Shown: in pieces, positions 1-64,000 of the stretch
How the letters are laid out: each line of letters opens with the position of its first letter
Numbering within the stretch: the stretch's first letter is position 1
NCBI GenBank assembly: GCA_021399345.1
Contig: JAAFKI010000094.1
Location: 57,561 to 121,560, forward strand
Direction: 5' to 3'
DNA from: Candidatus Heimdallarchaeota archaeon
GTDB taxonomy: Archaea; Asgardarchaeota; Heimdallarchaeia; Heimdallarchaeales; Heimdallarchaeaceae
Length of the DNA stretch: 64,000 nt
Notes under the pieces: generated by a model
The model's input: the letters and a program-made list of their open reading frames with translations, nothing else
What the model was told of the DNA's origin: nothing
Database searches by the model: none
Position numbers and translations under genes: made by a program

Positions 1-2
1 TT

Positions 3-182
3 ATCAAGAAAGGGGTAGTCAATGATGGATTACTCAATATGGTAGAAATGGCATTTAGGGCATATGATCCTTGTTTTGCATGTGCTACGCATTCACTTCC
101 AGGTCAAATGCCTTTGGAAGTACAGATTTATTCACATGAAAAAAAATTACTCAAAACCATAAGGAGAGAAGATTCAAAATGA
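3..182 (+). CDS. mvhA: [NiFe]-hydrogenase large subunit (MvhA-type, group 3c), 3' end only
   Basis: Not in the ORF track. Frame 3 reads ...NMVEMAFRAYDPCFACATHSLPGQMPL...EDSK* with the L2 motif DPCxxCxxH plus a cleavable C-terminal extension. TGA at 180-182 overlaps the mvhD ATG (ATGA). Confidence 0.9.
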   Translation: MKKGVVNDGLLNMVEMAFRAYDPCFACATHSLPGQMPLEVQIYSHEKKLLKTIRREDSK

Positions 183-631
183 CCGCAACTGAAACAAAAA
201 CTGAAATGGAGGAGTTTGAACCTAATATAATAGGTTTCTTATGTAATTGGTGCAGTTATGCTGGAGCTGATTTAGCTGGAACCAGCAGGATACAATATCC
301 CCCCAACATTAAGATTATCAAAGTGATGTGTTCTGGAAGAGTAAATCCAATGTATGTTGTTAATGCTCTTCAACAAGGAGCTGATGGTGTTTTAATCGGA
401 GGTTGTCATCCTGGTGATTGTCATTATCAACATGGCAACTTGTTAGCTAGACGACGAATGGCAATTCTGAAGAATCTTCTGGAATTCATTGGGATAGATT
501 CGAGGAGGGTTCGAATGACCTGGGTTAGCGCAGCTGAAGGTAGGAAATTTGCTGAAGTAATTAAAGAAGTTACTGAGGAGATAAAAAAGATTGGTCCAAT
601 GAAAGATATTCAGAGGGTGAATGAATGGTAG
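179..631 (+). CDS. mvhD: Hydrogenase/Hdr iron-sulfur subunit delta (MvhD/FlxD, [2Fe-2S])
   Basis: FLCNWCSYAGAD, MCSGRV, GCHPGDCHY and WVSAAEG motifs. Confidence 0.95.
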   Translation: MTATETKTEMEEFEPNIIGFLCNWCSYAGADLAGTSRIQYPPNIKIIKVMCSGRVNPMYVVNALQQGADGVLIGGCHPGDCHYQHGNLLARRRMAILKNLLEFIGIDSRRVRMTWVSAAEGRKFAEVIKEVTEEIKKIGPMKDIQRVNEW

Positions 632-1608
632 ATCAGCAACTGCTTATAGAGGAAGTTAAGAAAGTTGTATCACGTGATGATGTTAAATATGTTATTGGCT
701 ATAAGAAAGGAACATCTGGTTTTGCAATAAGTCCAGCATTTGCTTATTCCACTGAATATGCAGATAAATTCATCTTTAACCCCTTATGCAAAAAGAATCT
801 TGCTGCTTATCCCCTCTTAGAAGATAAACTTCCTTTGAAACGAGGAGAAGAAGAGGATAAAAGAAAGATAGGCATTGTTGTAAAAGGGTGTGACTCTCGA
901 GCATTGGTTCAGATTATCCAAGAGAAAGGTCTTAAACGTGAGGACTTAGTTATTATTGGCATTCCGTGTTCAGGTATTATTGATCACAAGAAAATTACAG
1001 CAAAATTCCCCAATGAAACATCTTATTCTGCGATAGAAGAAGAGCAAGGATTTTATAAAATTACTATTAATGGAGAAGTTCATGAAATTGCTAAAGAGGA
1101 ACTGTTAGCCGATTACTGTACTAGTTGTATTGCTCCTAATCCTGTAATTTATGATGTACTTATCGGGGAAGAGGTTGAACCTTGGAATTTAGAAGAGCAT
1201 AAGAATCTTGATGTTCTAGAAGAAAAAGATGTTGGAGAGAGATGGGAATACTGGAAAGAACACTTTGATAGATGTATTCGATGCTATGCCTGTAGAGAAG
1301 CATGCCCATTGTGTTATTGTAAGGAATGTATGGCTGATCTTCTTAATCCTCAGTGGATTAGACGATCTGTAAATCTATCAGAAAATACTGCATGGAATAT
1401 TATGCGAGCATATCATCTAGCAGGACGTTGCGTAGGGTGTGGAGAGTGTGAATCTGTTTGTCCTGTAAACATCCCTCTTATGGAACTAAACAAAGAGATT
1501 GAGAAAGACGTGAAAAATATGTTTGAATATTCTGCAGGTATGGACTTGGAAGAAAAACCGTTGTTTGGTACCTTCCGACCTGATGATCCCGAGGAGTTTA
1601 TTATGTGA
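625..1608 (+). CDS. 4Fe-4S protein, FlxC/FrhB-like
   Basis: KGCD motif, CIRCYACREACPLCYC and RCVGCGECESVCP; position between mvhD and the AsrA-like gene. Confidence 0.8.
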   Translation: MVDQQLLIEEVKKVVSRDDVKYVIGYKKGTSGFAISPAFAYSTEYADKFIFNPLCKKNLAAYPLLEDKLPLKRGEEEDKRKIGIVVKGCDSRALVQIIQEKGLKREDLVIIGIPCSGIIDHKKITAKFPNETSYSAIEEEQGFYKITINGEVHEIAKEELLADYCTSCIAPNPVIYDVLIGEEVEPWNLEEHKNLDVLEEKDVGERWEYWKEHFDRCIRCYACREACPLCYCKECMADLLNPQWIRRSVNLSENTAWNIMRAYHLAGRCVGCGECESVCPVNIPLMELNKEIEKDVKNMFEYSAGMDLEEKPLFGTFRPDDPEEFIM

Positions 1609-1614
1609 GGTGTT

Positions 1615-2646
1615 ATGATGGAAACATTAATTTTACAAAAAGACAAACTTACTAAACTGATTGAGAAACTCTCTTCCAGTCATGTTCTATATGGTCCTAT
1701 TGAAGAAAATGGATTTTCATTGTTCAAGCAAATTAGGGATTTCAAGGAACTAAACCTAAAATATCTTCTAACACGTGTCCCTCCAAAATCTCTTATCTTC
1801 AAACAGACAGAGACTCTATTCAAGTTTATACCAGGGAGAAAAGGCACAGTCACTTCGTCAGAAATAAATGAAGAGAAGAGTATAATTTTTGCAATTAGAC
1901 CTTGTGATGCGCGTAGTTTTAAAATACTTGATCCAGTTTTCGAAGGGAATTTTGAAGATCCATTTTACATTTCAAAAAGGAAAAATACTGTTCTAATTGG
2001 ATTAACTTGTAACTCTCCAGAGAAGAATTGTTTCTGCACTTCATTTGATGATAGTCCCGGTTCAACTGAAAATGTTGACATTCTTTTTACAGATTTAGAT
2101 GATAAGTTCTTTGTAGAAGTAGTTACAGAAAAGGGTAAAAATCTGATAAAATCAATAGAAGATGTATTTGAAAAATCTACAAAAAATGATGAAGATTCAA
2201 AGAGAAATATTGTGACCAATTCTGTTGAAAGTATCACAAGAAAAATGGATCTTGATGGATTAGTCCCTAAACTTGATAAGATGTTTGATCACGAATTATG
2301 GCATAATACTGCCCAAAAATGTATTGGATGTGGAATCTGTACTTATTTGTGTCCGACATGTCATTGTTTTGATATGCAAGATGAATCTTCTCTGAGAGAA
2401 GGAGCAAGAATTCGTGTATGGGATTCGTGTATGTATCCTGAATACACTCATCATGCCTCAGGACACAATCCAAGAGCAATAAGAATGAGCAGAGTAAGAA
2501 ATAGGGTTTATCACAAGTTCAGTTATTTCCCTAAGAATGAAGATATCACGGCTTGTACGGGTTGTGGGAGATGTATTGATTATTGTCCTGTAAATATTGA
2601 TATAATTGATGTAATAGAAAAAGTGGGGGTCATAGCAAATGAGTAA
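1615..2646 (+). CDS. 4Fe-4S protein, FlxB/AsrA/HydB-like
   Basis: RPCD, CFC, CIGCGICTYLCPTCHCF, WDSC and CTGCGRCIDYCP motifs. Confidence 0.85.
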   Translation: MMETLILQKDKLTKLIEKLSSSHVLYGPIEENGFSLFKQIRDFKELNLKYLLTRVPPKSLIFKQTETLFKFIPGRKGTVTSSEINEEKSIIFAIRPCDARSFKILDPVFEGNFEDPFYISKRKNTVLIGLTCNSPEKNCFCTSFDDSPGSTENVDILFTDLDDKFFVEVVTEKGKNLIKSIEDVFEKSTKNDEDSKRNIVTNSVESITRKMDLDGLVPKLDKMFDHELWHNTAQKCIGCGICTYLCPTCHCFDMQDESSLREGARIRVWDSCMYPEYTHHASGHNPRAIRMSRVRNRVYHKFSYFPKNEDITACTGCGRCIDYCPVNIDIIDVIEKVGVIANE

Positions 2647-3478
2647 AAACCCATATAGTCCATGGTTAGCTACAATTTCTGGAATTAAACAAGAAGCTGT
2701 TGGTGAGAGACCTATTAAGACTTTCAAATTAGTTTTGGAAGACGAAGAAATAAGGAATAATTTCTCTTTTATTCCAGGTCAGTGTATTATGGTTAGTCTT
2801 TTTGGCACTGGTGAATGTTTCTTTGCTATTTCTTCTTCACCAACTCAAAAGGAATACATAGAAGTGAGCGTTCTAAAATTGGGTAAAGTAACAACTGAGT
2901 TGCACCAATATGAACCTGGAGATTCAGTAGGATTGAGAGGTCCTTATGGTAATCACTTCAATGTGAAAGAGTGGGAAGGAAAGAATTTGTTATTTATTGG
3001 AGGAGGAATCGGTCAAGCTCCACTTCGTTCAATAATTAATTTCGCTCTAGATAAACGAGAAAAATATGCAAATTTAGACATTATTTATGGAGCGAGAAGT
3101 ACAAATGATTTGTGCTATAAAGAAGAATTCGCAGAATTAGGAAAGAGAGATGATGTAAATATCCATCTATCTATAGATGTTGAAGAAGAGGGGTGGAATG
3201 AATATGTTGGATTTGTTCCTGATAATCTAAAAAGATTGAATCCAACTCCAGACAATACTATAGCGATAACGTGCGGACCTCCAATAATGATCAAATATGT
3301 AATTCAGAATTTAGAGGATCTTGGATTTGAAGATGACCAAATTTTCACGACTCTAGAAATGAGAATGAAATGTGGAATAGGCATTTGTGGAAGATGTAAC
3401 ATAGGCAATCTCTATGTTTGTAAAGATGGTCCAGTATTTTCATATGGACAACTGAGAAATCTAGAAGGAGATATGTGA
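2639..3478 (+). CDS. FAD/NAD(P)-binding oxidoreductase with [2Fe-2S], FlxA/AsrB/HydG-like
   Basis: RGPYGN, GGGIGQAP, CGPPIM and MKCGIGICGRC...VCKDGPVF. Confidence 0.9.
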   Translation: MSKNPYSPWLATISGIKQEAVGERPIKTFKLVLEDEEIRNNFSFIPGQCIMVSLFGTGECFFAISSSPTQKEYIEVSVLKLGKVTTELHQYEPGDSVGLRGPYGNHFNVKEWEGKNLLFIGGGIGQAPLRSIINFALDKREKYANLDIIYGARSTNDLCYKEEFAELGKRDDVNIHLSIDVEEEGWNEYVGFVPDNLKRLNPTPDNTIAITCGPPIMIKYVIQNLEDLGFEDDQIFTTLEMRMKCGIGICGRCNIGNLYVCKDGPVFSYGQLRNLEGDM

Positions 3479-3491
3479 AGGTGGTATAATA

Positions 3492-5438
3492 ATGAAGATA
3501 GGAGTTTACGTATGCGAATGTGGTATTAATATTAGTGCTACAGTAAATGTACCTGAAGTTGTAGAGAGAATTAAAACACTCCCGAATGTAGAAAGCAGCC
3601 GTTATAGTAAGTACATTTGTTCTGATTCTGGGCAAGAGTTAATTAGAAAAGACATTAGAGAGCTGAATCTAGATAGAGTTGTGGTTGCTTCTTGTTCTCC
3701 TAGAATGCATGAACCAACATTTAGAGGAGTTGTTGAAGAAGAAGGAATGAATCCATATTGCCTTGAGATGGTTAATATTAGAGAACATGTTTCATGGGTA
3801 CATTCTGATAAAGAAAGAGCTACAGAGAAAGCAATAAAACTAATTTCTGGTGCTGTTGCTAGAGCACAATTTCTCGAACCATTAGAACGTAAGGAAGTAA
3901 GTGTTATTCCCAAATCATTGGTTATTGGTGGAGGTATAGCGGGTATTCAAGCTGCTTTAGAGATTGCAATTGATGGGTTTCAGGTCTATCTTGTTGATCG
4001 AAATCCAAGTATTGGCGGAAGAATGGCTCAATTAGATAAGACTTTTCCAACCTTAGATTGTTCAGCATGTATTCTGGCACCTAAAATGGTGGATGCTGCA
4101 AGACACCCAAATATAGAACTCCTGACCTATTCAGAAATTGAGAAAGTTGATGGTTATATTGGTAATTTCAAAGTTACAGTCAAAAAGAAACCAAGATATG
4201 TAGATATCGAGAAATGTGTTGGGTGTGGACTCTGCGCTGAAGCATGTAGATTAAAAGGACGAGTTCTTAATGAATTTGATGAGAACCTAAGTAAAAGAAG
4301 CGCAATTTATATCCCATTTCCTCAAGCCGTTCCTTTTGTGTACACTATAGATCCGGAACGTTGCAATATGTTAAAATTTGGGAAATGTGGAGATGAACTA
4401 CTTTGTGTTGGTGCTTGTGAACAAAATGCAATTAATTTTGATCAGAAAGAAGAATTAGTGGAACTAGATGTTGGAACTATTGTTGTTGCAACAGGTTTTG
4501 ATAATTTTGATCCATCATCAGAATTGAAGTATGGCTATAAGGAAAATGCAAGCGTAATAACAGGAATGGAATTTGAGAGAATTGTTAACGCTGCAGGTCC
4601 TACTGAAGGACATCTTGAAATTAATGGAAAAGAACCTGAGAATGTAGTATTTATCCAATGTGTTGGTTCTCGAGATAAAGAAGGACATGAATACTGCTCA
4701 AGAGTCTGCTGTATGTATACTGCTAAACAAGCACACATGGTCAGAGATAAATATCCCGATTCAAAAATAGCAGTTTATTTCACAGATGTTAGAGCTTTTG
4801 GTAAAGGGTTTGAGGAATTTTATAATAGAGTTAAAGATGAAGATGTTGAATACAGAAGAAGAGAATTAGATGATCCAATTCAAGTGGTCGGTAATGAAGG
4901 AGGAGTAATTGTTAAAGCTGAAGGTCATCCTGACATTCATGCAGACTTGGTTGTGTTAGCAACAGGTTTGGTACCTAGAAAGGATAACAAAGAGCTAGCT
5001 AGAAAACTTAATATCAGCTTGAGCGCTGACGGTTTCCTTTTAGAAGCTCATCCAAAGCTCCGTCCTTTAGATACTTTTACAGATGGAATTTTCATAGCAG
5101 GTTGTTGTCAGAGTCCTAAAGACATACCAGATACAGTTGCACAAGCAAGTGGAGCAGCAGTTAGAGCAGCAGCTCCTTTAGCTCAAGGTAAAGCTCAAGT
5201 TGAGGCCATTACTGCTACGATAAATGATGATTTGTGCAGTGGATGTCGTATTTGTGAGAAACTATGTGCTTATTCTGCTTTAGAATTTTCCAGTGATGAT
5301 AAAATCATGAAGATAAATGATGTCTTGTGTAAAGGCTGTGGTTCATGTGCAGCTGCTTGTCCAACGGGTGCAATAAAAATGAAACACTATAGCAATAAGC
5401 AAGTCCTTGCTCAAATCGGGGGTATTTTAGCTAAATAG
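3492..5438 (+). CDS. hdrA: Heterodisulfide reductase subunit A
   Basis: VYVCECG, ASCSPR, GGGIAG, KTFPTLDCSACI, QCVGSR...CSRVCC and C-terminal ferredoxin motifs. Confidence 0.95.
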   Translation: MKIGVYVCECGINISATVNVPEVVERIKTLPNVESSRYSKYICSDSGQELIRKDIRELNLDRVVVASCSPRMHEPTFRGVVEEEGMNPYCLEMVNIREHVSWVHSDKERATEKAIKLISGAVARAQFLEPLERKEVSVIPKSLVIGGGIAGIQAALEIAIDGFQVYLVDRNPSIGGRMAQLDKTFPTLDCSACILAPKMVDAARHPNIELLTYSEIEKVDGYIGNFKVTVKKKPRYVDIEKCVGCGLCAEACRLKGRVLNEFDENLSKRSAIYIPFPQAVPFVYTIDPERCNMLKFGKCGDELLCVGACEQNAINFDQKEELVELDVGTIVVATGFDNFDPSSELKYGYKENASVITGMEFERIVNAAGPTEGHLEINGKEPENVVFIQCVGSRDKEGHEYCSRVCCMYTAKQAHMVRDKYPDSKIAVYFTDVRAFGKGFEEFYNRVKDEDVEYRRRELDDPIQVVGNEGGVIVKAEGHPDIHADLVVLATGLVPRKDNKELARKLNISLSADGFLLEAHPKLRPLDTFTDGIFIAGCCQSPKDIPDTVAQASGAAVRAAAPLAQGKAQVEAITATINDDLCSGCRICEKLCAYSALEFSSDDKIMKINDVLCKGCGSCAAACPTGAIKMKHYSNKQVLAQIGGILAK

Positions 5439-5450
5439 GAGAGGAATATT

Positions 5451-8400
5451 ATGAAATTAGGAGTTTACGTATGCGAATGTGGTATTAACATTAGTGCAAC
5501 AGTTGACGTTGAGAAAGTTGCTGAAGTTGCGAAAGATTTTCCGAATGTAGAAGTTAGTAGATTTTACAAGTACATGTGTTCAGAACCAGGTCAAGAACTT
5601 ATCAAACAAGACATTGACAATCTTGGGTTAGATCGTATTGTAGTAGCTTCTTGTTCTCCTAGAATGCATGAACCAACATTTAGAGCTGTTGTTGAAGAAA
5701 AAGGAATGAATCCATATTGCCTTGAAATGGTTAATATTAGAGAACAAGATTCATGGGTACATAAAGATAAAGAAAAAGGAACGGAGAAAGCAATTTCATT
5801 GGTAAGAAGTGGAGTTCTCAAAGCATCTCTTCTAAAACCTCTGATTAAGAAAAAAGTAGGGGTAACTCCAAATGCTCTTGTTATAGGTGGTGGAATAGCA
5901 GGTATTCAAGCTGCTTTAGATATTGGAAATATGGGTTTTCACACATATTTAGTCGAAAAAACACCTAGTATTGGAGGAAGAATGGCTCAATTAGATAAGA
6001 CTTTTCCAACCTTAGATTGTTCAGCATGTATTTTAACACCAAAAATGGTAGATGTAGCTCGTCATCCAAATGTAGAGCTTATGACCTATTCTGAGATAGA
6101 AAAAGTTGAAGGATTTGCAGGTAATTTCAAAGTTTCAGTAAAAAAGAAGCCACGTTTTGTAGATGTAAACAAATGTACTGCGTGTGGTGACTGTGTAGAA
6201 AATTGTCCTGTAATAGAGCTGGATGATTATAATGAAAATATGACGACTAGAAAAGCAATCTACATACCTTTTCCTCAAGCTGTTCCTAAGAAATACGTTA
6301 TTGCTAAATTAGAGGAATACTCTCCATGTAAAGCAACATGTCCTGCAAGTAATAATGCTCAAGGATACGTTCAGCTTATAGGAGTGGGAAAATTTAAGGA
6401 ATCTCTAGAAGTAATCCGCGATAAAAATCCCTTTCCCTCAGTTTGTGGTAGGGTTTGTCATCATCCTTGTGAAGAGGTTTGTAAAAGAGCCGAAATTGAT
6501 GAACCTGTATCAATAATGCAATTAAAAAGATTCGCTGCAGATTATAACAGATTACATGATGAACCTCCTCCAGAAGTTATAGAACCTACAAAAGAAGAGA
6601 AAATAGCTATTATTGGAGCTGGACCTTCAGGACTTTCCTGTGCTATTAGATTACTTGAGCAAGGATATCCTGTAACTGTCTATGATGAAGCAGATATACC
6701 TGGGGGGATTATGACAAGTTGTCTTCCTTCTTATCGTCTTCCTCCAGATTTAGCATTATATGATATAAACCGATTATTAGACCAAGGAATAGATTTGATA
6801 AAAAACATTAAAGTTGGAAAAGATATTTCTTTTGATGAAATTAAGAATAAGTATGATGCTGTCTTCGTAGGAATTGGAGCTCAACTCCCTGCTGTTCTAG
6901 AAGTTGAAGGATCTGGTGTTTCAGGAATTCTAGAAGGAATAACTTTCCTAAAGGATGCGAAAAAGGGGATAAAAACACCAGAATTTGGAGAAAAAATTAT
7001 TGTTATTGGTGGTGGAAACGTAGCGATGGATAGTGCTAAAGTTGCACTACGAATGGGAGCAAAAGAAGTCAATGTTGTTTGTCTAGAGACGAGAGATTTA
7101 GCTTTGAAAGATAGAATGCCTGCTGACATATGGGAAATAGAAGAATCAGAAGAGGAAGGTGTAATTTTCTATAATGAACTAGGTCCCAAAAAGATACTTA
7201 GCAAGAAAGGAAAAGTTACAGGTTTAGAAACCATAATTTGTATTTCAGTTTATGAAGAAGATGGTTCATTCAGACCAGAATTTCATGATGATCCTTCTCC
7301 TGTTATTGAAGGTGATACTATTATCTTTGCTATAGGACAGAAATCTGATCTAACAGGTTTTGAGGAAATTGAGACAAATCCTGGTGGTAGAACAATAAAG
7401 ATTGATCCTATAACCTTTGAAACAAATATTCCAGGAATATTTGCAGGGGGAGACATTGTCCCAGGTGTACCATCTGTAGTCAATGCAATAGGAATGGGTG
7501 CCGAAGCTGCAATTTCAATTGACAGATATCTACGAAAAGTTGACATTAAGGAAGGTAGGGTTAGAGATATAACTAAGATAGATTTTGTCAGACTTGATAA
7601 AGAGAAACGTCCTAGAGCGAAAATGAAACGCGCTCCTGTTGAGGAAAGAATAAAGGATTTCCGAGAAATTGATTTAGGATATACTGAGGAAGAAGCTGTT
7701 CAAGAGGCACTAAGATGTATCTCTTGTTCGATCTGTTCTGAATGTATGCAATGTGTTGAAACATGTGAAGCAGAAGCTATAATTCATGATCAAGAAGTTG
7801 AATATGTTGAACTAGACATAGGAGCAATAGTTGTTGCAACAGGATTTGACAATTATGACCCAAGTAACAAACCTGAATATGGATATGGTCAAACTTCAAA
7901 TGTTCTTACAGGTATGGAATTTGAAAGATTAGTTTCAGCTTCAGGACCAACAGTTGGTCATATTGAGATCAATGGAAAAGAACCCGAGAATGTAGTTTTT
8001 ATCCAATGCGTTGGTTCAAGGGATAAAGAAGGACATAAATACTGCTCAAGAGTCTGCTGTATGTATACAGCTAAACAAGCTCATATGGTAAGAGACAAAT
8101 TACCAAATTCTAAATTGACTGTTTATAACACAGATGTTAGAGCATTTGGGAAAGGATTCGAGGAATTCTATAATAGAGTACAAGCTGAAGATGTTGAATA
8201 CAGAAGAAGAGAATTAGATGATTCAATTCAAGTGGTCGGTAATGAAAAGGGAGTTATTGTCAAAGCAGAAGGACATCCAGATATTCATGCAGATCTTGTT
8301 GTATTAGCAACTGGTTTAATCCCTAGAGAAGATTCCAAAGAACTATCTAGGTTATTGAATATTAGCATGAGTGAAGATGGATTTTACTTAGAAGCTCATC

Positions 8401-8804
8401 CAAAGCTCCGACCTGTAGATACTTTTACAGATGGTGTTTTCTTAGCAGGATGCTGCCAAAGCCCCAAAGATATACCTGATACAGTAGCTCAAGCTAGTAG
8501 TGCTGCATCAAGAGCATGTAATATACTCTCACAAAAAGAATTGGAAATAGAAGCAACAATTGCTCATGTTGATGAGAGTTTGTGTAGAGGATGTGGACTC
8601 TGCGTTGAATCATGTCCGTATTCAGCAATAGAACTCAAGATAATTAATCAATTCGGATACGAAACTGAAGTGGCAAGTGTTAATGAAGCCTTATGTAAAG
8701 GATGTGGAAGTTGTGCAGCAGCTTGTTTGAATGGTGCGATTAACCATCTTGGATACACTGATCATCAAATACTTGCACAAATAAAAGCATTAGGAGAAAA
8801 ATAA
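5451..8804 (+). CDS. hdrA: HdrL-type protein: HdrA with an inserted GltD/SudA-like NAD(P)H:FAD oxidoreductase module
   Basis: HdrA N- and C-terminal halves flank PCKATCP...CGRVCHHPCE, IIGAGPSG and IGGGNVAMD (GltD-like). Confidence 0.9.
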   Translation: MKLGVYVCECGINISATVDVEKVAEVAKDFPNVEVSRFYKYMCSEPGQELIKQDIDNLGLDRIVVASCSPRMHEPTFRAVVEEKGMNPYCLEMVNIREQDSWVHKDKEKGTEKAISLVRSGVLKASLLKPLIKKKVGVTPNALVIGGGIAGIQAALDIGNMGFHTYLVEKTPSIGGRMAQLDKTFPTLDCSACILTPKMVDVARHPNVELMTYSEIEKVEGFAGNFKVSVKKKPRFVDVNKCTACGDCVENCPVIELDDYNENMTTRKAIYIPFPQAVPKKYVIAKLEEYSPCKATCPASNNAQGYVQLIGVGKFKESLEVIRDKNPFPSVCGRVCHHPCEEVCKRAEIDEPVSIMQLKRFAADYNRLHDEPPPEVIEPTKEEKIAIIGAGPSGLSCAIRLLEQGYPVTVYDEADIPGGIMTSCLPSYRLPPDLALYDINRLLDQGIDLIKNIKVGKDISFDEIKNKYDAVFVGIGAQLPAVLEVEGSGVSGILEGITFLKDAKKGIKTPEFGEKIIVIGGGNVAMDSAKVALRMGAKEVNVVCLETRDLALKDRMPADIWEIEESEEEGVIFYNELGPKKILSKKGKVTGLETIICISVYEEDGSFRPEFHDDPSPVIEGDTIIFAIGQKSDLTGFEEIETNPGGRTIKIDPITFETNIPGIFAGGDIVPGVPSVVNAIGMGAEAAISIDRYLRKVDIKEGRVRDITKIDFVRLDKEKRPRAKMKRAPVEERIKDFREIDLGYTEEEAVQEALRCISCSICSECMQCVETCEAEAIIHDQEVEYVELDIGAIVVATGFDNYDPSNKPEYGYGQTSNVLTGMEFERLVSASGPTVGHIEINGKEPENVVFIQCVGSRDKEGHKYCSRVCCMYTAKQAHMVRDKLPNSKLTVYNTDVRAFGKGFEEFYNRVQAEDVEYRRRELDDSIQVVGNEKGVIVKAEGHPDIHADLVVLATGLIPREDSKELSRLLNISMSEDGFYLEAHPKLRPVDTFTDGVFLAGCCQSPKDIPDTVAQASSAASRACNILSQKELEIEATIAHVDESLCRGCGLCVESCPYSAIELKIINQFGYETEVASVNEALCKGCGSCAAACLNGAINHLGYTDHQILAQIKALGEK

Positions 8805-8807
8805 AGG

Positions 8808-9302
8808 TTGAGATCAATAATAATAGGATTAGGAAACCCTATAGTAGGAGACGATGCTATTGGCATCAAAGTTATGGAGCACATTAGGGACACGTTTTCT
8901 CCTATAAAAAATACTGAAATCTTGGCTGATATATCTATTGCAGGTTTGGGGTTAGTGGAATTGATTCGAGGATATGACAGCGTTATACTTGTAGATTCAA
9001 TTCAAACAGGAAAGAATTCAGTAGGAACAGTAATACAGCTTCGACCTGAAGAATTTTCACTTGCTTCACATACTTCGCATTATCACAACATAGATATCTT
9101 TACAGCTTTGGAATTTAGTAATCAAATATATGACGATGTTCCAAAGGATATCAAAATCATCGGGATAGAAATCATGAATCCTATGGAGTTTAGTGATGAA
9201 TTATCATTTGAACTCCAAAATAAGTTTGAAGGAATCGTTAATCAAGTTTATCAAACAATCATTCAAGAATTAAAAGAGGAAATAACAGCAAATATCGTAT
9301 GA
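8808..9302 (+). CDS. Hydrogenase maturation protease (HycI/HyaD family)
   Basis: IGLGNPIVGDDAIG, ILVD and SHYH motifs; TTG start. Confidence 0.9.
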   Translation: MRSIIIGLGNPIVGDDAIGIKVMEHIRDTFSPIKNTEILADISIAGLGLVELIRGYDSVILVDSIQTGKNSVGTVIQLRPEEFSLASHTSHYHNIDIFTALEFSNQIYDDVPKDIKIIGIEIMNPMEFSDELSFELQNKFEGIVNQVYQTIIQELKEEITANIV

Positions 9303-9341
9303 AGATAACAAATTCAGTATAAATAATAAAGGAGAAAAAAA

Positions 9342-9758
9342 ATGGAAGATTATGAACCCAATATTATCGGCTTTCTATGTAATTGGTGCGCATATGCTGG
9401 CGCCGATCTAGCTGGAACTAGTAGAATTAAATACCCGCCTAACATTAAAATAATCCGAGTCATGTGTTCAGGGAGAATTGATCCAGTATTTGTTCTAGAA
9501 TCATTTAGAAAAGGAGCAGATGGCGTATTAATCGGAGCTTGTCATTTTGGTGAGTGCCACTATAAATCTGGAAATCATAAAGCTAGTCGACGAATAAAAC
9601 TCACAAAGAAATTTTTGGAAGAGATGGGAATTAATCCTAATAGAGTTAGATTTGAGTTTGTCTCTGCCTCAGAAGGACATAAATTTGCAGAAGTTGTAAC
9701 AGAATTTGTAGACGAACTAAAAAAACTTGGCCCTCTTTCTCTACAGCTGATTCAATAA
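9342..9758 (+). CDS. mvhD: Second MvhD/FlxD-like [2Fe-2S] subunit
   Basis: FLCNWCAYAGAD, MCSGRI and ACHFGECHY; GGAG Shine-Dalgarno upstream. Confidence 0.95.
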   Translation: MEDYEPNIIGFLCNWCAYAGADLAGTSRIKYPPNIKIIRVMCSGRIDPVFVLESFRKGADGVLIGACHFGECHYKSGNHKASRRIKLTKKFLEEMGINPNRVRFEFVSASEGHKFAEVVTEFVDELKKLGPLSLQLIQ

Positions 9759-9937
9759 CTTAAGGTAATTGTTATAGATATAAATCACCAGTTTTTTACC
9801 TATATATTTCTGTTATTTTTATAACCTTACTTTTGTTTAATTAGCGTCATCAACATTAGTATAGGCATGCTCAGACAATTACATTTATAGTATAATGCTT
9901 TGAGTTTGATACAATTTTGAAAAAAATCGGTGAACCT

Positions 9938-11647
9938 ATGACTAAAAAAGTGTTGATTGTTGGTGGAGTGGCTGGTGGAGCTTCAACTGCTGCAAGACTA
10001 AGAAGACTAGAAGAAACTACAGAAATAGTTATGCTAGAAAAAGGACCATTTGTATCTTTCGCAAATTGTGGATTACCATATTATGTGGGAAAAGTGATTA
10101 AAGAAAAAGAAACATTGGAAGTAATGAAACCTGGTGATTTCAGAACTAAATTCAATATTGATGTTAGAACTAACTCTGAAGTATTATCAATTAATAGAGA
10201 GAAAAAACAGGTTATTGTTAAGAATCATAAAACAGAAGAAGAATACTCTCTTGATTATGACAATCTAGTTTTATCTCCTGGAGCTGAATGTTTAAGACCC
10301 AATTTTAAAGGGATAAACGACGTTCCTGTATTTACATTAAGAAACATTCCAGATACCTTGGCTATAGAGGATTTCATAACAAAGAATAATCCAACTACAG
10401 CTGTTGTTATCGGTGGAGGATATGTTGGCTTAGAGATGGCAGAAAATCTTTCTTTTAGAGGAATAAGAGTATCTTTAATTGAACTTCTTGATCAAGTTAT
10501 GCCTACAATGGATAAAGATATGGCTCAATTTATAAACAATGAAATAGTATTGAACCGTATTCAACTTATTCTCGGTGATGGTGTTAAATCCTTTAGCAAA
10601 ACTAATTCAGGAAGTAAGAAATACATAGTTGCTACTCAAAGTGGGAAGAAATTAGAAACAGATTTGATTATTCTTTGTATTGGAGTAAGACCTCAAACTG
10701 AATTAGCTAAAGGTTGTGATCTAGAACTTACTGAACGTGGATATATTGTTGTTAATGACAATATGAAGACATCTGATCCTGCTATATATGCTGTAGGTGA
10801 TGCAATTCAAATTACCAACCTTATAACACATAAAAAAACTGCAGTACCTTTAGCTGGACCTGCAAATCGTCAGGGGAGAATTGCTGCTGATAACATAGCT
10901 GGAAGAGATTCAAAGTATAAGGGAGCATTAGGTACAGCAGTACTGCAAGTATTTAGTAAAACAGCTGCACAAACAGGTTTAACTGAAAGACAACTGAATG
11001 CCCTAGAAATAGAGTATGAAAAAATCTATGTTCATCCCAAAAACCATGCTGGGTATTATCCAGAAGCACAAGCTATAGCAATGAAATTGATTTTCGATAA
11101 GAAAAATGGAAAAATCTTGGGAGCTCAAGCTGTAGGAGGACCTGGAACTGAAAAAAGGATAGATGTATTATCAACTGTTATCTACTTCGGTGGAACAGTA
11201 TACGATTTACAAGATCTTGAATTGTGTTATGCTCCTCCATTTAGTTGCGCAAGAGATTGTGTTAACATGGCTGGTTTTGTTGCTTCTAATGTTCATTCTG
11301 GTGAAGTGAAGTTGTGTCAATGGAATGAAACTGAAGAACTCAAATCAAATGGAGGAATCATAGTAGATGTAAGACCACCTGAAACTTTTGAGGAAGGACA
11401 TATTGAAGATTCAATTAATATCCCCCTAGGTCAGCTAAGATCTAGACTAGATGAACTTCCAAAGGATAAACAAATTTGTGTGCATTGTCAAGTTGGATTT
11501 TCATCTTATCTTGCATACAGAATTCTTACTCAAAATGGTTTCAATGTGATTAACCTTACTGGTGGATATGATACATACCAAATCTCCAATTTACCACCTG
11601 GTGGTCATGTAGGGGAACTCAAACCCTTTTCAGATCAAGGTTGTTAA
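9938..11647 (+). CDS. CoA-disulfide/persulfide reductase with C-terminal rhodanese domain (CoADR-RHD/Npsr-like)
   Basis: GGVAGGAS, SFANCGLPY, GGGYVG, YAPPF and rhodanese HCQVG. ATG at 9938 is preceded by GGTGA; the track's TTG at 9917 is an alternative start. Confidence 0.9.
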   Translation: MTKKVLIVGGVAGGASTAARLRRLEETTEIVMLEKGPFVSFANCGLPYYVGKVIKEKETLEVMKPGDFRTKFNIDVRTNSEVLSINREKKQVIVKNHKTEEEYSLDYDNLVLSPGAECLRPNFKGINDVPVFTLRNIPDTLAIEDFITKNNPTTAVVIGGGYVGLEMAENLSFRGIRVSLIELLDQVMPTMDKDMAQFINNEIVLNRIQLILGDGVKSFSKTNSGSKKYIVATQSGKKLETDLIILCIGVRPQTELAKGCDLELTERGYIVVNDNMKTSDPAIYAVGDAIQITNLITHKKTAVPLAGPANRQGRIAADNIAGRDSKYKGALGTAVLQVFSKTAAQTGLTERQLNALEIEYEKIYVHPKNHAGYYPEAQAIAMKLIFDKKNGKILGAQAVGGPGTEKRIDVLSTVIYFGGTVYDLQDLELCYAPPFSCARDCVNMAGFVASNVHSGEVKLCQWNETEELKSNGGIIVDVRPPETFEEGHIEDSINIPLGQLRSRLDELPKDKQICVHCQVGFSSYLAYRILTQNGFNVINLTGGYDTYQISNLPPGGHVGELKPFSDQGC

Positions 11648-11718
11648 TTCAACCTTTACTTACTTTTTATTTTTCAAAGGAGAAGATTTTTGTATGAGCT
11701 AGCTTTGTCTCTATTGTC

Positions 11719-12702
11719 ATGGTAGGCATACTAGTTACAGGTGCATCTGGATGTACAGGAATAGGCGTTTTACACTACCTTAAGGCAAAAGGTTATTCCA
11801 ACATATATGGTATGGTAAGAAAAACTCCTCCAGATCCTTTACCAAATGTTAATTATGTAACTGGTGACTTAACAGATAAACAATCAATTATTAAAATTCT
11901 AAAAGAAAATGAAATTGACACAATCTGGCATCTTGCAGCTGCTGTTCACAGAAATGTTAAGAAAAGGAATTTTGCCAAAGTAAATTTTGAAGGAACGAAC
12001 AACATTATTCAAGCAGCTGTTGATTATGGAGTTAAGTCAATTGTTTTTGCAAGCACAACTGCTGTTTATGGAAAAATTATTGAGTCTCCAGCATCAGAAA
12101 ATCATCCAATCAAACCTAAAGGTCTTTATGCAAAATCAAAATTAAATGCTGAAGTTTTGATAAAACTGATGTGTGAAAAGAATGGGATTAAAGGAAGTAT
12201 CTTACGTATTCCTTTAATTTTGGGAAAACATGATCGTCATTTCTATCCAGTAATAAGAAAGTTGGTAAAAACAAATATCATGCCTATTTTAGGAGATACC
12301 ACACATGAAGTTTCAATAGTTCACCCATATGATATAGGTCAGGCTTTTGAGATTCTAAATCAAAATGGTAAAGAAGAAATTGAATGTTATAATATTGTTT
12401 CATGTAATAGATCATTCAAAGATTTGATACTAGTTATGGAGAAACATCTTGTTGGGAAAAAGAGATTCAAATATAATCTTCCTTACCCAATATTCTATGT
12501 AGGAGTTTGGATGTTTGAAAGGATTCACTGGTTCTTCTCACCAAGGAAGCAACCATTAATCAATCGTGAATATGCAAGAATGGTGGGGAAAGAATGGATT
12601 TTCGCTACTGATAAACTTGAGCAGTTAGGGTATACCCCCATGATGAATCTTGAAGAAATTGTAAAAGATACCGTTTTTGATGAAATATATCCTGTTCCAT
12701 AG
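11719..12702 (+). CDS. NAD-dependent epimerase/dehydratase (extended SDR)
   Basis: TGASGCTG, HLAA and YAKSK catalytic motif. Confidence 0.85.
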   Translation: MVGILVTGASGCTGIGVLHYLKAKGYSNIYGMVRKTPPDPLPNVNYVTGDLTDKQSIIKILKENEIDTIWHLAAAVHRNVKKRNFAKVNFEGTNNIIQAAVDYGVKSIVFASTTAVYGKIIESPASENHPIKPKGLYAKSKLNAEVLIKLMCEKNGIKGSILRIPLILGKHDRHFYPVIRKLVKTNIMPILGDTTHEVSIVHPYDIGQAFEILNQNGKEEIECYNIVSCNRSFKDLILVMEKHLVGKKRFKYNLPYPIFYVGVWMFERIHWFFSPRKQPLINREYARMVGKEWIFATDKLEQLGYTPMMNLEEIVKDTVFDEIYPVP

Positions 12703-12759
12703 AATAAACATATTTCTTACTCACAAAACTTTTGAAGAAGTCCAATAGATTCCATTTTA

Positions 12760-13644
12760 ATGAGTACTGAAATAATTTCTATTACAGAAGATTGTATAGG
12801 ATGTGGAAGCTGTTCAAATGTTTGTCCTAGATATGTTTTTGATATAGTTGATAAGAAAGCTGTAACTAATCAAAATCTGTTCCGATGTCATGACTGTGGC
12901 CATTGCATCTCTGTATGTTCGGAAAATGCGATAATTAATCACAGAATGATAGAAAAATCTTTGGATGAAGATTTCCCAAAGAAAGGAAAAACTTTATCTT
13001 ACGATCAAATCCTAGAAACAATTCGTCAAAGAAGATCTATTAGATATTTTTCAGATAAAAAAGTAACCAAAGAACAAATAAAACAGCTGATAGATTTAGG
13101 AAGATATGCTCCCACAGGACATAATGACAGAAAAGTTTCTTATACAATAATCAATGATAGAAAGGAACTTGAATATCTCCTTGATTCTATGATTGAACTT
13201 TTCAAGAAACTCAAAAAACAGCTGAATAGTATATTCTGGAATGTTCTTGCTGTGTTAGCTGGTAAAAAGAAATTCTTCGACAAAGCTAGGAAAAGTCTTT
13301 ATCGTTTAGAGAGCCATATTGAGCATTGGGAAAAAGGTATAGACAAAGTTCTACATTATTCATCTACTCTATTGCTGATTCATGCAGATAATGAGACTTC
13401 TTCTCCAATTGAAGATTGTAACATAGCTGCTCAGAATATCGCTCTAGGAGCAATAACTCTTGGTTTAGGTGCTACATTTATAGGTTATGTTCAAAAGAGT
13501 TGGGAGAATTCTAAGAGAATTAGAGCGATAATTAACCTACCAGATAAACATACTCTTCATGCTTGTTTAGCTGTAGGATATCCAAAAAATAATTACAGAA
13601 GATTAATTCCAAGACCAGTTGCAGAAGTAACTTACTTGAGATAG
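12760..13644 (+). CDS. Nitroreductase with N-terminal 2x[4Fe-4S] ferredoxin
   Basis: CIGCGSCSNVCP, CHDCGHCISVC, RRSIR, APTGHN and VGYP. Confidence 0.9.
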   Translation: MSTEIISITEDCIGCGSCSNVCPRYVFDIVDKKAVTNQNLFRCHDCGHCISVCSENAIINHRMIEKSLDEDFPKKGKTLSYDQILETIRQRRSIRYFSDKKVTKEQIKQLIDLGRYAPTGHNDRKVSYTIINDRKELEYLLDSMIELFKKLKKQLNSIFWNVLAVLAGKKKFFDKARKSLYRLESHIEHWEKGIDKVLHYSSTLLLIHADNETSSPIEDCNIAAQNIALGAITLGLGATFIGYVQKSWENSKRIRAIINLPDKHTLHACLAVGYPKNNYRRLIPRPVAEVTYLR

Positions 13645-13709
13645 AAACTTTGTACGTATCCATAAAAAGAGATAGATTTTAATAACACAATTAAAGCTTT
13701 TAAGGTGAT

Positions 13710-15548
13710 ATGTATTCTGTAGTGTGCGGATTTAGAAAAAAAATGATGATTTTGGTTTCGATTTGTTTAATACTGAGTATAATTATTAGTGTTAATGGTG
13801 AAGAGATAAATTTTTCGAGTCTTCTAACAAATCATCAGGATTCATACCAATTATCTTCTCTAGCACCTCATAGTGCAATTATAATTGAAAATGATGATAA
13901 TTTCACAGATTATGGTTTTGATGGAAATGGTTCTGAGAGTAATCCATACATAATTGAAAATTACAACATAACAGCTACAGGTTTAAGTGGTATATATGTA
14001 GGATTTACAGAGAAATACTTTGAGATTAGGAATTGTTTAATTGATAGCTCTTCATTAGGGATAAGATTCGAGTATGTAACTTCAGGAACTGGAGCAATTT
14101 ATAACAATACATTTGTGATTGGTCATGCTGATGGGATTCAAATTTTGAATTCAAATAACGTAACCATATCAAACAATACGTGTATTGGGAGATTTCTTGA
14201 CGAGGGAGATAATGGAGGTATAGTTATAGCTAGATCTCAATATTGTTTAATAGAAAATAATTCTGCATATAATAAAGGTATAAGGTTAATAGATTCATTT
14301 CATTGTATTGTAAGAAATAACAGTTTATACAACTGTGGATTATCTTTTCTTCGACCAACATATGCTCAGTGTTTTAGTCATACAATTGAGAATAATACTG
14401 TTAATGGAAAACAATTGGGGTATTTTATTGATCAAAATAGTATTCACATTCAAAATTCATCTTTTGGTCAAATTGTACTTGTAAATTGTGATAACTCAAT
14501 TATAGAAAACCAAAATATCTCAAAAACATTTAATGGGATTTCATTATTTTATACAGGAAATAGTTTCATTGGCAATAATACATGTAATAATAATATCGGG
14601 GATGGGATATATCTTTTCGAATCATCTGTAAACATTGTTCAAAACAACACATGTAAAGATAATCTTGAAAATGGTATTTTCTTTCATTTTTCAATCTGGA
14701 ACACTGCATCAAAAAATCAGTTAATTAGCAATGGTCATCATGGAATTTATCTAGTTTCAGCATCAGATTCATCTGTTTATGACAATTTGTGTATTTCGAA
14801 TTCATGGACAGGAATATATGGATTTTATGCTAGTTCTGCGTCCATAGAAAACAATCTATGTGTTGGTAGTGCATTATATGGAATAAGTTTGTATAATTCA
14901 CCATATTCGACAATATTGAATAACACCTGCTTATCAATCAGTAATCAAGGAATATTTTTACGAGCATCTGATGAAACCGATATAGCATTAAACAATGTAA
15001 CAAATAACGGTGCAAGTGGTATTGAAGTTCAAATTAGTAGATATATTCATATCTACAACAATTCTTGTTACAACAATAAATATGGTATAAGTGTTTGGGG
15101 GACAGATAGAATCATAATAGAAGCCAATTATATGATAAATAATAGCTTAAATGGAATACAGATTTATGATTCGAGTAAGTGTATTTTAACCTATAATCGT
15201 TTAGAAAATAATACTGAATATGGCGTTTATCTGTTCGATTCTTCAAGTTGTACGATCCATCACAATAATTTTGTAAACAACAATGAATCAACTTCTCAAG
15301 CTTACGATAGTGGAGGTTTATCTAACACTTGGTATGATATTTATACAGATGAAGGCAATTATTGGTCTGACCATCTAGGCTCAGGTTCCTATTTTATTGA
15401 CGGAGATTCTAGTTCCTTTGATCCTTATCCATTGGAAAGCCAAAGTATCCCTCAATTAAATGAATTTAGAATAATTTTGATTATTCCTTTTATTGTATTA
15501 TCTGCTATTGTTATCTTATTAGTTAGAAAGAAGAAAAAAACATATTGA
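13710..15548 (+). CDS. Secreted right-handed beta-helix (NosD/PbH1) protein with C-terminal membrane anchor
   Basis: Signal peptide, Asn-rich GI..xxNN repeats, SQAYD...GNYWSD...DPYPL, then TM plus RKKKK. Confidence 0.85.
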   Translation: MYSVVCGFRKKMMILVSICLILSIIISVNGEEINFSSLLTNHQDSYQLSSLAPHSAIIIENDDNFTDYGFDGNGSESNPYIIENYNITATGLSGIYVGFTEKYFEIRNCLIDSSSLGIRFEYVTSGTGAIYNNTFVIGHADGIQILNSNNVTISNNTCIGRFLDEGDNGGIVIARSQYCLIENNSAYNKGIRLIDSFHCIVRNNSLYNCGLSFLRPTYAQCFSHTIENNTVNGKQLGYFIDQNSIHIQNSSFGQIVLVNCDNSIIENQNISKTFNGISLFYTGNSFIGNNTCNNNIGDGIYLFESSVNIVQNNTCKDNLENGIFFHFSIWNTASKNQLISNGHHGIYLVSASDSSVYDNLCISNSWTGIYGFYASSASIENNLCVGSALYGISLYNSPYSTILNNTCLSISNQGIFLRASDETDIALNNVTNNGASGIEVQISRYIHIYNNSCYNNKYGISVWGTDRIIIEANYMINNSLNGIQIYDSSKCILTYNRLENNTEYGVYLFDSSSCTIHHNNFVNNNESTSQAYDSGGLSNTWYDIYTDEGNYWSDHLGSGSYFIDGDSSSFDPYPLESQSIPQLNEFRIILIIPFIVLSAIVILLVRKKKKTY

Positions 15549-15575
15549 TACGAAACAAACATGTTGATACGAAAC
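15541..15575. repeat. 16-bp direct repeat CATRTTGATACGAAAC x2
   Basis: Copies at 15541-15556 and 15560-15575 with one mismatch. Confidence 0.7.
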
Positions 15576-15649
15576 GTTCCTAGGCTTGAAAATAATTGGT
15601 ACTTACAACTAGCTAATAGCTAGATCTTTTCCTTTTTAGCAAATTATAT

Positions 15650-16249
15650 ATGTTCATTCTCACTATAGTACAATTCATGAAGCCTATAATTAAAAGATCT
15701 TTATCAATTTCTTTGTTATTGCTATGCATGTTATCATTATTCTTAACTTCAGTTCAAGCCGCATCAGAAACATTCCATTATGATACTGCCTCAGGTACTC
15801 TATATGATATCATCGCTACCATTGACTCAACTAAGGTAGAAGATGGAAACAATACTTTTCAAGTTGAGATAAAAATAACAGATTTAGGACCTAATTCAGT
15901 TTATATTCACGAAATAAAAGTTTTCTTCAGAATAGACCCCTACATCACAGATTATGGATCAACTACAGATAATCTGACAGCTAATGGTATGTCCAGCATT
16001 GCAACTTTGACATTTGAATATAACTCAACTTGGGGAAATGTTGAATTAGACATTTTGATTAAATTCCAAGAAGAAGTCTATCATGGGGAAGATTTGATAA
16101 CTCATTACTATGAAACAAATTGGATTTATATATTCACTCTAAAATCAGCAGCTGGAGCTAGCTGGTCATCAATATCACTAATTGTTGCGGTTGTTTCTTT
16201 AGGAAGTGGATGGTATATTCTAACTAAAAAACTTAAAATTAGAGCATAA
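15650..16249 (+). CDS. Hypothetical secreted, C-terminally anchored beta-rich protein
   Basis: Signal peptide ending SVQA, C-terminal TM and basic tail. Confidence 0.7.
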   Translation: MFILTIVQFMKPIIKRSLSISLLLLCMLSLFLTSVQAASETFHYDTASGTLYDIIATIDSTKVEDGNNTFQVEIKITDLGPNSVYIHEIKVFFRIDPYITDYGSTTDNLTANGMSSIATLTFEYNSTWGNVELDILIKFQEEVYHGEDLITHYYETNWIYIFTLKSAAGASWSSISLIVAVVSLGSGWYILTKKLKIRA

Positions 16250-16260
16250 TAATTCTGCTT

Positions 16261-17229
16261 CTATTTTCCATTTTTTAAAATGAAATTAACTAAATTTGCT
16301 ATTATAGAAGAATCAGATTCTGGATAGATAGTTATTTCTTCAGCTCTTTCTCTTCCTTTGACATTCAATTCAAGACGACCTTCGGAATTAACTGTACATG
16401 ATTCTATTGCAAAAATAGGTACAGCATAGGTATCCTTACCAGGTATCTTGAGGAAAAATCGTTTATTAGATATCCATAATGTACCTTTTTCACCAAAAAC
16501 GGTACCTTCAGCATGATGAATGGAATCTAAATAAAGAATGTTTTCTCCTTCAAGCTGTTGAATGTCAAGCATTTCTGTTGTAAGGGATCGATTGACTGAA
16601 GATAAAGCCATCAACTGATCTATTGTAGCTGCAAATAGAGGATCTTCAATTGAAACAAACTGAACTCTATCCACTTTATCAATGAGAATAATCATTCTAT
16701 GACGTGCAAAGGCTACTAAAGCGTCAGATATTCCTCCCACTCTATAGAAATTGTGAGAACTTTCAATTCCATCAACTTTAACCTTATTACCTGTAAAGAA
16801 TTTCTTAAACAAATTATCATCTTTTGCGAAAATATAAACAAAATCCTCAGTATTGAGTTTTTCAGTAAAGTTACCAGATGAATAAAAACCATACTTATGT
16901 GCGCTACCAGCTGTCTCATAAAACTGTTCTAATGCATCAGAAACATTCGTAGACGCTACTGTAAACTGTTTAAGAAATTCCTTAAATCTCTTGATAGGTT
17001 TGTCTGCAAAGTATATAGCGGGTTTTTTATTTTCATCTTTATACACAAAGCCTCTATTAGAGAGATCTTCTAAAACACCATAGATTTTTGCTTGAGGTAT
17101 TTTTGTTTCTTCTGCTAGTTTAGGTGCAGTAGCACTACCCATACGTACTATTTCTAAGAATGCTCTAGATTCATATTCTGATAATCCAAACAGCTTAAGA
17201 TTATCTACTAAATCGCTTTGTTTTGACAT
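16261..17229 (-). CDS. TrmB-family transcription regulator with C-terminal PH/GRAM-like domain
   Basis: N-terminal FGLSEYESRAF...KIPQAKIYGVLEDLSNRGFV (TrmB wHTH); C-terminal GTLWISNKRFF...VPIFAIESC. Confidence 0.8.
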   Translation of the reverse strand: MSKQSDLVDNLKLFGLSEYESRAFLEIVRMGSATAPKLAEETKIPQAKIYGVLEDLSNRGFVYKDENKKPAIYFADKPIKRFKEFLKQFTVASTNVSDALEQFYETAGSAHKYGFYSSGNFTEKLNTEDFVYIFAKDDNLFKKFFTGNKVKVDGIESSHNFYRVGGISDALVAFARHRMIILIDKVDRVQFVSIEDPLFAATIDQLMALSSVNRSLTTEMLDIQQLEGENILYLDSIHHAEGTVFGEKGTLWISNKRFFLKIPGKDTYAVPIFAIESCTVNSEGRLELNVKGRERAEEITIYPESDSSIIANLVNFILKNGK

Positions 17230-17274
17230 TCTAATTCTTCTTAGTTGTATAAGTTTATAAAGTTTGGTATTTAA

Positions 17275-17401
17275 TTACTACCGCGGTGGTTACAAAAGCA
17301 AATATTTATATATGTCTGCGATTAACTACTGTAGTAGTAACAAATAATTCGAGAGTTATAGTCCTCTAAGGGCAAACAAAAATTAACTATCTCGGTGGTA
17401 A
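17275..17401. promoter_or_regulatory. Three palindromic operators, consensus ACTAC-N4-GTRGT, around a TATA box
   Basis: ACTAC-CGCG-GTGGT at 17277-17290, ACTAC-TGTA-GTAGT at 17325-17338 and ACTAT-CTCG-GTGGT at 17386-17399; TTTATATA at 17305-17312. Confidence 0.75.
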
Positions 17402-17404
17402 AAA

Positions 17405-18811
17405 ATGGCAAAAACACGAATTTCATATCTGAACGGTCTGGCGATTGTTTGTATAGTCTTCATCAGTCTCTCAGTCGTTCCTGTTGGTGTAATTGCAGGT
17501 GTCGCGTTTAGTGAAGGTGGTTATAACAACCATGAATTCACTGTCGATCCTGAAGCAAATTATACATTCTTACTGAACATTGAAGGAGATCTAGTCTTCT
17601 ATTATGATATCTATGAATATCCTTTAAACACAAATGATTACGAGATTCATTTAGTGGATGAGACTGATTATTTAGATTGGAACTCTTCTGTAGATCCTCG
17701 TCCTGACAATGAACTTGTAATATATGGTGCAGATGAGAACTTTAAGTGGATAAGAACTTATGGTCAAGATAAATATCTCATATTCTACAATGATGATAAT
17801 GCAACCAGCTTAACTGTTGAACTTCATTACTTTACAGCTGATAGAGCTCTAATTATTGGTGGTTTAGCTGTAGGACTTATATTATCTACATTTACAACTA
17901 TTCTAGCTTTACATACAGTATTTTATCTTCTACGAATACTTATCTTCATACCCATTTTTGGTTTTAGATATACAAATGGTGATGATAGAAGAAAGGGTAG
18001 AGACAGAAGATATAGTTATGACTATAGGTCACCTCCTGCATCCCCAGCCGCTCCAGCAGCTCGTGCTGTTAAAGCTGCTCCAGCTGCCAAAGGTGTAAAA
18101 GCTGCACCTGCAGCCCCAGCTATTCCAGCTATTAGAAGAACTCCTACTGCTCCTATTAAAAGAGGTCCAGCTATCCAAAACATCTCTTCAACTTATGTTG
18201 TTGCTGGTCAAGCTAAAGAATATCCCAAAAGTGAACTCAAGAGATTCTTAGTTAAAACATGGGATTCAACTTCTATAGCTGAAAGAGTCTTAGTAGTTAT
18301 AGCCTTATTCTTCCTATTGACTGGAGCTGTTACAGGAACTTGGTATATAATTGTAGTATTTCCAATTACACTACTAGGCATATCTATCATAGTCTATTTT
18401 GCAGGTCGCAATAGACGAGAAAAACTCATTAGATTAGTTGAAAGTCACAAAGCAATCTACGTTACTGAAGCTGCAAGAATTCTAAGATCAGCTTCTGAAG
18501 TAATTCGCATGGATGCTTGGAAGATTATCAACCTTGGCCTTGGAACTATTGGTTTCGATACACAAAACAACATCTTATTTGACGCATCTCAAATTGATCC
18601 AAGTGAACTCCAAGATGTTTCTCCAGAAGCCAAGAAAATTCACGATGAGTTAGTAACTGAAGCTGCTGAAAAAGTAGATGTAAAAGAAGAAAAGAAAGTT
18701 GAGGAAGTTGTTGAAGGCGTAGAAGTTAAATGCCCATTCTGTGACAGCAATAACCCCCCTGACTCTTCATTCTGCATAAAATGTGGTGCAAGCTTAAAGC
18801 CTGCAAAATAA
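17405..18811 (+). CDS. Membrane protein with extracellular domain, Ala/Pro-rich repeat linker and C-terminal zinc ribbon
   Basis: Signal peptide, several TM segments, APAARAVKA-APAAKGVKA-APAAP, and CPFC...CIKC. Confidence 0.75.
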   Translation: MAKTRISYLNGLAIVCIVFISLSVVPVGVIAGVAFSEGGYNNHEFTVDPEANYTFLLNIEGDLVFYYDIYEYPLNTNDYEIHLVDETDYLDWNSSVDPRPDNELVIYGADENFKWIRTYGQDKYLIFYNDDNATSLTVELHYFTADRALIIGGLAVGLILSTFTTILALHTVFYLLRILIFIPIFGFRYTNGDDRRKGRDRRYSYDYRSPPASPAAPAARAVKAAPAAKGVKAAPAAPAIPAIRRTPTAPIKRGPAIQNISSTYVVAGQAKEYPKSELKRFLVKTWDSTSIAERVLVVIALFFLLTGAVTGTWYIIVVFPITLLGISIIVYFAGRNRREKLIRLVESHKAIYVTEAARILRSASEVIRMDAWKIINLGLGTIGFDTQNNILFDASQIDPSELQDVSPEAKKIHDELVTEAAEKVDVKEEKKVEEVVEGVEVKCPFCDSNNPPDSSFCIKCGASLKPAK

Positions 18812-18854
18812 CCTCTCTTTCTTCTTCTTTCCTCATTTTTTTATTTTTTTTGTT
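18812..18854 (+). terminator. Pyrimidine/oligo-T archaeal-type terminator between convergent genes
   Basis: Almost purely C/T 43-bp spacer with T8 runs. Confidence 0.55.
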
Positions 18855-20654
18855 TTATCTTATATGTGGGTTTGGACAGTTAATGTAATCTTCATCTAGA
18901 ACTCGTTCTATAGACTCCATAAATGCACTGTCAACCAATTTACCCTTTAGGTTATAATATCTCCACCAAATACAGGTCCTCATTTTTTCTATTATTTTTT
19001 CTTCGATAAATTTCTCTTTTAATCCTCTATTTACCATTAATTCTTTATAATTATCTATTTCTTCCTCAGTTTCAAAGATATAGAAACTTGAAAGATCTGA
19101 ATTCAAAATCTTATTTTTCACCGAAAATAACCATTCTTCAAATCTTATTTTCTCATCTTCAGACATATCTTCTACATTTGGTGCCACGTATGTTACTCCA
19201 TACCCCCTAGCCTTTTCACCTTCTTCGTCTTTCATCACTTTATAATCTGTTCTATCTCTTAACCAATCAAAGTAATTAATTGACATCTTACCTGAGACAC
19301 CAATGCACATGTACTGGGTACTTCTCCACAAGGACCTTTGATAGAGATGATCATGTCCAAAAATTGCAGCACTAACACCATAATCATCAAACAAGGGTGT
19401 CAAACAGGATTGTGCAAGAGCATCAGAATTATTTCTAGCTCTTCCAAAGTAACCAATTGTGAAGATCGCTGAATGTAGGAAAACAATACAAAATTGAGGT
19501 CCTTGTTCTTCTATCGCTTTTCTTCTCCATTCTTTTAGCTCTTCATTCAACCAATTCCATTGTCTACTCTCACAAGCGATACTTTCATTTCCCCAATTCA
19601 AACCAATTGAATCCAGATGAATCATGTGAACATTACCTACATCTTGAGAGAAATAAGCTCCTCCTTTCGTTCTTGGAGTTTGAATGAACATGTGAAAGTG
19701 TTTCTGAGTTCTTGCTTTACCACCAAACCACGAAGCACGACCCCAACCGCCATTGAAATAATCATGATTGCCTATTGTAGGAGTAAAAGGTATTCTTGCG
19801 AAATTTACATTACCACATGTAAAAAGATCTGCCCAATATTCATGATATGAGCCATTATCAACATTATCACCACTAGTTGTGAAAACTTGATAGCCTTTGT
19901 CAAAAGTATAATCTAACTCTTTGACATGAATGTGCTTCATTAAACGTTCTAGTCTAGGATTTACCTTCGCTTTGAACCCCACAACTTTTCCTCTTTTGAA
20001 TCTTGCTTTTGATCCTCCATGCAAATCTGATGTAGAAACAAAAAAGACTGGTTGTTTACCTGATTGAACACCAGCTGTGAACTCCCTTATTTTAGATGCA
20101 CCTATTAATTCTTCATCTTTGTTGTAACATTCTATTCTATAATGATAATTCTTGTTTTCAGCTAGATTTTCAATCAAACCCAAAAATAGCTGAGGTGCTG
20201 ATGATACTGGATGGTAGGAGAAGGATGAAGAATGTTTCATAGGAATTTCTGCTAATTCACAGAAATCATCGTTAAATAATCGGATAACGCATCTACCTTT
20301 AGGATTACTAAGGAAAGGTTTCTTCTTGTTTACATCAACAACTTCCTTCACTCTATTAGTTTTAAGAAAACCATAATCAAGATATACTGAAACTAGAATC
20401 TTTGAAGCATCATTAGTGATTCTCATCATATAATACTTATCGATAATGAATTTTACAGGAGGAATACTTTCATCTTCTTTCTCAGTTGTTGTATAAGGTT
20501 TATATTTAACCTCATCAAAATCTTCAAGTTCTAAAGGATAGAAATTCTCTTCTTCTGCTAATCTTCTGCGAATAGTTTCACGAATTTTTATTCTATATTT
20601 TGTAGAAGGTATCCTGTCTTCAGGAGGTGAGATTTTTTGTTTTTCTATAGACAT
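18855..20654 (-). CDS. Calcineurin-like metallophosphoesterase (purple-acid-phosphatase-like architecture)
   Basis: SDLH, GDNVD, GNHD, FLH and GHDH motifs. Confidence 0.85.
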   Translation of the reverse strand: MSIEKQKISPPEDRIPSTKYRIKIRETIRRRLAEEENFYPLELEDFDEVKYKPYTTTEKEDESIPPVKFIIDKYYMMRITNDASKILVSVYLDYGFLKTNRVKEVVDVNKKKPFLSNPKGRCVIRLFNDDFCELAEIPMKHSSSFSYHPVSSAPQLFLGLIENLAENKNYHYRIECYNKDEELIGASKIREFTAGVQSGKQPVFFVSTSDLHGGSKARFKRGKVVGFKAKVNPRLERLMKHIHVKELDYTFDKGYQVFTTSGDNVDNGSYHEYWADLFTCGNVNFARIPFTPTIGNHDYFNGGWGRASWFGGKARTQKHFHMFIQTPRTKGGAYFSQDVGNVHMIHLDSIGLNWGNESIACESRQWNWLNEELKEWRRKAIEEQGPQFCIVFLHSAIFTIGYFGRARNNSDALAQSCLTPLFDDYGVSAAIFGHDHLYQRSLWRSTQYMCIGVSGKMSINYFDWLRDRTDYKVMKDEEGEKARGYGVTYVAPNVEDMSEDEKIRFEEWLFSVKNKILNSDLSSFYIFETEEEIDNYKELMVNRGLKEKFIEEKIIEKMRTCIWWRYYNLKGKLVDSAFMESIERVLDEDYINCPNPHIR

Positions 20655-20704
20655 CTTAATTACGAATTCTAATTCAGTCTTTAAAATTTTACTACAAAGG
20701 TACG

Positions 20705-21316
20705 TTATTTCTTAGCAAAATGACATATATCATTAACTAAATCGATTGAAAACTTTTCTTTTCCTTCTGATTCAATGTAATCAATGATATTAATACTGCA
20801 ATTGTATTGTTTGATAGTATCAAATACTAACTTTGATGCATCTAGAATTTTAGCTATTATTGAACGAATACACCCTCCATGTGTGACGATCAGAACATAG
20901 TCTTTTTCTTTATTTTCACGAGCTATGTTTCTAAACTCTTCCCATACTCTGTTCATGAAATCTTCTGCCTGTTCCCCATTGTGTTTAGTCATCAAGTCAT
21001 CAAATTCTTTAAGGGAATCCATCTCATCCAGCAGTTCAGAAATACCCACTCCATCAAGATCTCCAAGAGTATGCTCTCGGAGTTTATCGGTATAATTAAC
21101 AGGAAGATTCAATTCCGAACTGATAATTACAGCTGTTTCAGCAGCTCTAACTAAATCTGAGCTGTAGATTACTTGTATTCCTTTTCCCTTCAATTCTTCA
21201 GCTAAAATCTTTGCTTGATTTTTACCAGTTTCATTTAGAGGAGTAGGTAAATGACCCATAATTATACGATTCTTATTGTGATCAGTCTCTCCATGTCTAA
21301 CAAGGAATATTCTCAT
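20705..21316 (-). CDS. Histidine phosphatase (phosphoglycerate mutase family)
   Basis: VRHGET, SSDLVRA, LRE and THGG. Confidence 0.92.
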   Translation of the reverse strand: MRIFLVRHGETDHNKNRIIMGHLPTPLNETGKNQAKILAEELKGKGIQVIYSSDLVRAAETAVIISSELNLPVNYTDKLREHTLGDLDGVGISELLDEMDSLKEFDDLMTKHNGEQAEDFMNRVWEEFRNIARENKEKDYVLIVTHGGCIRSIIAKILDASKLVFDTIKQYNCSINIIDYIESEGKEKFSIDLVNDICHFAKK

Positions 21317-21362
21317 GAAGGAAAAAAATGAAGTCTATTAAAAAAGGTTAGGGAAGGGAGTT

Positions 21363-22373
21363 TTATCTTACAACTCTAGTCAGTTTGGCTCCACATCTAG
21401 TACATGAGTAAACTCCCTTCGGAATATCTGCTCCGCAAGTAGGACATGTTTTGATTTTGCTTTCTGTGCTCGCATCAAGTTTCCTAAGAGGTTTTAAAAG
21501 CAATCCATCTTCAGTCATTGTCCAAGTATACAGTAAAGACCCTCTAAGTTCTGAAATAGCTTTTTCAGGTAATGTTATTCTGTTTTGATTGTCTATAACC
21601 AGAAATCTAGAGCTATCCAAATCAGTCAAATCAATGTCCTGTAGATGCTCTCCAATAAGAATGCCATCTCTAATTTCTAAGGTTCTATCTGAGAAATCCC
21701 CAACTATAGGATCATGACTGCAGATTAAATAGGAAGTACCCATATCCTCTTTCAATTCCTTGAAAAGCTCAAGAATTTGAGTTGAGGTTTCAGTATCAAC
21801 GTTTCCCGTTGGCTCATCAGCAAAAATCAGCCTAGGATTATTTGCCAACGCTCTAGCTATTGAGACTCTTTGCTGTTCACCGCCTGAGATTCTTTTTGGA
21901 GTGTGGGTTCTTCTATGCCAAATACCTAAAATTTCCATCAGTTCTTTTACTCTTTGTTTTCTTCTTGAACGATTGAGATTGACTAACCTCATTGGCATCT
22001 CTATATTCTTTTCTGCGCTCAAATATGGAATTAGATTTTGTTCTTGGAAAACATATCCTATATTGTGTCTTCTATATTCGAATTGTTTCTCTTCAGCTAG
22101 TTTAGTTATATCTGTGCCATCAGAATAAAAAATCTGACCAGCAGAAGGTTTGAGCATTCCACCTAGAGATAATAATAAGGTGCTTTTTCCTGATCCCGAA
22201 GGGCCAATTATCCCCAAAATTTCACTTTTCTTGATGTCAAAACTTACACCTTTTAGAGCAACAACCTTGTTCTGATGTTCCAGACCGTATACATGATAGA
22301 TATCAATGGCCTGTAAGGCTAAATCTTCAGGAAGTGGTTCCATTTGGAATGTTTTTGTTTTATCACTGTACAT
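21363..22373 (-). CDS. ABC ATPase (LolD/MacB-type) with C-terminal AbrB-like domain and zinc ribbon
   Basis: GPSGSGKST, ISGGEQQR and DEPTGN; tail IDNQNRITLP...GLLLKPL and CPTC...CTRC. Confidence 0.88.
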   Translation of the reverse strand: MYSDKTKTFQMEPLPEDLALQAIDIYHVYGLEHQNKVVALKGVSFDIKKSEILGIIGPSGSGKSTLLLSLGGMLKPSAGQIFYSDGTDITKLAEEKQFEYRRHNIGYVFQEQNLIPYLSAEKNIEMPMRLVNLNRSRRKQRVKELMEILGIWHRRTHTPKRISGGEQQRVSIARALANNPRLIFADEPTGNVDTETSTQILELFKELKEDMGTSYLICSHDPIVGDFSDRTLEIRDGILIGEHLQDIDLTDLDSSRFLVIDNQNRITLPEKAISELRGSLLYTWTMTEDGLLLKPLRKLDASTESKIKTCPTCGADIPKGVYSCTRCGAKLTRVVR

Positions 22374-22382
22374 AAAATCACC

Positions 22383-25184
22383 TCAAAATGCTCTCATTTC
22401 CTCCACAACTTTTGTTTTTGAAGCTATAATAGCAGGAATTAATGTTGCAAGTATTATGATCACAAAAGAACCAATTATTGTAGCTATTAGAATTCCAGGT
22501 GGGAATATCAGTAGTCTGTTAAATGAAGAAGAACTAAAGACATCAAAAAATCCATTGAACTGGTACCCTAAAATGAAACCAATAAAAGTACCAAACAGAG
22601 TAGCAAATAGTGCCATAGATATTACTTCACTTAGGACCAATTTGATTAATTGACCCCGCGAAGCCCCTTCTGATATCAGTACAGCAAATTCTTTCTTCCG
22701 TTGATTAACAATCATAAACATGAAAATTGAAACACCGATTACAATGGCAATGAGTGAGATAAGATAGTTTATTGTTAATAATCCAGGAAATCCAAAACGT
22801 AATCCTTCTCGTTGTCTAATTTCTGCTAATTCTTCTTCAAAGGATTGAGAGTAAACAATCCAATCAAATTGTGAATCAAACTCAAAAGCAAGATTTTCTT
22901 CAACTGGATCAACTTCAGGTTTCAAATTGATTATTGCTCTAGTAATTTCATATGTATAAGGAGCATAGGTGAAAATAAACTGCTTATCGACTAGTAGGGT
23001 AAAAACGAAATCAAATTCAATGAAATCAAAAATTTCACCTAAAGATCCTAATCCTAAGTCCATTATCTCTCCAGGAGCATGATCTACAATTATTGTTGCT
23101 TCTGCTGTATACTTAGTCTGATTGAAAATTGTAAATTCAAAAGTAGGATCATTTTGTATATCTAATGTTCTTGCTGTCTCTACTCCAACACCTACATTTC
23201 TAAGAGGATTATTTTGAAGAGTCTGCAGACCTTCCTTCCATTCAGGATAATCTTCTATTGAGTCTTTGTGCCATATTGCATTATTTCCATATTCCGTCAA
23301 ATCTACTCCATAGCATACAACTGGCGTTGACCCAACATAGAAAAATGAATAATAAATAGGAATTATAGTTTCTATTTTATCCTCAAAACCAACAAAATCA
23401 GTAGGTGACAAAGTTTGGTATCCACCTAAGATATCTACTCTCATATCACCTCCAATAGTAAATTCAGCTCTACGAATCAATTCAGCTGAACCAGTTTCAC
23501 CTTGAATAACTGCAAACACCCCTAATGAAACAGATAAACAGAGTAAAACAGTCATTCTTGGAAAGTTTTGATGTCTGCGAGATAAACTTCCTTTAAGTAA
23601 GACTCCGATGTCTTTGAAGATCTTAACAAGAACCTTATCTAATTTTTCAGGTACCTTGGTTGATAATCTACTAACTATAGAAGCTCCTCCATACCAAAGC
23701 AATATTGGAGCGAATATTTGAAGTAAAATAACAGCAAAACCAAAAGAAACATTTGGTCTTGTATTTTCAATAAATGTTAGGAGAACACCAATTAATCCTA
23801 CCATGAAGAACAAAACATCACCATATACTGCTTTAAACCACTTTTTCTTTTCTTTTTCAACAGTTTTAGCGATAGCTACTTCTTGTTGAATGAAGTTATT
23901 TGTTTTCTTTCTGGTTGTGAAAAAGAGAATTCCTAAAGTTACAATAAGGGTTGTTAAAATAGTCCAAGGTTTAATGTTCAAAGATGAGTAAGCATTAGTA
24001 ATAGTTGGAAAATCTATGCCCATAAACTGATAAGTAGACAGTACCATTGCTGCACCGAATGTACCAAGAGAAATCCCTATAGCTTCCCCTAATAATGCAA
24101 TTAAGATAACCTCAGTATATATCATACTCCGTATCTGTTTTGGACTAGCTCCCTGAGCCTTTAGAACAGAAATTTCAAATTTTCTCTCTCTTAAAGCTAA
24201 ATCTGCTCCTAAACTGATAAGAATAATTGATAAAACAATAGCAGGAATATACAAAACAGTATCAATTAACTGCATTGTGATAATCAACCCTTGGTATGCG
24301 AACAACGTGCCAGAGATTAAGTTTCTACCATCCAGATTGTGAATTTGTTCCTTCCTGTTCAAAACTATGTTAATATACTCATTTAAATCAAGAAGATTGT
24401 TTAGAGGGAATTGAGTTAGATCTAATTTTGTAGGAAGCTGCCATAATTTGTTAACGGTTAAATTTCCAATAATACTGGAATTAAAATTATCACTGCTAAC
24501 AATTAAGAAATCATCATCTAGTAGAAGACCAGGTTGGAAGAATCCTCTTACTGTCAGATTTAACGTTGTTGAAATTATAATGACTTCATTAGCATCAACA
24601 GTTTTATTCAACCCAAAAATAAAAGCTAGAGTATCGTTTAATTGTACACCTAACTTCTTGTATGTACCAATAGGTAGTAGGATACTATTACTCTGAAGAT
24701 TGTTTTCACCAGCAACAACATTAATCTTTTCAACTATTGAATGATTAAGTGAGGATGAATCAACAATCAATGGTTCAAAGGAAGGTTGTTCTACATTAAA
24801 GCCAGCATATTCAGAAAAATTAAAATCGGGAGTGAAATAAGAATGATATCGATTATCTCTGTTTGTTATATCATAGTGAAAACGTCTCCCATAGGTAACA
24901 ATACAATCCTCAAATTCTATTTCTTGAGAGAGTAAATCTGCTAATTCTGGGAGAGTGCCAACCAAATTCGTTTCTATTAGAGGTCTGAAAGTTACTTCAG
25001 CTTCAACATTTTCTATCATATCTTGAACAGTAATTGTGTTAATTATTGAACCATAGAAGAATATGCTTGAAAAAATAGCAGCTCCTAGAATCATACCAGC
25101 ACCTATCGAGATACTTCTTCTTCGGTTTGAGTACATGGATTTAAAAGAAAGTCCAATGAATGAGAAGAATTTTGGACGCTTCAT
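22383..25184 (-). CDS. FtsX/MacB-like ABC permease (two FtsX domains)
   Basis: ERKFEISVLKAQGAS and QRKKEFAVLISEGAS repeats with large extracellular loops. Confidence 0.88.
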   Translation of the reverse strand: MKRPKFFSFIGLSFKSMYSNRRRSISIGAGMILGAAIFSSIFFYGSIINTITVQDMIENVEAEVTFRPLIETNLVGTLPELADLLSQEIEFEDCIVTYGRRFHYDITNRDNRYHSYFTPDFNFSEYAGFNVEQPSFEPLIVDSSSLNHSIVEKINVVAGENNLQSNSILLPIGTYKKLGVQLNDTLAFIFGLNKTVDANEVIIISTTLNLTVRGFFQPGLLLDDDFLIVSSDNFNSSIIGNLTVNKLWQLPTKLDLTQFPLNNLLDLNEYINIVLNRKEQIHNLDGRNLISGTLFAYQGLIITMQLIDTVLYIPAIVLSIILISLGADLALRERKFEISVLKAQGASPKQIRSMIYTEVILIALLGEAIGISLGTFGAAMVLSTYQFMGIDFPTITNAYSSLNIKPWTILTTLIVTLGILFFTTRKKTNNFIQQEVAIAKTVEKEKKKWFKAVYGDVLFFMVGLIGVLLTFIENTRPNVSFGFAVILLQIFAPILLWYGGASIVSRLSTKVPEKLDKVLVKIFKDIGVLLKGSLSRRHQNFPRMTVLLCLSVSLGVFAVIQGETGSAELIRRAEFTIGGDMRVDILGGYQTLSPTDFVGFEDKIETIIPIYYSFFYVGSTPVVCYGVDLTEYGNNAIWHKDSIEDYPEWKEGLQTLQNNPLRNVGVGVETARTLDIQNDPTFEFTIFNQTKYTAEATIIVDHAPGEIMDLGLGSLGEIFDFIEFDFVFTLLVDKQFIFTYAPYTYEITRAIINLKPEVDPVEENLAFEFDSQFDWIVYSQSFEEELAEIRQREGLRFGFPGLLTINYLISLIAIVIGVSIFMFMIVNQRKKEFAVLISEGASRGQLIKLVLSEVISMALFATLFGTFIGFILGYQFNGFFDVFSSSSFNRLLIFPPGILIATIIGSFVIIILATLIPAIIASKTKVVEEMRAF

Positions 25185-25924
25185 TTGATTCCCTCCTTTT
25201 TGTGCGTCTTCTTAGCAACTTTCTTTGTTTGTTCTTGAATTAAGTTACCTTTCTGCAAAATCAAAATTTTATCAGCTTCTTTTGCATTTTCAGAATCATG
25301 AGTAACCATAATCACAGTAATCTTCTTCTCTTGAGCAAGCTGTTTGAAAAGAAAAATAATTTCTTTACCTATATGAGTGTCCAGATTTCCAGTAGGTTCA
25401 TCAGCATAGATGATGGCTGGATTGTGAGCTAAAGCTCTGGCAATTGCAACTCTTTGTTGCTCTCCCCCGGACAATTCTTCAGGTAGATGATCCATCCGTA
25501 CATATAATCCAACGGATTCTAGATAATCTATTGCTTTCTGTTCAGCTTCCATTTCTGGAACTTTACGTAATTTCATAGGCAGTTTAACGTTTTCTTTAGC
25601 TGTAAGATAAGGAATTAAAGCAAAATTCTGAAATACAACAGAAGTCTTGGTTCTTCTAATTTCTAGATTCTCTTTGTAGGAAGTTTCACTTAGGTTTATT
25701 CCAGCAACCAATACTTCTCCAGAAGTAATGCTTTCAAGCGTTGAAAGTATATTTAAGAGAGTAGATTTACCAGATCCGCTTGGACCCATGATCGCAATGA
25801 ATTCTCCTCTTTTTATCTTAAGATCAACTCCTGTAAGAACATGGACTACTTCTCCACCTGGAAGATTGAAATTTTTTATCAGCTCTTTAGTGTTTATTGA
25901 GACTGAACTTGCTTTTTTTGACAT
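25181..25924 (-). CDS. ABC ATPase (LolD/MacB-type)
   Basis: GPSGSGKST, LSGGEQQR, DEPTGNLD and VTHD. Confidence 0.92.
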   Translation of the reverse strand: MSKKASSVSINTKELIKNFNLPGGEVVHVLTGVDLKIKRGEFIAIMGPSGSGKSTLLNILSTLESITSGEVLVAGINLSETSYKENLEIRRTKTSVVFQNFALIPYLTAKENVKLPMKLRKVPEMEAEQKAIDYLESVGLYVRMDHLPEELSGGEQQRVAIARALAHNPAIIYADEPTGNLDTHIGKEIIFLFKQLAQEKKITVIMVTHDSENAKEADKILILQKGNLIQEQTKKVAKKTHKKEGIK

Positions 25925-25997
25925 TACAAGTAGGTTAAAAGCTTCATCTAATTAAAGCTAACTGAAAGAAGAAATAGAGAAAAAAGGAGTGAACAGA

Positions 25998-27746
25998 CTA
26001 ATCATCAACTACTCCTGAATTTTTCATATCATTCAGTATAAGTTCAATCATCTCTTTTTGGTTTGTTTCTACATTAGATGTTTCAATTTCAATACTTAAT
26101 AACAGGGAACTTGTTTCATTATAGGTTATACTTAAATGGTCAACATCCAAGTCTTTCAAATCCGGATCATTACTAATATCCCAGACAAAGGTTGTAATTG
26201 TATTATCTTTATCATATTCAACATACTTTGTTAGAATCTCTTTCTCGGACATATAATTGTCTAGGTTCTCTACATTGATGCTGCGATTCAAGGACATTGT
26301 TATAACAAAATCTTTCAAGGCTTTTAGCTCCATTCTACTCTTACTCCAACGCAGATAAACAACAATAGCAATCCAGCAAACAATACTGATAATGAACATA
26401 ATCAGAGTACCGTATTTGTTCATTACACCTCCAAAGATGGTATCAGTCGCCCCATATTCACCAACAGCAAAAGCGAAAACCTCTAGAATGATACTTCCTG
26501 CAAGAATAAGTTCAATCATATCTATAGCTTCACCAGTTCTAGTATTAGCTTGTAGAACTTGATTCATACTTTTAGTGTTTCTGGTCATTGTTTTGGACAT
26601 ATTCCTCATCTGAAGTTCAGAGAGAGTAGCTATGTAATTTCTGATTCCGTCTAGTTCTGTTAATAGACCATTAATTATCTTGTTTGCGTCTTTTACTCTA
26701 TCCCTTGAAGTTTCGAGACCTTTATCAGCTTCATAGAAATCAATCAGATTAGAGATATTGTTTTCTTTATAAATTTTCAGTAAATCAAAAGTTGAATCTT
26801 TTAGAAATTCTTGAATTTGACTGACCAAACTTATTGTACTTGAAAGAAGTGTTATTTGTTCTTGAACACTATTAAGTGCATCAGTATTACCCTTTGCAGC
26901 TTCTTCTACAAGGAGTTTAATGTTATCAGATTGATCATAAAGTTCCCAAATTCTAGACATGAAACAATCCACGAAATTACTAATTGCATGTTGAATACCC
27001 CAGAATGTTAGTTGATATTCACTTTCTTCAGTAAAATCATCGAAGATAGCAAGAGTCCCTCGAGAACCTTTGAAGAACAGATTAGAACCAACTTGATGAG
27101 GCTTATGTCCTTCACCTAAAAGTTGGTTAATTTCTATTTCGCAGTCTTCACCATCATAATATTCAGCAATATTGTTATGCTTAATATTTATTTCCTCACC
27201 TATATAACAGATAGTTTTTGGTCTGTGCATAGGATTCCCAAAGATGATTTTAATAAAATTTCTTTGAAATTCTGTTAATAGACTGTCAATTACCATAGAA
27301 CTGTCTTGAGATAAATCTGCTACCACTCTAGAAAGTTTGTCTAAAGACATGAAACTGTTTTGTCCTTCAATCTCATCAAGATCTAGGGAATAAACAATGA
27401 AACCAGATTTTGAAATAAATATGGCCATTTCTTCGATTTGAACAACACCTTCCTCTTCTGGTAAATCTATAACTGCCTCAAGATTAACGAAACTATCTAG
27501 GATATAATCATTTACAAGTACCTTTGTGTGTTTTCCAGTTGACGTGAAAATTGGAACATCAGGTGACCTATCGATTATCCCAGTCAATAATGTTTTATGA
27601 GCTCCTTTTTCGATATCAAGTTTCTTATTTAACTCTCTTAGCTGATTGGAGTCAAAAGGAAGCCACTCAATAACAAAAACCTTTGGGTTTTTTATACAAA
27701 GAACTTCTGACAATTCATCTTTAATATTATGCGAACTTCGTGCCAT
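25998..27746 (-). CDS. Uncharacterised membrane protein, CorA-like architecture (alpha/beta domain, long helices, 2 TM, C-terminal soluble domain)
   Basis: Long coiled-coil-like helices precede two hydrophobic segments; no GMN motif. Confidence 0.7.
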   Translation of the reverse strand: MARSSHNIKDELSEVLCIKNPKVFVIEWLPFDSNQLRELNKKLDIEKGAHKTLLTGIIDRSPDVPIFTSTGKHTKVLVNDYILDSFVNLEAVIDLPEEEGVVQIEEMAIFISKSGFIVYSLDLDEIEGQNSFMSLDKLSRVVADLSQDSSMVIDSLLTEFQRNFIKIIFGNPMHRPKTICYIGEEINIKHNNIAEYYDGEDCEIEINQLLGEGHKPHQVGSNLFFKGSRGTLAIFDDFTEESEYQLTFWGIQHAISNFVDCFMSRIWELYDQSDNIKLLVEEAAKGNTDALNSVQEQITLLSSTISLVSQIQEFLKDSTFDLLKIYKENNISNLIDFYEADKGLETSRDRVKDANKIINGLLTELDGIRNYIATLSELQMRNMSKTMTRNTKSMNQVLQANTRTGEAIDMIELILAGSIILEVFAFAVGEYGATDTIFGGVMNKYGTLIMFIISIVCWIAIVVYLRWSKSRMELKALKDFVITMSLNRSINVENLDNYMSEKEILTKYVEYDKDNTITTFVWDISNDPDLKDLDVDHLSITYNETSSLLLSIEIETSNVETNQKEMIELILNDMKNSGVVDD

Positions 27747-27747
27747 T

Positions 27748-28377
27748 TTATCGCCTCACAAGTTTATTTGAAATTCTTAGAAAATATGGTTTGGAGATGT
27801 AACTTACATCCTCGCTTTCTAAGAAATCTAGCTGAAAATCAGAAACGTCACAATCAGGACAATCAATCTTGATATCAGGATGATCACTCATATTCATATG
27901 GAAGTCTAAATGAGTTTTGCAATGCTCACAGTAGAATAGATTATGCACTTCTTCTTGTACATCTTGAGGAATCAGTTTTAAAAAATTAAGACCAATATCT
28001 GTTATTCGATAAGCTGTAACAAAACCATGTTGAGACGTACTTAAACGTATTTTATCTAAAATATCTAGTTCTCTCAAATCCTCTATATCATCTACACCTT
28101 CATAGGACAAGTTAACTGTGAAGCTACTTCTACCGAAAAATTGGATGGAAGTTGGAGCATAGTCATATGTTTCATACGTTCCTTTTACAATTTGATAATA
28201 CATTACAGCCCATAAAGGTAGTTCCTTTACCCAAACCTTCTCACTATCTGTTTCCAGATAATGATCTCCACCCCTTACCCATTTTGTTAGATAATCGATT
28301 GTATAAAGTAATAACTGTTGATCTCTTGTTAAGTTATTAATATCTATCCTATCCCCTTTTGATGGTTCTAAAGTCAT
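27748..28377 (-). CDS. Uncharacterised winged-helix-like protein with zinc finger
   Basis: LTRDQQLLLY, AYRITDIGLNFL (wHTH wing) and CEHC...CPDC; 1 nt upstream of the next gene. Confidence 0.7.
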   Translation of the reverse strand: MTLEPSKGDRIDINNLTRDQQLLLYTIDYLTKWVRGGDHYLETDSEKVWVKELPLWAVMYYQIVKGTYETYDYAPTSIQFFGRSSFTVNLSYEGVDDIEDLRELDILDKIRLSTSQHGFVTAYRITDIGLNFLKLIPQDVQEEVHNLFYCEHCKTHLDFHMNMSDHPDIKIDCPDCDVSDFQLDFLESEDVSYISKPYFLRISNKLVRR

Positions 28378-28470
28378 ACTTTAGATGGGAATCCTAAAGA
28401 TATTTTAATGTTTCTCAAAAAATTAAGATTCAATTAAAAAATATATTTACTTAACTTTGTACTAACTCCA

Positions 28471-29477
28471 CTATATCTTTTTAAGTACTTTCCACAGACG
28501 AATCTTTTTAATTTGATTTCTTGCCCCTGGTCCCAATTCTACGAAACAATAGCCCACGCATTCATTTTTGGGATTTATTATTTCTGCCATTATTTCGAAA
28601 TATGCTATATTGTATTGTCCCTCCATAATCGGGTGGATCTCGTACTGCTCTTCCTTGATACCTGGTAAAACTAAGTCCCACCCCTTAGAAAATGTAAAAT
28701 TATCTACCTCAATAAACTCCTTGGGTGTATAAGTACAATCCCGAATGAGTTGGCTATTACCCACTTTGTTGATATAGGTTCCATCATAATAGGAATTCTG
28801 GGGAAAGGCAAAAAGCATGATTTCCTCTTCATCAAAAAATCTAAGAGAGAACCATTCTCAATGAGACGCTGGATCAAATAATCTAAAGGGACCCCATTGT
28901 CTATCAAACCAAGATTTTCCGGTGACATTCATAATAGTCTTTTCTTTCGAATTATTAAGCAAAATCATCTTTCCAGTTGTAGGCATGTTTGGATAGGAGT
29001 AATAAACTGTCCGTTGTTGAGGATCATTTGGTAATCCCATGGCTAATACTCCATCATCTGCATGCCAGAAAGCCCCTTTACCTTTATTTAGATCAAGTTG
29101 GAGTTCAAAATCATCATTTTTTATAGAGAGATTTAATTTGTCTTTCTCTCGTTTTAAAGAGGCGAATGGTGAGAATACTACGCTATCCTGATTGCCATAA
29201 ACATTTTTCCTCTTCAGTATACTTAACCTTTGTTTGAAGAGATGTTTTCGTTTTTGGAAATCAGTAAAAGCCATATGAAGTATATAGAAATTAATTCTAA
29301 AAATCCTTAAATTAAAAATTGTAAACTGGTAAGAATAGAAATTTTCTATGTTTTCCTGATCTGTAAGATACCCGGTTATATACCACCAACCAGATACTTT
29401 CTTAGCGGTAGCCACTCTGCATCAAAATCACCATGATTTGCTTCTCTATAAGAAATTCTGAAACTTTTCTTTTTCAT
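28471..29477 (-). pseudogene. Disrupted AttH/CrtC-like (lipocalin-like) gene
   Basis: ATG at 29477 reads MKKKSF...EWLP, then a 1-nt frameshift near 29405 into KKVSGWWYITG...SWFDRQWG...SH. An in-frame TGA at 28858-28860 sits where W is expected (SH*EWFSLRF), and the frame continues into ORF 28471..28818. Confidence 0.85.
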
Positions 29478-29524
29478 AACAAATCATACCGCTGATAGTT
29501 AATAAGAAGAATTTGCGAAGAAAA

Positions 29525-30151
29525 TTATTTCTTCTTCTCAAGTTTTTTATCTTCTTTAGCAATTGTTTCTACAAGATTCTTGAAATTTTTAGGTTCTTGT
29601 TCTTCTTCTATTGTAAAAACCACAGGACGTCTTTTCCTTTCAACATCAAGAGCTCTAGCTATTTTGCCAGCTTCGTATTTTTCTTTAACTTGAGATTTCT
29701 TTCCAATCCACACATAGATTTCATCATAAGCATCAATTACAAATGAATCATTAGATTTGAGATTCTTATACTTAATAGGTATCTCCTTAGTTTGTATAGT
29801 GCCATCATCTTTCTGGATGATTTGAAGAAGTTTATAATCAACATCAAGTTTCTTTTCAAAATGTTTTAGGAAACCAGGTGTATCCCCTTCAACAACCTCA
29901 AAACTCACTAGATTTTTGAATTCTTCAGGTTCATCCCCGTCCATGACTGTTTTGATGAGTAAATCCTTGTTGTCTTCTTCCACAACTTTTGCTGTCCATG
30001 CGCCTACGGCTTTATCATCACAGTAAGATTTCTTTCCTAGCCAAATCCAAATATGAGTAGTAGATACAACTAGATAGACATCCCCATTAAGGAATTTGTA
30101 GGGTTCCTTCATTGGCATTAGTCTTTTTCTAACAACGTGGTAAACATTCAT
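29525..30151 (-). CDS. Two-domain gelsolin-like protein (Asgard 2DGel type)
   Basis: Two repeats: FLNGDVYLV..IWIWLGKKS..DK..G..GDEPEEF and LKSNDSFVID..IYVWIGKKS..EK..A..EQEPKNF. Confidence 0.9.
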   Translation of the reverse strand: MNVYHVVRKRLMPMKEPYKFLNGDVYLVVSTTHIWIWLGKKSYCDDKAVGAWTAKVVEEDNKDLLIKTVMDGDEPEEFKNLVSFEVVEGDTPGFLKHFEKKLDVDYKLLQIIQKDDGTIQTKEIPIKYKNLKSNDSFVIDAYDEIYVWIGKKSQVKEKYEAGKIARALDVERKRRPVVFTIEEEQEPKNFKNLVETIAKEDKKLEKKK

Positions 30152-30308
30152 AGTATAAGGAAATAAGAACCGAATTAAAAGATTTATGATTGAATTTTGT
30201 CAAGTTTTAATATTAAACTGCACCGGAAGAAATAGGTTAGCAATATTTTTGTTCAAAAAAGTTGCTTATCTAGTAAAATTTTAATAGTTTCAATCTTATA
30301 AAATCCTC

Positions 30309-30977
30309 ATGAGTAATTCTACTGATGAAGAATCTATATTCGATGAAGAGGAAACTGAACCTCTATGGAAGAAAATTATCGAAAAGATAAAACCTTACTT
30401 AACTCGTGAAGATATCGTAAATATGGATTTGGACAGTTTTTCAGCTTTAATTAATCGATTATATACAATTAAGGAGATTACTGAGCAAGAGCAGAGTTAT
30501 GCTAAGAAAAACAGAGATTTGATTCTAATTCGAATGGGTTTACTACACAATATTCCCGATTTGAGTGAATCTGATCTTGAACTTGCTCTTAAGCAAATAG
30601 CTGTTCGTTTAACTACACATTATTTCCAAAATAGTGATGTCAAGTCTCTTGAAGAAGCAGAAAACAAGGTTTTAAAGATGATGAGACTAGGCTTTGCATC
30701 TAATGTTACAGTAAGCTTGAATCCAGAAGAGGAGATTATCAAACTTAGAGAAAAATTATCCATAATTTCCAGAGTAACTCTTGATAATGCTAAAGACATT
30801 GCCACATTACTGACAAAAACAAAAGATAGTCTCATGAATATAGGTATATCTGGTTCTGTTTTCTATGAAATAGAAAAATTGTGTCAAATGCTAAAAAGAC
30901 AGAAAGAAGAAGATCTACCAACAAAAAATGATATCGTTGAAGCTTCTTTTGAATGGCAACTTAAAATTCAAAAGTGA
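30309..30977 (+). CDS. Hypothetical alpha-helical protein
   Basis: 222-aa ORF overlapping the next gene (GTGA-type junction). Confidence 0.65.
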   Translation: MSNSTDEESIFDEEETEPLWKKIIEKIKPYLTREDIVNMDLDSFSALINRLYTIKEITEQEQSYAKKNRDLILIRMGLLHNIPDLSESDLELALKQIAVRLTTHYFQNSDVKSLEEAENKVLKMMRLGFASNVTVSLNPEEEIIKLREKLSIISRVTLDNAKDIATLLTKTKDSLMNIGISGSVFYEIEKLCQMLKRQKEEDLPTKNDIVEASFEWQLKIQK

Positions 30978-31717
30978 GAATAATGGAAGAAGATTCAAAA
31001 ATTTCTGAAATACCTAAAATCGAATCTACAGAAGAAATAACTAAAGAAGATCCTTCTAAGAAATTTGATGAACAAGTGTCAGATACCTTACAAACAGTTA
31101 CTACAAAATTAAAAGAAGTTGTAAATATCGATCTTTTTTTACCTGACATATATGAATGGATCTTAGAAAAGCTAAAACAAGGTCCAACTTTAATCATAGG
31201 AGAAAATATAGGAAACTTTTCTGGGGAAGTTTCAAAGTATGTTCCAAGTGTAATAGCAAGAGAAACAATTTCTACTTATGTGAGCCCCAAAATCGAAGTC
31301 AGTGATGAAGCTATGCTTTCTAAAATAGATTTAAAAGCATTTGATATTGCAAAGCTAAAAACTCAACAAGGACCTTTTCTGAATATTATAATAATTTTCT
31401 CACTCAAAAAGTTGGAAAAAACTGCTCAATATGAATTACTCAAAGAGTGCAAGAGAATGCTATCTAGAGAGGGGCAACTAATTCTAGTAGGGGAGTTTTA
31501 TCCTAAATCTATTCTGCTGTATCCAGTAACACTTACAAAAGAAGGAGTTAAAATATTCAAATCTAAGATTCTTAAAAAGAAAGTTACTAAACCAATTTCA
31601 AATTTCGACAAGATAGCAAATGATCTTGAACTCAAATTCTTTGATATTAAACACGATGCAGGTGGGAGAATACGTACCTATGTTTTAACTAAACGCTGGG
31701 GAGCTCTTCTAACCTAA
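30974..31717 (+). CDS. Degenerate class I SAM-methyltransferase-like protein
   Basis: LLKECKRMLSREGQLIL resembles the post-motif-II segment; motif I is degenerate (LIIGENIG). Confidence 0.55.
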   Translation: MRIMEEDSKISEIPKIESTEEITKEDPSKKFDEQVSDTLQTVTTKLKEVVNIDLFLPDIYEWILEKLKQGPTLIIGENIGNFSGEVSKYVPSVIARETISTYVSPKIEVSDEAMLSKIDLKAFDIAKLKTQQGPFLNIIIIFSLKKLEKTAQYELLKECKRMLSREGQLILVGEFYPKSILLYPVTLTKEGVKIFKSKILKKKVTKPISNFDKIANDLELKFFDIKHDAGGRIRTYVLTKRWGALLT

Positions 31718-32067
31718 TTATTTGCTTTTCCCCATTTTATTTCTTCATCAGTAAGAGAACCAACGGGATATTTTTTCCAATTTTTATCTATTTTCTGAAG
31801 TATTGCATCATTCAAGTTGATATTTAATTCATGGGCAAGCAAGAATAAATAGATTGCAACATCAGCAAGTTCATCAGTTAAGGAGTCTTGAATTTTGTGG
31901 ATTTCATCTTTAATCTCTGAATCAGTTTGCCATTGAATTAATTCGAACAGTTCTCCGATTTCGACAATTAGTGAAAGAGCTAAATTCTTAGGAGTATGAT
32001 ATTTTTTCCACTTTCTTGCATCTCTAAAATCTAGTACTTTTTTAGTAATTTCTTCTATAGAACTCAC
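31714..32067 (-). CDS. MazG-like nucleotide pyrophosphohydrolase (dCTPase-like)
   Basis: FRDARKWKKYHTPKNL, EIGEL, DELADV and KYP. Confidence 0.92.
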   Translation of the reverse strand: MSSIEEITKKVLDFRDARKWKKYHTPKNLALSLIVEIGELFELIQWQTDSEIKDEIHKIQDSLTDELADVAIYLFLLAHELNINLNDAILQKIDKNWKKYPVGSLTDEEIKWGKANN

Positions 32068-32109
32068 AAAAATTAGAAAGAAGGAGAATAATTAACTCTT
32101 TCTCTTTAA

Positions 32110-33189
32110 TCAAGCAACTTTGTATGTCCAGTTATATTCATCTTGAACTTTACCTGTTTGAATACCTACTAGCTCATCATAAAGCCGTTGAGTAATATCC
32201 CCAACTTCATCGTCATTAATTACATATTCCTGATCTTTGTAGAATATTTTACCAATAGGAGTAATTGATGCAGCAGTTCCTACAAAAAATGCTTCTGAAC
32301 AAGCTCCATCTTTAATTTGATTGACAAGGATATTTATGTCAATGCTTTCTTCATGTGTTCTATAACCCATCTTGTTTGCTAATTCAATGACAGATCTTCT
32401 TGTTATACCATTAAGGATTGTTCCGTCTAATATAGGAGTGTAAATTTCTCCATCAATAACAAACATAATATTCATTCCACTACCTTCCTCAACATACTTT
32501 CTTTCTATTGCATCAAGCCAGATAACCATTGGATAACCCAGCTCTTTTGCTTTTTTAGTTTCATAAAGAGTTGCAGCATAATTCCCACCTGTTTTAGCTT
32601 CACCTGTTCCACCAGGAGTAGCTCTAACATTTTCAACTGCTACATATGCTTTAGTAGGCTGAAAACCATCCTTGAAAAAAGGTCCTACAGCAGCTAAAAT
32701 TACATAGAAATAAAATTCGTCACTTGGTCTTAGACCAATGAAGGTTTCTGAAGCAATCATTGTTGGTCGGATATACAAGGAAGTTCCTGGTGAATTTGGA
32801 ACCCATTCATTGTCTACTCTAATCAACTCGGTTATAGCTTTAACAAAAAGATCTTTGTTAATTTTAGGCATGCACATTCGTTCAGCTGAAAAATTCATCC
32901 GTTCTGCATTTTCATAAGGTCTAAACATATGTATTGACCCATCTGGATGACGAAATGCTTTCATTCCTTCAAAAATTTCTTGACTATAATGCAAAACTGA
33001 ACATGCTGGATCCATCTCAAATGGTTGATAAGGGATAATTCTTGGATCTTGCCACTTACCCTCTTTAAAGTGCATGAAAAACATATGATCAGTAAAATCT
33101 TTTCCAAAGGTTAAACTAGAATCTTCATGTTTTTGTTTTCTCTCTTTTTCTTTACATAAAAGAATTGGAATATCCATAAATTCACTCAT
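32110..33189 (-). CDS. ilvE: Branched-chain amino acid aminotransferase
   Basis: FTDHM, LHYSQEIFEGMKA, LYIRP, AKTGGNYA, ILNGITR and GTAA. Confidence 0.95.
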   Translation of the reverse strand: MSEFMDIPILLCKEKERKQKHEDSSLTFGKDFTDHMFFMHFKEGKWQDPRIIPYQPFEMDPACSVLHYSQEIFEGMKAFRHPDGSIHMFRPYENAERMNFSAERMCMPKINKDLFVKAITELIRVDNEWVPNSPGTSLYIRPTMIASETFIGLRPSDEFYFYVILAAVGPFFKDGFQPTKAYVAVENVRATPGGTGEAKTGGNYAATLYETKKAKELGYPMVIWLDAIERKYVEEGSGMNIMFVIDGEIYTPILDGTILNGITRRSVIELANKMGYRTHEESIDINILVNQIKDGACSEAFFVGTAASITPIGKIFYKDQEYVINDDEVGDITQRLYDELVGIQTGKVQDEYNWTYKVA

Positions 33190-33267
33190 TGTAGCGTTAA
33201 AATAGATGATTAGTTTAAAAGATTTGTCGATGAACCTTAATCAAGAATATAAATAGAGTGTAACTAA

Positions 33268-34281
33268 CTATTTCTTCTTTCTAATTTCCATCAAATCAGT
33301 GTAATGTTGTCTCATTGTCTTTCTAGATGGCCAAAGCCTCAAAGATCTTGCAATAAAATACCTTCCTCCCCGTAGTAGAATCACATCAGGCTTTAGCATT
33401 GGTGCCCAGATATGAGCAATCTCGAAAGAAATGGATGCTTTTAATGATTGCTTAAATTTGGTTTTATTTATCTTGACTTTGTTCTTTTCTAGTTCATCAA
33501 AATAAATATCTTGTAATTCTTCTAGAGTAAATGGTCTTTCTGAAAATCTTACTCTAAAACCTTCTGCATGAATTGGCAAGAAATCATAGAAATGGACAAA
33601 ATCCAATGCTGGAGAAGCTATCATACTCTCTTGCCAATCTAGTAGATAAGTCTGTGTAGATGTTTGAAGAAAGTTATATGTCCATGTTCCACCATGAACT
33701 AGAGTTCTTCCAGCAGCTAAAAATCTTACTAAGAAATCTTTGGAGTTGATGTCTTTTCTAACAGTTTCAAGATCTGTTTTTGTTAGAGGTGTTTTACCTT
33801 TATGACTTTCTGTAATCTTTAGTGCTTTCTTAATATTATTTTGAAGTTTTCTCTTGATATCCATCCAATTTTCTTCATTAACATTGGGAAGATTTTCTAA
33901 TGTATCAAGTATGGGGTCGTTATAGAATTTTGAATTAATCTTTGCAACTTCCCGTAGAGCAGCTTCAATATTATTTTTTTTCCAATTTTTTGGATGGATA
34001 TTTTTAGGAATTTTTTCTAGCAATATCCAAGGAATTTCGCTTGTTTTAGAAATGGCAATTATCTTTGGAACTGGAAGCTTATACTTCTTAGCTAAACTCG
34101 AGTAAATAATCCATTCTTCTTTTGTAGTATTTTGCTTAAGAATACCTTCTTTTTCTTTACCCCAAGAAATTTCAGTCACCTTGGCAGTAGAAGTTCCTGC
34201 TAGTTCTCTTCGAAATCTTATTTGATCTGAGGATGTCTTAAGTTTTTGAGCTACCTCATCTAAAATGGAAAGATTACTCAA
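33268..34281 (-). CDS. Aminoglycoside/choline kinase-like protein with catalytic Asp replaced
   Basis: LPVPKI, WILLE, TLVHGGTWTYNFL and LLDWQ. Confidence 0.75.
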   Translation of the reverse strand: MSNLSILDEVAQKLKTSSDQIRFRRELAGTSTAKVTEISWGKEKEGILKQNTTKEEWIIYSSLAKKYKLPVPKIIAISKTSEIPWILLEKIPKNIHPKNWKKNNIEAALREVAKINSKFYNDPILDTLENLPNVNEENWMDIKRKLQNNIKKALKITESHKGKTPLTKTDLETVRKDINSKDFLVRFLAAGRTLVHGGTWTYNFLQTSTQTYLLDWQESMIASPALDFVHFYDFLPIHAEGFRVRFSERPFTLEELQDIYFDELEKNKVKINKTKFKQSLKASISFEIAHIWAPMLKPDVILLRGGRYFIARSLRLWPSRKTMRQHYTDLMEIRKKK

Positions 34282-34408
34282 TCAATCACCGGTTAAATGT
34301 TCTTGTTCATTACTCTTTTTAACTATTTCTGCTAAAAATTCTGTTAGTTTTGGCTCAGTAGCAAGTGATTGTTTATAAATAAGTTTAGTTTCACTTAAGC
34401 TGTTAGAG

Positions 34409-35338
34409 GTGTTTCTTATGGGTAAACATGTAGTTTCTGTATCATTAGGTTCTTCAACAAGAGATTATAAGCGCGAATATACTCTAGGGGATGAAGTTGT
34501 CATTGTTGAACGAATCGGAACCGATGGAGATATGAAAAAATACAAGGAATTGATTGAGAGTTTAGATGGCAAAGTTGATGCTTTTGGAGTCGGGGGAGCT
34601 GACTTGTATTTAGTTAGAGGAGAAAAAAAGTATAAGATCAGAGATGTTTGGAAGAAATTAATTAAAAATGTTAAAGATACACCTATTGTAGATGGAGGAG
34701 GGATAAAAAGTACTTTGGAGGGGAGAATTATGCAGTTTGCTGAAGAAAAACTTCCTGAAGAAGTAGAAGAAAGCAGAGCAACTTTAGTGACTGCTGCAGT
34801 AGATCGCTGGTATCAAGCAGAAAGTGCATGGGAATTTGTTGGAAGAAAAAGGAAACTAATTACATTTGGAGATTTATTGTGGGGATTTAAGTTAGGTATT
34901 CCTTTGCACACTATAAAAAGTGTAAATAGAATAGGAATTGTTCTCTTACCAATTGTCAGCAGACTACCTTTTAGTTGGATTTATCCAACAGGTGAAAAAC
35001 AAGAACTACATAGTCCATCATTCACCAAATATTTTAAGAAAGCAAAGTGGGTTGTCGGAGATTTTCTTTTCATTAAAAGACATATGCCCCTTGATGGAAT
35101 GAAGAACAAAGTTGTTATAACCAATACAACAACCGCATCTGATGTTGACCAATTGAGAGAGATAGGCGTTAAATATATTATTACTTCTACACCAAGAGTA
35201 GGAGGACGATCTTTTGGAACTAATGCCTTAGAAGCAGCTATTGTTGCAATTAGTGGAGAAAAAAGAGAATTAACAACAGACGAATATGAGGAATTTCTAA
35301 AGAAATTTAGTATAGAGCCAATTCTACAGAAGTTATAA
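34409..35338 (+). CDS. Conserved protein of the family usually auto-annotated 'quinate 5-dehydrogenase' (true function unknown)
   Basis: VSVSLGSSTRD, ERIGTDGD, DGKVDAFGVGG, YPTGEKQ and GRSFGTN motifs recalled from that family. Confidence 0.7.
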   Translation: MFLMGKHVVSVSLGSSTRDYKREYTLGDEVVIVERIGTDGDMKKYKELIESLDGKVDAFGVGGADLYLVRGEKKYKIRDVWKKLIKNVKDTPIVDGGGIKSTLEGRIMQFAEEKLPEEVEESRATLVTAAVDRWYQAESAWEFVGRKRKLITFGDLLWGFKLGIPLHTIKSVNRIGIVLLPIVSRLPFSWIYPTGEKQELHSPSFTKYFKKAKWVVGDFLFIKRHMPLDGMKNKVVITNTTTASDVDQLREIGVKYIITSTPRVGGRSFGTNALEAAIVAISGEKRELTTDEYEEFLKKFSIEPILQKL

Positions 35339-35352
35339 GGTTAGGTGCTATA

Positions 35353-36168
35353 ATGGAAAAATATAATGCAATAATCTTAGCAGGATATACTGAAAGAGAT
35401 AATGTTATTTGTGAGATGGAAAATGTTCCTAAAAAGGGGTTAGTCAAACTAGGAGAGAAGATTTTTCTAGAAAGAATCGTAAAGGTAATTTTAAAATGTG
35501 AAAAGATTGGAGATATTTACATAAGTGGCATGTCTGAAGATGAATGGAAAACTGATCTACCAGTGATTTTCAATGAAGATACAAGTAATATGTTCAGAAA
35601 GGTTGTCAACATTTATGATAAATTTATTGTTAAAAAAGAAACTTACTCAGAAATAGTTATTCTCCTTGCCAGTGATATTCCTTTGATAACTCCTGAGATA
35701 TTGACAAGAGCTATTGAAAAATGCGAAGCAGTTTCAGGTGAAGGCTTAGATGGTGTTTTTTACTATTCTATTGTTCCAAGAGAATTTATGGAAGCGAAAT
35801 TTCCTAATTCAAACAGGACCTATGCTAAATTTAAAAACAAATTCCAAGTTTGCGGAGCGGATATCTCTATGTTCAATGTAAGAAAAATGCTGAATTATGA
35901 AAAACTCATGGATGATTTAACAGATAAACGAAAGAATGTACTATCACAACTAATTGTTCTTAATCCTTTTCTAGTTGTCCGATTTTTACTCAATAGATTA
36001 ACTCTAGATAAATTTATGAAATCAATTAATAGAAGGGTGTTTAAGGTTAAGGATGGCGTTCATGCTGTCATAAATGAAGATGCAGAAATAGCAATGGATG
36101 TGGATAAACCTCATCAACTAGAGGAAGTTAGAAGATATTACAATGAGAATAAAGATATCTATGATTAG
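35353..36168 (+). CDS. MobA/NTP_transf_3-like nucleotidyltransferase
   Basis: AIILAG, KGL, SDIPLIT and MDVDKP. Confidence 0.8.
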   Translation: MEKYNAIILAGYTERDNVICEMENVPKKGLVKLGEKIFLERIVKVILKCEKIGDIYISGMSEDEWKTDLPVIFNEDTSNMFRKVVNIYDKFIVKKETYSEIVILLASDIPLITPEILTRAIEKCEAVSGEGLDGVFYYSIVPREFMEAKFPNSNRTYAKFKNKFQVCGADISMFNVRKMLNYEKLMDDLTDKRKNVLSQLIVLNPFLVVRFLLNRLTLDKFMKSINRRVFKVKDGVHAVINEDAEIAMDVDKPHQLEEVRRYYNENKDIYD

Positions 36169-36222
36169 AAGGTCTAATGCAGTAATGTTTATACTTAAAT
36201 ACAATTTTGAAAGGTAATTTTT

Positions 36223-36789
36223 ATGGTAGAGCTATTCAAGAAAATGGATGAATGGGATAAGAAAATATCTAAAAGAATAGCTCAAAAATCTCAAAAGAAT
36301 CTCAAGATAGCAAGTTTTTTTGCTCTTTCTGGGAATGCACAACCTTGGTTTGTAATTTCAATCTTATTTTTCTTTTTAGATGTCTTTATGGAAAGGTCAG
36401 ATAATCTAATTCAGATGACGTTAGCTGGAGCTGTTGGACTAACTACTACTACTATAAAATACCTTACTAAACGAAAAAGACCCAATGAACAAGTAGCTCT
36501 AAAATACATCGCAACTGGAGATCATTTTAGTTTTCCAAGTGGTCATGCTTCAAGAATGGGAAGCTTAGCAATGTTTATGACACTTATTTTCCCAACATTT
36601 GGTTGGATTTTCATTCTATGGGCAATAGCTGTTTGTTTCGGAAGAATAGCATTAGAAGTACATTATTTTGGGGATATTGTAGGAGGAGTAATTTTGGGGG
36701 CAATTATAGGAGTAATTTTTTATGCACTTAGAAATTACTTTTACATCATTTTTGATCCAGTATCAAACTGGATTCCAACAATATTGTGA
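36223..36789 (+). CDS. PAP2-family membrane phosphatase
   Basis: KYLTKRKRP, SFPSGH and GRIALEVHYFGD. Confidence 0.92.
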   Translation: MVELFKKMDEWDKKISKRIAQKSQKNLKIASFFALSGNAQPWFVISILFFFLDVFMERSDNLIQMTLAGAVGLTTTTIKYLTKRKRPNEQVALKYIATGDHFSFPSGHASRMGSLAMFMTLIFPTFGWIFILWAIAVCFGRIALEVHYFGDIVGGVILGAIIGVIFYALRNYFYIIFDPVSNWIPTIL

Positions 36790-36843
36790 GTAAAGCTTTA
36801 TTAGTGTTTGATTCAATAATATTATGCTTAGACGCCAAAGAGA

Positions 36844-38121
36844 GTGATTAGGATATCCTTCATTAAGAACAAAATTCTCTTGATATTCATATCTACATTA
36901 GTGGTGAGTGGAATTGTAACTAGTACGATTTTATTTACAGTTTACTTTCCATCTAAAAGAGAGTATAAAAAACATAATCCAATTATCATATTGAATGATC
37001 AAGAATTTGAGAATTATCGTTTTTCAGGATCAGGAGAAGAGAATGATCCTTACATAATTGAGGGTCTGGATATCAATTCTAGCATAGAAGAAGCTATAAG
37101 AATACAAGGTACAACAAGATATTTTGAAATAAAGAATTGTAAACTTGAATCTAATGAAACAGCAGTTTACATCAACTCTGCTGCTCAAGGAACTGTACAT
37201 ATAAAAGACAATGTTATTGTAAAGGGATCTATTTCTGTAACAGGAAGTGATAAAGCAATTATAGAAAACAATGTTATGTTTGAGGGAAGTTGGTACGTAA
37301 TTGGGTTGGTAGATAGTGTTCTTTCTCTGATTCGAAATAATACAATCTTAAATAATAATATTGGAGTATTTTTGGTAGATACAAGCTATATTATTATTGA
37401 AGAAAATTATATCTATTCAGAGCAAGTTATAGAACAAAACTTAGGCTTTCTTGACTTTGGTAATGTAGGAATTTTATCACAAGGAGTGTATAATACAATT
37501 AGAAATAACACAATACTCCGACAAGATCTGGGTTTGTACCAGAAGGGAAGCTACTCCTCAATTACAAATAATAGTGTTAGAGAATGTTCAGAAGGAATTC
37601 ATACTCGAGATATGATCGCTTCAAATATAACTGATAACAAAATTATTAATAACACTGCAATTGGGATGCATATTTTCCATACAGGATATACCAATGTTTA
37701 TCATAATTATTTTGAAGGAAACAACATTAGTTTACAGATTTCTGAAAGTTACTTGAATTATGCTGCAAACAATTCCTTCTTTTTCAATACGATAGGTTTA
37801 GAAATAAAAGTATATTGTCCTGCATGTTTGGGTTATATTAATTCATATAATAACACTGTCAAATTCAATCTTTTTCAAAATAACACATTATATGGAGTAA
37901 AGAATAGTTGGTTAAGCAAATACTCAAAAATATATCTAAATTCATTCTATTTCAACAATTTATCTGGGACATCTCAAGCCTATGATGAAGGAAAATACAG
38001 TGAATGGTCAGATTTATTTTCTTCAGGAAATTTCTATAACGACTGGACCTCAGGAGACTATATTATTGATGGGAATAGTAATTCTACTGATTCCTATCCA
38101 TTATCAGTTCCACCAGTTTAA
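36844..38121 (+). CDS. Right-handed beta-helix (NosD/PbH1) protein with N-terminal anchor
   Basis: HNPIII..DPYIIE, Asn-rich repeats and SQAYD..GNFY..DSYPL; paralogous to 13710..15548. Confidence 0.85.
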   Translation: MIRISFIKNKILLIFISTLVVSGIVTSTILFTVYFPSKREYKKHNPIIILNDQEFENYRFSGSGEENDPYIIEGLDINSSIEEAIRIQGTTRYFEIKNCKLESNETAVYINSAAQGTVHIKDNVIVKGSISVTGSDKAIIENNVMFEGSWYVIGLVDSVLSLIRNNTILNNNIGVFLVDTSYIIIEENYIYSEQVIEQNLGFLDFGNVGILSQGVYNTIRNNTILRQDLGLYQKGSYSSITNNSVRECSEGIHTRDMIASNITDNKIINNTAIGMHIFHTGYTNVYHNYFEGNNISLQISESYLNYAANNSFFFNTIGLEIKVYCPACLGYINSYNNTVKFNLFQNNTLYGVKNSWLSKYSKIYLNSFYFNNLSGTSQAYDEGKYSEWSDLFSSGNFYNDWTSGDYIIDGNSNSTDSYPLSVPPV

Positions 38122-38183
38122 GAATGGAATTAGAACTTCTTATCATTGAAAAAGGTTAAATTGTAGTAATTTTTGTCTTCCTC

Positions 38184-39458
38184 ATGACAGAGAAGCACAA
38201 GATTGATCCATGGGAAATGGCAGTTAAGCAGTTAGAGAAAATGGGTGAGATTCTCAAGATTGATGAGAACATAATCAAAATATTAAAGCACCCTATCAGA
38301 ATCATTGAGACCAACTTCCCAGTAGTTATGGACGATGGAAGGCTCGAAATATTCACTGGATTTCGTGTTCATCATAATGAAAACCTACCAACTAAAGGTG
38401 GAATCAGATTTAGTCCAGAAGTTACTAAAGAAGAAGTTATGGCTCTAGCTTTCTGGATGACGCTCAAATGTGCTGTTATAGGTTTACCTTATTCTGGAGC
38501 AAAAGGGGGAGTGATTTGTAACCCCCGAGATATGTCATTAAAAGAAATAGAAAGAGTAACCAGAAGATATACTCATCAAATGATCAATGTATTCAACCCT
38601 CGAAGTGATATACCTGCTCCAGATATCAACACATCTGCTAGAGAAATGGCTTGGATTTATGATACTTATAGCATGTTAGTAGGACATTCAGCCTTAGGAG
38701 TTGTAACAGGAAAACCTGTTGAATTGGGTGGATCTCTAGGAAGAGATTCTGCAACAGGAAGAGGAGTATTTTTTGTCACTCGTCAAGCTATGAAGAGATT
38801 GAAATTACCTTTAGAAGGAGCAACAGTTGCGGTTCAAGGTTTTGGAAATGTAGGTTCTTGGTATGCTAGAATCATTGCTGAAAGTGGATCCAAAGTTATA
38901 GCAGTATCAGATTGGCAAGGTGGAATCTTTAATGAGGAAGGATTTGATGTTGAAGATCTTTACAAATATGTTTACGACAACCCAGAAAATACTGAACAAA
39001 CAGTTTTTGGATATCAACACTCAACTAAAGACATATCTAATGAAGAGCTTCTAGAATTAGAAGTAGATATATTAGCTCCCTGTGCCATTGAAAGTGTAAT
39101 TACTAAGTATAATGCACCTAATATCAAAGCTAAGATTATTGCTGAAGGAGCTAATGGTCCTACAACACCAGATGCGGATGAAATCTTGAAAGAGAAAAGT
39201 ATACTTCTTTTACCAGACATTCTAGCAAATGCAGGAGGAGTAACAGTCAGTTATTTTGAATGGGTTCAAGGTAATGATGCTTTATTCTGGACTGAAGAAG
39301 AGGTAAATGATAAACTAGAAGAAATTATGGTTAGAGCTTTTGATAGTGTTTTTGACCATGCTGATGAATATAGCATAGAAGACATGAGACTAGCTGCTTA
39401 TGCTATTGCATCAGAAAGAATTGTCAAACAATATGAATTAAGAGGGATTTATCCTTAA
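38184..39458 (+). CDS. gdhA: Glutamate dehydrogenase (Glu/Leu/Phe/Val family)
   Basis: KGGIRF, GAKGG, PAPD, VTGKP, QGFGNVG and EGAN. Confidence 0.95.
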   Translation: MTEKHKIDPWEMAVKQLEKMGEILKIDENIIKILKHPIRIIETNFPVVMDDGRLEIFTGFRVHHNENLPTKGGIRFSPEVTKEEVMALAFWMTLKCAVIGLPYSGAKGGVICNPRDMSLKEIERVTRRYTHQMINVFNPRSDIPAPDINTSAREMAWIYDTYSMLVGHSALGVVTGKPVELGGSLGRDSATGRGVFFVTRQAMKRLKLPLEGATVAVQGFGNVGSWYARIIAESGSKVIAVSDWQGGIFNEEGFDVEDLYKYVYDNPENTEQTVFGYQHSTKDISNEELLELEVDILAPCAIESVITKYNAPNIKAKIIAEGANGPTTPDADEILKEKSILLLPDILANAGGVTVSYFEWVQGNDALFWTEEEVNDKLEEIMVRAFDSVFDHADEYSIEDMRLAAYAIASERIVKQYELRGIYP

Positions 39459-39484
39459 TCCCTATTTTATTTTGTTTTTGCTGA

Positions 39485-40381
39485 TCACGTTACAGGACCA
39501 ATTAAGTTACTGAGAATAGGTTCAATGAAATTATCTAGAAACATCATTACAACAAATCCAATAATTACTCCAAAAGTAACCTGTCTTGCATACTCTTTTC
39601 CATGCGTTTCAGGTATTATTTCATCAACAACTACAAAGATCATTGCACCAGCTGCAAAAGCCATCCCAAAACCTAGGAAAAATTGTGCAGTTGAAACTGC
39701 TGCAACCCCAATTACTGCTCCAAAAGGTTCTACTAATCCAGTTGCAGATGCTATCGTAAATGCTTTCTTTTTTGAATATCCTTCTCTCAGTAAAGGCATT
39801 GCTACAGCTGTTCCTTCAGGGATATTTTGCAGTCCTATTGCAATAGCAACCACTGAACCTTCACCAACATTTCCAGTTCCAAAACTTACTCCAACAGCTA
39901 AACCTTCAGGAAAATTATGAATTGTAATTGCTATGATAAATAACCAAGTAGCTGCAAGCCGTTTGGACATTTTACCTTCAGGACCGGCAACAAAATGCTC
40001 ATGTGGTGCCCATTTATCAACTAGATCAATAAAGAAAGCTCCAACAAGCAATCCAAGAACAACAACCCAGATACTGCCTAGTTGAAATCTTGATTCGGTT
40101 ATAACTGGTTCAATATTCAATTCATTTAAAGATAGATTAAATGCTGAAAATTTAAGTTGAGAGCCAAATGTTAAAGGATCAAGATTTAATGCAGGCACTA
40201 ATAAACTAAACGCTGAAGCTGCAAGCATAACCCCTGCTGCAAAACCTAATAACAAATCTAAGGTTTTATCGCTTATATCTTTCTTGAAGAAGACAGGAAT
40301 AGCTCCAAAAGCTGTTGCTAATCCAGCTAATAATGATGCTCCTGTTCCAATTAGTATTATTTGCCAAGTAGCTAAAACCAA
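39485..40381 (-). CDS. ZIP-family metal transporter (ZupT/GufA)
   Basis: GFAAGVML, HNFPEG, QNIPEG and FAAGAM. Confidence 0.92.
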   Translation of the reverse strand: MVLATWQIILIGTGASLLAGLATAFGAIPVFFKKDISDKTLDLLLGFAAGVMLAASAFSLLVPALNLDPLTFGSQLKFSAFNLSLNELNIEPVITESRFQLGSIWVVVLGLLVGAFFIDLVDKWAPHEHFVAGPEGKMSKRLAATWLFIIAITIHNFPEGLAVGVSFGTGNVGEGSVVAIAIGLQNIPEGTAVAMPLLREGYSKKKAFTIASATGLVEPFGAVIGVAAVSTAQFFLGFGMAFAAGAMIFVVVDEIIPETHGKEYARQVTFGVIIGFVVMMFLDNFIEPILSNLIGPVT

Positions 40382-40490
40382 GAATCTATCTCCATTTATT
40401 TATTCTAATATTTACGAAATCGTCTCTAATTTAATAATTTATCGTTTAACCAAATTGAAATTGAAAAAAAAGAAAAATAGGTAAAGCGAT

Positions 40491-41181
40491 TTACCACTTC
40501 ATACTAAATGGCTCTTCTCCTTTAATTATCAGATAAATGTCATAAAAGACTCCGATAAAGAGCAATCCTCCAGTAATCAGATAGAGAAATCCTGATTTCT
40601 TTTTGACAACATAGAATCTATGTAAACCTAGAAAACCTAAAAGGATGCAGAGGATTAAAGCTGATGTACGATAAACCTCTTCTCTTTTATAATTGATCCA
40701 TGTGGTCTTATTCATTATTGCATCAACATTTAATCTTTGAGAAACACTTTGTTTTGAACCTAAAGCTGCGAATCTTGTAATTATCCATTCAAATGAGAAT
40801 TTGAAATTGATTTTACTCCACAGTTTAACTACCAAGTGATAGGTGAATAAGATGTAGAAACAGAGGAGAAAAACATAAGTTTCTTGACCATATGGGATTG
40901 GGTATCTTTCAGTTACAAGATTTACGTCTATTAGAAGTAAGCTGGCGAACCATTTTGGTAGAATTGAAAATATCTGCAGAGTATAAATCGACAATGCTAT
41001 TATCCCCCACAAACGCCCAACCTACAAAGAAAACCATCATGAATATGGCTAAACCTCTCTGAAAATCTAAGGTTACTATTCTTTTCATTACTTTTGAACC
41101 TGTTAATTCAGCTCCCTCAATATTGCTTGTTTTTGCTGTAACAGTTGACGTTTTTTTACATCTCCAAAATTTTGAATACAA
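40491..41181 (-). pseudogene. Internally deleted HGSNAT-like (DUF1624) membrane acyltransferase gene with C-terminal TM2 domain
   Basis: The N-terminal motif KRIVTLDFQRGLAIFMMVFF is joined out of frame (about 41015-41030) to RLWGIIALSIY...; the end is LGFLGLHRFY...TGGLLFIGVFYD (TM2). Confidence 0.65.
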
Positions 41182-41274
41182 AAAAATAAAATAAGTCTCT
41201 TAAAAATATTTGGCAAAAAAAGCTATTTTTTGTGTTCGAATAGCTTTAAATATATCCTTTCTATTGCTTTGAAC

Positions 41275-42723
41275 ATGCCTTCAAGTTCTTATGATTTAGC
41301 GGAAAAAGCAATTGAAGAAGGAGAAAAACTCGGTGCTCAGTATATTGAGGCAAGATATGTTAACTCTATGAGTAACACTAGTATTCTCAAGAATGGTGTT
41401 CCTGAATTAGGAGCAATAGCAAGAAGCAATGGAATCGGAATAAGGGTCTTAAAAGATGGAGGAGTAGGTTTTGCCAGTTTCAATGAAATGACCAAAGAAG
41501 AGATGAGTATTGCTGTAGCTTTTGCTACAAAAATGGCTGAAGCCACTGGTAAAAGAAGATCTAAAAAGATAGTTTTTAGTGATGAAAAGATCCATGATGT
41601 AAAGTTTGAAGCTTTAGGGGAAAGTGGAAAGAGACCTTTTGAGGTAGACCCAGAAGCTAAAATCAATAGATTAATGGGTATTGATAAGTTACTTGCAGAA
41701 CTTAAGACAAATGCAGTTATTCCTTTCAGATTCTTCCAAATGCTAGACGAAACAGAAAGAAAATATATTATTACAAACGAAGGTGCTAAAATTGAAAGTG
41801 AGATTGACAGATTGCAGCTGTTTGGCATAGTTGTTGCTGTTAATCCAACTACTGGTTCGAAAGAGCAAATAATGATTCAGAAGGGTAAGACCGGAGGATT
41901 AGAATCCTTGGATTACTGGAAAATAGAAGACTTCGTTACAAAAGAAGCAACAAAATTAGGTAAAATTGTAACTGAATCAAAGGAAGCCCCTACAGGAATT
42001 ATTGACTATGTGGTAGGTCCTAATGTTATCGGTATCATGTGCCATGAAAACACTGGACATCCAACTGAAGGTGACCGAATTCTAGGGCGAGAAGGTGCTC
42101 AAGCTGGTGAAAGCTACCTCAAAGAAGACATGATTGGACAACAGATAGGATCTGAACATGTTACAATTATAGATGATCCAACCATAGAAGGATCTTATGG
42201 ATATTACTTATACGATGATGAGGGGGTGAAAGCAGGTCCAAGATATCTTCATAACAAGGGTATTTTCGAAGAAATGCTTCATAACAGAGAGAGTGCAGCA
42301 TGGATGGGAACAAATAGCACAGCAGCTGCAAGAGCAATTGGCTTCAACAGGGAACCTATACCTAGAATGGCTAATACTTACCTAGCTCCAGGTACATTTG
42401 AATATGAAGAATTGTTCGAAGATGTTAAACTTGGAGTTTTTATGAACAATTTCACTGAATGGAATATTGATGACCGTAGATATCAATCTAAGTATGTTGG
42501 GTTAGAAGCTTATCTCATTGAAAATGGTGAAATCAAACATATGGTTCGAAGACCAGTGGTTGAAACAACTACACCAAAACTATGGGGATCAGTAGATGCA
42601 GTAGCAAAAGAGAAGTATCTAGAATTTGATGCTGCAACTTGTGGAAAAGGTGATCCGATGCAGGGTGCTCCGGTTTATCATGGAGGGTCCTTTATGCGAA
42701 TAAGAAATGTTGAGGTTAGGTGA
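41275..42723 (+). CDS. tldD: TldD-family metalloprotease
   Basis: HENTGH (HExxxH), DDEGV, PRMANT and CGKG; ATG at 41275 preferred over TTG at 41230. Confidence 0.9.
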   Translation: MPSSSYDLAEKAIEEGEKLGAQYIEARYVNSMSNTSILKNGVPELGAIARSNGIGIRVLKDGGVGFASFNEMTKEEMSIAVAFATKMAEATGKRRSKKIVFSDEKIHDVKFEALGESGKRPFEVDPEAKINRLMGIDKLLAELKTNAVIPFRFFQMLDETERKYIITNEGAKIESEIDRLQLFGIVVAVNPTTGSKEQIMIQKGKTGGLESLDYWKIEDFVTKEATKLGKIVTESKEAPTGIIDYVVGPNVIGIMCHENTGHPTEGDRILGREGAQAGESYLKEDMIGQQIGSEHVTIIDDPTIEGSYGYYLYDDEGVKAGPRYLHNKGIFEEMLHNRESAAWMGTNSTAAARAIGFNREPIPRMANTYLAPGTFEYEELFEDVKLGVFMNNFTEWNIDDRRYQSKYVGLEAYLIENGEIKHMVRRPVVETTTPKLWGSVDAVAKEKYLEFDAATCGKGDPMQGAPVYHGGSFMRIRNVEVR

Positions 42724-44081
42724 TAATTATGGGCAATAAAATAGATATAAAAAATATTCTAGACTTAACAGCTAATAAACTCAACTCATTAGAATTTGAT
42801 GATTTTGCAATAACTGCTAACAGAGGAAATCGATCTCAATTACGATTTGCTGACAGCCAGATAACAATAGCTAAAAATTGGGCTTCTCTGGAACTAGGTG
42901 TTTTTGCCTCTAAAGACTCTAAAACAGTTGCCGTAGAAATACAAGATCTCTCAGAGAATTCAATCATTTCAGCTCTTGAATCTCTAGAGAAACTTGCTAA
43001 ATCATTACCTCCAAATCAAAACTATTTTGGAATCTCTGATGGTCCTTTCAGTTATCCTGCAATAGAATATCTAGCTGATACCGACTTTGTCGAATTTCAT
43101 GACCGATCAATCGATCAAGTAGAAGGAGCTATAAATGCTGCTGAAGCTGAAGGTGCGAAGAGATCTGCTGGAGTCTTAGCATGGGAAGTTAAAGAAGAAC
43201 ATCTTTTATCTTCGAAAGGAGCTAATGTCTCTGAAAACTCTACAAGCTATGAGTTTAGTATAAGATCCTTCATTGATGAAACCAGCTCTGGAGCAGATGT
43301 AGAAGTAGGAAGATTATTTTCTAAAGTTGATTTTGAAAGAGCTGGAACAAGGGCAGGAGAAATCGCTAAAATGGCAATTGGGGGAACTAATGGTGATCCT
43401 GGGAAGTATAACATTCTACTAGAACCTAGAGTTGCAGCTGATGTAGTAGCAGCTACTCCTGGAGCAGCAAATCCATTTATGGTTGATATAGGGATGTCAT
43501 GGTTAAAAGATAAAATAGGCGAACCAATTGGTCCAGAATTAGTTTCTGTTTATGACGATGCACTGCTTCCAAATGGATTAGGTTCTAAATCCTTCGATGA
43601 AGAAGGTCATCCAACAGGTAGAAATGTTATTGTTGAAAAGGGTATTCTAAAAGGATTTATCCACAATACTTCAACCGCTAAAAAGGCAGGTACAACAAGT
43701 ACTGGAAATGCAGGCTTAGTTTTACCTCAAAACTCCAATGTTTTCTTTGAACCAGGAGAACATACCTTTGAGGAATTATTAGAACTAACTAAAGGAAAAC
43801 CAACGTTATATATTACCAATAACTGGTATACAAGATTTACTAGTTATGCAGACGGTATATTCTCCTCCATTCCCCGAGATGGAATGTTTATCATAAAAAA
43901 TGGAGAGGTTTCTGAACCTGTGAGAGAATTACGAATTAGCGATACCATGGGTAATATCTTCAAAAATATCACAGCTTTAGGCAAAGAAATCAAACAAATT
44001 AAAAGCTGGGAAGTTAATGTACCAACATTTATTCCACATGTTCTAATTGAAGATATAAATATCTCAGCGGCAACAAAATAG
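42720..44081 (+). CDS. pmbA: TldE/PmbA-family partner subunit
   Basis: LRFADSQI, FDEEG and STGNAG, with no HExxxH; adjacent to tldD (ATG at 42729 is an alternative start). Confidence 0.85.
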   Translation: MIIMGNKIDIKNILDLTANKLNSLEFDDFAITANRGNRSQLRFADSQITIAKNWASLELGVFASKDSKTVAVEIQDLSENSIISALESLEKLAKSLPPNQNYFGISDGPFSYPAIEYLADTDFVEFHDRSIDQVEGAINAAEAEGAKRSAGVLAWEVKEEHLLSSKGANVSENSTSYEFSIRSFIDETSSGADVEVGRLFSKVDFERAGTRAGEIAKMAIGGTNGDPGKYNILLEPRVAADVVAATPGAANPFMVDIGMSWLKDKIGEPIGPELVSVYDDALLPNGLGSKSFDEEGHPTGRNVIVEKGILKGFIHNTSTAKKAGTTSTGNAGLVLPQNSNVFFEPGEHTFEELLELTKGKPTLYITNNWYTRFTSYADGIFSSIPRDGMFIIKNGEVSEPVRELRISDTMGNIFKNITALGKEIKQIKSWEVNVPTFIPHVLIEDINISAATK

Positions 44082-44155
44082 TTATTGCTTTGTTATTTTT
44101 TAGTCTATCCACCAACAATTTCATTAGAACAAAAAGGAATAGATTCTTCAGCTAG

Positions 44156-44180
44156 AAGAAATAAACAAAATCTTTCAAAA
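44156..44180. repeat. 25-bp direct repeat, copy 1 (AAGAAATAAACAAAATCTTTCAAAA)
   Basis: Identical to 44445-44469. Confidence 0.85.
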
Positions 44181-44229
44181 TATATACCAATCAAATTAAA
44201 GATTAAAAAGAGAGAGAGAAGAGATATTT

Positions 44230-44424
44230 ATGCCTTCAAAAATGAGAAAAAATATTCATATTGGTGCAAAAGTATCAATTGTTGAGAAACATAATCAAAG
44301 AAACGGAGAATTGACCACAGGTGTGGTAAAAACTATTCTCACCAACTCGGGTAGCCATCCCCATGGAATCAAAGTAAGACTGGAGAGTGGGAAAGTGGGC
44401 AGAGTTAAATCAATACTAGGATGA
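44230..44424 (+). CDS. YwbE family (DUF2196) protein
   Basis: GELTTGVVKTILTNSGSHPHGIKVRLESGKVGRV. Confidence 0.9.
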   Translation: MPSKMRKNIHIGAKVSIVEKHNQRNGELTTGVVKTILTNSGSHPHGIKVRLESGKVGRVKSILG

Positions 44425-44444
44425 TTGTTAGCTTTCCCAATAGA

Positions 44445-44469
44445 AAGAAATAAACAAAATCTTTCAAAA
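44445..44469. repeat. 25-bp direct repeat, copy 2
   Basis: Identical to 44156-44180. Confidence 0.85.
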
Positions 44470-44491
44470 AGAATACTAGTCAGATGATAAT

Positions 44492-46309
44492 TTATTTCAT
44501 TCTTCTATGAGCGATATAAGCTAAGCTTAAGAACACTAAAAAAGATAGTGAAATCAAAGAGGTTTTAGTAGTTGGCGTTTCTTTGATTAGATCAAAACCT
44601 GCTTCTTCCATGTATTCTTGTGCAAGAGAAACATCATAAACGTAAGGTTCTAATCCTTGATCAAAACCTATAGAATCATAAGGTTGAGTAGTGATTGCTG
44701 GTACGCTTTCATAATCATTACAAACTTGTACAATAAGAGATCTGTTTAAAACATGGCTAATTGCTTTTCTTATGTATTTAGCGGCTTCAGGAGTTCCTAC
44801 AGGAGTTAGTTCACCTTTTCCTAGATAAGGATGCAACATATTTATGTACCAATCCTCGGTTTTTAAAGCTGAAACAATTGAAGTTTTTGCTTGACCACCA
44901 ACATCCAGAGGATGAAAGAAATAGTTCTTATCAGCAACATCAGCAAAACCATTTTGAACTGCAATGTAACCTCCATCTTTTCCTGCTACATGTTTAATTT
45001 GGATTTTATTTATTTTAGGTTCATCACCAAACCAGTACTCGTTTGGAACTAACTCATAGGTTAGATTCTCTAAGTTAAACTCTGATATTCTATAGGGACC
45101 ACAAGAGGTCAGTAATTCATTGCTAATATTAGTAGAGTAAGGTTGTTGTCTAAAAATATCATATCCATATGTACTGACAAGAGGTTCTACTAGAGATTTT
45201 TCAATGATACCAAAATTGAGAAGCTCGAAAGAACTATTAATAATAAGACTCGTATGGGGATTTAAAACACTTGCAAAAGGATGTTCAAGTTCAAAAATCA
45301 ATGTGTTTGAATCAACAACTGTCACATTAGTTATCATCGAACTATAGGGATTAGAATATGCTGTTGATCGTAGTGCGGGTGTTTTTAGCAAATCGTAAGT
45401 GTATTTTACATCTTCAGCAGTTAAATTATCTCCATTACTGAACTTTATGTCAGAACGAAGATTAATTGTTATGTTATAACCACTTGAACAAATAGTAAAA
45501 TCTTGAGCTAAATAAGGAATATACTCATAAGAAATTGAATCTCTTTTAAACAGAGATCCGTAGACACTTTTTATCCACTTTCCATCTATATAAGAAATTG
45601 GGAAAATGAAATTATTAGGTACACCTAAATACTGTTCTGTACCAGTTTCATTGAACGGATGGATGTAAATCAACTCATCATCAAATGAGTCTTCCCATGT
45701 TTCTGGATTGAATTGATTTTGACTAAAAAGGAATGTATCAAACGAACTGATATTTTTATTTAAGAGAAAGATATCACTTTTATAGTAAATTGAAATAGCT
45801 GGTAATTCTTCAAATAGGATATTCTGTAGAGCTGATAAATAATTATCAAAATCAGCATAATCTCTGGAACTTTCATATTGGGTTAGAGTACTAACAAAAG
45901 TCAAATTCCAGAATTGGCAAAAATTCCTCCGATGAAGAGGATAACGACATGAACTAAACCTTCCAAGTGGGTTCCAATCAAGATTCCATTGGCTTTGAAG
46001 AATACAAATATCAAACCCTCCTTGTTCGTAAGAGGGTATATAGTCATATTCTATTAAAGGATAGTCCCAGGTCCTAATAGCTATCTCACTAAAATCTGCA
46101 CTATCATAATCAAGAATGTCAATCCCCAGTTCTTCCAATTGTGAATAAATATAGAGTGAATATCCAGGACATCTTATAGGAGAATCATAAGCGAGAACAT
46201 AGAGAGAGAAAGTAGGATTAACTTCCTGATCATTTGAACTTATTATTAGAGGACTGAGAATAAGTAAAACAATAGTAATTAGAAGGATATTTCTTTTCAC
46301 ATTTTTCAC
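44492..46309 (-). CDS. Family-5 (Opp/Dpp-like) solute-binding protein, circularly permuted, C-terminal anchor
   Basis: KFSNGDNLTAEDVKYTY, CGPY, IRKAISH and ILFEELPAISIY; signal peptide and C-terminal TM. Confidence 0.85.
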   Translation of the reverse strand: MKNVKRNILLITIVLLILSPLIISSNDQEVNPTFSLYVLAYDSPIRCPGYSLYIYSQLEELGIDILDYDSADFSEIAIRTWDYPLIEYDYIPSYEQGGFDICILQSQWNLDWNPLGRFSSCRYPLHRRNFCQFWNLTFVSTLTQYESSRDYADFDNYLSALQNILFEELPAISIYYKSDIFLLNKNISSFDTFLFSQNQFNPETWEDSFDDELIYIHPFNETGTEQYLGVPNNFIFPISYIDGKWIKSVYGSLFKRDSISYEYIPYLAQDFTICSSGYNITINLRSDIKFSNGDNLTAEDVKYTYDLLKTPALRSTAYSNPYSSMITNVTVVDSNTLIFELEHPFASVLNPHTSLIINSSFELLNFGIIEKSLVEPLVSTYGYDIFRQQPYSTNISNELLTSCGPYRISEFNLENLTYELVPNEYWFGDEPKINKIQIKHVAGKDGGYIAVQNGFADVADKNYFFHPLDVGGQAKTSIVSALKTEDWYINMLHPYLGKGELTPVGTPEAAKYIRKAISHVLNRSLIVQVCNDYESVPAITTQPYDSIGFDQGLEPYVYDVSLAQEYMEEAGFDLIKETPTTKTSLISLSFLVFLSLAYIAHRRMK

Positions 46310-48162
46310 TTTTTATTTTTTAATTTAGTTTGACACAAAATAGATACTGAGATCAATGAGAAGAGTGTAATAAGGAAAACCGTTCTATCCCCTGAAGGTG
46401 TAGTTTGAGTTGGTGTACACATACATACATAACCCCCATATTCAGTATAATCTACAGCTAAATCAAAGTCATATGCATAAGGAAGAAGATCACTATTATA
46501 TCCAACGCAAGCTTTAGGGATGTACGTACTTGCTGGTACACCTAATCCTTTCAAAAATTCAGAAACTATGTATTCTCTTGGAATTATATGACTTATTGCT
46601 TTTCTCATTTCTTTAGCTCCTCCAGGTGTCCCAACTGGTGTTAATTCTCCTGTTCCAATAACAGGATGTTTCATATTAACAGCTAACTCATAAGTGATTG
46701 GAACATCAACAAATCTTATTTGATACATTGAATTATTATCAGGAATTTGTACTAACAAGTATTCTGTGTATAAATTATCCATAATATCTATTTTACCATC
46801 TAAGAAATCAATAAAAGCCTCCTCTGGATCTTCCATTTTGATAAAAGTCAAATTGCTAGACAGTTCACCTTCCAACCAGTATGGATTAGGGATTAAAAGA
46901 GTTTCATTATTATTTTTGTTTATGTAGTCCAATTTGAAGGGACCGCAAGACCTAACTAAAGCATCTGAAACATTTCCAGTGAAAGGTTGCTCATCAAAAA
47001 TGCTATACCCATAACTCGATATGAATGGTTCTAGATAACTTTTATCAATAATACCATGAGAAAGGTAGCTTAAAGGATAATTAGAAATATCTTCGAAACA
47101 GAATTTAACTGTGGTGGAATCTTCAACTATTATAGATGCATTTGATGCAAACACTGTCGTTAAGAGATTATAATCTGTTGCTCCTACTTCAGGTGAAAGA
47201 AGCAACTCATATGTGTATTTTACATCTTCTGCCAGTACAGAACTTCCATCACTAAACTTCGCTTCAGGATTAATTTCAACAGTTACATTGAATTTCCAAT
47301 CAACAATTTCAGTATAACTATAATTCGAAGCAAGGAAAGATTCCCAGTATTTTGTCTCCTGTGCTCTTCTAAATAAGGAGCCATAAACATTGTTTAACCA
47401 TAGACGATCTTTTCCGTTATTTTTTGTAAAATAACTATATTCTTTGAAAGAAACAGGAAGAGAATAATTAAACCAACCATCACTTGATCCATACCATTTA
47501 TCAGCTCTAATTTCACTTGAATAGAAAAGATTCTCATCAAATCCTGCGACGTCAAAGCTTAGAAAAACTAGCTCTCTTGGATAATAGATTGGAATTGAGG
47601 GAAGATCCTCATAAAGAATTTCTTGTAACTCATAACTGAATGAGGTTCGTTCATTTTGGTCAAAAGTACTATAGTAATACCATGCTTTTGTATCATATGA
47701 TGGGTTTATGTACTGTGAGAAAAATATAGAGTCATATTTTTCAAATTTAGGATAGTAAAAACCCATCCCTGGTGTGAAATAATCTAACTCAAATAGATGT
47801 TCATATGCAAATAAATCGAATCCTCCTTCTGCATAGGTTGGAATATAGTCAAAATCAATTAATGGGTACTGACTTGTTCTAGGGAATACATTCCCCCAAT
47901 GAGTTACTTCATGAATTCCAACACCTATCCCAATAGATGGTAATTTTTTTTGAATTAAGATAGATATTTCATTGTTTATATCATTCTTTTCGAAAATTGA
48001 CATTAAATCTAAACTAAATATTTTTTGTCTTGGGTCACGTTCACAAATACAAGCTGATGTTCCTATAAATAAAGAACTTGAGAAAAATATCAGAATTAGA
48101 GTTATAGAAAAAAATATTTTTCCTTTGTTCATTTTATCCATCTTAAAGCTGCGTCTAAACAA
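46306..48162 (-). CDS. Family-5 solute-binding protein, circularly permuted paralogue
   Basis: KFSDGSSVLAEDVKYTY, CGPF, MRKAISH and ILYEDLPSIPIY; signal peptide and C-terminal TM. Confidence 0.85.
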   Translation of the reverse strand: MFRRSFKMDKMNKGKIFFSITLILIFFSSSLFIGTSACICERDPRQKIFSLDLMSIFEKNDINNEISILIQKKLPSIGIGVGIHEVTHWGNVFPRTSQYPLIDFDYIPTYAEGGFDLFAYEHLFELDYFTPGMGFYYPKFEKYDSIFFSQYINPSYDTKAWYYYSTFDQNERTSFSYELQEILYEDLPSIPIYYPRELVFLSFDVAGFDENLFYSSEIRADKWYGSSDGWFNYSLPVSFKEYSYFTKNNGKDRLWLNNVYGSLFRRAQETKYWESFLASNYSYTEIVDWKFNVTVEINPEAKFSDGSSVLAEDVKYTYELLLSPEVGATDYNLLTTVFASNASIIVEDSTTVKFCFEDISNYPLSYLSHGIIDKSYLEPFISSYGYSIFDEQPFTGNVSDALVRSCGPFKLDYINKNNNETLLIPNPYWLEGELSSNLTFIKMEDPEEAFIDFLDGKIDIMDNLYTEYLLVQIPDNNSMYQIRFVDVPITYELAVNMKHPVIGTGELTPVGTPGGAKEMRKAISHIIPREYIVSEFLKGLGVPASTYIPKACVGYNSDLLPYAYDFDLAVDYTEYGGYVCMCTPTQTTPSGDRTVFLITLFSLISVSILCQTKLKNKK

Positions 48163-48293
48163 TATTTAAACATGTTGCCAGCATTTCAATTATTAAAACA
48201 ACTGGAGATTCTTATACTAGTTCAAATTAGGGTTTCTTAATCTACCCTTCCAATTACAAAAATTCTTAAACAGTAAATTTTCAATCATTTTAT

Positions 48294-50078
48294 ATGCCTA
48301 AAGAAATTATAACCTGGGATTTATGTGATCTTTATTCAGATGTTAATGATCCTAAGATTAAAACTGATATGAAAGATATCGAAATATTAGCTAAAGATTT
48401 TAATAAAATAGTTAAAGGAAATATTAACAACCCTAATCTTAAGCCAGAACAGTTAGAAGAATGGTTCAAAAAACATGAAAATATTCATGAAAAGAAATTC
48501 TATCTTTACTTGTTTTCATCCTTACTATATTCAACTACATCACTCAATGATGAATTCAAGAATCTTTATTCTCAAGTACAAGAATATAATTCAAAAATCA
48601 ATGAACAAACACTATTCTTCCATCTTGAACTTAATACAATACCTGAGGAGAAATATAAGGAACTTTTAGTATCTCCTGAATTAAAAAATTATAAACATGA
48701 TCTAGAATTCAACAGAAAGCAAAAACCTCATCAGCTTTCTGAAAAGGAAGAACAGATAATTCTGATGAAGAACATAACTGGAAAGAGCGGTTTCATAAAA
48801 TTATATAATGAAATAGAAAGTGGTTTCACTTATGAATTTGAATATGAAGGGGAAACTAAGACTTACACAGGATCAGAACTTTTTGCTTTCATGTACAACA
48901 AGGATAAGAATGTTAGATACAGAGCGTTAAAGACCTTAGTTGCAGAATTTGAAAGAAATGAACTCACTTTTACTCATGTTTACAATAATGTGATGAAGGA
49001 TTGGGGGATTGAAAATAAGCGAAGGAATTATGTGAATCCAATTACATTAAGGAACGTAGAGAATGAAGTTAGTGATAAAGCTGTAGAAACATTAGGAAAA
49101 GTTACTTCTGAAAGTAATCACATTGTAGAAAAATACTACAATTTGAAGAAGAAGATTCTAGATTTATCAGAATTAAGAATGTCAGATTTATACGCTCCAG
49201 TTGGTGAAGTAAATAAAAAATATACTTACGAAGAAGCAATCGAACTTGTAAAAACAGCTAATAAACAATTCAACCCTGAATTTGCTACAATTGTTGATGA
49301 AGTATACAAGAGGAAACACATAGATGTTACTCCAAGGAAAGGTAAACAAGGAGGAGCTTTCTGTAGTTATGGAAAGCAAATGAAATATCCGTTCGTATTT
49401 GTCAATTTCACTAATGATATAGAGTCTGTCTTAACATTAGCTCATGAATTAGGGCACGCTATACACCATTATTACATTCAACAAACTCAAACATTTACAA
49501 ACGTAGATTCTTCTCTTACAGTGGCTGAAATAGCATCTGTTTTCAACGAAATGATTGCTTTCGATTATCTCATGAAACAAGACCTAGCGAAAGAAGACAG
49601 AATCTCCTTATTAGCTAATCACATTGAAGGTAATTTTTCAACTTCTCATAGGCAGAATGCTTTCTATCATTTTGAAAGTAGGATTCATGAATTAATGAAA
49701 GAGAAATTACCTACAGGCACTGATTACAAAGAAATCTTTGTTGAAGAAATGCAAAAGATGTTTGGAAATTCTATGACAAACATAAAAGAAGATTATGCAA
49801 GTTACTGGAGTGTAGTAAGTCATTTCATCCATGTACCTTTCTATGTTTATGCTTACAATATGTCTAATCTTCTAGTTATAGCCCTCTATCAGATGTATTT
49901 AGAAGAGGGAGAAGAATTCGTTCCCAAATTTACTAAACTTCTATCCGTTGGATGCTCAAAAACACCAGCTGAAATGCTTGAAGAAGTAGGTATAGATTTA
50001 GATGATCCAAATTTCTGGAATAAAGGAATTAGCTATTTGAGTTCAAAAGTAGATGAACTTGAAGAATTGCTTTCCTAA
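48294..50078 (+). CDS. pepF: M3B oligoendopeptidase F
   Basis: WDLCDLY, GKQGGAFC, TLAHELGH, AEIAS and FYVYAY. Confidence 0.92.
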   Translation: MPKEIITWDLCDLYSDVNDPKIKTDMKDIEILAKDFNKIVKGNINNPNLKPEQLEEWFKKHENIHEKKFYLYLFSSLLYSTTSLNDEFKNLYSQVQEYNSKINEQTLFFHLELNTIPEEKYKELLVSPELKNYKHDLEFNRKQKPHQLSEKEEQIILMKNITGKSGFIKLYNEIESGFTYEFEYEGETKTYTGSELFAFMYNKDKNVRYRALKTLVAEFERNELTFTHVYNNVMKDWGIENKRRNYVNPITLRNVENEVSDKAVETLGKVTSESNHIVEKYYNLKKKILDLSELRMSDLYAPVGEVNKKYTYEEAIELVKTANKQFNPEFATIVDEVYKRKHIDVTPRKGKQGGAFCSYGKQMKYPFVFVNFTNDIESVLTLAHELGHAIHHYYIQQTQTFTNVDSSLTVAEIASVFNEMIAFDYLMKQDLAKEDRISLLANHIEGNFSTSHRQNAFYHFESRIHELMKEKLPTGTDYKEIFVEEMQKMFGNSMTNIKEDYASYWSVVSHFIHVPFYVYAYNMSNLLVIALYQMYLEEGEEFVPKFTKLLSVGCSKTPAEMLEEVGIDLDDPNFWNKGISYLSSKVDELEELLS

Positions 50079-50143
50079 AATCCAGTTTCTTTTTTATTTT
50101 TTTTAGCACAAATTTGAAATAATCATAATACAATAAACCAACT

Positions 50144-50797
50144 ATGAAATTGACTGATTTTCATACTCATACTCTACTTTCTGATGGAGTTTTGATGCCA
50201 GCAGAACATCTTAGAAGGTTAATTGTGAGAGGTCTTGATGCAGTCGCTATTACAGACCATGTAGATTCTTCCAATATTGATCATGTTTTGAATAGCCTAG
50301 ATAATATTAGATATGATTTTGAAGAGTATATCACTTTCCTTCCAGGTGTAGAAATTACTCATGTTCTCACTTCTCAAATATCAGAATTAGCAAAAAAAGC
50401 AAAACAGAGAAATTTCTTAGTAATAGTCCATGGTGAAACTATTGTAGAACCAGTTATTGAGGGAACTAACAGAGCAGCGTTAAAATGCTCTGATGTGGAT
50501 ATTTTAGCTCATCCTGGAATATTAACATTCAAAGATGCTCAGCTAGCAAAAGATAATGAAGTATTTTTGGAGATAACTACAAGAGGGGGACACTCACTTG
50601 GAAATGGATTAGTTGCTGATTTAGCTATGAAAGCTGGTGCAAAACTCATTTTGAACACAGACGCTCATCAACCTAGAGATTACATAAGTGAAAGTTTGCG
50701 GGAGAAAACAGCTCTTGGGGCAGGGATTCCCAGAAGCATGTTTGAGGAAGTGTTTGTGAAAAATTCAGAAGAAATAATTAAGAGAATAATCAAATAG
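50144..50797 (+). CDS. PHP-domain phosphatase (histidinol-phosphatase-like)
   Basis: DFHTHT..SDG, ITDH, HGET, LAHPG and NTDAH. Confidence 0.88.
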   Translation: MKLTDFHTHTLLSDGVLMPAEHLRRLIVRGLDAVAITDHVDSSNIDHVLNSLDNIRYDFEEYITFLPGVEITHVLTSQISELAKKAKQRNFLVIVHGETIVEPVIEGTNRAALKCSDVDILAHPGILTFKDAQLAKDNEVFLEITTRGGHSLGNGLVADLAMKAGAKLILNTDAHQPRDYISESLREKTALGAGIPRSMFEEVFVKNSEEIIKRIIK

Positions 50798-50805
50798 TGC
50801 TTGCT

Positions 50806-51240
50806 TCACTTTGTTTTCTTAAATTGTAAAAAGTAAGAATTGATCCTTTCTAGAATATCTTTGCTTTCTTCTGCACTTAAAAAAGTAACAATTCTTTTTA
50901 TAGCCTTTGCTGTCTCATCGGAAATTACATGTTCAACTAAACATGCATCATTCCCTGCAATTGTACTTTCAATATTTATAATTTTGAAAAGATCTTCAAT
51001 ATTTTTATGTGTTTCCACAAGTTTTTTAGCTTGTTTAAATCCCTCTTTAGTTAGAGTAACTCCCCTATACTTCTCATAATTCACCAATTTCTCTTTATCT
51101 AGTTTTTTAACCATCTCAGTGACTGATGAAAGACTACTTAAACCCAATGCTTTCTTTATATCGCTAACCTTAGCAACTTTCTTTTCCAAGCATATGGCAT
51201 AAATTATTTCTAGATATTCTTCTACTCTTAGTGTAGACAT
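50806..51240 (-). CDS. DtxR/MntR-family metal-dependent regulator
   Basis: EEYLEIIY, SVTEMVKKL, YEKYRGVTLT and ACLVEH. Confidence 0.92.
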   Translation of the reverse strand: MSTLRVEEYLEIIYAICLEKKVAKVSDIKKALGLSSLSSVTEMVKKLDKEKLVNYEKYRGVTLTKEGFKQAKKLVETHKNIEDLFKIINIESTIAGNDACLVEHVISDETAKAIKRIVTFLSAEESKDILERINSYFLQFKKTK

Positions 51241-51727
51241 TTTGTTTCACCAAATTACATACTAATATGTAATACCACCTTATAAAGCTTCCAACTCCAA
51301 TCTTTGTTTGTAGTTCTCCTGTTATTTCTAGTCTATTTTAATGTCTTCCCAAAGACTAAGCGACAAAGACTTACCACGTGTATAAAAAACAGGTGGGTGG
51401 TCACTGGATATTTGCGGATTTTGCAGATTTTGGTTATCCCCCAGGTGACGAATTGCTTATACCTAGTAGGAATAGAATATTGAAATGGGTAAGAGTATCA
51501 AAGTAATACAAAAGATAAATGTGATTCCAGAATTTAAATTTCAGTAATCAGAAACATTTTAATTATTAACATCGAAAATCTAAAAAAATTTATTGTTTTA
51601 ATTACTTTTAAATCTTACATTTTACAAAGCTGTTATTATTAATTTTATTAATTTTATGTAGTTAATTTCAAAATGATTTTGAGTTATAATTCACTCTCTA
51701 ACGAAATCTTTTTATGTGTTACAAAAA

Positions 51728-51762
51728 TTTCGGTATACCGAAACTATTTCGATTCTCCGAAG
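51728..51762. promoter_or_regulatory. Putative DtxR operator pair upstream of feoA
   Basis: Perfect palindrome TTTCGGTATACCGAAA at 51728-51743 and degenerate copy TTTCGATTCTCCGAAG at 51747-51762, between a TATA-like TTTTTATG and the ATG at 51770. Confidence 0.8.
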
Positions 51763-51769
51763 TGATAAA

Positions 51770-52006
51770 ATGTCTAACAAAGTAACAAAATTAGATCAAT
51801 TAGAAATTGGTGATATTGCTAAAGTAATAACAATAGATGTTTCTGGTGAATTAAGACGTAGACTCATGGAAATGGGATTGACTAGGGGTACATTAATTGA
51901 AGTAATAGGTAAAGCCCCTCTTGGTGACCCTATAGAGTACAAGTTTAAGGGGTATAATTTGTCCCTTCGGAAGGAAGAAGCCAATAAAGTGGTTGTTGAG
52001 CATTAG
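51770..52006 (+). CDS. feoA: FeoA
   Basis: RRLMEMGL and APLGDPIE..LSLRKEEA; ATG at 51770 preferred over the upstream track start. Confidence 0.92.
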   Translation: MSNKVTKLDQLEIGDIAKVITIDVSGELRRRLMEMGLTRGTLIEVIGKAPLGDPIEYKFKGYNLSLRKEEANKVVVEH

Positions 52007-52025
52007 TTAATGTAGGAATAAACAT

Positions 52026-52265
52026 ATGAATGAAATATCTATTATTCCGCTTGGTCTTGTACCTGAAGGCAAGAAAGTAAGAATAGTTTCTTTAAGAGGT
52101 GGTCATCATTTACAAAATCGTATTAGCGAGATGGGACTTCGTGAGGGAATAGTAGTATCAATTATTAAAAATTCCTTAGGTCCTGTTATTATTGCATTAG
52201 AAAATTCTCGTTTTGCTTTAGGAAGGGGAATGTCAATGAAAATACTTACTGAACCAATAAACTAA
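52026..52265 (+). CDS. feoA: FeoA (second)
   Basis: RISEMGL, GPVII and RFALGRGMS. Confidence 0.88.
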   Translation: MNEISIIPLGLVPEGKKVRIVSLRGGHHLQNRISEMGLREGIVVSIIKNSLGPVIIALENSRFALGRGMSMKILTEPIN

Positions 52266-52275
52266 AGGTGAAAAA

Positions 52276-54318
52276 ATGAGCGTTAAAACAAAAAAAGTTA
52301 AAGAAATGACTCTTGACGATAAACGTGTAATTGAAGTTGCTTTAGCTGGAAACCCAAATACTGGTAAAAGTACTCTTTTTAATGCTTTAACTGGTTTAAG
52401 ACAGAAAATTGGAAACTGGCCTGGTGTTACTGTTGAGAAGAAGGAAGGTAAAAAAAGATGTGATGGTTTTAATCTTATAATTACAGATCTTCCAGGTACA
52501 TACTCACTTTCTGCTTATTCTTTAGATGAAAAAATTGCAAGAAGCTTCATTATTGAAGGAAAACTGGATGTTGTTGTACAGATAATTGATGCTTCGAATT
52601 TAGAGAGGAATCTATATTTAACAACAATGCTAAGAGAATTGGGCGCTAATGTGGTTATTGCTTTAAATATGATGGATTTATTAGAAGAAAGTAGTTCCTC
52701 CATCGATGTCAACAAGCTCTCAAAAGAAATGGGTGTGCCTGTTGTTCCTATGATCGCTTCCTCAAGAATTGGAATTGATGATTTAGAAAACACAATTGAA
52801 TCTATTTATCAAAAAGAACAAAAGCCTATTAGAATTACATATTCCAAGGAAATAGAAGAGGTACTTGCTAATGTACAAGAAATTCTAATGTCAATACCAT
52901 CCATTCCCTCTGATTTTGATTCGAGATGGTTAGCTATACAGATTATCCAAAACGATCCTGAGATTCTTACATTTTTGAAAAATTGGAATGTTAATAAAAC
53001 AATTATTGAGAAATTACTTTCCTTTGGTAGAGAAGATTATGAGGCTGAAATTATTGATACAAAATATGAATTCATTACCAATGTTACCTCAAAAGCCTTG
53101 AAGAGGGGTGAAGAAAAATTAACTCGCTCTGATTTAGTTGACAAAGTTGTCACCCACAAATGGCTTGGAATACCAATCTTTCTCATAGTTATGTGGGGAG
53201 CATTTCAATTTGTTTTTGCTATTTCTGTACCATTTATGGAACTTATTGATATGCTTTTTGGCTGGCTAGCAGGACTTCTAGTAGATAATATCAATATAGG
53301 ATGGTTAGGTTCTTTATTGGGCGATGGTATAGTTGGAGGTTTAGGAGCGGTACTGATTTTTGTACCACCAATTTTCGCAATGTTCTTCATATTATCGGTT
53401 CTTGAAGATTCAGGCTATCTAGCTCGCGCAGCATTTGTTATGGATAAAATCATGGTTAAGTTTGGTTTACATGGTCATTCATTCATTCCAATGCTTTTAG
53501 GTTTTGGATGCAATGTACCGGCTATCATGAGTACTAGATCCTTAAAGAATAACAAAGATAGGATGATTACAATACTGATAAATCCCTTCATGTCTTGCGG
53601 AGCAAGAATGCCTGTTTTTATCTTGTTTGCTGGATTATTCTTCGGGGCAGCAGCAGGAACAGTTATTTTCGCACTATATATTCTTGGAATTGTAGTTGCA
53701 ATTTTTACTGCTATTCTTTTAAGAAAGACATTTTTCAAAGGTAAATCTGCTCCATTCATTATGGAATTACCTCCATATCACACACCAAAACTAAGATCTG
53801 CTACAGTTGCGATGTGGGATAAAGGAAAGATGTACCTAAAGAAAGCAGGAACGATAATTTTGATAGGTGTTATGTTTGTATGGTTTTTGGCTGCTATGCC
53901 TTTTGGTGGTGTAGAATATGGTGGACCTGATACTTGGCTTGCAGCTGTTGGTACATTCTTTGAACCAATTTTCAGACCTCTTGGATTTGACTGGAGGATT
54001 GTTGTTGCTCTGATTGTTGGCTTTGTAGCTAAGGAACTAGTAGTAGGTGCACTAGGAACTATTGTTGGTGGTGGTGGAAGTGAAGAAGGAATTAAAGATG
54101 CCATTTTGGCTGATGAAGGTTTCTACCCCTTGAATTCCTTGAGTTTAATGGTCTTTACACTACTTTATGTGCCTTGTGCTGCTGTTATAGGTGTAATGAG
54201 AAAAGAGACTGGTAGTTGGCGATGGACGATCTTCGCAGTTGTATATAGTACTGTGATTGCTTGGTTGTTCGCTTTAGTAGTTTTTCAATTAGGGTCTCTT
54301 ATGAATCTTGGATTATAG
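52276..54318 (+). CDS. feoB: Ferrous iron transporter B
   Basis: GNPNTGKS, GNWPGVT, DLPG, NMMD, GFGCNVP and MELPPY. Confidence 0.97.
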   Translation: MSVKTKKVKEMTLDDKRVIEVALAGNPNTGKSTLFNALTGLRQKIGNWPGVTVEKKEGKKRCDGFNLIITDLPGTYSLSAYSLDEKIARSFIIEGKLDVVVQIIDASNLERNLYLTTMLRELGANVVIALNMMDLLEESSSSIDVNKLSKEMGVPVVPMIASSRIGIDDLENTIESIYQKEQKPIRITYSKEIEEVLANVQEILMSIPSIPSDFDSRWLAIQIIQNDPEILTFLKNWNVNKTIIEKLLSFGREDYEAEIIDTKYEFITNVTSKALKRGEEKLTRSDLVDKVVTHKWLGIPIFLIVMWGAFQFVFAISVPFMELIDMLFGWLAGLLVDNINIGWLGSLLGDGIVGGLGAVLIFVPPIFAMFFILSVLEDSGYLARAAFVMDKIMVKFGLHGHSFIPMLLGFGCNVPAIMSTRSLKNNKDRMITILINPFMSCGARMPVFILFAGLFFGAAAGTVIFALYILGIVVAIFTAILLRKTFFKGKSAPFIMELPPYHTPKLRSATVAMWDKGKMYLKKAGTIILIGVMFVWFLAAMPFGGVEYGGPDTWLAAVGTFFEPIFRPLGFDWRIVVALIVGFVAKELVVGALGTIVGGGGSEEGIKDAILADEGFYPLNSLSLMVFTLLYVPCAAVIGVMRKETGSWRWTIFAVVYSTVIAWLFALVVFQLGSLMNLGL

Positions 54319-54819
54319 GTGATAAAAATGGAAATGTTAAAAAATACTTCAAACAATATGAAAACTTCATTACTTGCAGGTAGTCTTATTTTTTTGGTTG
54401 TAGCTATAACTGAAGTTATATTAGGTGCTTTTAAGATATATGCTGATTCAAAAGAACTAGAAGAACATTGGGTTAATGCAATACCCTTTCCCCCTGGGAT
54501 TTTTACTGGATTAGCTATTCTTATTGTTAGTCTGGTCTGGTTAGTTGGTTATTTTGTGATTAAAAAAGATCAAAATGCCAACGGCTACCTTTCTGTTGGT
54601 ACTATACTTGCATTAGGATTCATACTCCTATTCATTTTGATTCTAATAACTGATATTTTCAACGCTTATGCATTGGGATTAGAGGATTATGAAAATTGGA
54701 CTGTTTTAGCTAGTTTGCGATGGATTATCTTTCTATCACCAATTCCTATGTTCTTTACTATAAAATATAGAGATCTTATATTCACTAGAAAGAAAAAGAC
54801 ATCAGCTCTACAAAGTTAA
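54319..54819 (+). CDS. Hypothetical 4-TM membrane protein in the feo operon
   Basis: Four hydrophobic segments; abuts feoB. Confidence 0.7.
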   Translation: MIKMEMLKNTSNNMKTSLLAGSLIFLVVAITEVILGAFKIYADSKELEEHWVNAIPFPPGIFTGLAILIVSLVWLVGYFVIKKDQNANGYLSVGTILALGFILLFILILITDIFNAYALGLEDYENWTVLASLRWIIFLSPIPMFFTIKYRDLIFTRKKKTSALQS

Positions 54820-54849
54820 ACATAACGATGAAAGAATGGTGAGTTATTA

Positions 54850-55167
54850 TTGCTATTAGAATTGTTAAGTGCAATTAGTGAAGGGATTACAACAGTTCAA
54901 AAATTTGCAGCAAAGTTAAACATGGATATCGATTTGTTACATTCTAAAATTAACCATTTTATAACTGTTGGATACCTTAAAAAACAACATATTGATAAGC
55001 AAAAATCATTTCTAGATAATCGTTCATCAAGTAAAGGCTTATCATCACTTTCTTGTAACTTGTGCTCATTCTCCAACAATTGCTCTTTTATTGAGAATGA
55101 TAATCAAATCTTTATCCTAACTTCAAAGGGAAGAAGAGCTATAGAACGTTTAGTTTCGATGCAGTAA
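54850..55167 (+). CDS. FeoC-like winged-helix protein with Cys cluster
   Basis: HTH start, CNLC-x5-C in the wing and LTSKGR; position after feoB. Confidence 0.65.
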   Translation: MLLELLSAISEGITTVQKFAAKLNMDIDLLHSKINHFITVGYLKKQHIDKQKSFLDNRSSSKGLSSLSCNLCSFSNNCSFIENDNQIFILTSKGRRAIERLVSMQ

Positions 55168-55274
55168 AGGTAATTTATTTGAGTAGAAAAAGAAATTTAT
55201 CTGACAATAAACATCAATTATTTAAAAAAACAGCTAAAAAACTAATAAGTAATAAAGAATAAGTATGAGAAAAG

Positions 55275-56243
55275 ATGGGATTTTTTTTCTATGGAGGAAA
55301 CAAAGAGGTGAATGTTGCATTATTATCTTTTTCCCCAACTGGGAACACATACAAAGTATCTAAAATGATAGAACAGAAGTTAGTAGAAAAAAAAATAAAA
55401 GTTCAGTTTATAGATATAACAGGCAATTTAGAGTTATTTACTACTCGTAATTTTAAGAAATTTTTAGAACAAAACATAGAAGAACATGATTTACTTTGCA
55501 TAGGTGGTCCAGTATATGCCGATCGCATGCACTATAATATATTAGATGTTATTAAGAATCTACCAAAATCCCGTAACGGATGGAGCAAAATTGCATCTGT
55601 TTTTGTAACTTATGGAGGTGTGTCTTCAGGTATTGCACTTCAAGACGCTGCAAGATGTCTGAGAAAAAAGAAACGTGTTTTGGTCGCAGGTATGAAAATA
55701 GATTCAGCTCATTCTTTTAATAGATTATTAAGTATAAAAATTAATGAGGGAAAACCAAATAACGAAGTATTACCAATAATAAATGATTTTTGTGAAAGAA
55801 TAGCACATCTAAGAAAGACTTACTACAGTGAAATAAGAGATGTATCTAAATCATTTTCATATATTCCACTTAAGAGAAGAATTTTCGTTAAAATAATTTA
55901 TAATGAGCGTTTTATACATAAATTTGTTTATCCAAAGATTAAATTTGATTCTAGTAAATGTCAAAAATGCAATAGTTGCATTAATCACTGTCCTGTTCAT
56001 TGTATTAAGATGAGTAATAATGGTCTTATGTTAACAAAAAGCAATTCGTCCTGCATTCACTGTGGTTTGTGTGTTGAAATTTGCCCAAAGAGTGCAATAA
56101 CATTTGATATACGAAAAATTGAAGGTTTCTTAAGAAAATGGTCAGCTAAAACAAGCTCTCATCACAGAAATGAGGGTGTTAGATCTGCAGTTTATCCGCT
56201 GAAAGATAAACATATAGGAAAAAAAACAGAGGATAACAAATGA
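55275..56243 (+). CDS. Flavodoxin-ferredoxin fusion (EFR1-like)
   Basis: FSPTGNT, GGPVY, TYGG, CQKCNSCINHCP and CIHCGLCVEICP. Confidence 0.85.
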   Translation: MGFFFYGGNKEVNVALLSFSPTGNTYKVSKMIEQKLVEKKIKVQFIDITGNLELFTTRNFKKFLEQNIEEHDLLCIGGPVYADRMHYNILDVIKNLPKSRNGWSKIASVFVTYGGVSSGIALQDAARCLRKKKRVLVAGMKIDSAHSFNRLLSIKINEGKPNNEVLPIINDFCERIAHLRKTYYSEIRDVSKSFSYIPLKRRIFVKIIYNERFIHKFVYPKIKFDSSKCQKCNSCINHCPVHCIKMSNNGLMLTKSNSSCIHCGLCVEICPKSAITFDIRKIEGFLRKWSAKTSSHHRNEGVRSAVYPLKDKHIGKKTEDNK

Positions 56244-56288
56244 AAACTGGAAAAGCAACCTTTTATTATTCTTATTTATTAGCATCTT

Positions 56289-57536
56289 TCATCTATTTCT
56301 AATAGGAATCATGTCCCATCCTTCACCGTGTCCCGAAATCTCTGCTACTTCTGTTAAAGCTGCATCTAGTTCTGGTGATATGCCTTCAATTCCAGGGTCT
56401 ATGAATCCTCTAATTATTGTTGACAATGCCTCTTCTTCTGTGAAACCTTTTGACATTAAATAAACCAACTCTCCTGGAGCAACTCGTCCAATAGAAGCTT
56501 CATGACTCATTCTAGCATCAGGATTAAGTGCTCGTAAAGCTGGGGTTGCTTCTATCATACCTTCATTGCTCAACATAAGTCCTGCGCAATCAACATGCGC
56601 GCGACAATTTTTCCCTTTCCCTATAAGTAAACCTGTTTGAACGATATTACCTCCCTTGCAAACAGCTCTAGCACATATTTCTGCTCCAGTGTTATCCCCA
56701 GTCATCATAATTGTTCCTCCAATATTACAACAAGTATTAGGTGTTCCCAAAATTATAGACACATACTTTGCTGAAGCATTATCTCCTTTTAGATGCGTGA
56801 ATGGATGCATTTGAATCTTTCTTGGAGGATTGATCGAACAATATGTATTAATGAGCGTTCCCCCCTCTTCAACAATAGAATAAGTTCTGGGTCCAATATC
56901 AAATTGGGGTCCCCAGCTATGAATCATTGTACTAACAAGCTTTGCATTTTTTCCAATATATATCTCGGAAATAGCTAGGTGTAGACCTTTCTTAATACTA
57001 TTTGTACTTGTACATCCTGTAAGAAGTGTCAATTCCGCATCTTCTTCTAGTATTACAATGTTGTGAAGACCTTGTACTCTCGTATTTTCTGTCATAAATA
57101 ATGCAGCTTGGAATGGTTTTTTTATTTTATAGCCCTTTTTTACTCTTATGAAAAACCCTCTTGGAATAGAACTAGAAATGGCTTCAGTAATCTTATTTTC
57201 GTCACTTCTTATTGCTTTGAACCAATATTTTTCTTTCAACCATTCATATTTTTCTAATGCTTCTTCTATTGGGATACACTCAAGTCCCTCAATGAATTGT
57301 GCGGTAACAAAACCACACTGCCCATAACATAAATAGCTTCCTGAACGATTATTTTCGTTCATGACCATTCCTACTTCTGCCAAAGTTTTAATATCTTTTG
57401 CTTTTATTTCATCTAAAGAATGAATCTCAGGTTTATTATCTTCTTTTAATCTAAGAATATCCTCTTCTTCTATATTTATAATGTCAGAATGCTCTTGTTT
57501 TGCTCGAAATTCCTTTTTATGTCTATTATCACTCAT
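56289..57536 (-). CDS. SufB/SufD-family Fe-S scaffold (SmsB-like)
   Basis: Beta-helix, HVDCAGL and SHEASIGR..YLMSKG..IIRGF. Confidence 0.9.
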   Translation of the reverse strand: MSDNRHKKEFRAKQEHSDIINIEEEDILRLKEDNKPEIHSLDEIKAKDIKTLAEVGMVMNENNRSGSYLCYGQCGFVTAQFIEGLECIPIEEALEKYEWLKEKYWFKAIRSDENKITEAISSSIPRGFFIRVKKGYKIKKPFQAALFMTENTRVQGLHNIVILEEDAELTLLTGCTSTNSIKKGLHLAISEIYIGKNAKLVSTMIHSWGPQFDIGPRTYSIVEEGGTLINTYCSINPPRKIQMHPFTHLKGDNASAKYVSIILGTPNTCCNIGGTIMMTGDNTGAEICARAVCKGGNIVQTGLLIGKGKNCRAHVDCAGLMLSNEGMIEATPALRALNPDARMSHEASIGRVAPGELVYLMSKGFTEEEALSTIIRGFIDPGIEGISPELDAALTEVAEISGHGEGWDMIPIRNR

Positions 57537-57537
57537 T

Positions 57538-58299
57538 TTATTGAAACTCCCTTTTCCTTCTATTACAGTTTATACAATATTCATAACCATGTTGTTGTAT
57601 TTGCTCCAGCATCTCTTGTGGATTCCCTGTACATCCAATCATACCGTCCATCATTAAATAAGCAAGATTCGTCTTAAAATAATTTAAAATATCTCCTGTA
57701 TGCGTAATGATTAATCCTGATTTTCTAGTAGTGATTTTATCTTGGTTCTTCTTTGATTTTAAAATATCAGTAAGCATCCCCCCAATTTTACTTAAAAATA
57801 CAGGATCGATTCCTGAATCTGGTTCATCAAGTATTAAGAACTTAGGTGAAGCTACAACCATTTGGAAAATTTCTGATTTTTTTATCTCTCCACCTGATAG
57901 ATTAGCATTAATTTCTCTATCAATGAAATCTTGCATTTCAAATTTCTCTACTTGTGTAGAAATATAATCAGCTTTTTCAGGGTTGTTTTTTGAGTAGAAA
58001 TCAATTATAGTTCTTAATTTTACACCTTTAATTGTAGGTGGTCTCTGTTGAGCAACACCTATTCCCAACCTAGCTCTTTCATCAATTTCTAAATCAAGCA
58101 AATTTCTTCCTTCAAATATTATTTCACCATCAGTAACATTATATTGAGGGTAACCGATAATAGTCATAATTAATGTGGTCTTACCACTACCGTTTGGACC
58201 AAAGAGAGCATGAACTTCTCCATTAGGTATTGTAATATTTATATTACTCAGTATCTCCTTTCCTTCAACAGTAACATGAAGATTCTTTATTTCTATCAA
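57538..58299 (-). CDS. sufC: SufC-like ATPase (SmsC-like)
   Basis: GPNGSGKT, LSGGE, DEPDSG, IITH and a C-terminal CX18CX2C. Confidence 0.92.
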   Translation of the reverse strand: MIEIKNLHVTVEGKEILSNINITIPNGEVHALFGPNGSGKTTLIMTIIGYPQYNVTDGEIIFEGRNLLDLEIDERARLGIGVAQQRPPTIKGVKLRTIIDFYSKNNPEKADYISTQVEKFEMQDFIDREINANLSGGEIKKSEIFQMVVASPKFLILDEPDSGIDPVFLSKIGGMLTDILKSKKNQDKITTRKSGLIITHTGDILNYFKTNLAYLMMDGMIGCTGNPQEMLEQIQQHGYEYCINCNRRKREFQ

Positions 58300-58646
58300 T
58301 CTATCACCTTTTATTTTCTACTTCATCTTTTTTTCATTGTTAATACAAACAAAAATGCATATTGTAACAAAACAAAAGCTACTTTGTTGACAAGAATATG
58401 TTATATTTATTAGTCTACCTAAAAATACATAGTAGTAGGTGGAGAAAAATAGAAACTGGAATATTACCAGAATATTCACTCTTTGCTGCTCAGCTATTTA
58501 TACACGCTTATGCCTTATTCGGAAAATAGCAGTTTAATAGTTAAGAACAACTTTAGTAGTAGGAATTCCTAGAAGTGTTTTTGAGTAAGTCTTTGTGAAA
58601 AATCTAGAAGGAATAATTAAACGAATAATTAAGTGAGGAGAACTAG

Positions 58647-59186
58647 TTGTCAGAGAAATTTAAACTTGGGGAGAAATCTATTGTTGCTAGACATAAAGAA
58701 AGAACTAAGAGTTTTCATAGATTCAATAAAATAATGAATGGAGTTGTTATTTTCCTATATCGAATTTACTTTCTTCCTCTATTTGGAATAGGTAAAACAA
58801 TAGTTCTAGTTCATACAAAAGGAAGGATAACAGGGAAAAGAAGAACTACACCAGTTTTAGCTCTTAAGTTCTATACAGAAAAATTAACTTTCTATATTGC
58901 AAGAGGTAAAAAAGCTCATTGGTTAAAAAATATTCTAGCAACAGAAGATCACATATTTAAGATACAAAAGGGTTTCAAAAGAATGAAAGTTAAAGGAATT
59001 CTAGTTAAAGATAGTAATGAAAAATTTAGACATTTGAAATATTACTTTGAAGAACTAGATGAAGCTAAATTCATTTTTGGATATGAAAAAGAGAAACATG
59101 GAGATGTTTTTGAAACCAAAGAATTTAGATCAATCTTAGATATGATTGAATTTTTACAAATAGAACCGATGAAGAAAGGGAAATAG
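58647..59186 (+). CDS. F420-dependent nitroreductase-like (Ddn/DUF385) protein
   Basis: LVHTKGRITGKRRTTPV and WLKNI. Confidence 0.75.
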   Translation: MSEKFKLGEKSIVARHKERTKSFHRFNKIMNGVVIFLYRIYFLPLFGIGKTIVLVHTKGRITGKRRTTPVLALKFYTEKLTFYIARGKKAHWLKNILATEDHIFKIQKGFKRMKVKGILVKDSNEKFRHLKYYFEELDEAKFIFGYEKEKHGDVFETKEFRSILDMIEFLQIEPMKKGK

Positions 59187-59192
59187 CTTTAT

Positions 59193-60011
59193 CTAAACCA
59201 ACTTTCTTGCTTCTTCTAAACACAATTTCATTACTTCGAATCCTGAAGAAATGAGTCTTCTAAGTGATTGTGAGTTAGTAAAATCTTCCATAAAAGTTAT
59301 CCAACCTTCATAATAATAGTCTTTATAGCTTTCAGCAATCAGATAAAATTCTTGTTTCTCTAGCTCTTCTGCTATCTTTGTTCTATTTAGTCCCCAAAGA
59401 TCAAGAGGTTTATCATGATTTTGACTTAGTAATCTTATAGGAGCTGGAGAGATTCTCCAATTCATTCTTCTTACCATTGTCCAAAGATCTAATCCTGTTC
59501 TGTCAATCATTGACAGGGGTAGTGTAGGTAAAAATTCTTCTAAATCTAGTAGGCTTTGTAAGTCAACTTTCTTGATTATTTCATCAGAAGGATTTTCCAT
59601 TAAAACAGGTTTTCCAATGAGTGGAGTTATTTCATTCTCTCTCGGATGAATGAAATCAGGTTCATCTATCATTTTATTCAGTTTAACTATCTGAGTTCTT
59701 GGTATATGGAAGTACTTTGGATTCTTCTCAAGATATCTTGTTTCGTACATTTCTGAAAGATTTACTGATTCATAAAATGAAGATTCATCTACAAAGAAAT
59801 TCGAAAAATCTTTAGCTTTAATGTGAATATCTACATCACTTAAAATAGGTACGTAATCGATAAAACTCTCCCATTTTCTTGTTGCAGAACCCTTACTGTA
59901 GGCATATTCTATAGTTTCTGAGTAATTCTCAGCAAAAAGATTCTTCCAAATATCCAAACAAAGCTCTACTTCTTTTCTAGCTTGTTTCATGTATTCAGAA
60001 TACTCACTCAT
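59193..60011 (-). CDS. Hypothetical protein with Pol-beta-like nucleotidyltransferase motif
   Basis: YSKGS...SDVDIH followed by a helical C-terminal domain. Confidence 0.6.
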   Translation of the reverse strand: MSEYSEYMKQARKEVELCLDIWKNLFAENYSETIEYAYSKGSATRKWESFIDYVPILSDVDIHIKAKDFSNFFVDESSFYESVNLSEMYETRYLEKNPKYFHIPRTQIVKLNKMIDEPDFIHPRENEITPLIGKPVLMENPSDEIIKKVDLQSLLDLEEFLPTLPLSMIDRTGLDLWTMVRRMNWRISPAPIRLLSQNHDKPLDLWGLNRTKIAEELEKQEFYLIAESYKDYYYEGWITFMEDFTNSQSLRRLISSGFEVMKLCLEEARKLV

Positions 60012-60131
60012 CAGTTTCTATTTACTTATCCGCTCTTATATCTTATTCGAAAACTAACCTTTTTAGAGATAAAAACATCTTTTTAAATGTTTAAATATCA
60101 TTTTCACTAGTAATAAATAAGGTAAATTCTT

Positions 60132-61445
60132 ATGAGCTCTGAAAAAGATAAAGGCGATGAGTTGTTTTCACAATTTAAATTTCTAGATGCTTATCGTTGG
60201 TATCTTAAAGCTCGAGATGTACTTTATTTGTCAGGTAAGGAAGATCAACTTAGAGATGTTGAAATAAAGATTGCTAGATGTTGTGCTCTTCTAGGATCTA
60301 AAGCTGAAGCTATCGATATTTTGGAAGAATTAGCTGAACAGACTAAAGAGAGAATCTTAATTGAAGAGTATTATTTGGTAATATTAGAACTAGCAGCAAC
60401 TCTTTTTGCATATGGTGATTATGAAAGAGGAAAAGTATGGTTGGAAGAATTAGAAGAAGAACAAATATCTGAAGAAAATCCACAAATCTTTTTTAGATTC
60501 TGGCAAACGAAAGCTCAACTTAAAATCGTTTATCATCAGTTAGAAGATGCAAGAGAAATTGTGCACTTTTTAAAGAAAAAAGCAAAAACCATGGGTAATG
60601 ATCCTTATTTCTATGAACTTCAAGTTTTGGAAGCTCAGATCGATGCTGAAGAAGGTGATGTTCTCAAAGCATACACTAGTGTAGATGAAGCATTCAAATA
60701 TTTTCAAGATTCTCCTTTCGAGAGATCAGCTTTTGAAAAGAAGATAATATTATCTCAATTTGTTTCTGAACCAGAAGAAACGATTGATTTGATGGATGAA
60801 TATTTGGAACGATATCAGCCTGATGATTTTCATCCATTAATCTTTAATACACAAAGAGTAGAGCTGGAACTTCGTTCAGAGAGAATTACTCCAGAAGAAG
60901 CAGTTGAAAAAGGCGAAAGGCTAATACTGACTGCAGAGAGTATTGAGCATTTAGAATTAACAGCAAAAATCAAAAGACTAATGGCAGGATTGTATCAATC
61001 TACAGGAAATCCTTCAGATTCCTACAAATCCTTCGAAAAAGCAAAACAATATTTCTTAGACCAGAATTTAGAATATGAGGAAGCTGTAACTATTTTCATA
61101 TATTTACCAGCATTATTACAGTTTCATTCTGCAAGATTACTAGGGCTAACTGGGTATTTAGGTGGTCCAAAAGGAAAAGGTTCTTCTCAGCTTGAACAGA
61201 TTGATATACCTACAGAAATTGATAGAATTATAGATATTTTCGAGAGATATGATGATAAAATAAGAGTTAAAATGGCTCAATTTTTCCAATTATCTTATAA
61301 GATTTCATCAATAGGTATAGGTTCTGATCTGAAAAGTTCACTAAATAAAATAAACGATATCTATCAATGGATGTTGGACAAAGGAGAACTTCATTATTCT
61401 GAAATGATTGGTCAATTCCTTGAACTTGTAAAACAATTTCGATAA
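60132..61445 (+). CDS. TPR-like alpha-solenoid protein
   Basis: Repeating helical pairs (A..Y..G...EA) throughout. Confidence 0.7.
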   Translation: MSSEKDKGDELFSQFKFLDAYRWYLKARDVLYLSGKEDQLRDVEIKIARCCALLGSKAEAIDILEELAEQTKERILIEEYYLVILELAATLFAYGDYERGKVWLEELEEEQISEENPQIFFRFWQTKAQLKIVYHQLEDAREIVHFLKKKAKTMGNDPYFYELQVLEAQIDAEEGDVLKAYTSVDEAFKYFQDSPFERSAFEKKIILSQFVSEPEETIDLMDEYLERYQPDDFHPLIFNTQRVELELRSERITPEEAVEKGERLILTAESIEHLELTAKIKRLMAGLYQSTGNPSDSYKSFEKAKQYFLDQNLEYEEAVTIFIYLPALLQFHSARLLGLTGYLGGPKGKGSSQLEQIDIPTEIDRIIDIFERYDDKIRVKMAQFFQLSYKISSIGIGSDLKSSLNKINDIYQWMLDKGELHYSEMIGQFLELVKQFR

Positions 61446-61455
61446 GTGCTGAAAA

Positions 61456-62262
61456 ATGAAAAGATATAATCCAGATGATCGAATTCAAACGTATGCTCCA
61501 ATGCATGAATTTTTGAATCTCCTAAGTAATCAAATCGAAGATGAAATCGAATCTGGTAAGTATGATTCAATTGTAATTGACTCCCCTACATCTCGAAATG
61601 AGAGGAATATTAAGAAAAAACTTCCAGATCCAATAGAGAGACTGTTAATTCTTACAATTACTGCAAAATACATGACAGACAATAAGAAGACAGATGAAAG
61701 AAACATACTTTTTACACTATCTAGAATACCTCAATTTATGTTTCCCAATTTCAATAAAGAAAATATTTCTAGCTATTCACAAGCAGATTTAGAAGAAGTA
61801 TTAAGTTTTGTTAATAATTTTACAGCGAATTTACCTCAATATTCACCAAGGTTTGACAATAAAATAACAATAATACTAAAAATCGAGTTTTATATCAATG
61901 CTTATCTTTATTTTGCTAAATCAATGTTAGAAAAAAGATTTCCTTATGGAGGAGATTATTATAATTTTGTTAGTTTCCTTATTCATGAATATTATACAAT
62001 CTTAAAACCTCAAATAAAGGAAAATAAAAAGGAAGTACAGCAAATTATGAGTATAATGGGGAATTTCCTTGATTATACAACAGTAGTATATTTTTTTGAG
62101 AATTTTCCAGAGCAAGTCAGTAAATTGTTTTTCTTTCTAAATAATTTGAAAAATCTCGATTTGTCACCTGAGGAACTAAGCCTTATTTCAGAGCTAGTTG
62201 AGGGTTCAATTCTTGTGAATAAAGAGAAAAAAGCTATTTTTATTGAGAAAATGAAGAAGTAA
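61456..62262 (+). CDS. Hypothetical protein
   Basis: 268-aa ORF co-oriented with the TPR gene; no motif recognised. Confidence 0.6.
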   Translation: MKRYNPDDRIQTYAPMHEFLNLLSNQIEDEIESGKYDSIVIDSPTSRNERNIKKKLPDPIERLLILTITAKYMTDNKKTDERNILFTLSRIPQFMFPNFNKENISSYSQADLEEVLSFVNNFTANLPQYSPRFDNKITIILKIEFYINAYLYFAKSMLEKRFPYGGDYYNFVSFLIHEYYTILKPQIKENKKEVQQIMSIMGNFLDYTTVVYFFENFPEQVSKLFFFLNNLKNLDLSPEELSLISELVEGSILVNKEKKAIFIEKMKK

Positions 62263-62312
62263 CTACAATTTTTTGGAGGAGAACTATTAAAAATACTAGT
62301 GAATATTTATGT

Positions 62313-62636
62313 TTGATGAAAGATAATTTGATTCAAGTACAAACCACTGTTCTTACAGAGAAAGAAGCTAGATCTATAGCTCATATCATGAATGAAGAGA
62401 AATTATCTGCTAGCGTACAATTTTTCCCCATAGTGAGTATTTATACTTGGAATGGACAGCTAGAAGAATCAGAAGAATTTTTAATAATTATTAGATCAAC
62501 TCAAAATAGATTTGAGAAAATCAAGAAAAGACTAGAAGAGCTACATTCCTATGAGCTTCCTCAAATAACTTCTATAAAAATTGATAATTATTCGCAAGAA
62601 TATTCTAACTGGATCGTTAAAGAGACAAGGGAGTAG
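62313..62636 (+). CDS. cutA: CutA divalent-cation tolerance protein
   Basis: SIYTWNG, LHSYELPQI and YSNW. Confidence 0.9.
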   Translation: MMKDNLIQVQTTVLTEKEARSIAHIMNEEKLSASVQFFPIVSIYTWNGQLEESEEFLIIIRSTQNRFEKIKKRLEELHSYELPQITSIKIDNYSQEYSNWIVKETRE

Positions 62637-62651
62637 ACCATTTCATTCTTA

Positions 62652-63881
62652 CTAGAATAGTAGAATGAAGAAAAGAACCAAAATTGTAGTTGTTATAAGA
62701 TCTGCACTAGAGCTTAAGAGTGGGTTAACTAGATTATCCGGATCTAAACCTAATCGAAAAGTAATGAATGTAGCAGATAAAGCAATAAGGCCTACTAAGA
62801 GAAATGATAGAAAATTGGTTAGAAGTAATAATACTAATATTAAACCATACAATCCTATGGTCATTCCTTTGGGAAACATTGCTGTTCCTAGAAGACTCAT
62901 TACTGCTACTACGATTAAAGCGGCTGTTGTTATTCCAAAGAAATTAATTGATAATTCTTTATTCTTAAGTGATTTAAAGGATGGCGTCATAGTTCCTAAA
63001 TGTAGTTTGGTCGTACTGGTATTAGCTAAAATTGAACTTTGGCTACCCACAATACTGATTATCGCAGGATAGAAGACAATAAGTACTGGAACAGAGTTTA
63101 ATATATCTGGAAAGGAGGTAAGAACTGAACCAGTACCTGCAGCGATTAAACTTGTAATTGTAAGTACTGGTAAGGTTTGCACAATTCCTTTTCTAATATA
63201 CTCTTCTTTTCTAAATTTTATTATCAAAAACACAAATACAGCTATAACAAAAATAACCGTTGGGATTCCGAGATAATAATGAAGTTTCACTACAGGATTC
63301 CAAGGCCTATACAACCAACAAATTGCTACAAAAATAAGTGTTATGAGTATATCATTTATAGATGAAGTTATTGGATAAGCAAATACATCAGGATCACCCT
63401 TTTTTCTATAGATAAAGAAGGTTAGAACGAAAGTTATAGACAAGGATATAACAGCTGTAAGAGTAAATGTTGTAAGAGTTATAGCAAAAATTTTCAAAAC
63501 ATCTACAGGTAATAAATTTAATTTTAAAAGAAATCCAAGTATAGATGTTATGATGCTTATCAGAACAGAGTCAAATATTGTTAAGATTAGAATAAGCATT
63601 ATAAGATGTACAAATCTGTTTGTATTATTTCTCCAAGTTGGTTTCAAAGTTCCTAGATGTAATGCAGAACCAAGCTTTCCTGTTAGAACACCGTTGATAT
63701 CCCCTCTAACTGTCAATAACAATGGATAGATGAGGAAAATCCATGGAATATAACTAGATAAGGATTGCAAAAAAGTTGCAGCACTTCCAGCTGCTAATCC
63801 TCCAAGGTTAAAAAACAACCCTCCCGCTACTGCTAGAGTAAAACCAGCAAAAATTGAGAAGGAAGATTTGTTCTTTAACAT
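62652..63881 (-). CDS. Tandem MgtE-transmembrane (SLC41-like) cation transporter
   Basis: Two repeats: P..LTVRGDI..LHLG..DPDVFAYPITSSIND and P..S..GS..LHLG..DPDNLVNPLLSSSAD. Confidence 0.85.
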   Translation of the reverse strand: MLKNKSSFSIFAGFTLAVAGGLFFNLGGLAAGSAATFLQSLSSYIPWIFLIYPLLLTVRGDINGVLTGKLGSALHLGTLKPTWRNNTNRFVHLIMLILILTIFDSVLISIITSILGFLLKLNLLPVDVLKIFAITLTTFTLTAVISLSITFVLTFFIYRKKGDPDVFAYPITSSINDILITLIFVAICWLYRPWNPVVKLHYYLGIPTVIFVIAVFVFLIIKFRKEEYIRKGIVQTLPVLTITSLIAAGTGSVLTSFPDILNSVPVLIVFYPAIISIVGSQSSILANTSTTKLHLGTMTPSFKSLKNKELSINFFGITTAALIVVAVMSLLGTAMFPKGMTIGLYGLILVLLLLTNFLSFLLVGLIALSATFITFRLGLDPDNLVNPLLSSSADLITTTILVLFFILLF

Positions 63882-64000
63882 ACTGACTAAAGAAGTGTTA
63901 AAACTTAATAAAGATAATTGTTAAAGAATTTAAAGAATAAAAGTTAAGGGAAAAAACTGGGCTTGTTTTTAAACTTGTCTGATTCCCAATCTCTCAATTA

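Follow-up and report, generated by a model that had tools for sequence, protein, structure and literature searches.

A coupled gene pair from a Heimdallarchaeota archaeon encodes a GMN-less CorA-fold membrane protein and its predicted winged-helix partner

What do two genes do together that lie one nucleotide apart, one for a soluble winged-helix protein and the other for a membrane protein with two transmembrane helices, and where does the fused form of the pair in protists come from? We addressed these questions for a locus in a 64,000-nucleotide stretch of contig JAAFKI010000094.1 from a Candidatus Heimdallarchaeota archaeon (the window). A sequence-only reading of the window had described two ORFs of 209 and 582 aa separated by 1 nt (TAA-A-ATG, from the gene 1 stop to the gene 2 start), and the ORF coordinates match this description (Table 1). 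Every motif that it quoted for the two genes was found in the translations, with two corrections: SHNIKDELSEV, said to begin gene 2, is preceded by MARS, and the R and D of SLDKLSR...D are three residues apart rather than the two claimed. The sequence of the junction suggests that the two genes are translationally coupled. Across 21 further intact loci, the gap between the genes, with starts called mechanically, ranged from −16 to +20 nt. Each gene is single-copy in the window's assembly. The nearest homologues carry the name Heimdallarchaeaceae and, like a gelsolin gene close by, indicate a Heimdall-group Asgard host.

Table 1. Positions in the window of the gene pair and of the features of its products
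Feature	Position	Strand	Description
Gene 1	27748-28377	minus	209 aa; MJ1567 family (PF27231); soluble partner subunit; model pLDDT 86
Gene 1 winged-helix domain, ~residues 16-147	27937..28332	minus	inserted YDYAP β-hairpin, acidic third helix
Gene 1 CxxC..CxxC zinc ribbon, residues 148-183	27829..27936	minus	cysteines mostly lost in fused proteins
Gene 1 EDVSY..PY C-terminal segment, residues 188-209	27751..27816	minus	predicted to be the chief latch on gene 2
Shine-Dalgarno-like GTGAGG for gene 2	27754..27759	minus	within gene 1 end, just before gene 2 start
Gene 2	25998-27746	minus	582 aa; MJ1566 family (PF27230); CorA-fold membrane protein
Gene 2 enlarged cytoplasmic α/β region, residues 17-235	27042..27698	minus	contains the family's invariant polar residues
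Gene 2 CorA-like helical hairpin and long stalk helix, residues 240-405	26532..27029	minus	
Gene 2 TM1, residues 408-429	26460..26525	minus	G-E-Y end where CorA has G-M-N; conserved polar 409, 412, 422
Gene 2 TM2, ~residues 445-467	26346..26414	minus	followed by a basic stretch
Gene 2 C-terminal α/β domain, residues 480-576	26019..26309	minus	missing from short family members

Precomputed Pfam matches place PF27230 on gene 2 itself and PF27231 on every gene 1 homologue among the matches listed, at identities of up to 87%. These families, MJ1566_N (PF27230) and MJ1567 (PF27231), are both named after Methanocaldococcus jannaschii ORFs. The pair is a member of the catalogued but uncharacterised MJ1566/MJ1567 families, with which it shares gene order and coupling and from which it shows no family-level difference. 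No family scored above cut-off for either protein in a Pfam release without PF27230/PF27231, in NCBIfam, in PADLOC or among PDB sequences. Our literature search found no functional study of PF27230/PF27231 or MJ1566/MJ1567, a search for CorA combined with Asgard found nothing, and a broader search found no mention of MJ0711 or MJ1566 among the 20 papers listed. The earlier suggestion that this is an undescribed system holds with the qualification that both halves are already Pfam families.

We searched 400 Asgard genomes for the two genes. We found gene 1 in 50 genomes, gene 2 in 51 and both together in 48, where ~6 co-occurrences would be expected of independent genes (kin genomes are not themselves independent). 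The genes were adjacent and in the same order in 46 of the 48; in the two other cases, they lie at contig ends. The pair is patchily distributed, occurring in ~13% of Asgard genomes and in 10 of 24 in the window's genus. Split adjacent pairs were also recovered from Acidobacteriota, from Coatesbacteria and from archaeal-looking contigs, and gene 2 relatives were named from Thermoplasmata and Undinarchaeales; fused bacterial proteins served as seeds for the locus scan, so bacteria and archaea outside the Asgard group are undersampled. Collinear gene 1–gene 2 fusions made up 112 of the 239 proteins retrieved, and the linker between their two parts has a median length of 13 aa. Named eukaryotic fusions are from Pycnococcus, Mantoniella and Chromosphaera, with Atlas clusters labelled mainly Oomycota, and bacterial fusions are from Wallbacteria, Muiribacteriota, Planctomycetota and Myxococcota. 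Thus, the split pair in other archaea and the single fused protein in protists, both stated in the sequence-only reading, were found.

Individual loci and proteins vary on this arrangement. Many eukaryotic fusions carry the wrong label "WD repeat-containing protein 35," and the eukaryotic fusions P0071/P0091 have an added C-terminal domain of the ANKRD40-type ubiquitin-like (PF27687) or SprT-like (PF10263) kind. At L048 (G122:C85:3330-8910), one of two pair copies, ~3.3 kb separates gene 1 from the main gene 2 frame, and a short gene 2 start fragment with a stop directly follows gene 1. At L042 (G016:C1:914148-915890), from a single-contig genome, an in-frame TAG near residue 101 divides gene 2 into pieces of 101 and 476 aa, and at G283:C74:105-1336 gene 1 is present in two tandem copies ahead of one gene 2. 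The pair at L061 (JAIYDP010000015.1), from a "Verrucomicrobiaceae" MAG, looks intron-split and is spread over two contigs; these copies are probably eukaryotic contamination of that MAG bin.

A third conserved partner gene was ruled out, as no gene travels with the pair beyond genus-level synteny. A functional tie to the neighboring gelsolin or ABC/FtsX genes was likewise ruled out, their synteny being confined to the genus. The gelsolin gene (two repeats; window 29525-30151, minus strand) adjoins the pair within the genus only and is probably an accidental neighbor. Between it and gene 1, here only, lies a CrtC/lipocalin-like gene (window 28471-29415, minus strand) that is missing in three genus relatives; one in-frame TGA breaks its frame, reflecting either a pseudogene or an assembly error.

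CorA/Mrs2 channels are defined by a GMN filter and work as homo-oligomers. The structure predicted for gene 2 (pLDDT 89) contains a 90-residue helix that is continuous with TM1 and is followed by a short loop and TM2. All 50 of the top 50 Foldseek matches were CorA, Mrs2, ZntB or CmaX proteins (best E 1.6e-5). In VIA-align comparisons, gene 2 matched Campylobacter jejuni CorA with a Z of 15.0 (rmsd 1.9 Å, 127 residues) and Thermotoga maritima CorA with a Z of 14.1 (rmsd 4.1 Å, 160 residues); helices make up most of the CorA match, Z values of 13-15 against gene 2 are also reached by gp41 mimics and spectrin repeats, and whole-chain TM-scores are low (0.13-0.20). A CorA-type cytoplasmic domain, hairpin and long stalk are present, with the match strongest in the helical part, and, as in CorA, there are two C-terminal transmembrane helices with TM1 continuous with the stalk. 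Among the closest known systems is CorA/ZntB/Mrs2/CmaX (the 2-TM-GxN or MIT superfamily, PF01544; PDB 8zah, 4ev6, 8tmd, 8ts1), with which gene 2 has in common the cytoplasmic α/β region, the hairpin, the stalk running into TM1, the loop, TM2 and the basic stretch. Unlike CorA, gene 2 has a larger N-terminal region, an extra C-terminal domain (for which there was no Atlas match) and a predicted obligate winged-helix partner; we know of no CorA that needs such a partner. It also has neither GMN nor GxN after TM1, and no PF01544 match above cut-off was found on gene 2 or anywhere in the window's genome (88.6% complete). The window protein thus resembles a CorA-fold channel but stands outside CorA in its lack of GMN and of a Pfam CorA score. 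The CorA architecture with two hydrophobic segments and no GMN, proposed earlier from the letters, is in this way borne out by the model and the transmembrane analysis. The Atlas also contains structurally similar families, some from CPR bacteria (375-395 aa) as well as MJ0711_N (PF27233), which hint at a larger group of CorA-like proteins without GMN.

TM1 ends in G-E-(W/Y) rather than GMN. Across the GMN-less majority the loop that follows it varies: 4 of 132 sequences have a GxN close to the end of TM1, and none has GMN. TM1 is similar in the short and the long GMN-less members; within it, position 412 is charged or an amide in 93% of the family and position 422 in 75%. When gene 2 G429 is placed on T. 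maritima CorA G312, an ungapped register that is itself inferred, the polar residues 412 and 422 align with T295 and T305, and the hydrophobic residues 408 and 419 align with the M291 and M302 constrictions (residue roles from PMC12933068).

GMN was found only in the Acidobacteriota, P0208 and Coatesbacteria relatives of gene 2. P0179 belongs to an Acidobacteriota cluster and can be aligned with residues 19-387 of gene 2 (25% identity, E 3e-32). Its gene overlaps by 4 nt the MJ1567 gene that precedes it; the end of the protein is a canonical CorA pore with YGMNF and MPEL (PF01544 E 1e-20, 74.6 bits). The same pair with a GMN-bearing pore was found in P0208 and at five Coatesbacteria-type loci. 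Identity of these GMN members to canonical CorA jumps from ~10% to 30-63% at ~30 residues before GMN, and upstream of that jump they resemble GMN-less members. In the best tree, they are placed at two positions among the GMN-less proteins. Acquisition of the GMN pore by graft is likelier than its ancestral retention; an AU test did not reject a single GMN clade (p 0.13), and ancestral retention is possible.

Among the 25 genomes of the phylum Coatesbacteria, 10 carry a full-length canonical CorA and none of these has MJ1567, while nine carry MJ1567, eight of them with an adjacent GMN-bearing gene 2; MgtE is also present in three of four draft genomes tested. The pattern, seen in draft genomes, probably reflects a single evolutionary event. 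The Coatesbacteria loci show the gene 2 funnel and its gene 1 partner conserved alongside a standard Mg2+ pore. Of all the evidence, this canonical-pore pair, the sole CorA match in seven of the eight genomes that have it, argues most strongly for a CorA-type channel. In Asgard archaea, replacement of canonical CorA by the GMN-less pair was rejected: by hand count, CorA is present in 35 of 53 carriers vs. 267 of 400 genomes overall, and the pair is accessory to CorA. The window's own genome has no canonical CorA but does contain MgtE-like domains. A 422-aa frame (window 62673-63725, minus strand; G000:C21:120233-121285) encodes two MgtE-like membrane domains and could be a Mg2+ route in this genome.

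The winged helix that the sequence-only reading saw in gene 1 is supported by the model and by its structural matches, of which the best was to a Cdc6/ORC winged helix (Z 10.4, rmsd 2.7 Å, 99 residues), with PadR, MarR and TubR at Z 8-9. The core fold is like that of PadR/MarR regulators, the ORC/Cdc6 winged helix and the DarG C-terminal domain (7yk3) (Z 8-10), but gene 1 is unlike these proteins in its acidic recognition helix, its inserted hairpin and its C-terminal latch, which together point to protein binding. Specifically, in 96 of 104 homologues the third, would-be recognition helix carries a net charge of −2 to −6, and this helix lies within the predicted gene 2 interface; the protein as a whole has a pI of 4.7, and its wing is mildly basic. 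The winged helix resembles a module for binding proteins more than one for binding DNA. The family can dispense with the zinc finger: both CxxC pairs are present in 26 of 29 split proteins but in only 4 of 75 fused ones. From the EDVSY..PY segment, a short linker leads on into the gene 2 part of the fused proteins.

The predicted gene 1–gene 2 heterodimer gave an ipSAE of 0.79, compared to 0.01 for the best control, in agreement with the earlier proposal of a dedicated soluble subunit. Among solved complexes, 58 of 80 attain this mark, and among mismatched pairs 2 of 110 do; because the halves of split genes tend to pass, the score supports binding without proving it. The runs agreed in at least 92% of contacts, with partner pLDDT of at least 78. 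The predicted interface is formed by residues 72-96, 115-118 and 188-209 of gene 1 and residues 100-146, 168-177, 204-208 and 240-271 of gene 2. Conserved polar residues are enriched in it (5/7, p 0.008, and 9/19, p 0.007), the same alignments having defined conservation and driven the prediction. A PDB sequence search returned no solved sequence relative of either gene.

Drawing on the computed homology, coupling, fusion, fold and GMN-bearing members and on the predicted heterodimer, we consider it reasonably probable that the pair is an obligate two-subunit channel of the CorA superfamily, in which gene 1 completes and probably gates the funnel and the pore is exchangeable. Gene 2 would supply an enlarged cytoplasmic funnel, a stalk and a two-helix pore, and would form a ring like that of CorA, probably of five subunits. 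Gene 1, made in step with gene 2, would grip the cytoplasmic funnel through the YDYAP hairpin, the acidic helix and the EDVSY latch; it would make up the funnel's N-terminal portion and probably a piece of the gating sensor. The pore may come as an exchangeable module, GMN-less or canonical. Most members, the window copy included, are GMN-less and have polar or acidic TM1 rings; these would probably conduct cations without being strictly selective for Mg2+, and the two bacterial groups with an ordinary YGMNF pore would probably be Mg2+ channels. Among the points that speak against this channel reading are that the window copy is without the GMN filter of CorA, that the structural match is largely one of helices, that CorA is not replaced in Asgard archaea and that the Coatesbacteria pattern probably goes back to one event.

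In an alternative reading, the GMN-less majority, the window copy among them, is a nonconducting, CorA-shaped scaffold or sensor, with its activity at a conserved inter-subunit cleft and with the oligomer relaying a signal between membrane and cytoplasm. Almost all invariant residues are indeed cytoplasmic, the region after TM1 is variable and never has GMN, and eukaryotic members have gained ubiquitin-like or SprT-like domains. Arguing the other way, the polar positions of TM1, which share a single putative pore face, are conserved at 75-93%, and in bacteria this funnel occurs joined to a canonical Mg2+ pore. We regard a scaffold or sensor as rather unlikely. We find it very hard to credit that the pair is an abortive-infection or toxin-antitoxin module, with gene 2 a lethal pore that gene 1 keeps shut. 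The patchy distribution would suit such a module, and CorA-like defence effectors are known, for example, the CorA-family effector that acts in SAM-AMP type III CRISPR systems (PMC12255297). That effector is likewise a divergent CorA-fold membrane protein with another use, gated by a cytoplasmic input (PMC12255297), but the window pair has a different partner, no CRISPR context was seen for it and it had no PADLOC CorA match. Against the module, moreover, are the lack of any PADLOC match for either window protein, the lack of matches among 72,556 plasmids and 50,697 phages, a synteny that is stable within genera with no recurring third partner, and the retention of the fusion across protist groups. 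Least credible is a membrane-tethered transcription regulator, gene 1 being held by gene 2 and freed on a signal, for although gene 1 has a PadR/MarR-like winged helix, a zinc ribbon and a mildly basic wing, its recognition helix is acidic and lies in the predicted interface, its pI is low, it is covalently fused to gene 2 through a short linker in the 112 fusions, and there are no conserved regulated neighbors.

The sequence-only reading had further proposed that eukaryotes inherited the pair, as a fusion, from Asgard archaea. We examined this with an unrooted gene 2 tree of 377 soluble columns, sampled from an Asgard-biased profile. Twelve eukaryotic or presumed eukaryotic fusions (4 of these 12 rows bear a eukaryotic source label, the others being assigned by tree position) formed a clade with a Myxococcota protein and an unassigned prokaryote-like fusion (100/100), and a larger clade (100/97), of fused bacterial and Thermoplasmata-type proteins, encloses this one. 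The copies from Heimdall stand apart in a clade of their own (98/94). The gene 1 tree agrees and is broadly congruent. AU tests rejected the eukaryotes as sisters of the Heimdall copies (p 2e-5) or of the nearest Asgard copies (p 4e-8); with the Myxococcota-type rows counted as eukaryote-derived, Asgard sisterhood was again rejected (p 2e-5 and, in the most lenient version, p 0.008). Thus, homologues are present in both Asgard archaea and eukaryotes, but the two are not sisters; fused bacterial proteins group with the eukaryotes instead. The gene pair is not an Asgard-derived eukaryotic signature protein, and descent of the protist form from the window's archaeal lineage is rejected by these tests. 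Of the earlier proposal, the CorA-fold membrane protein and its dedicated soluble subunit stand, supported by the fold and the binding prediction; inheritance of the pair by eukaryotes from Asgard archaea does not. Myxococcota were not established as the donor: among 401 genomes, the gene is in only the seed genome, and in the gene 1 tree their copies nest weakly among the eukaryotes. Such rarity is as compatible with a transfer out of eukaryotes as with one into them.

Returning to the two-subunit channel, a wider version of it is conceivable, although we hold it only tentatively. The pair would then represent an unrecognized branch of CorA, present in all three domains, obligately two-subunit and gated via a winged helix, with a non-Mg2+, GMN-less pore that recombination can swap, and its fused form would have been present early in eukaryotes as a protist ion channel. 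The pair has no bearing on the Asgard ancestry of eukaryotes. The mislabelled protist protein gains a fold and a likely role. A partner-dependent CorA branch with two alternative pores would be a natural experiment on selectivity and gating, and because some bacterial members carry GMN, its function is open to a direct test with a standard Mg2+-uptake mutant.
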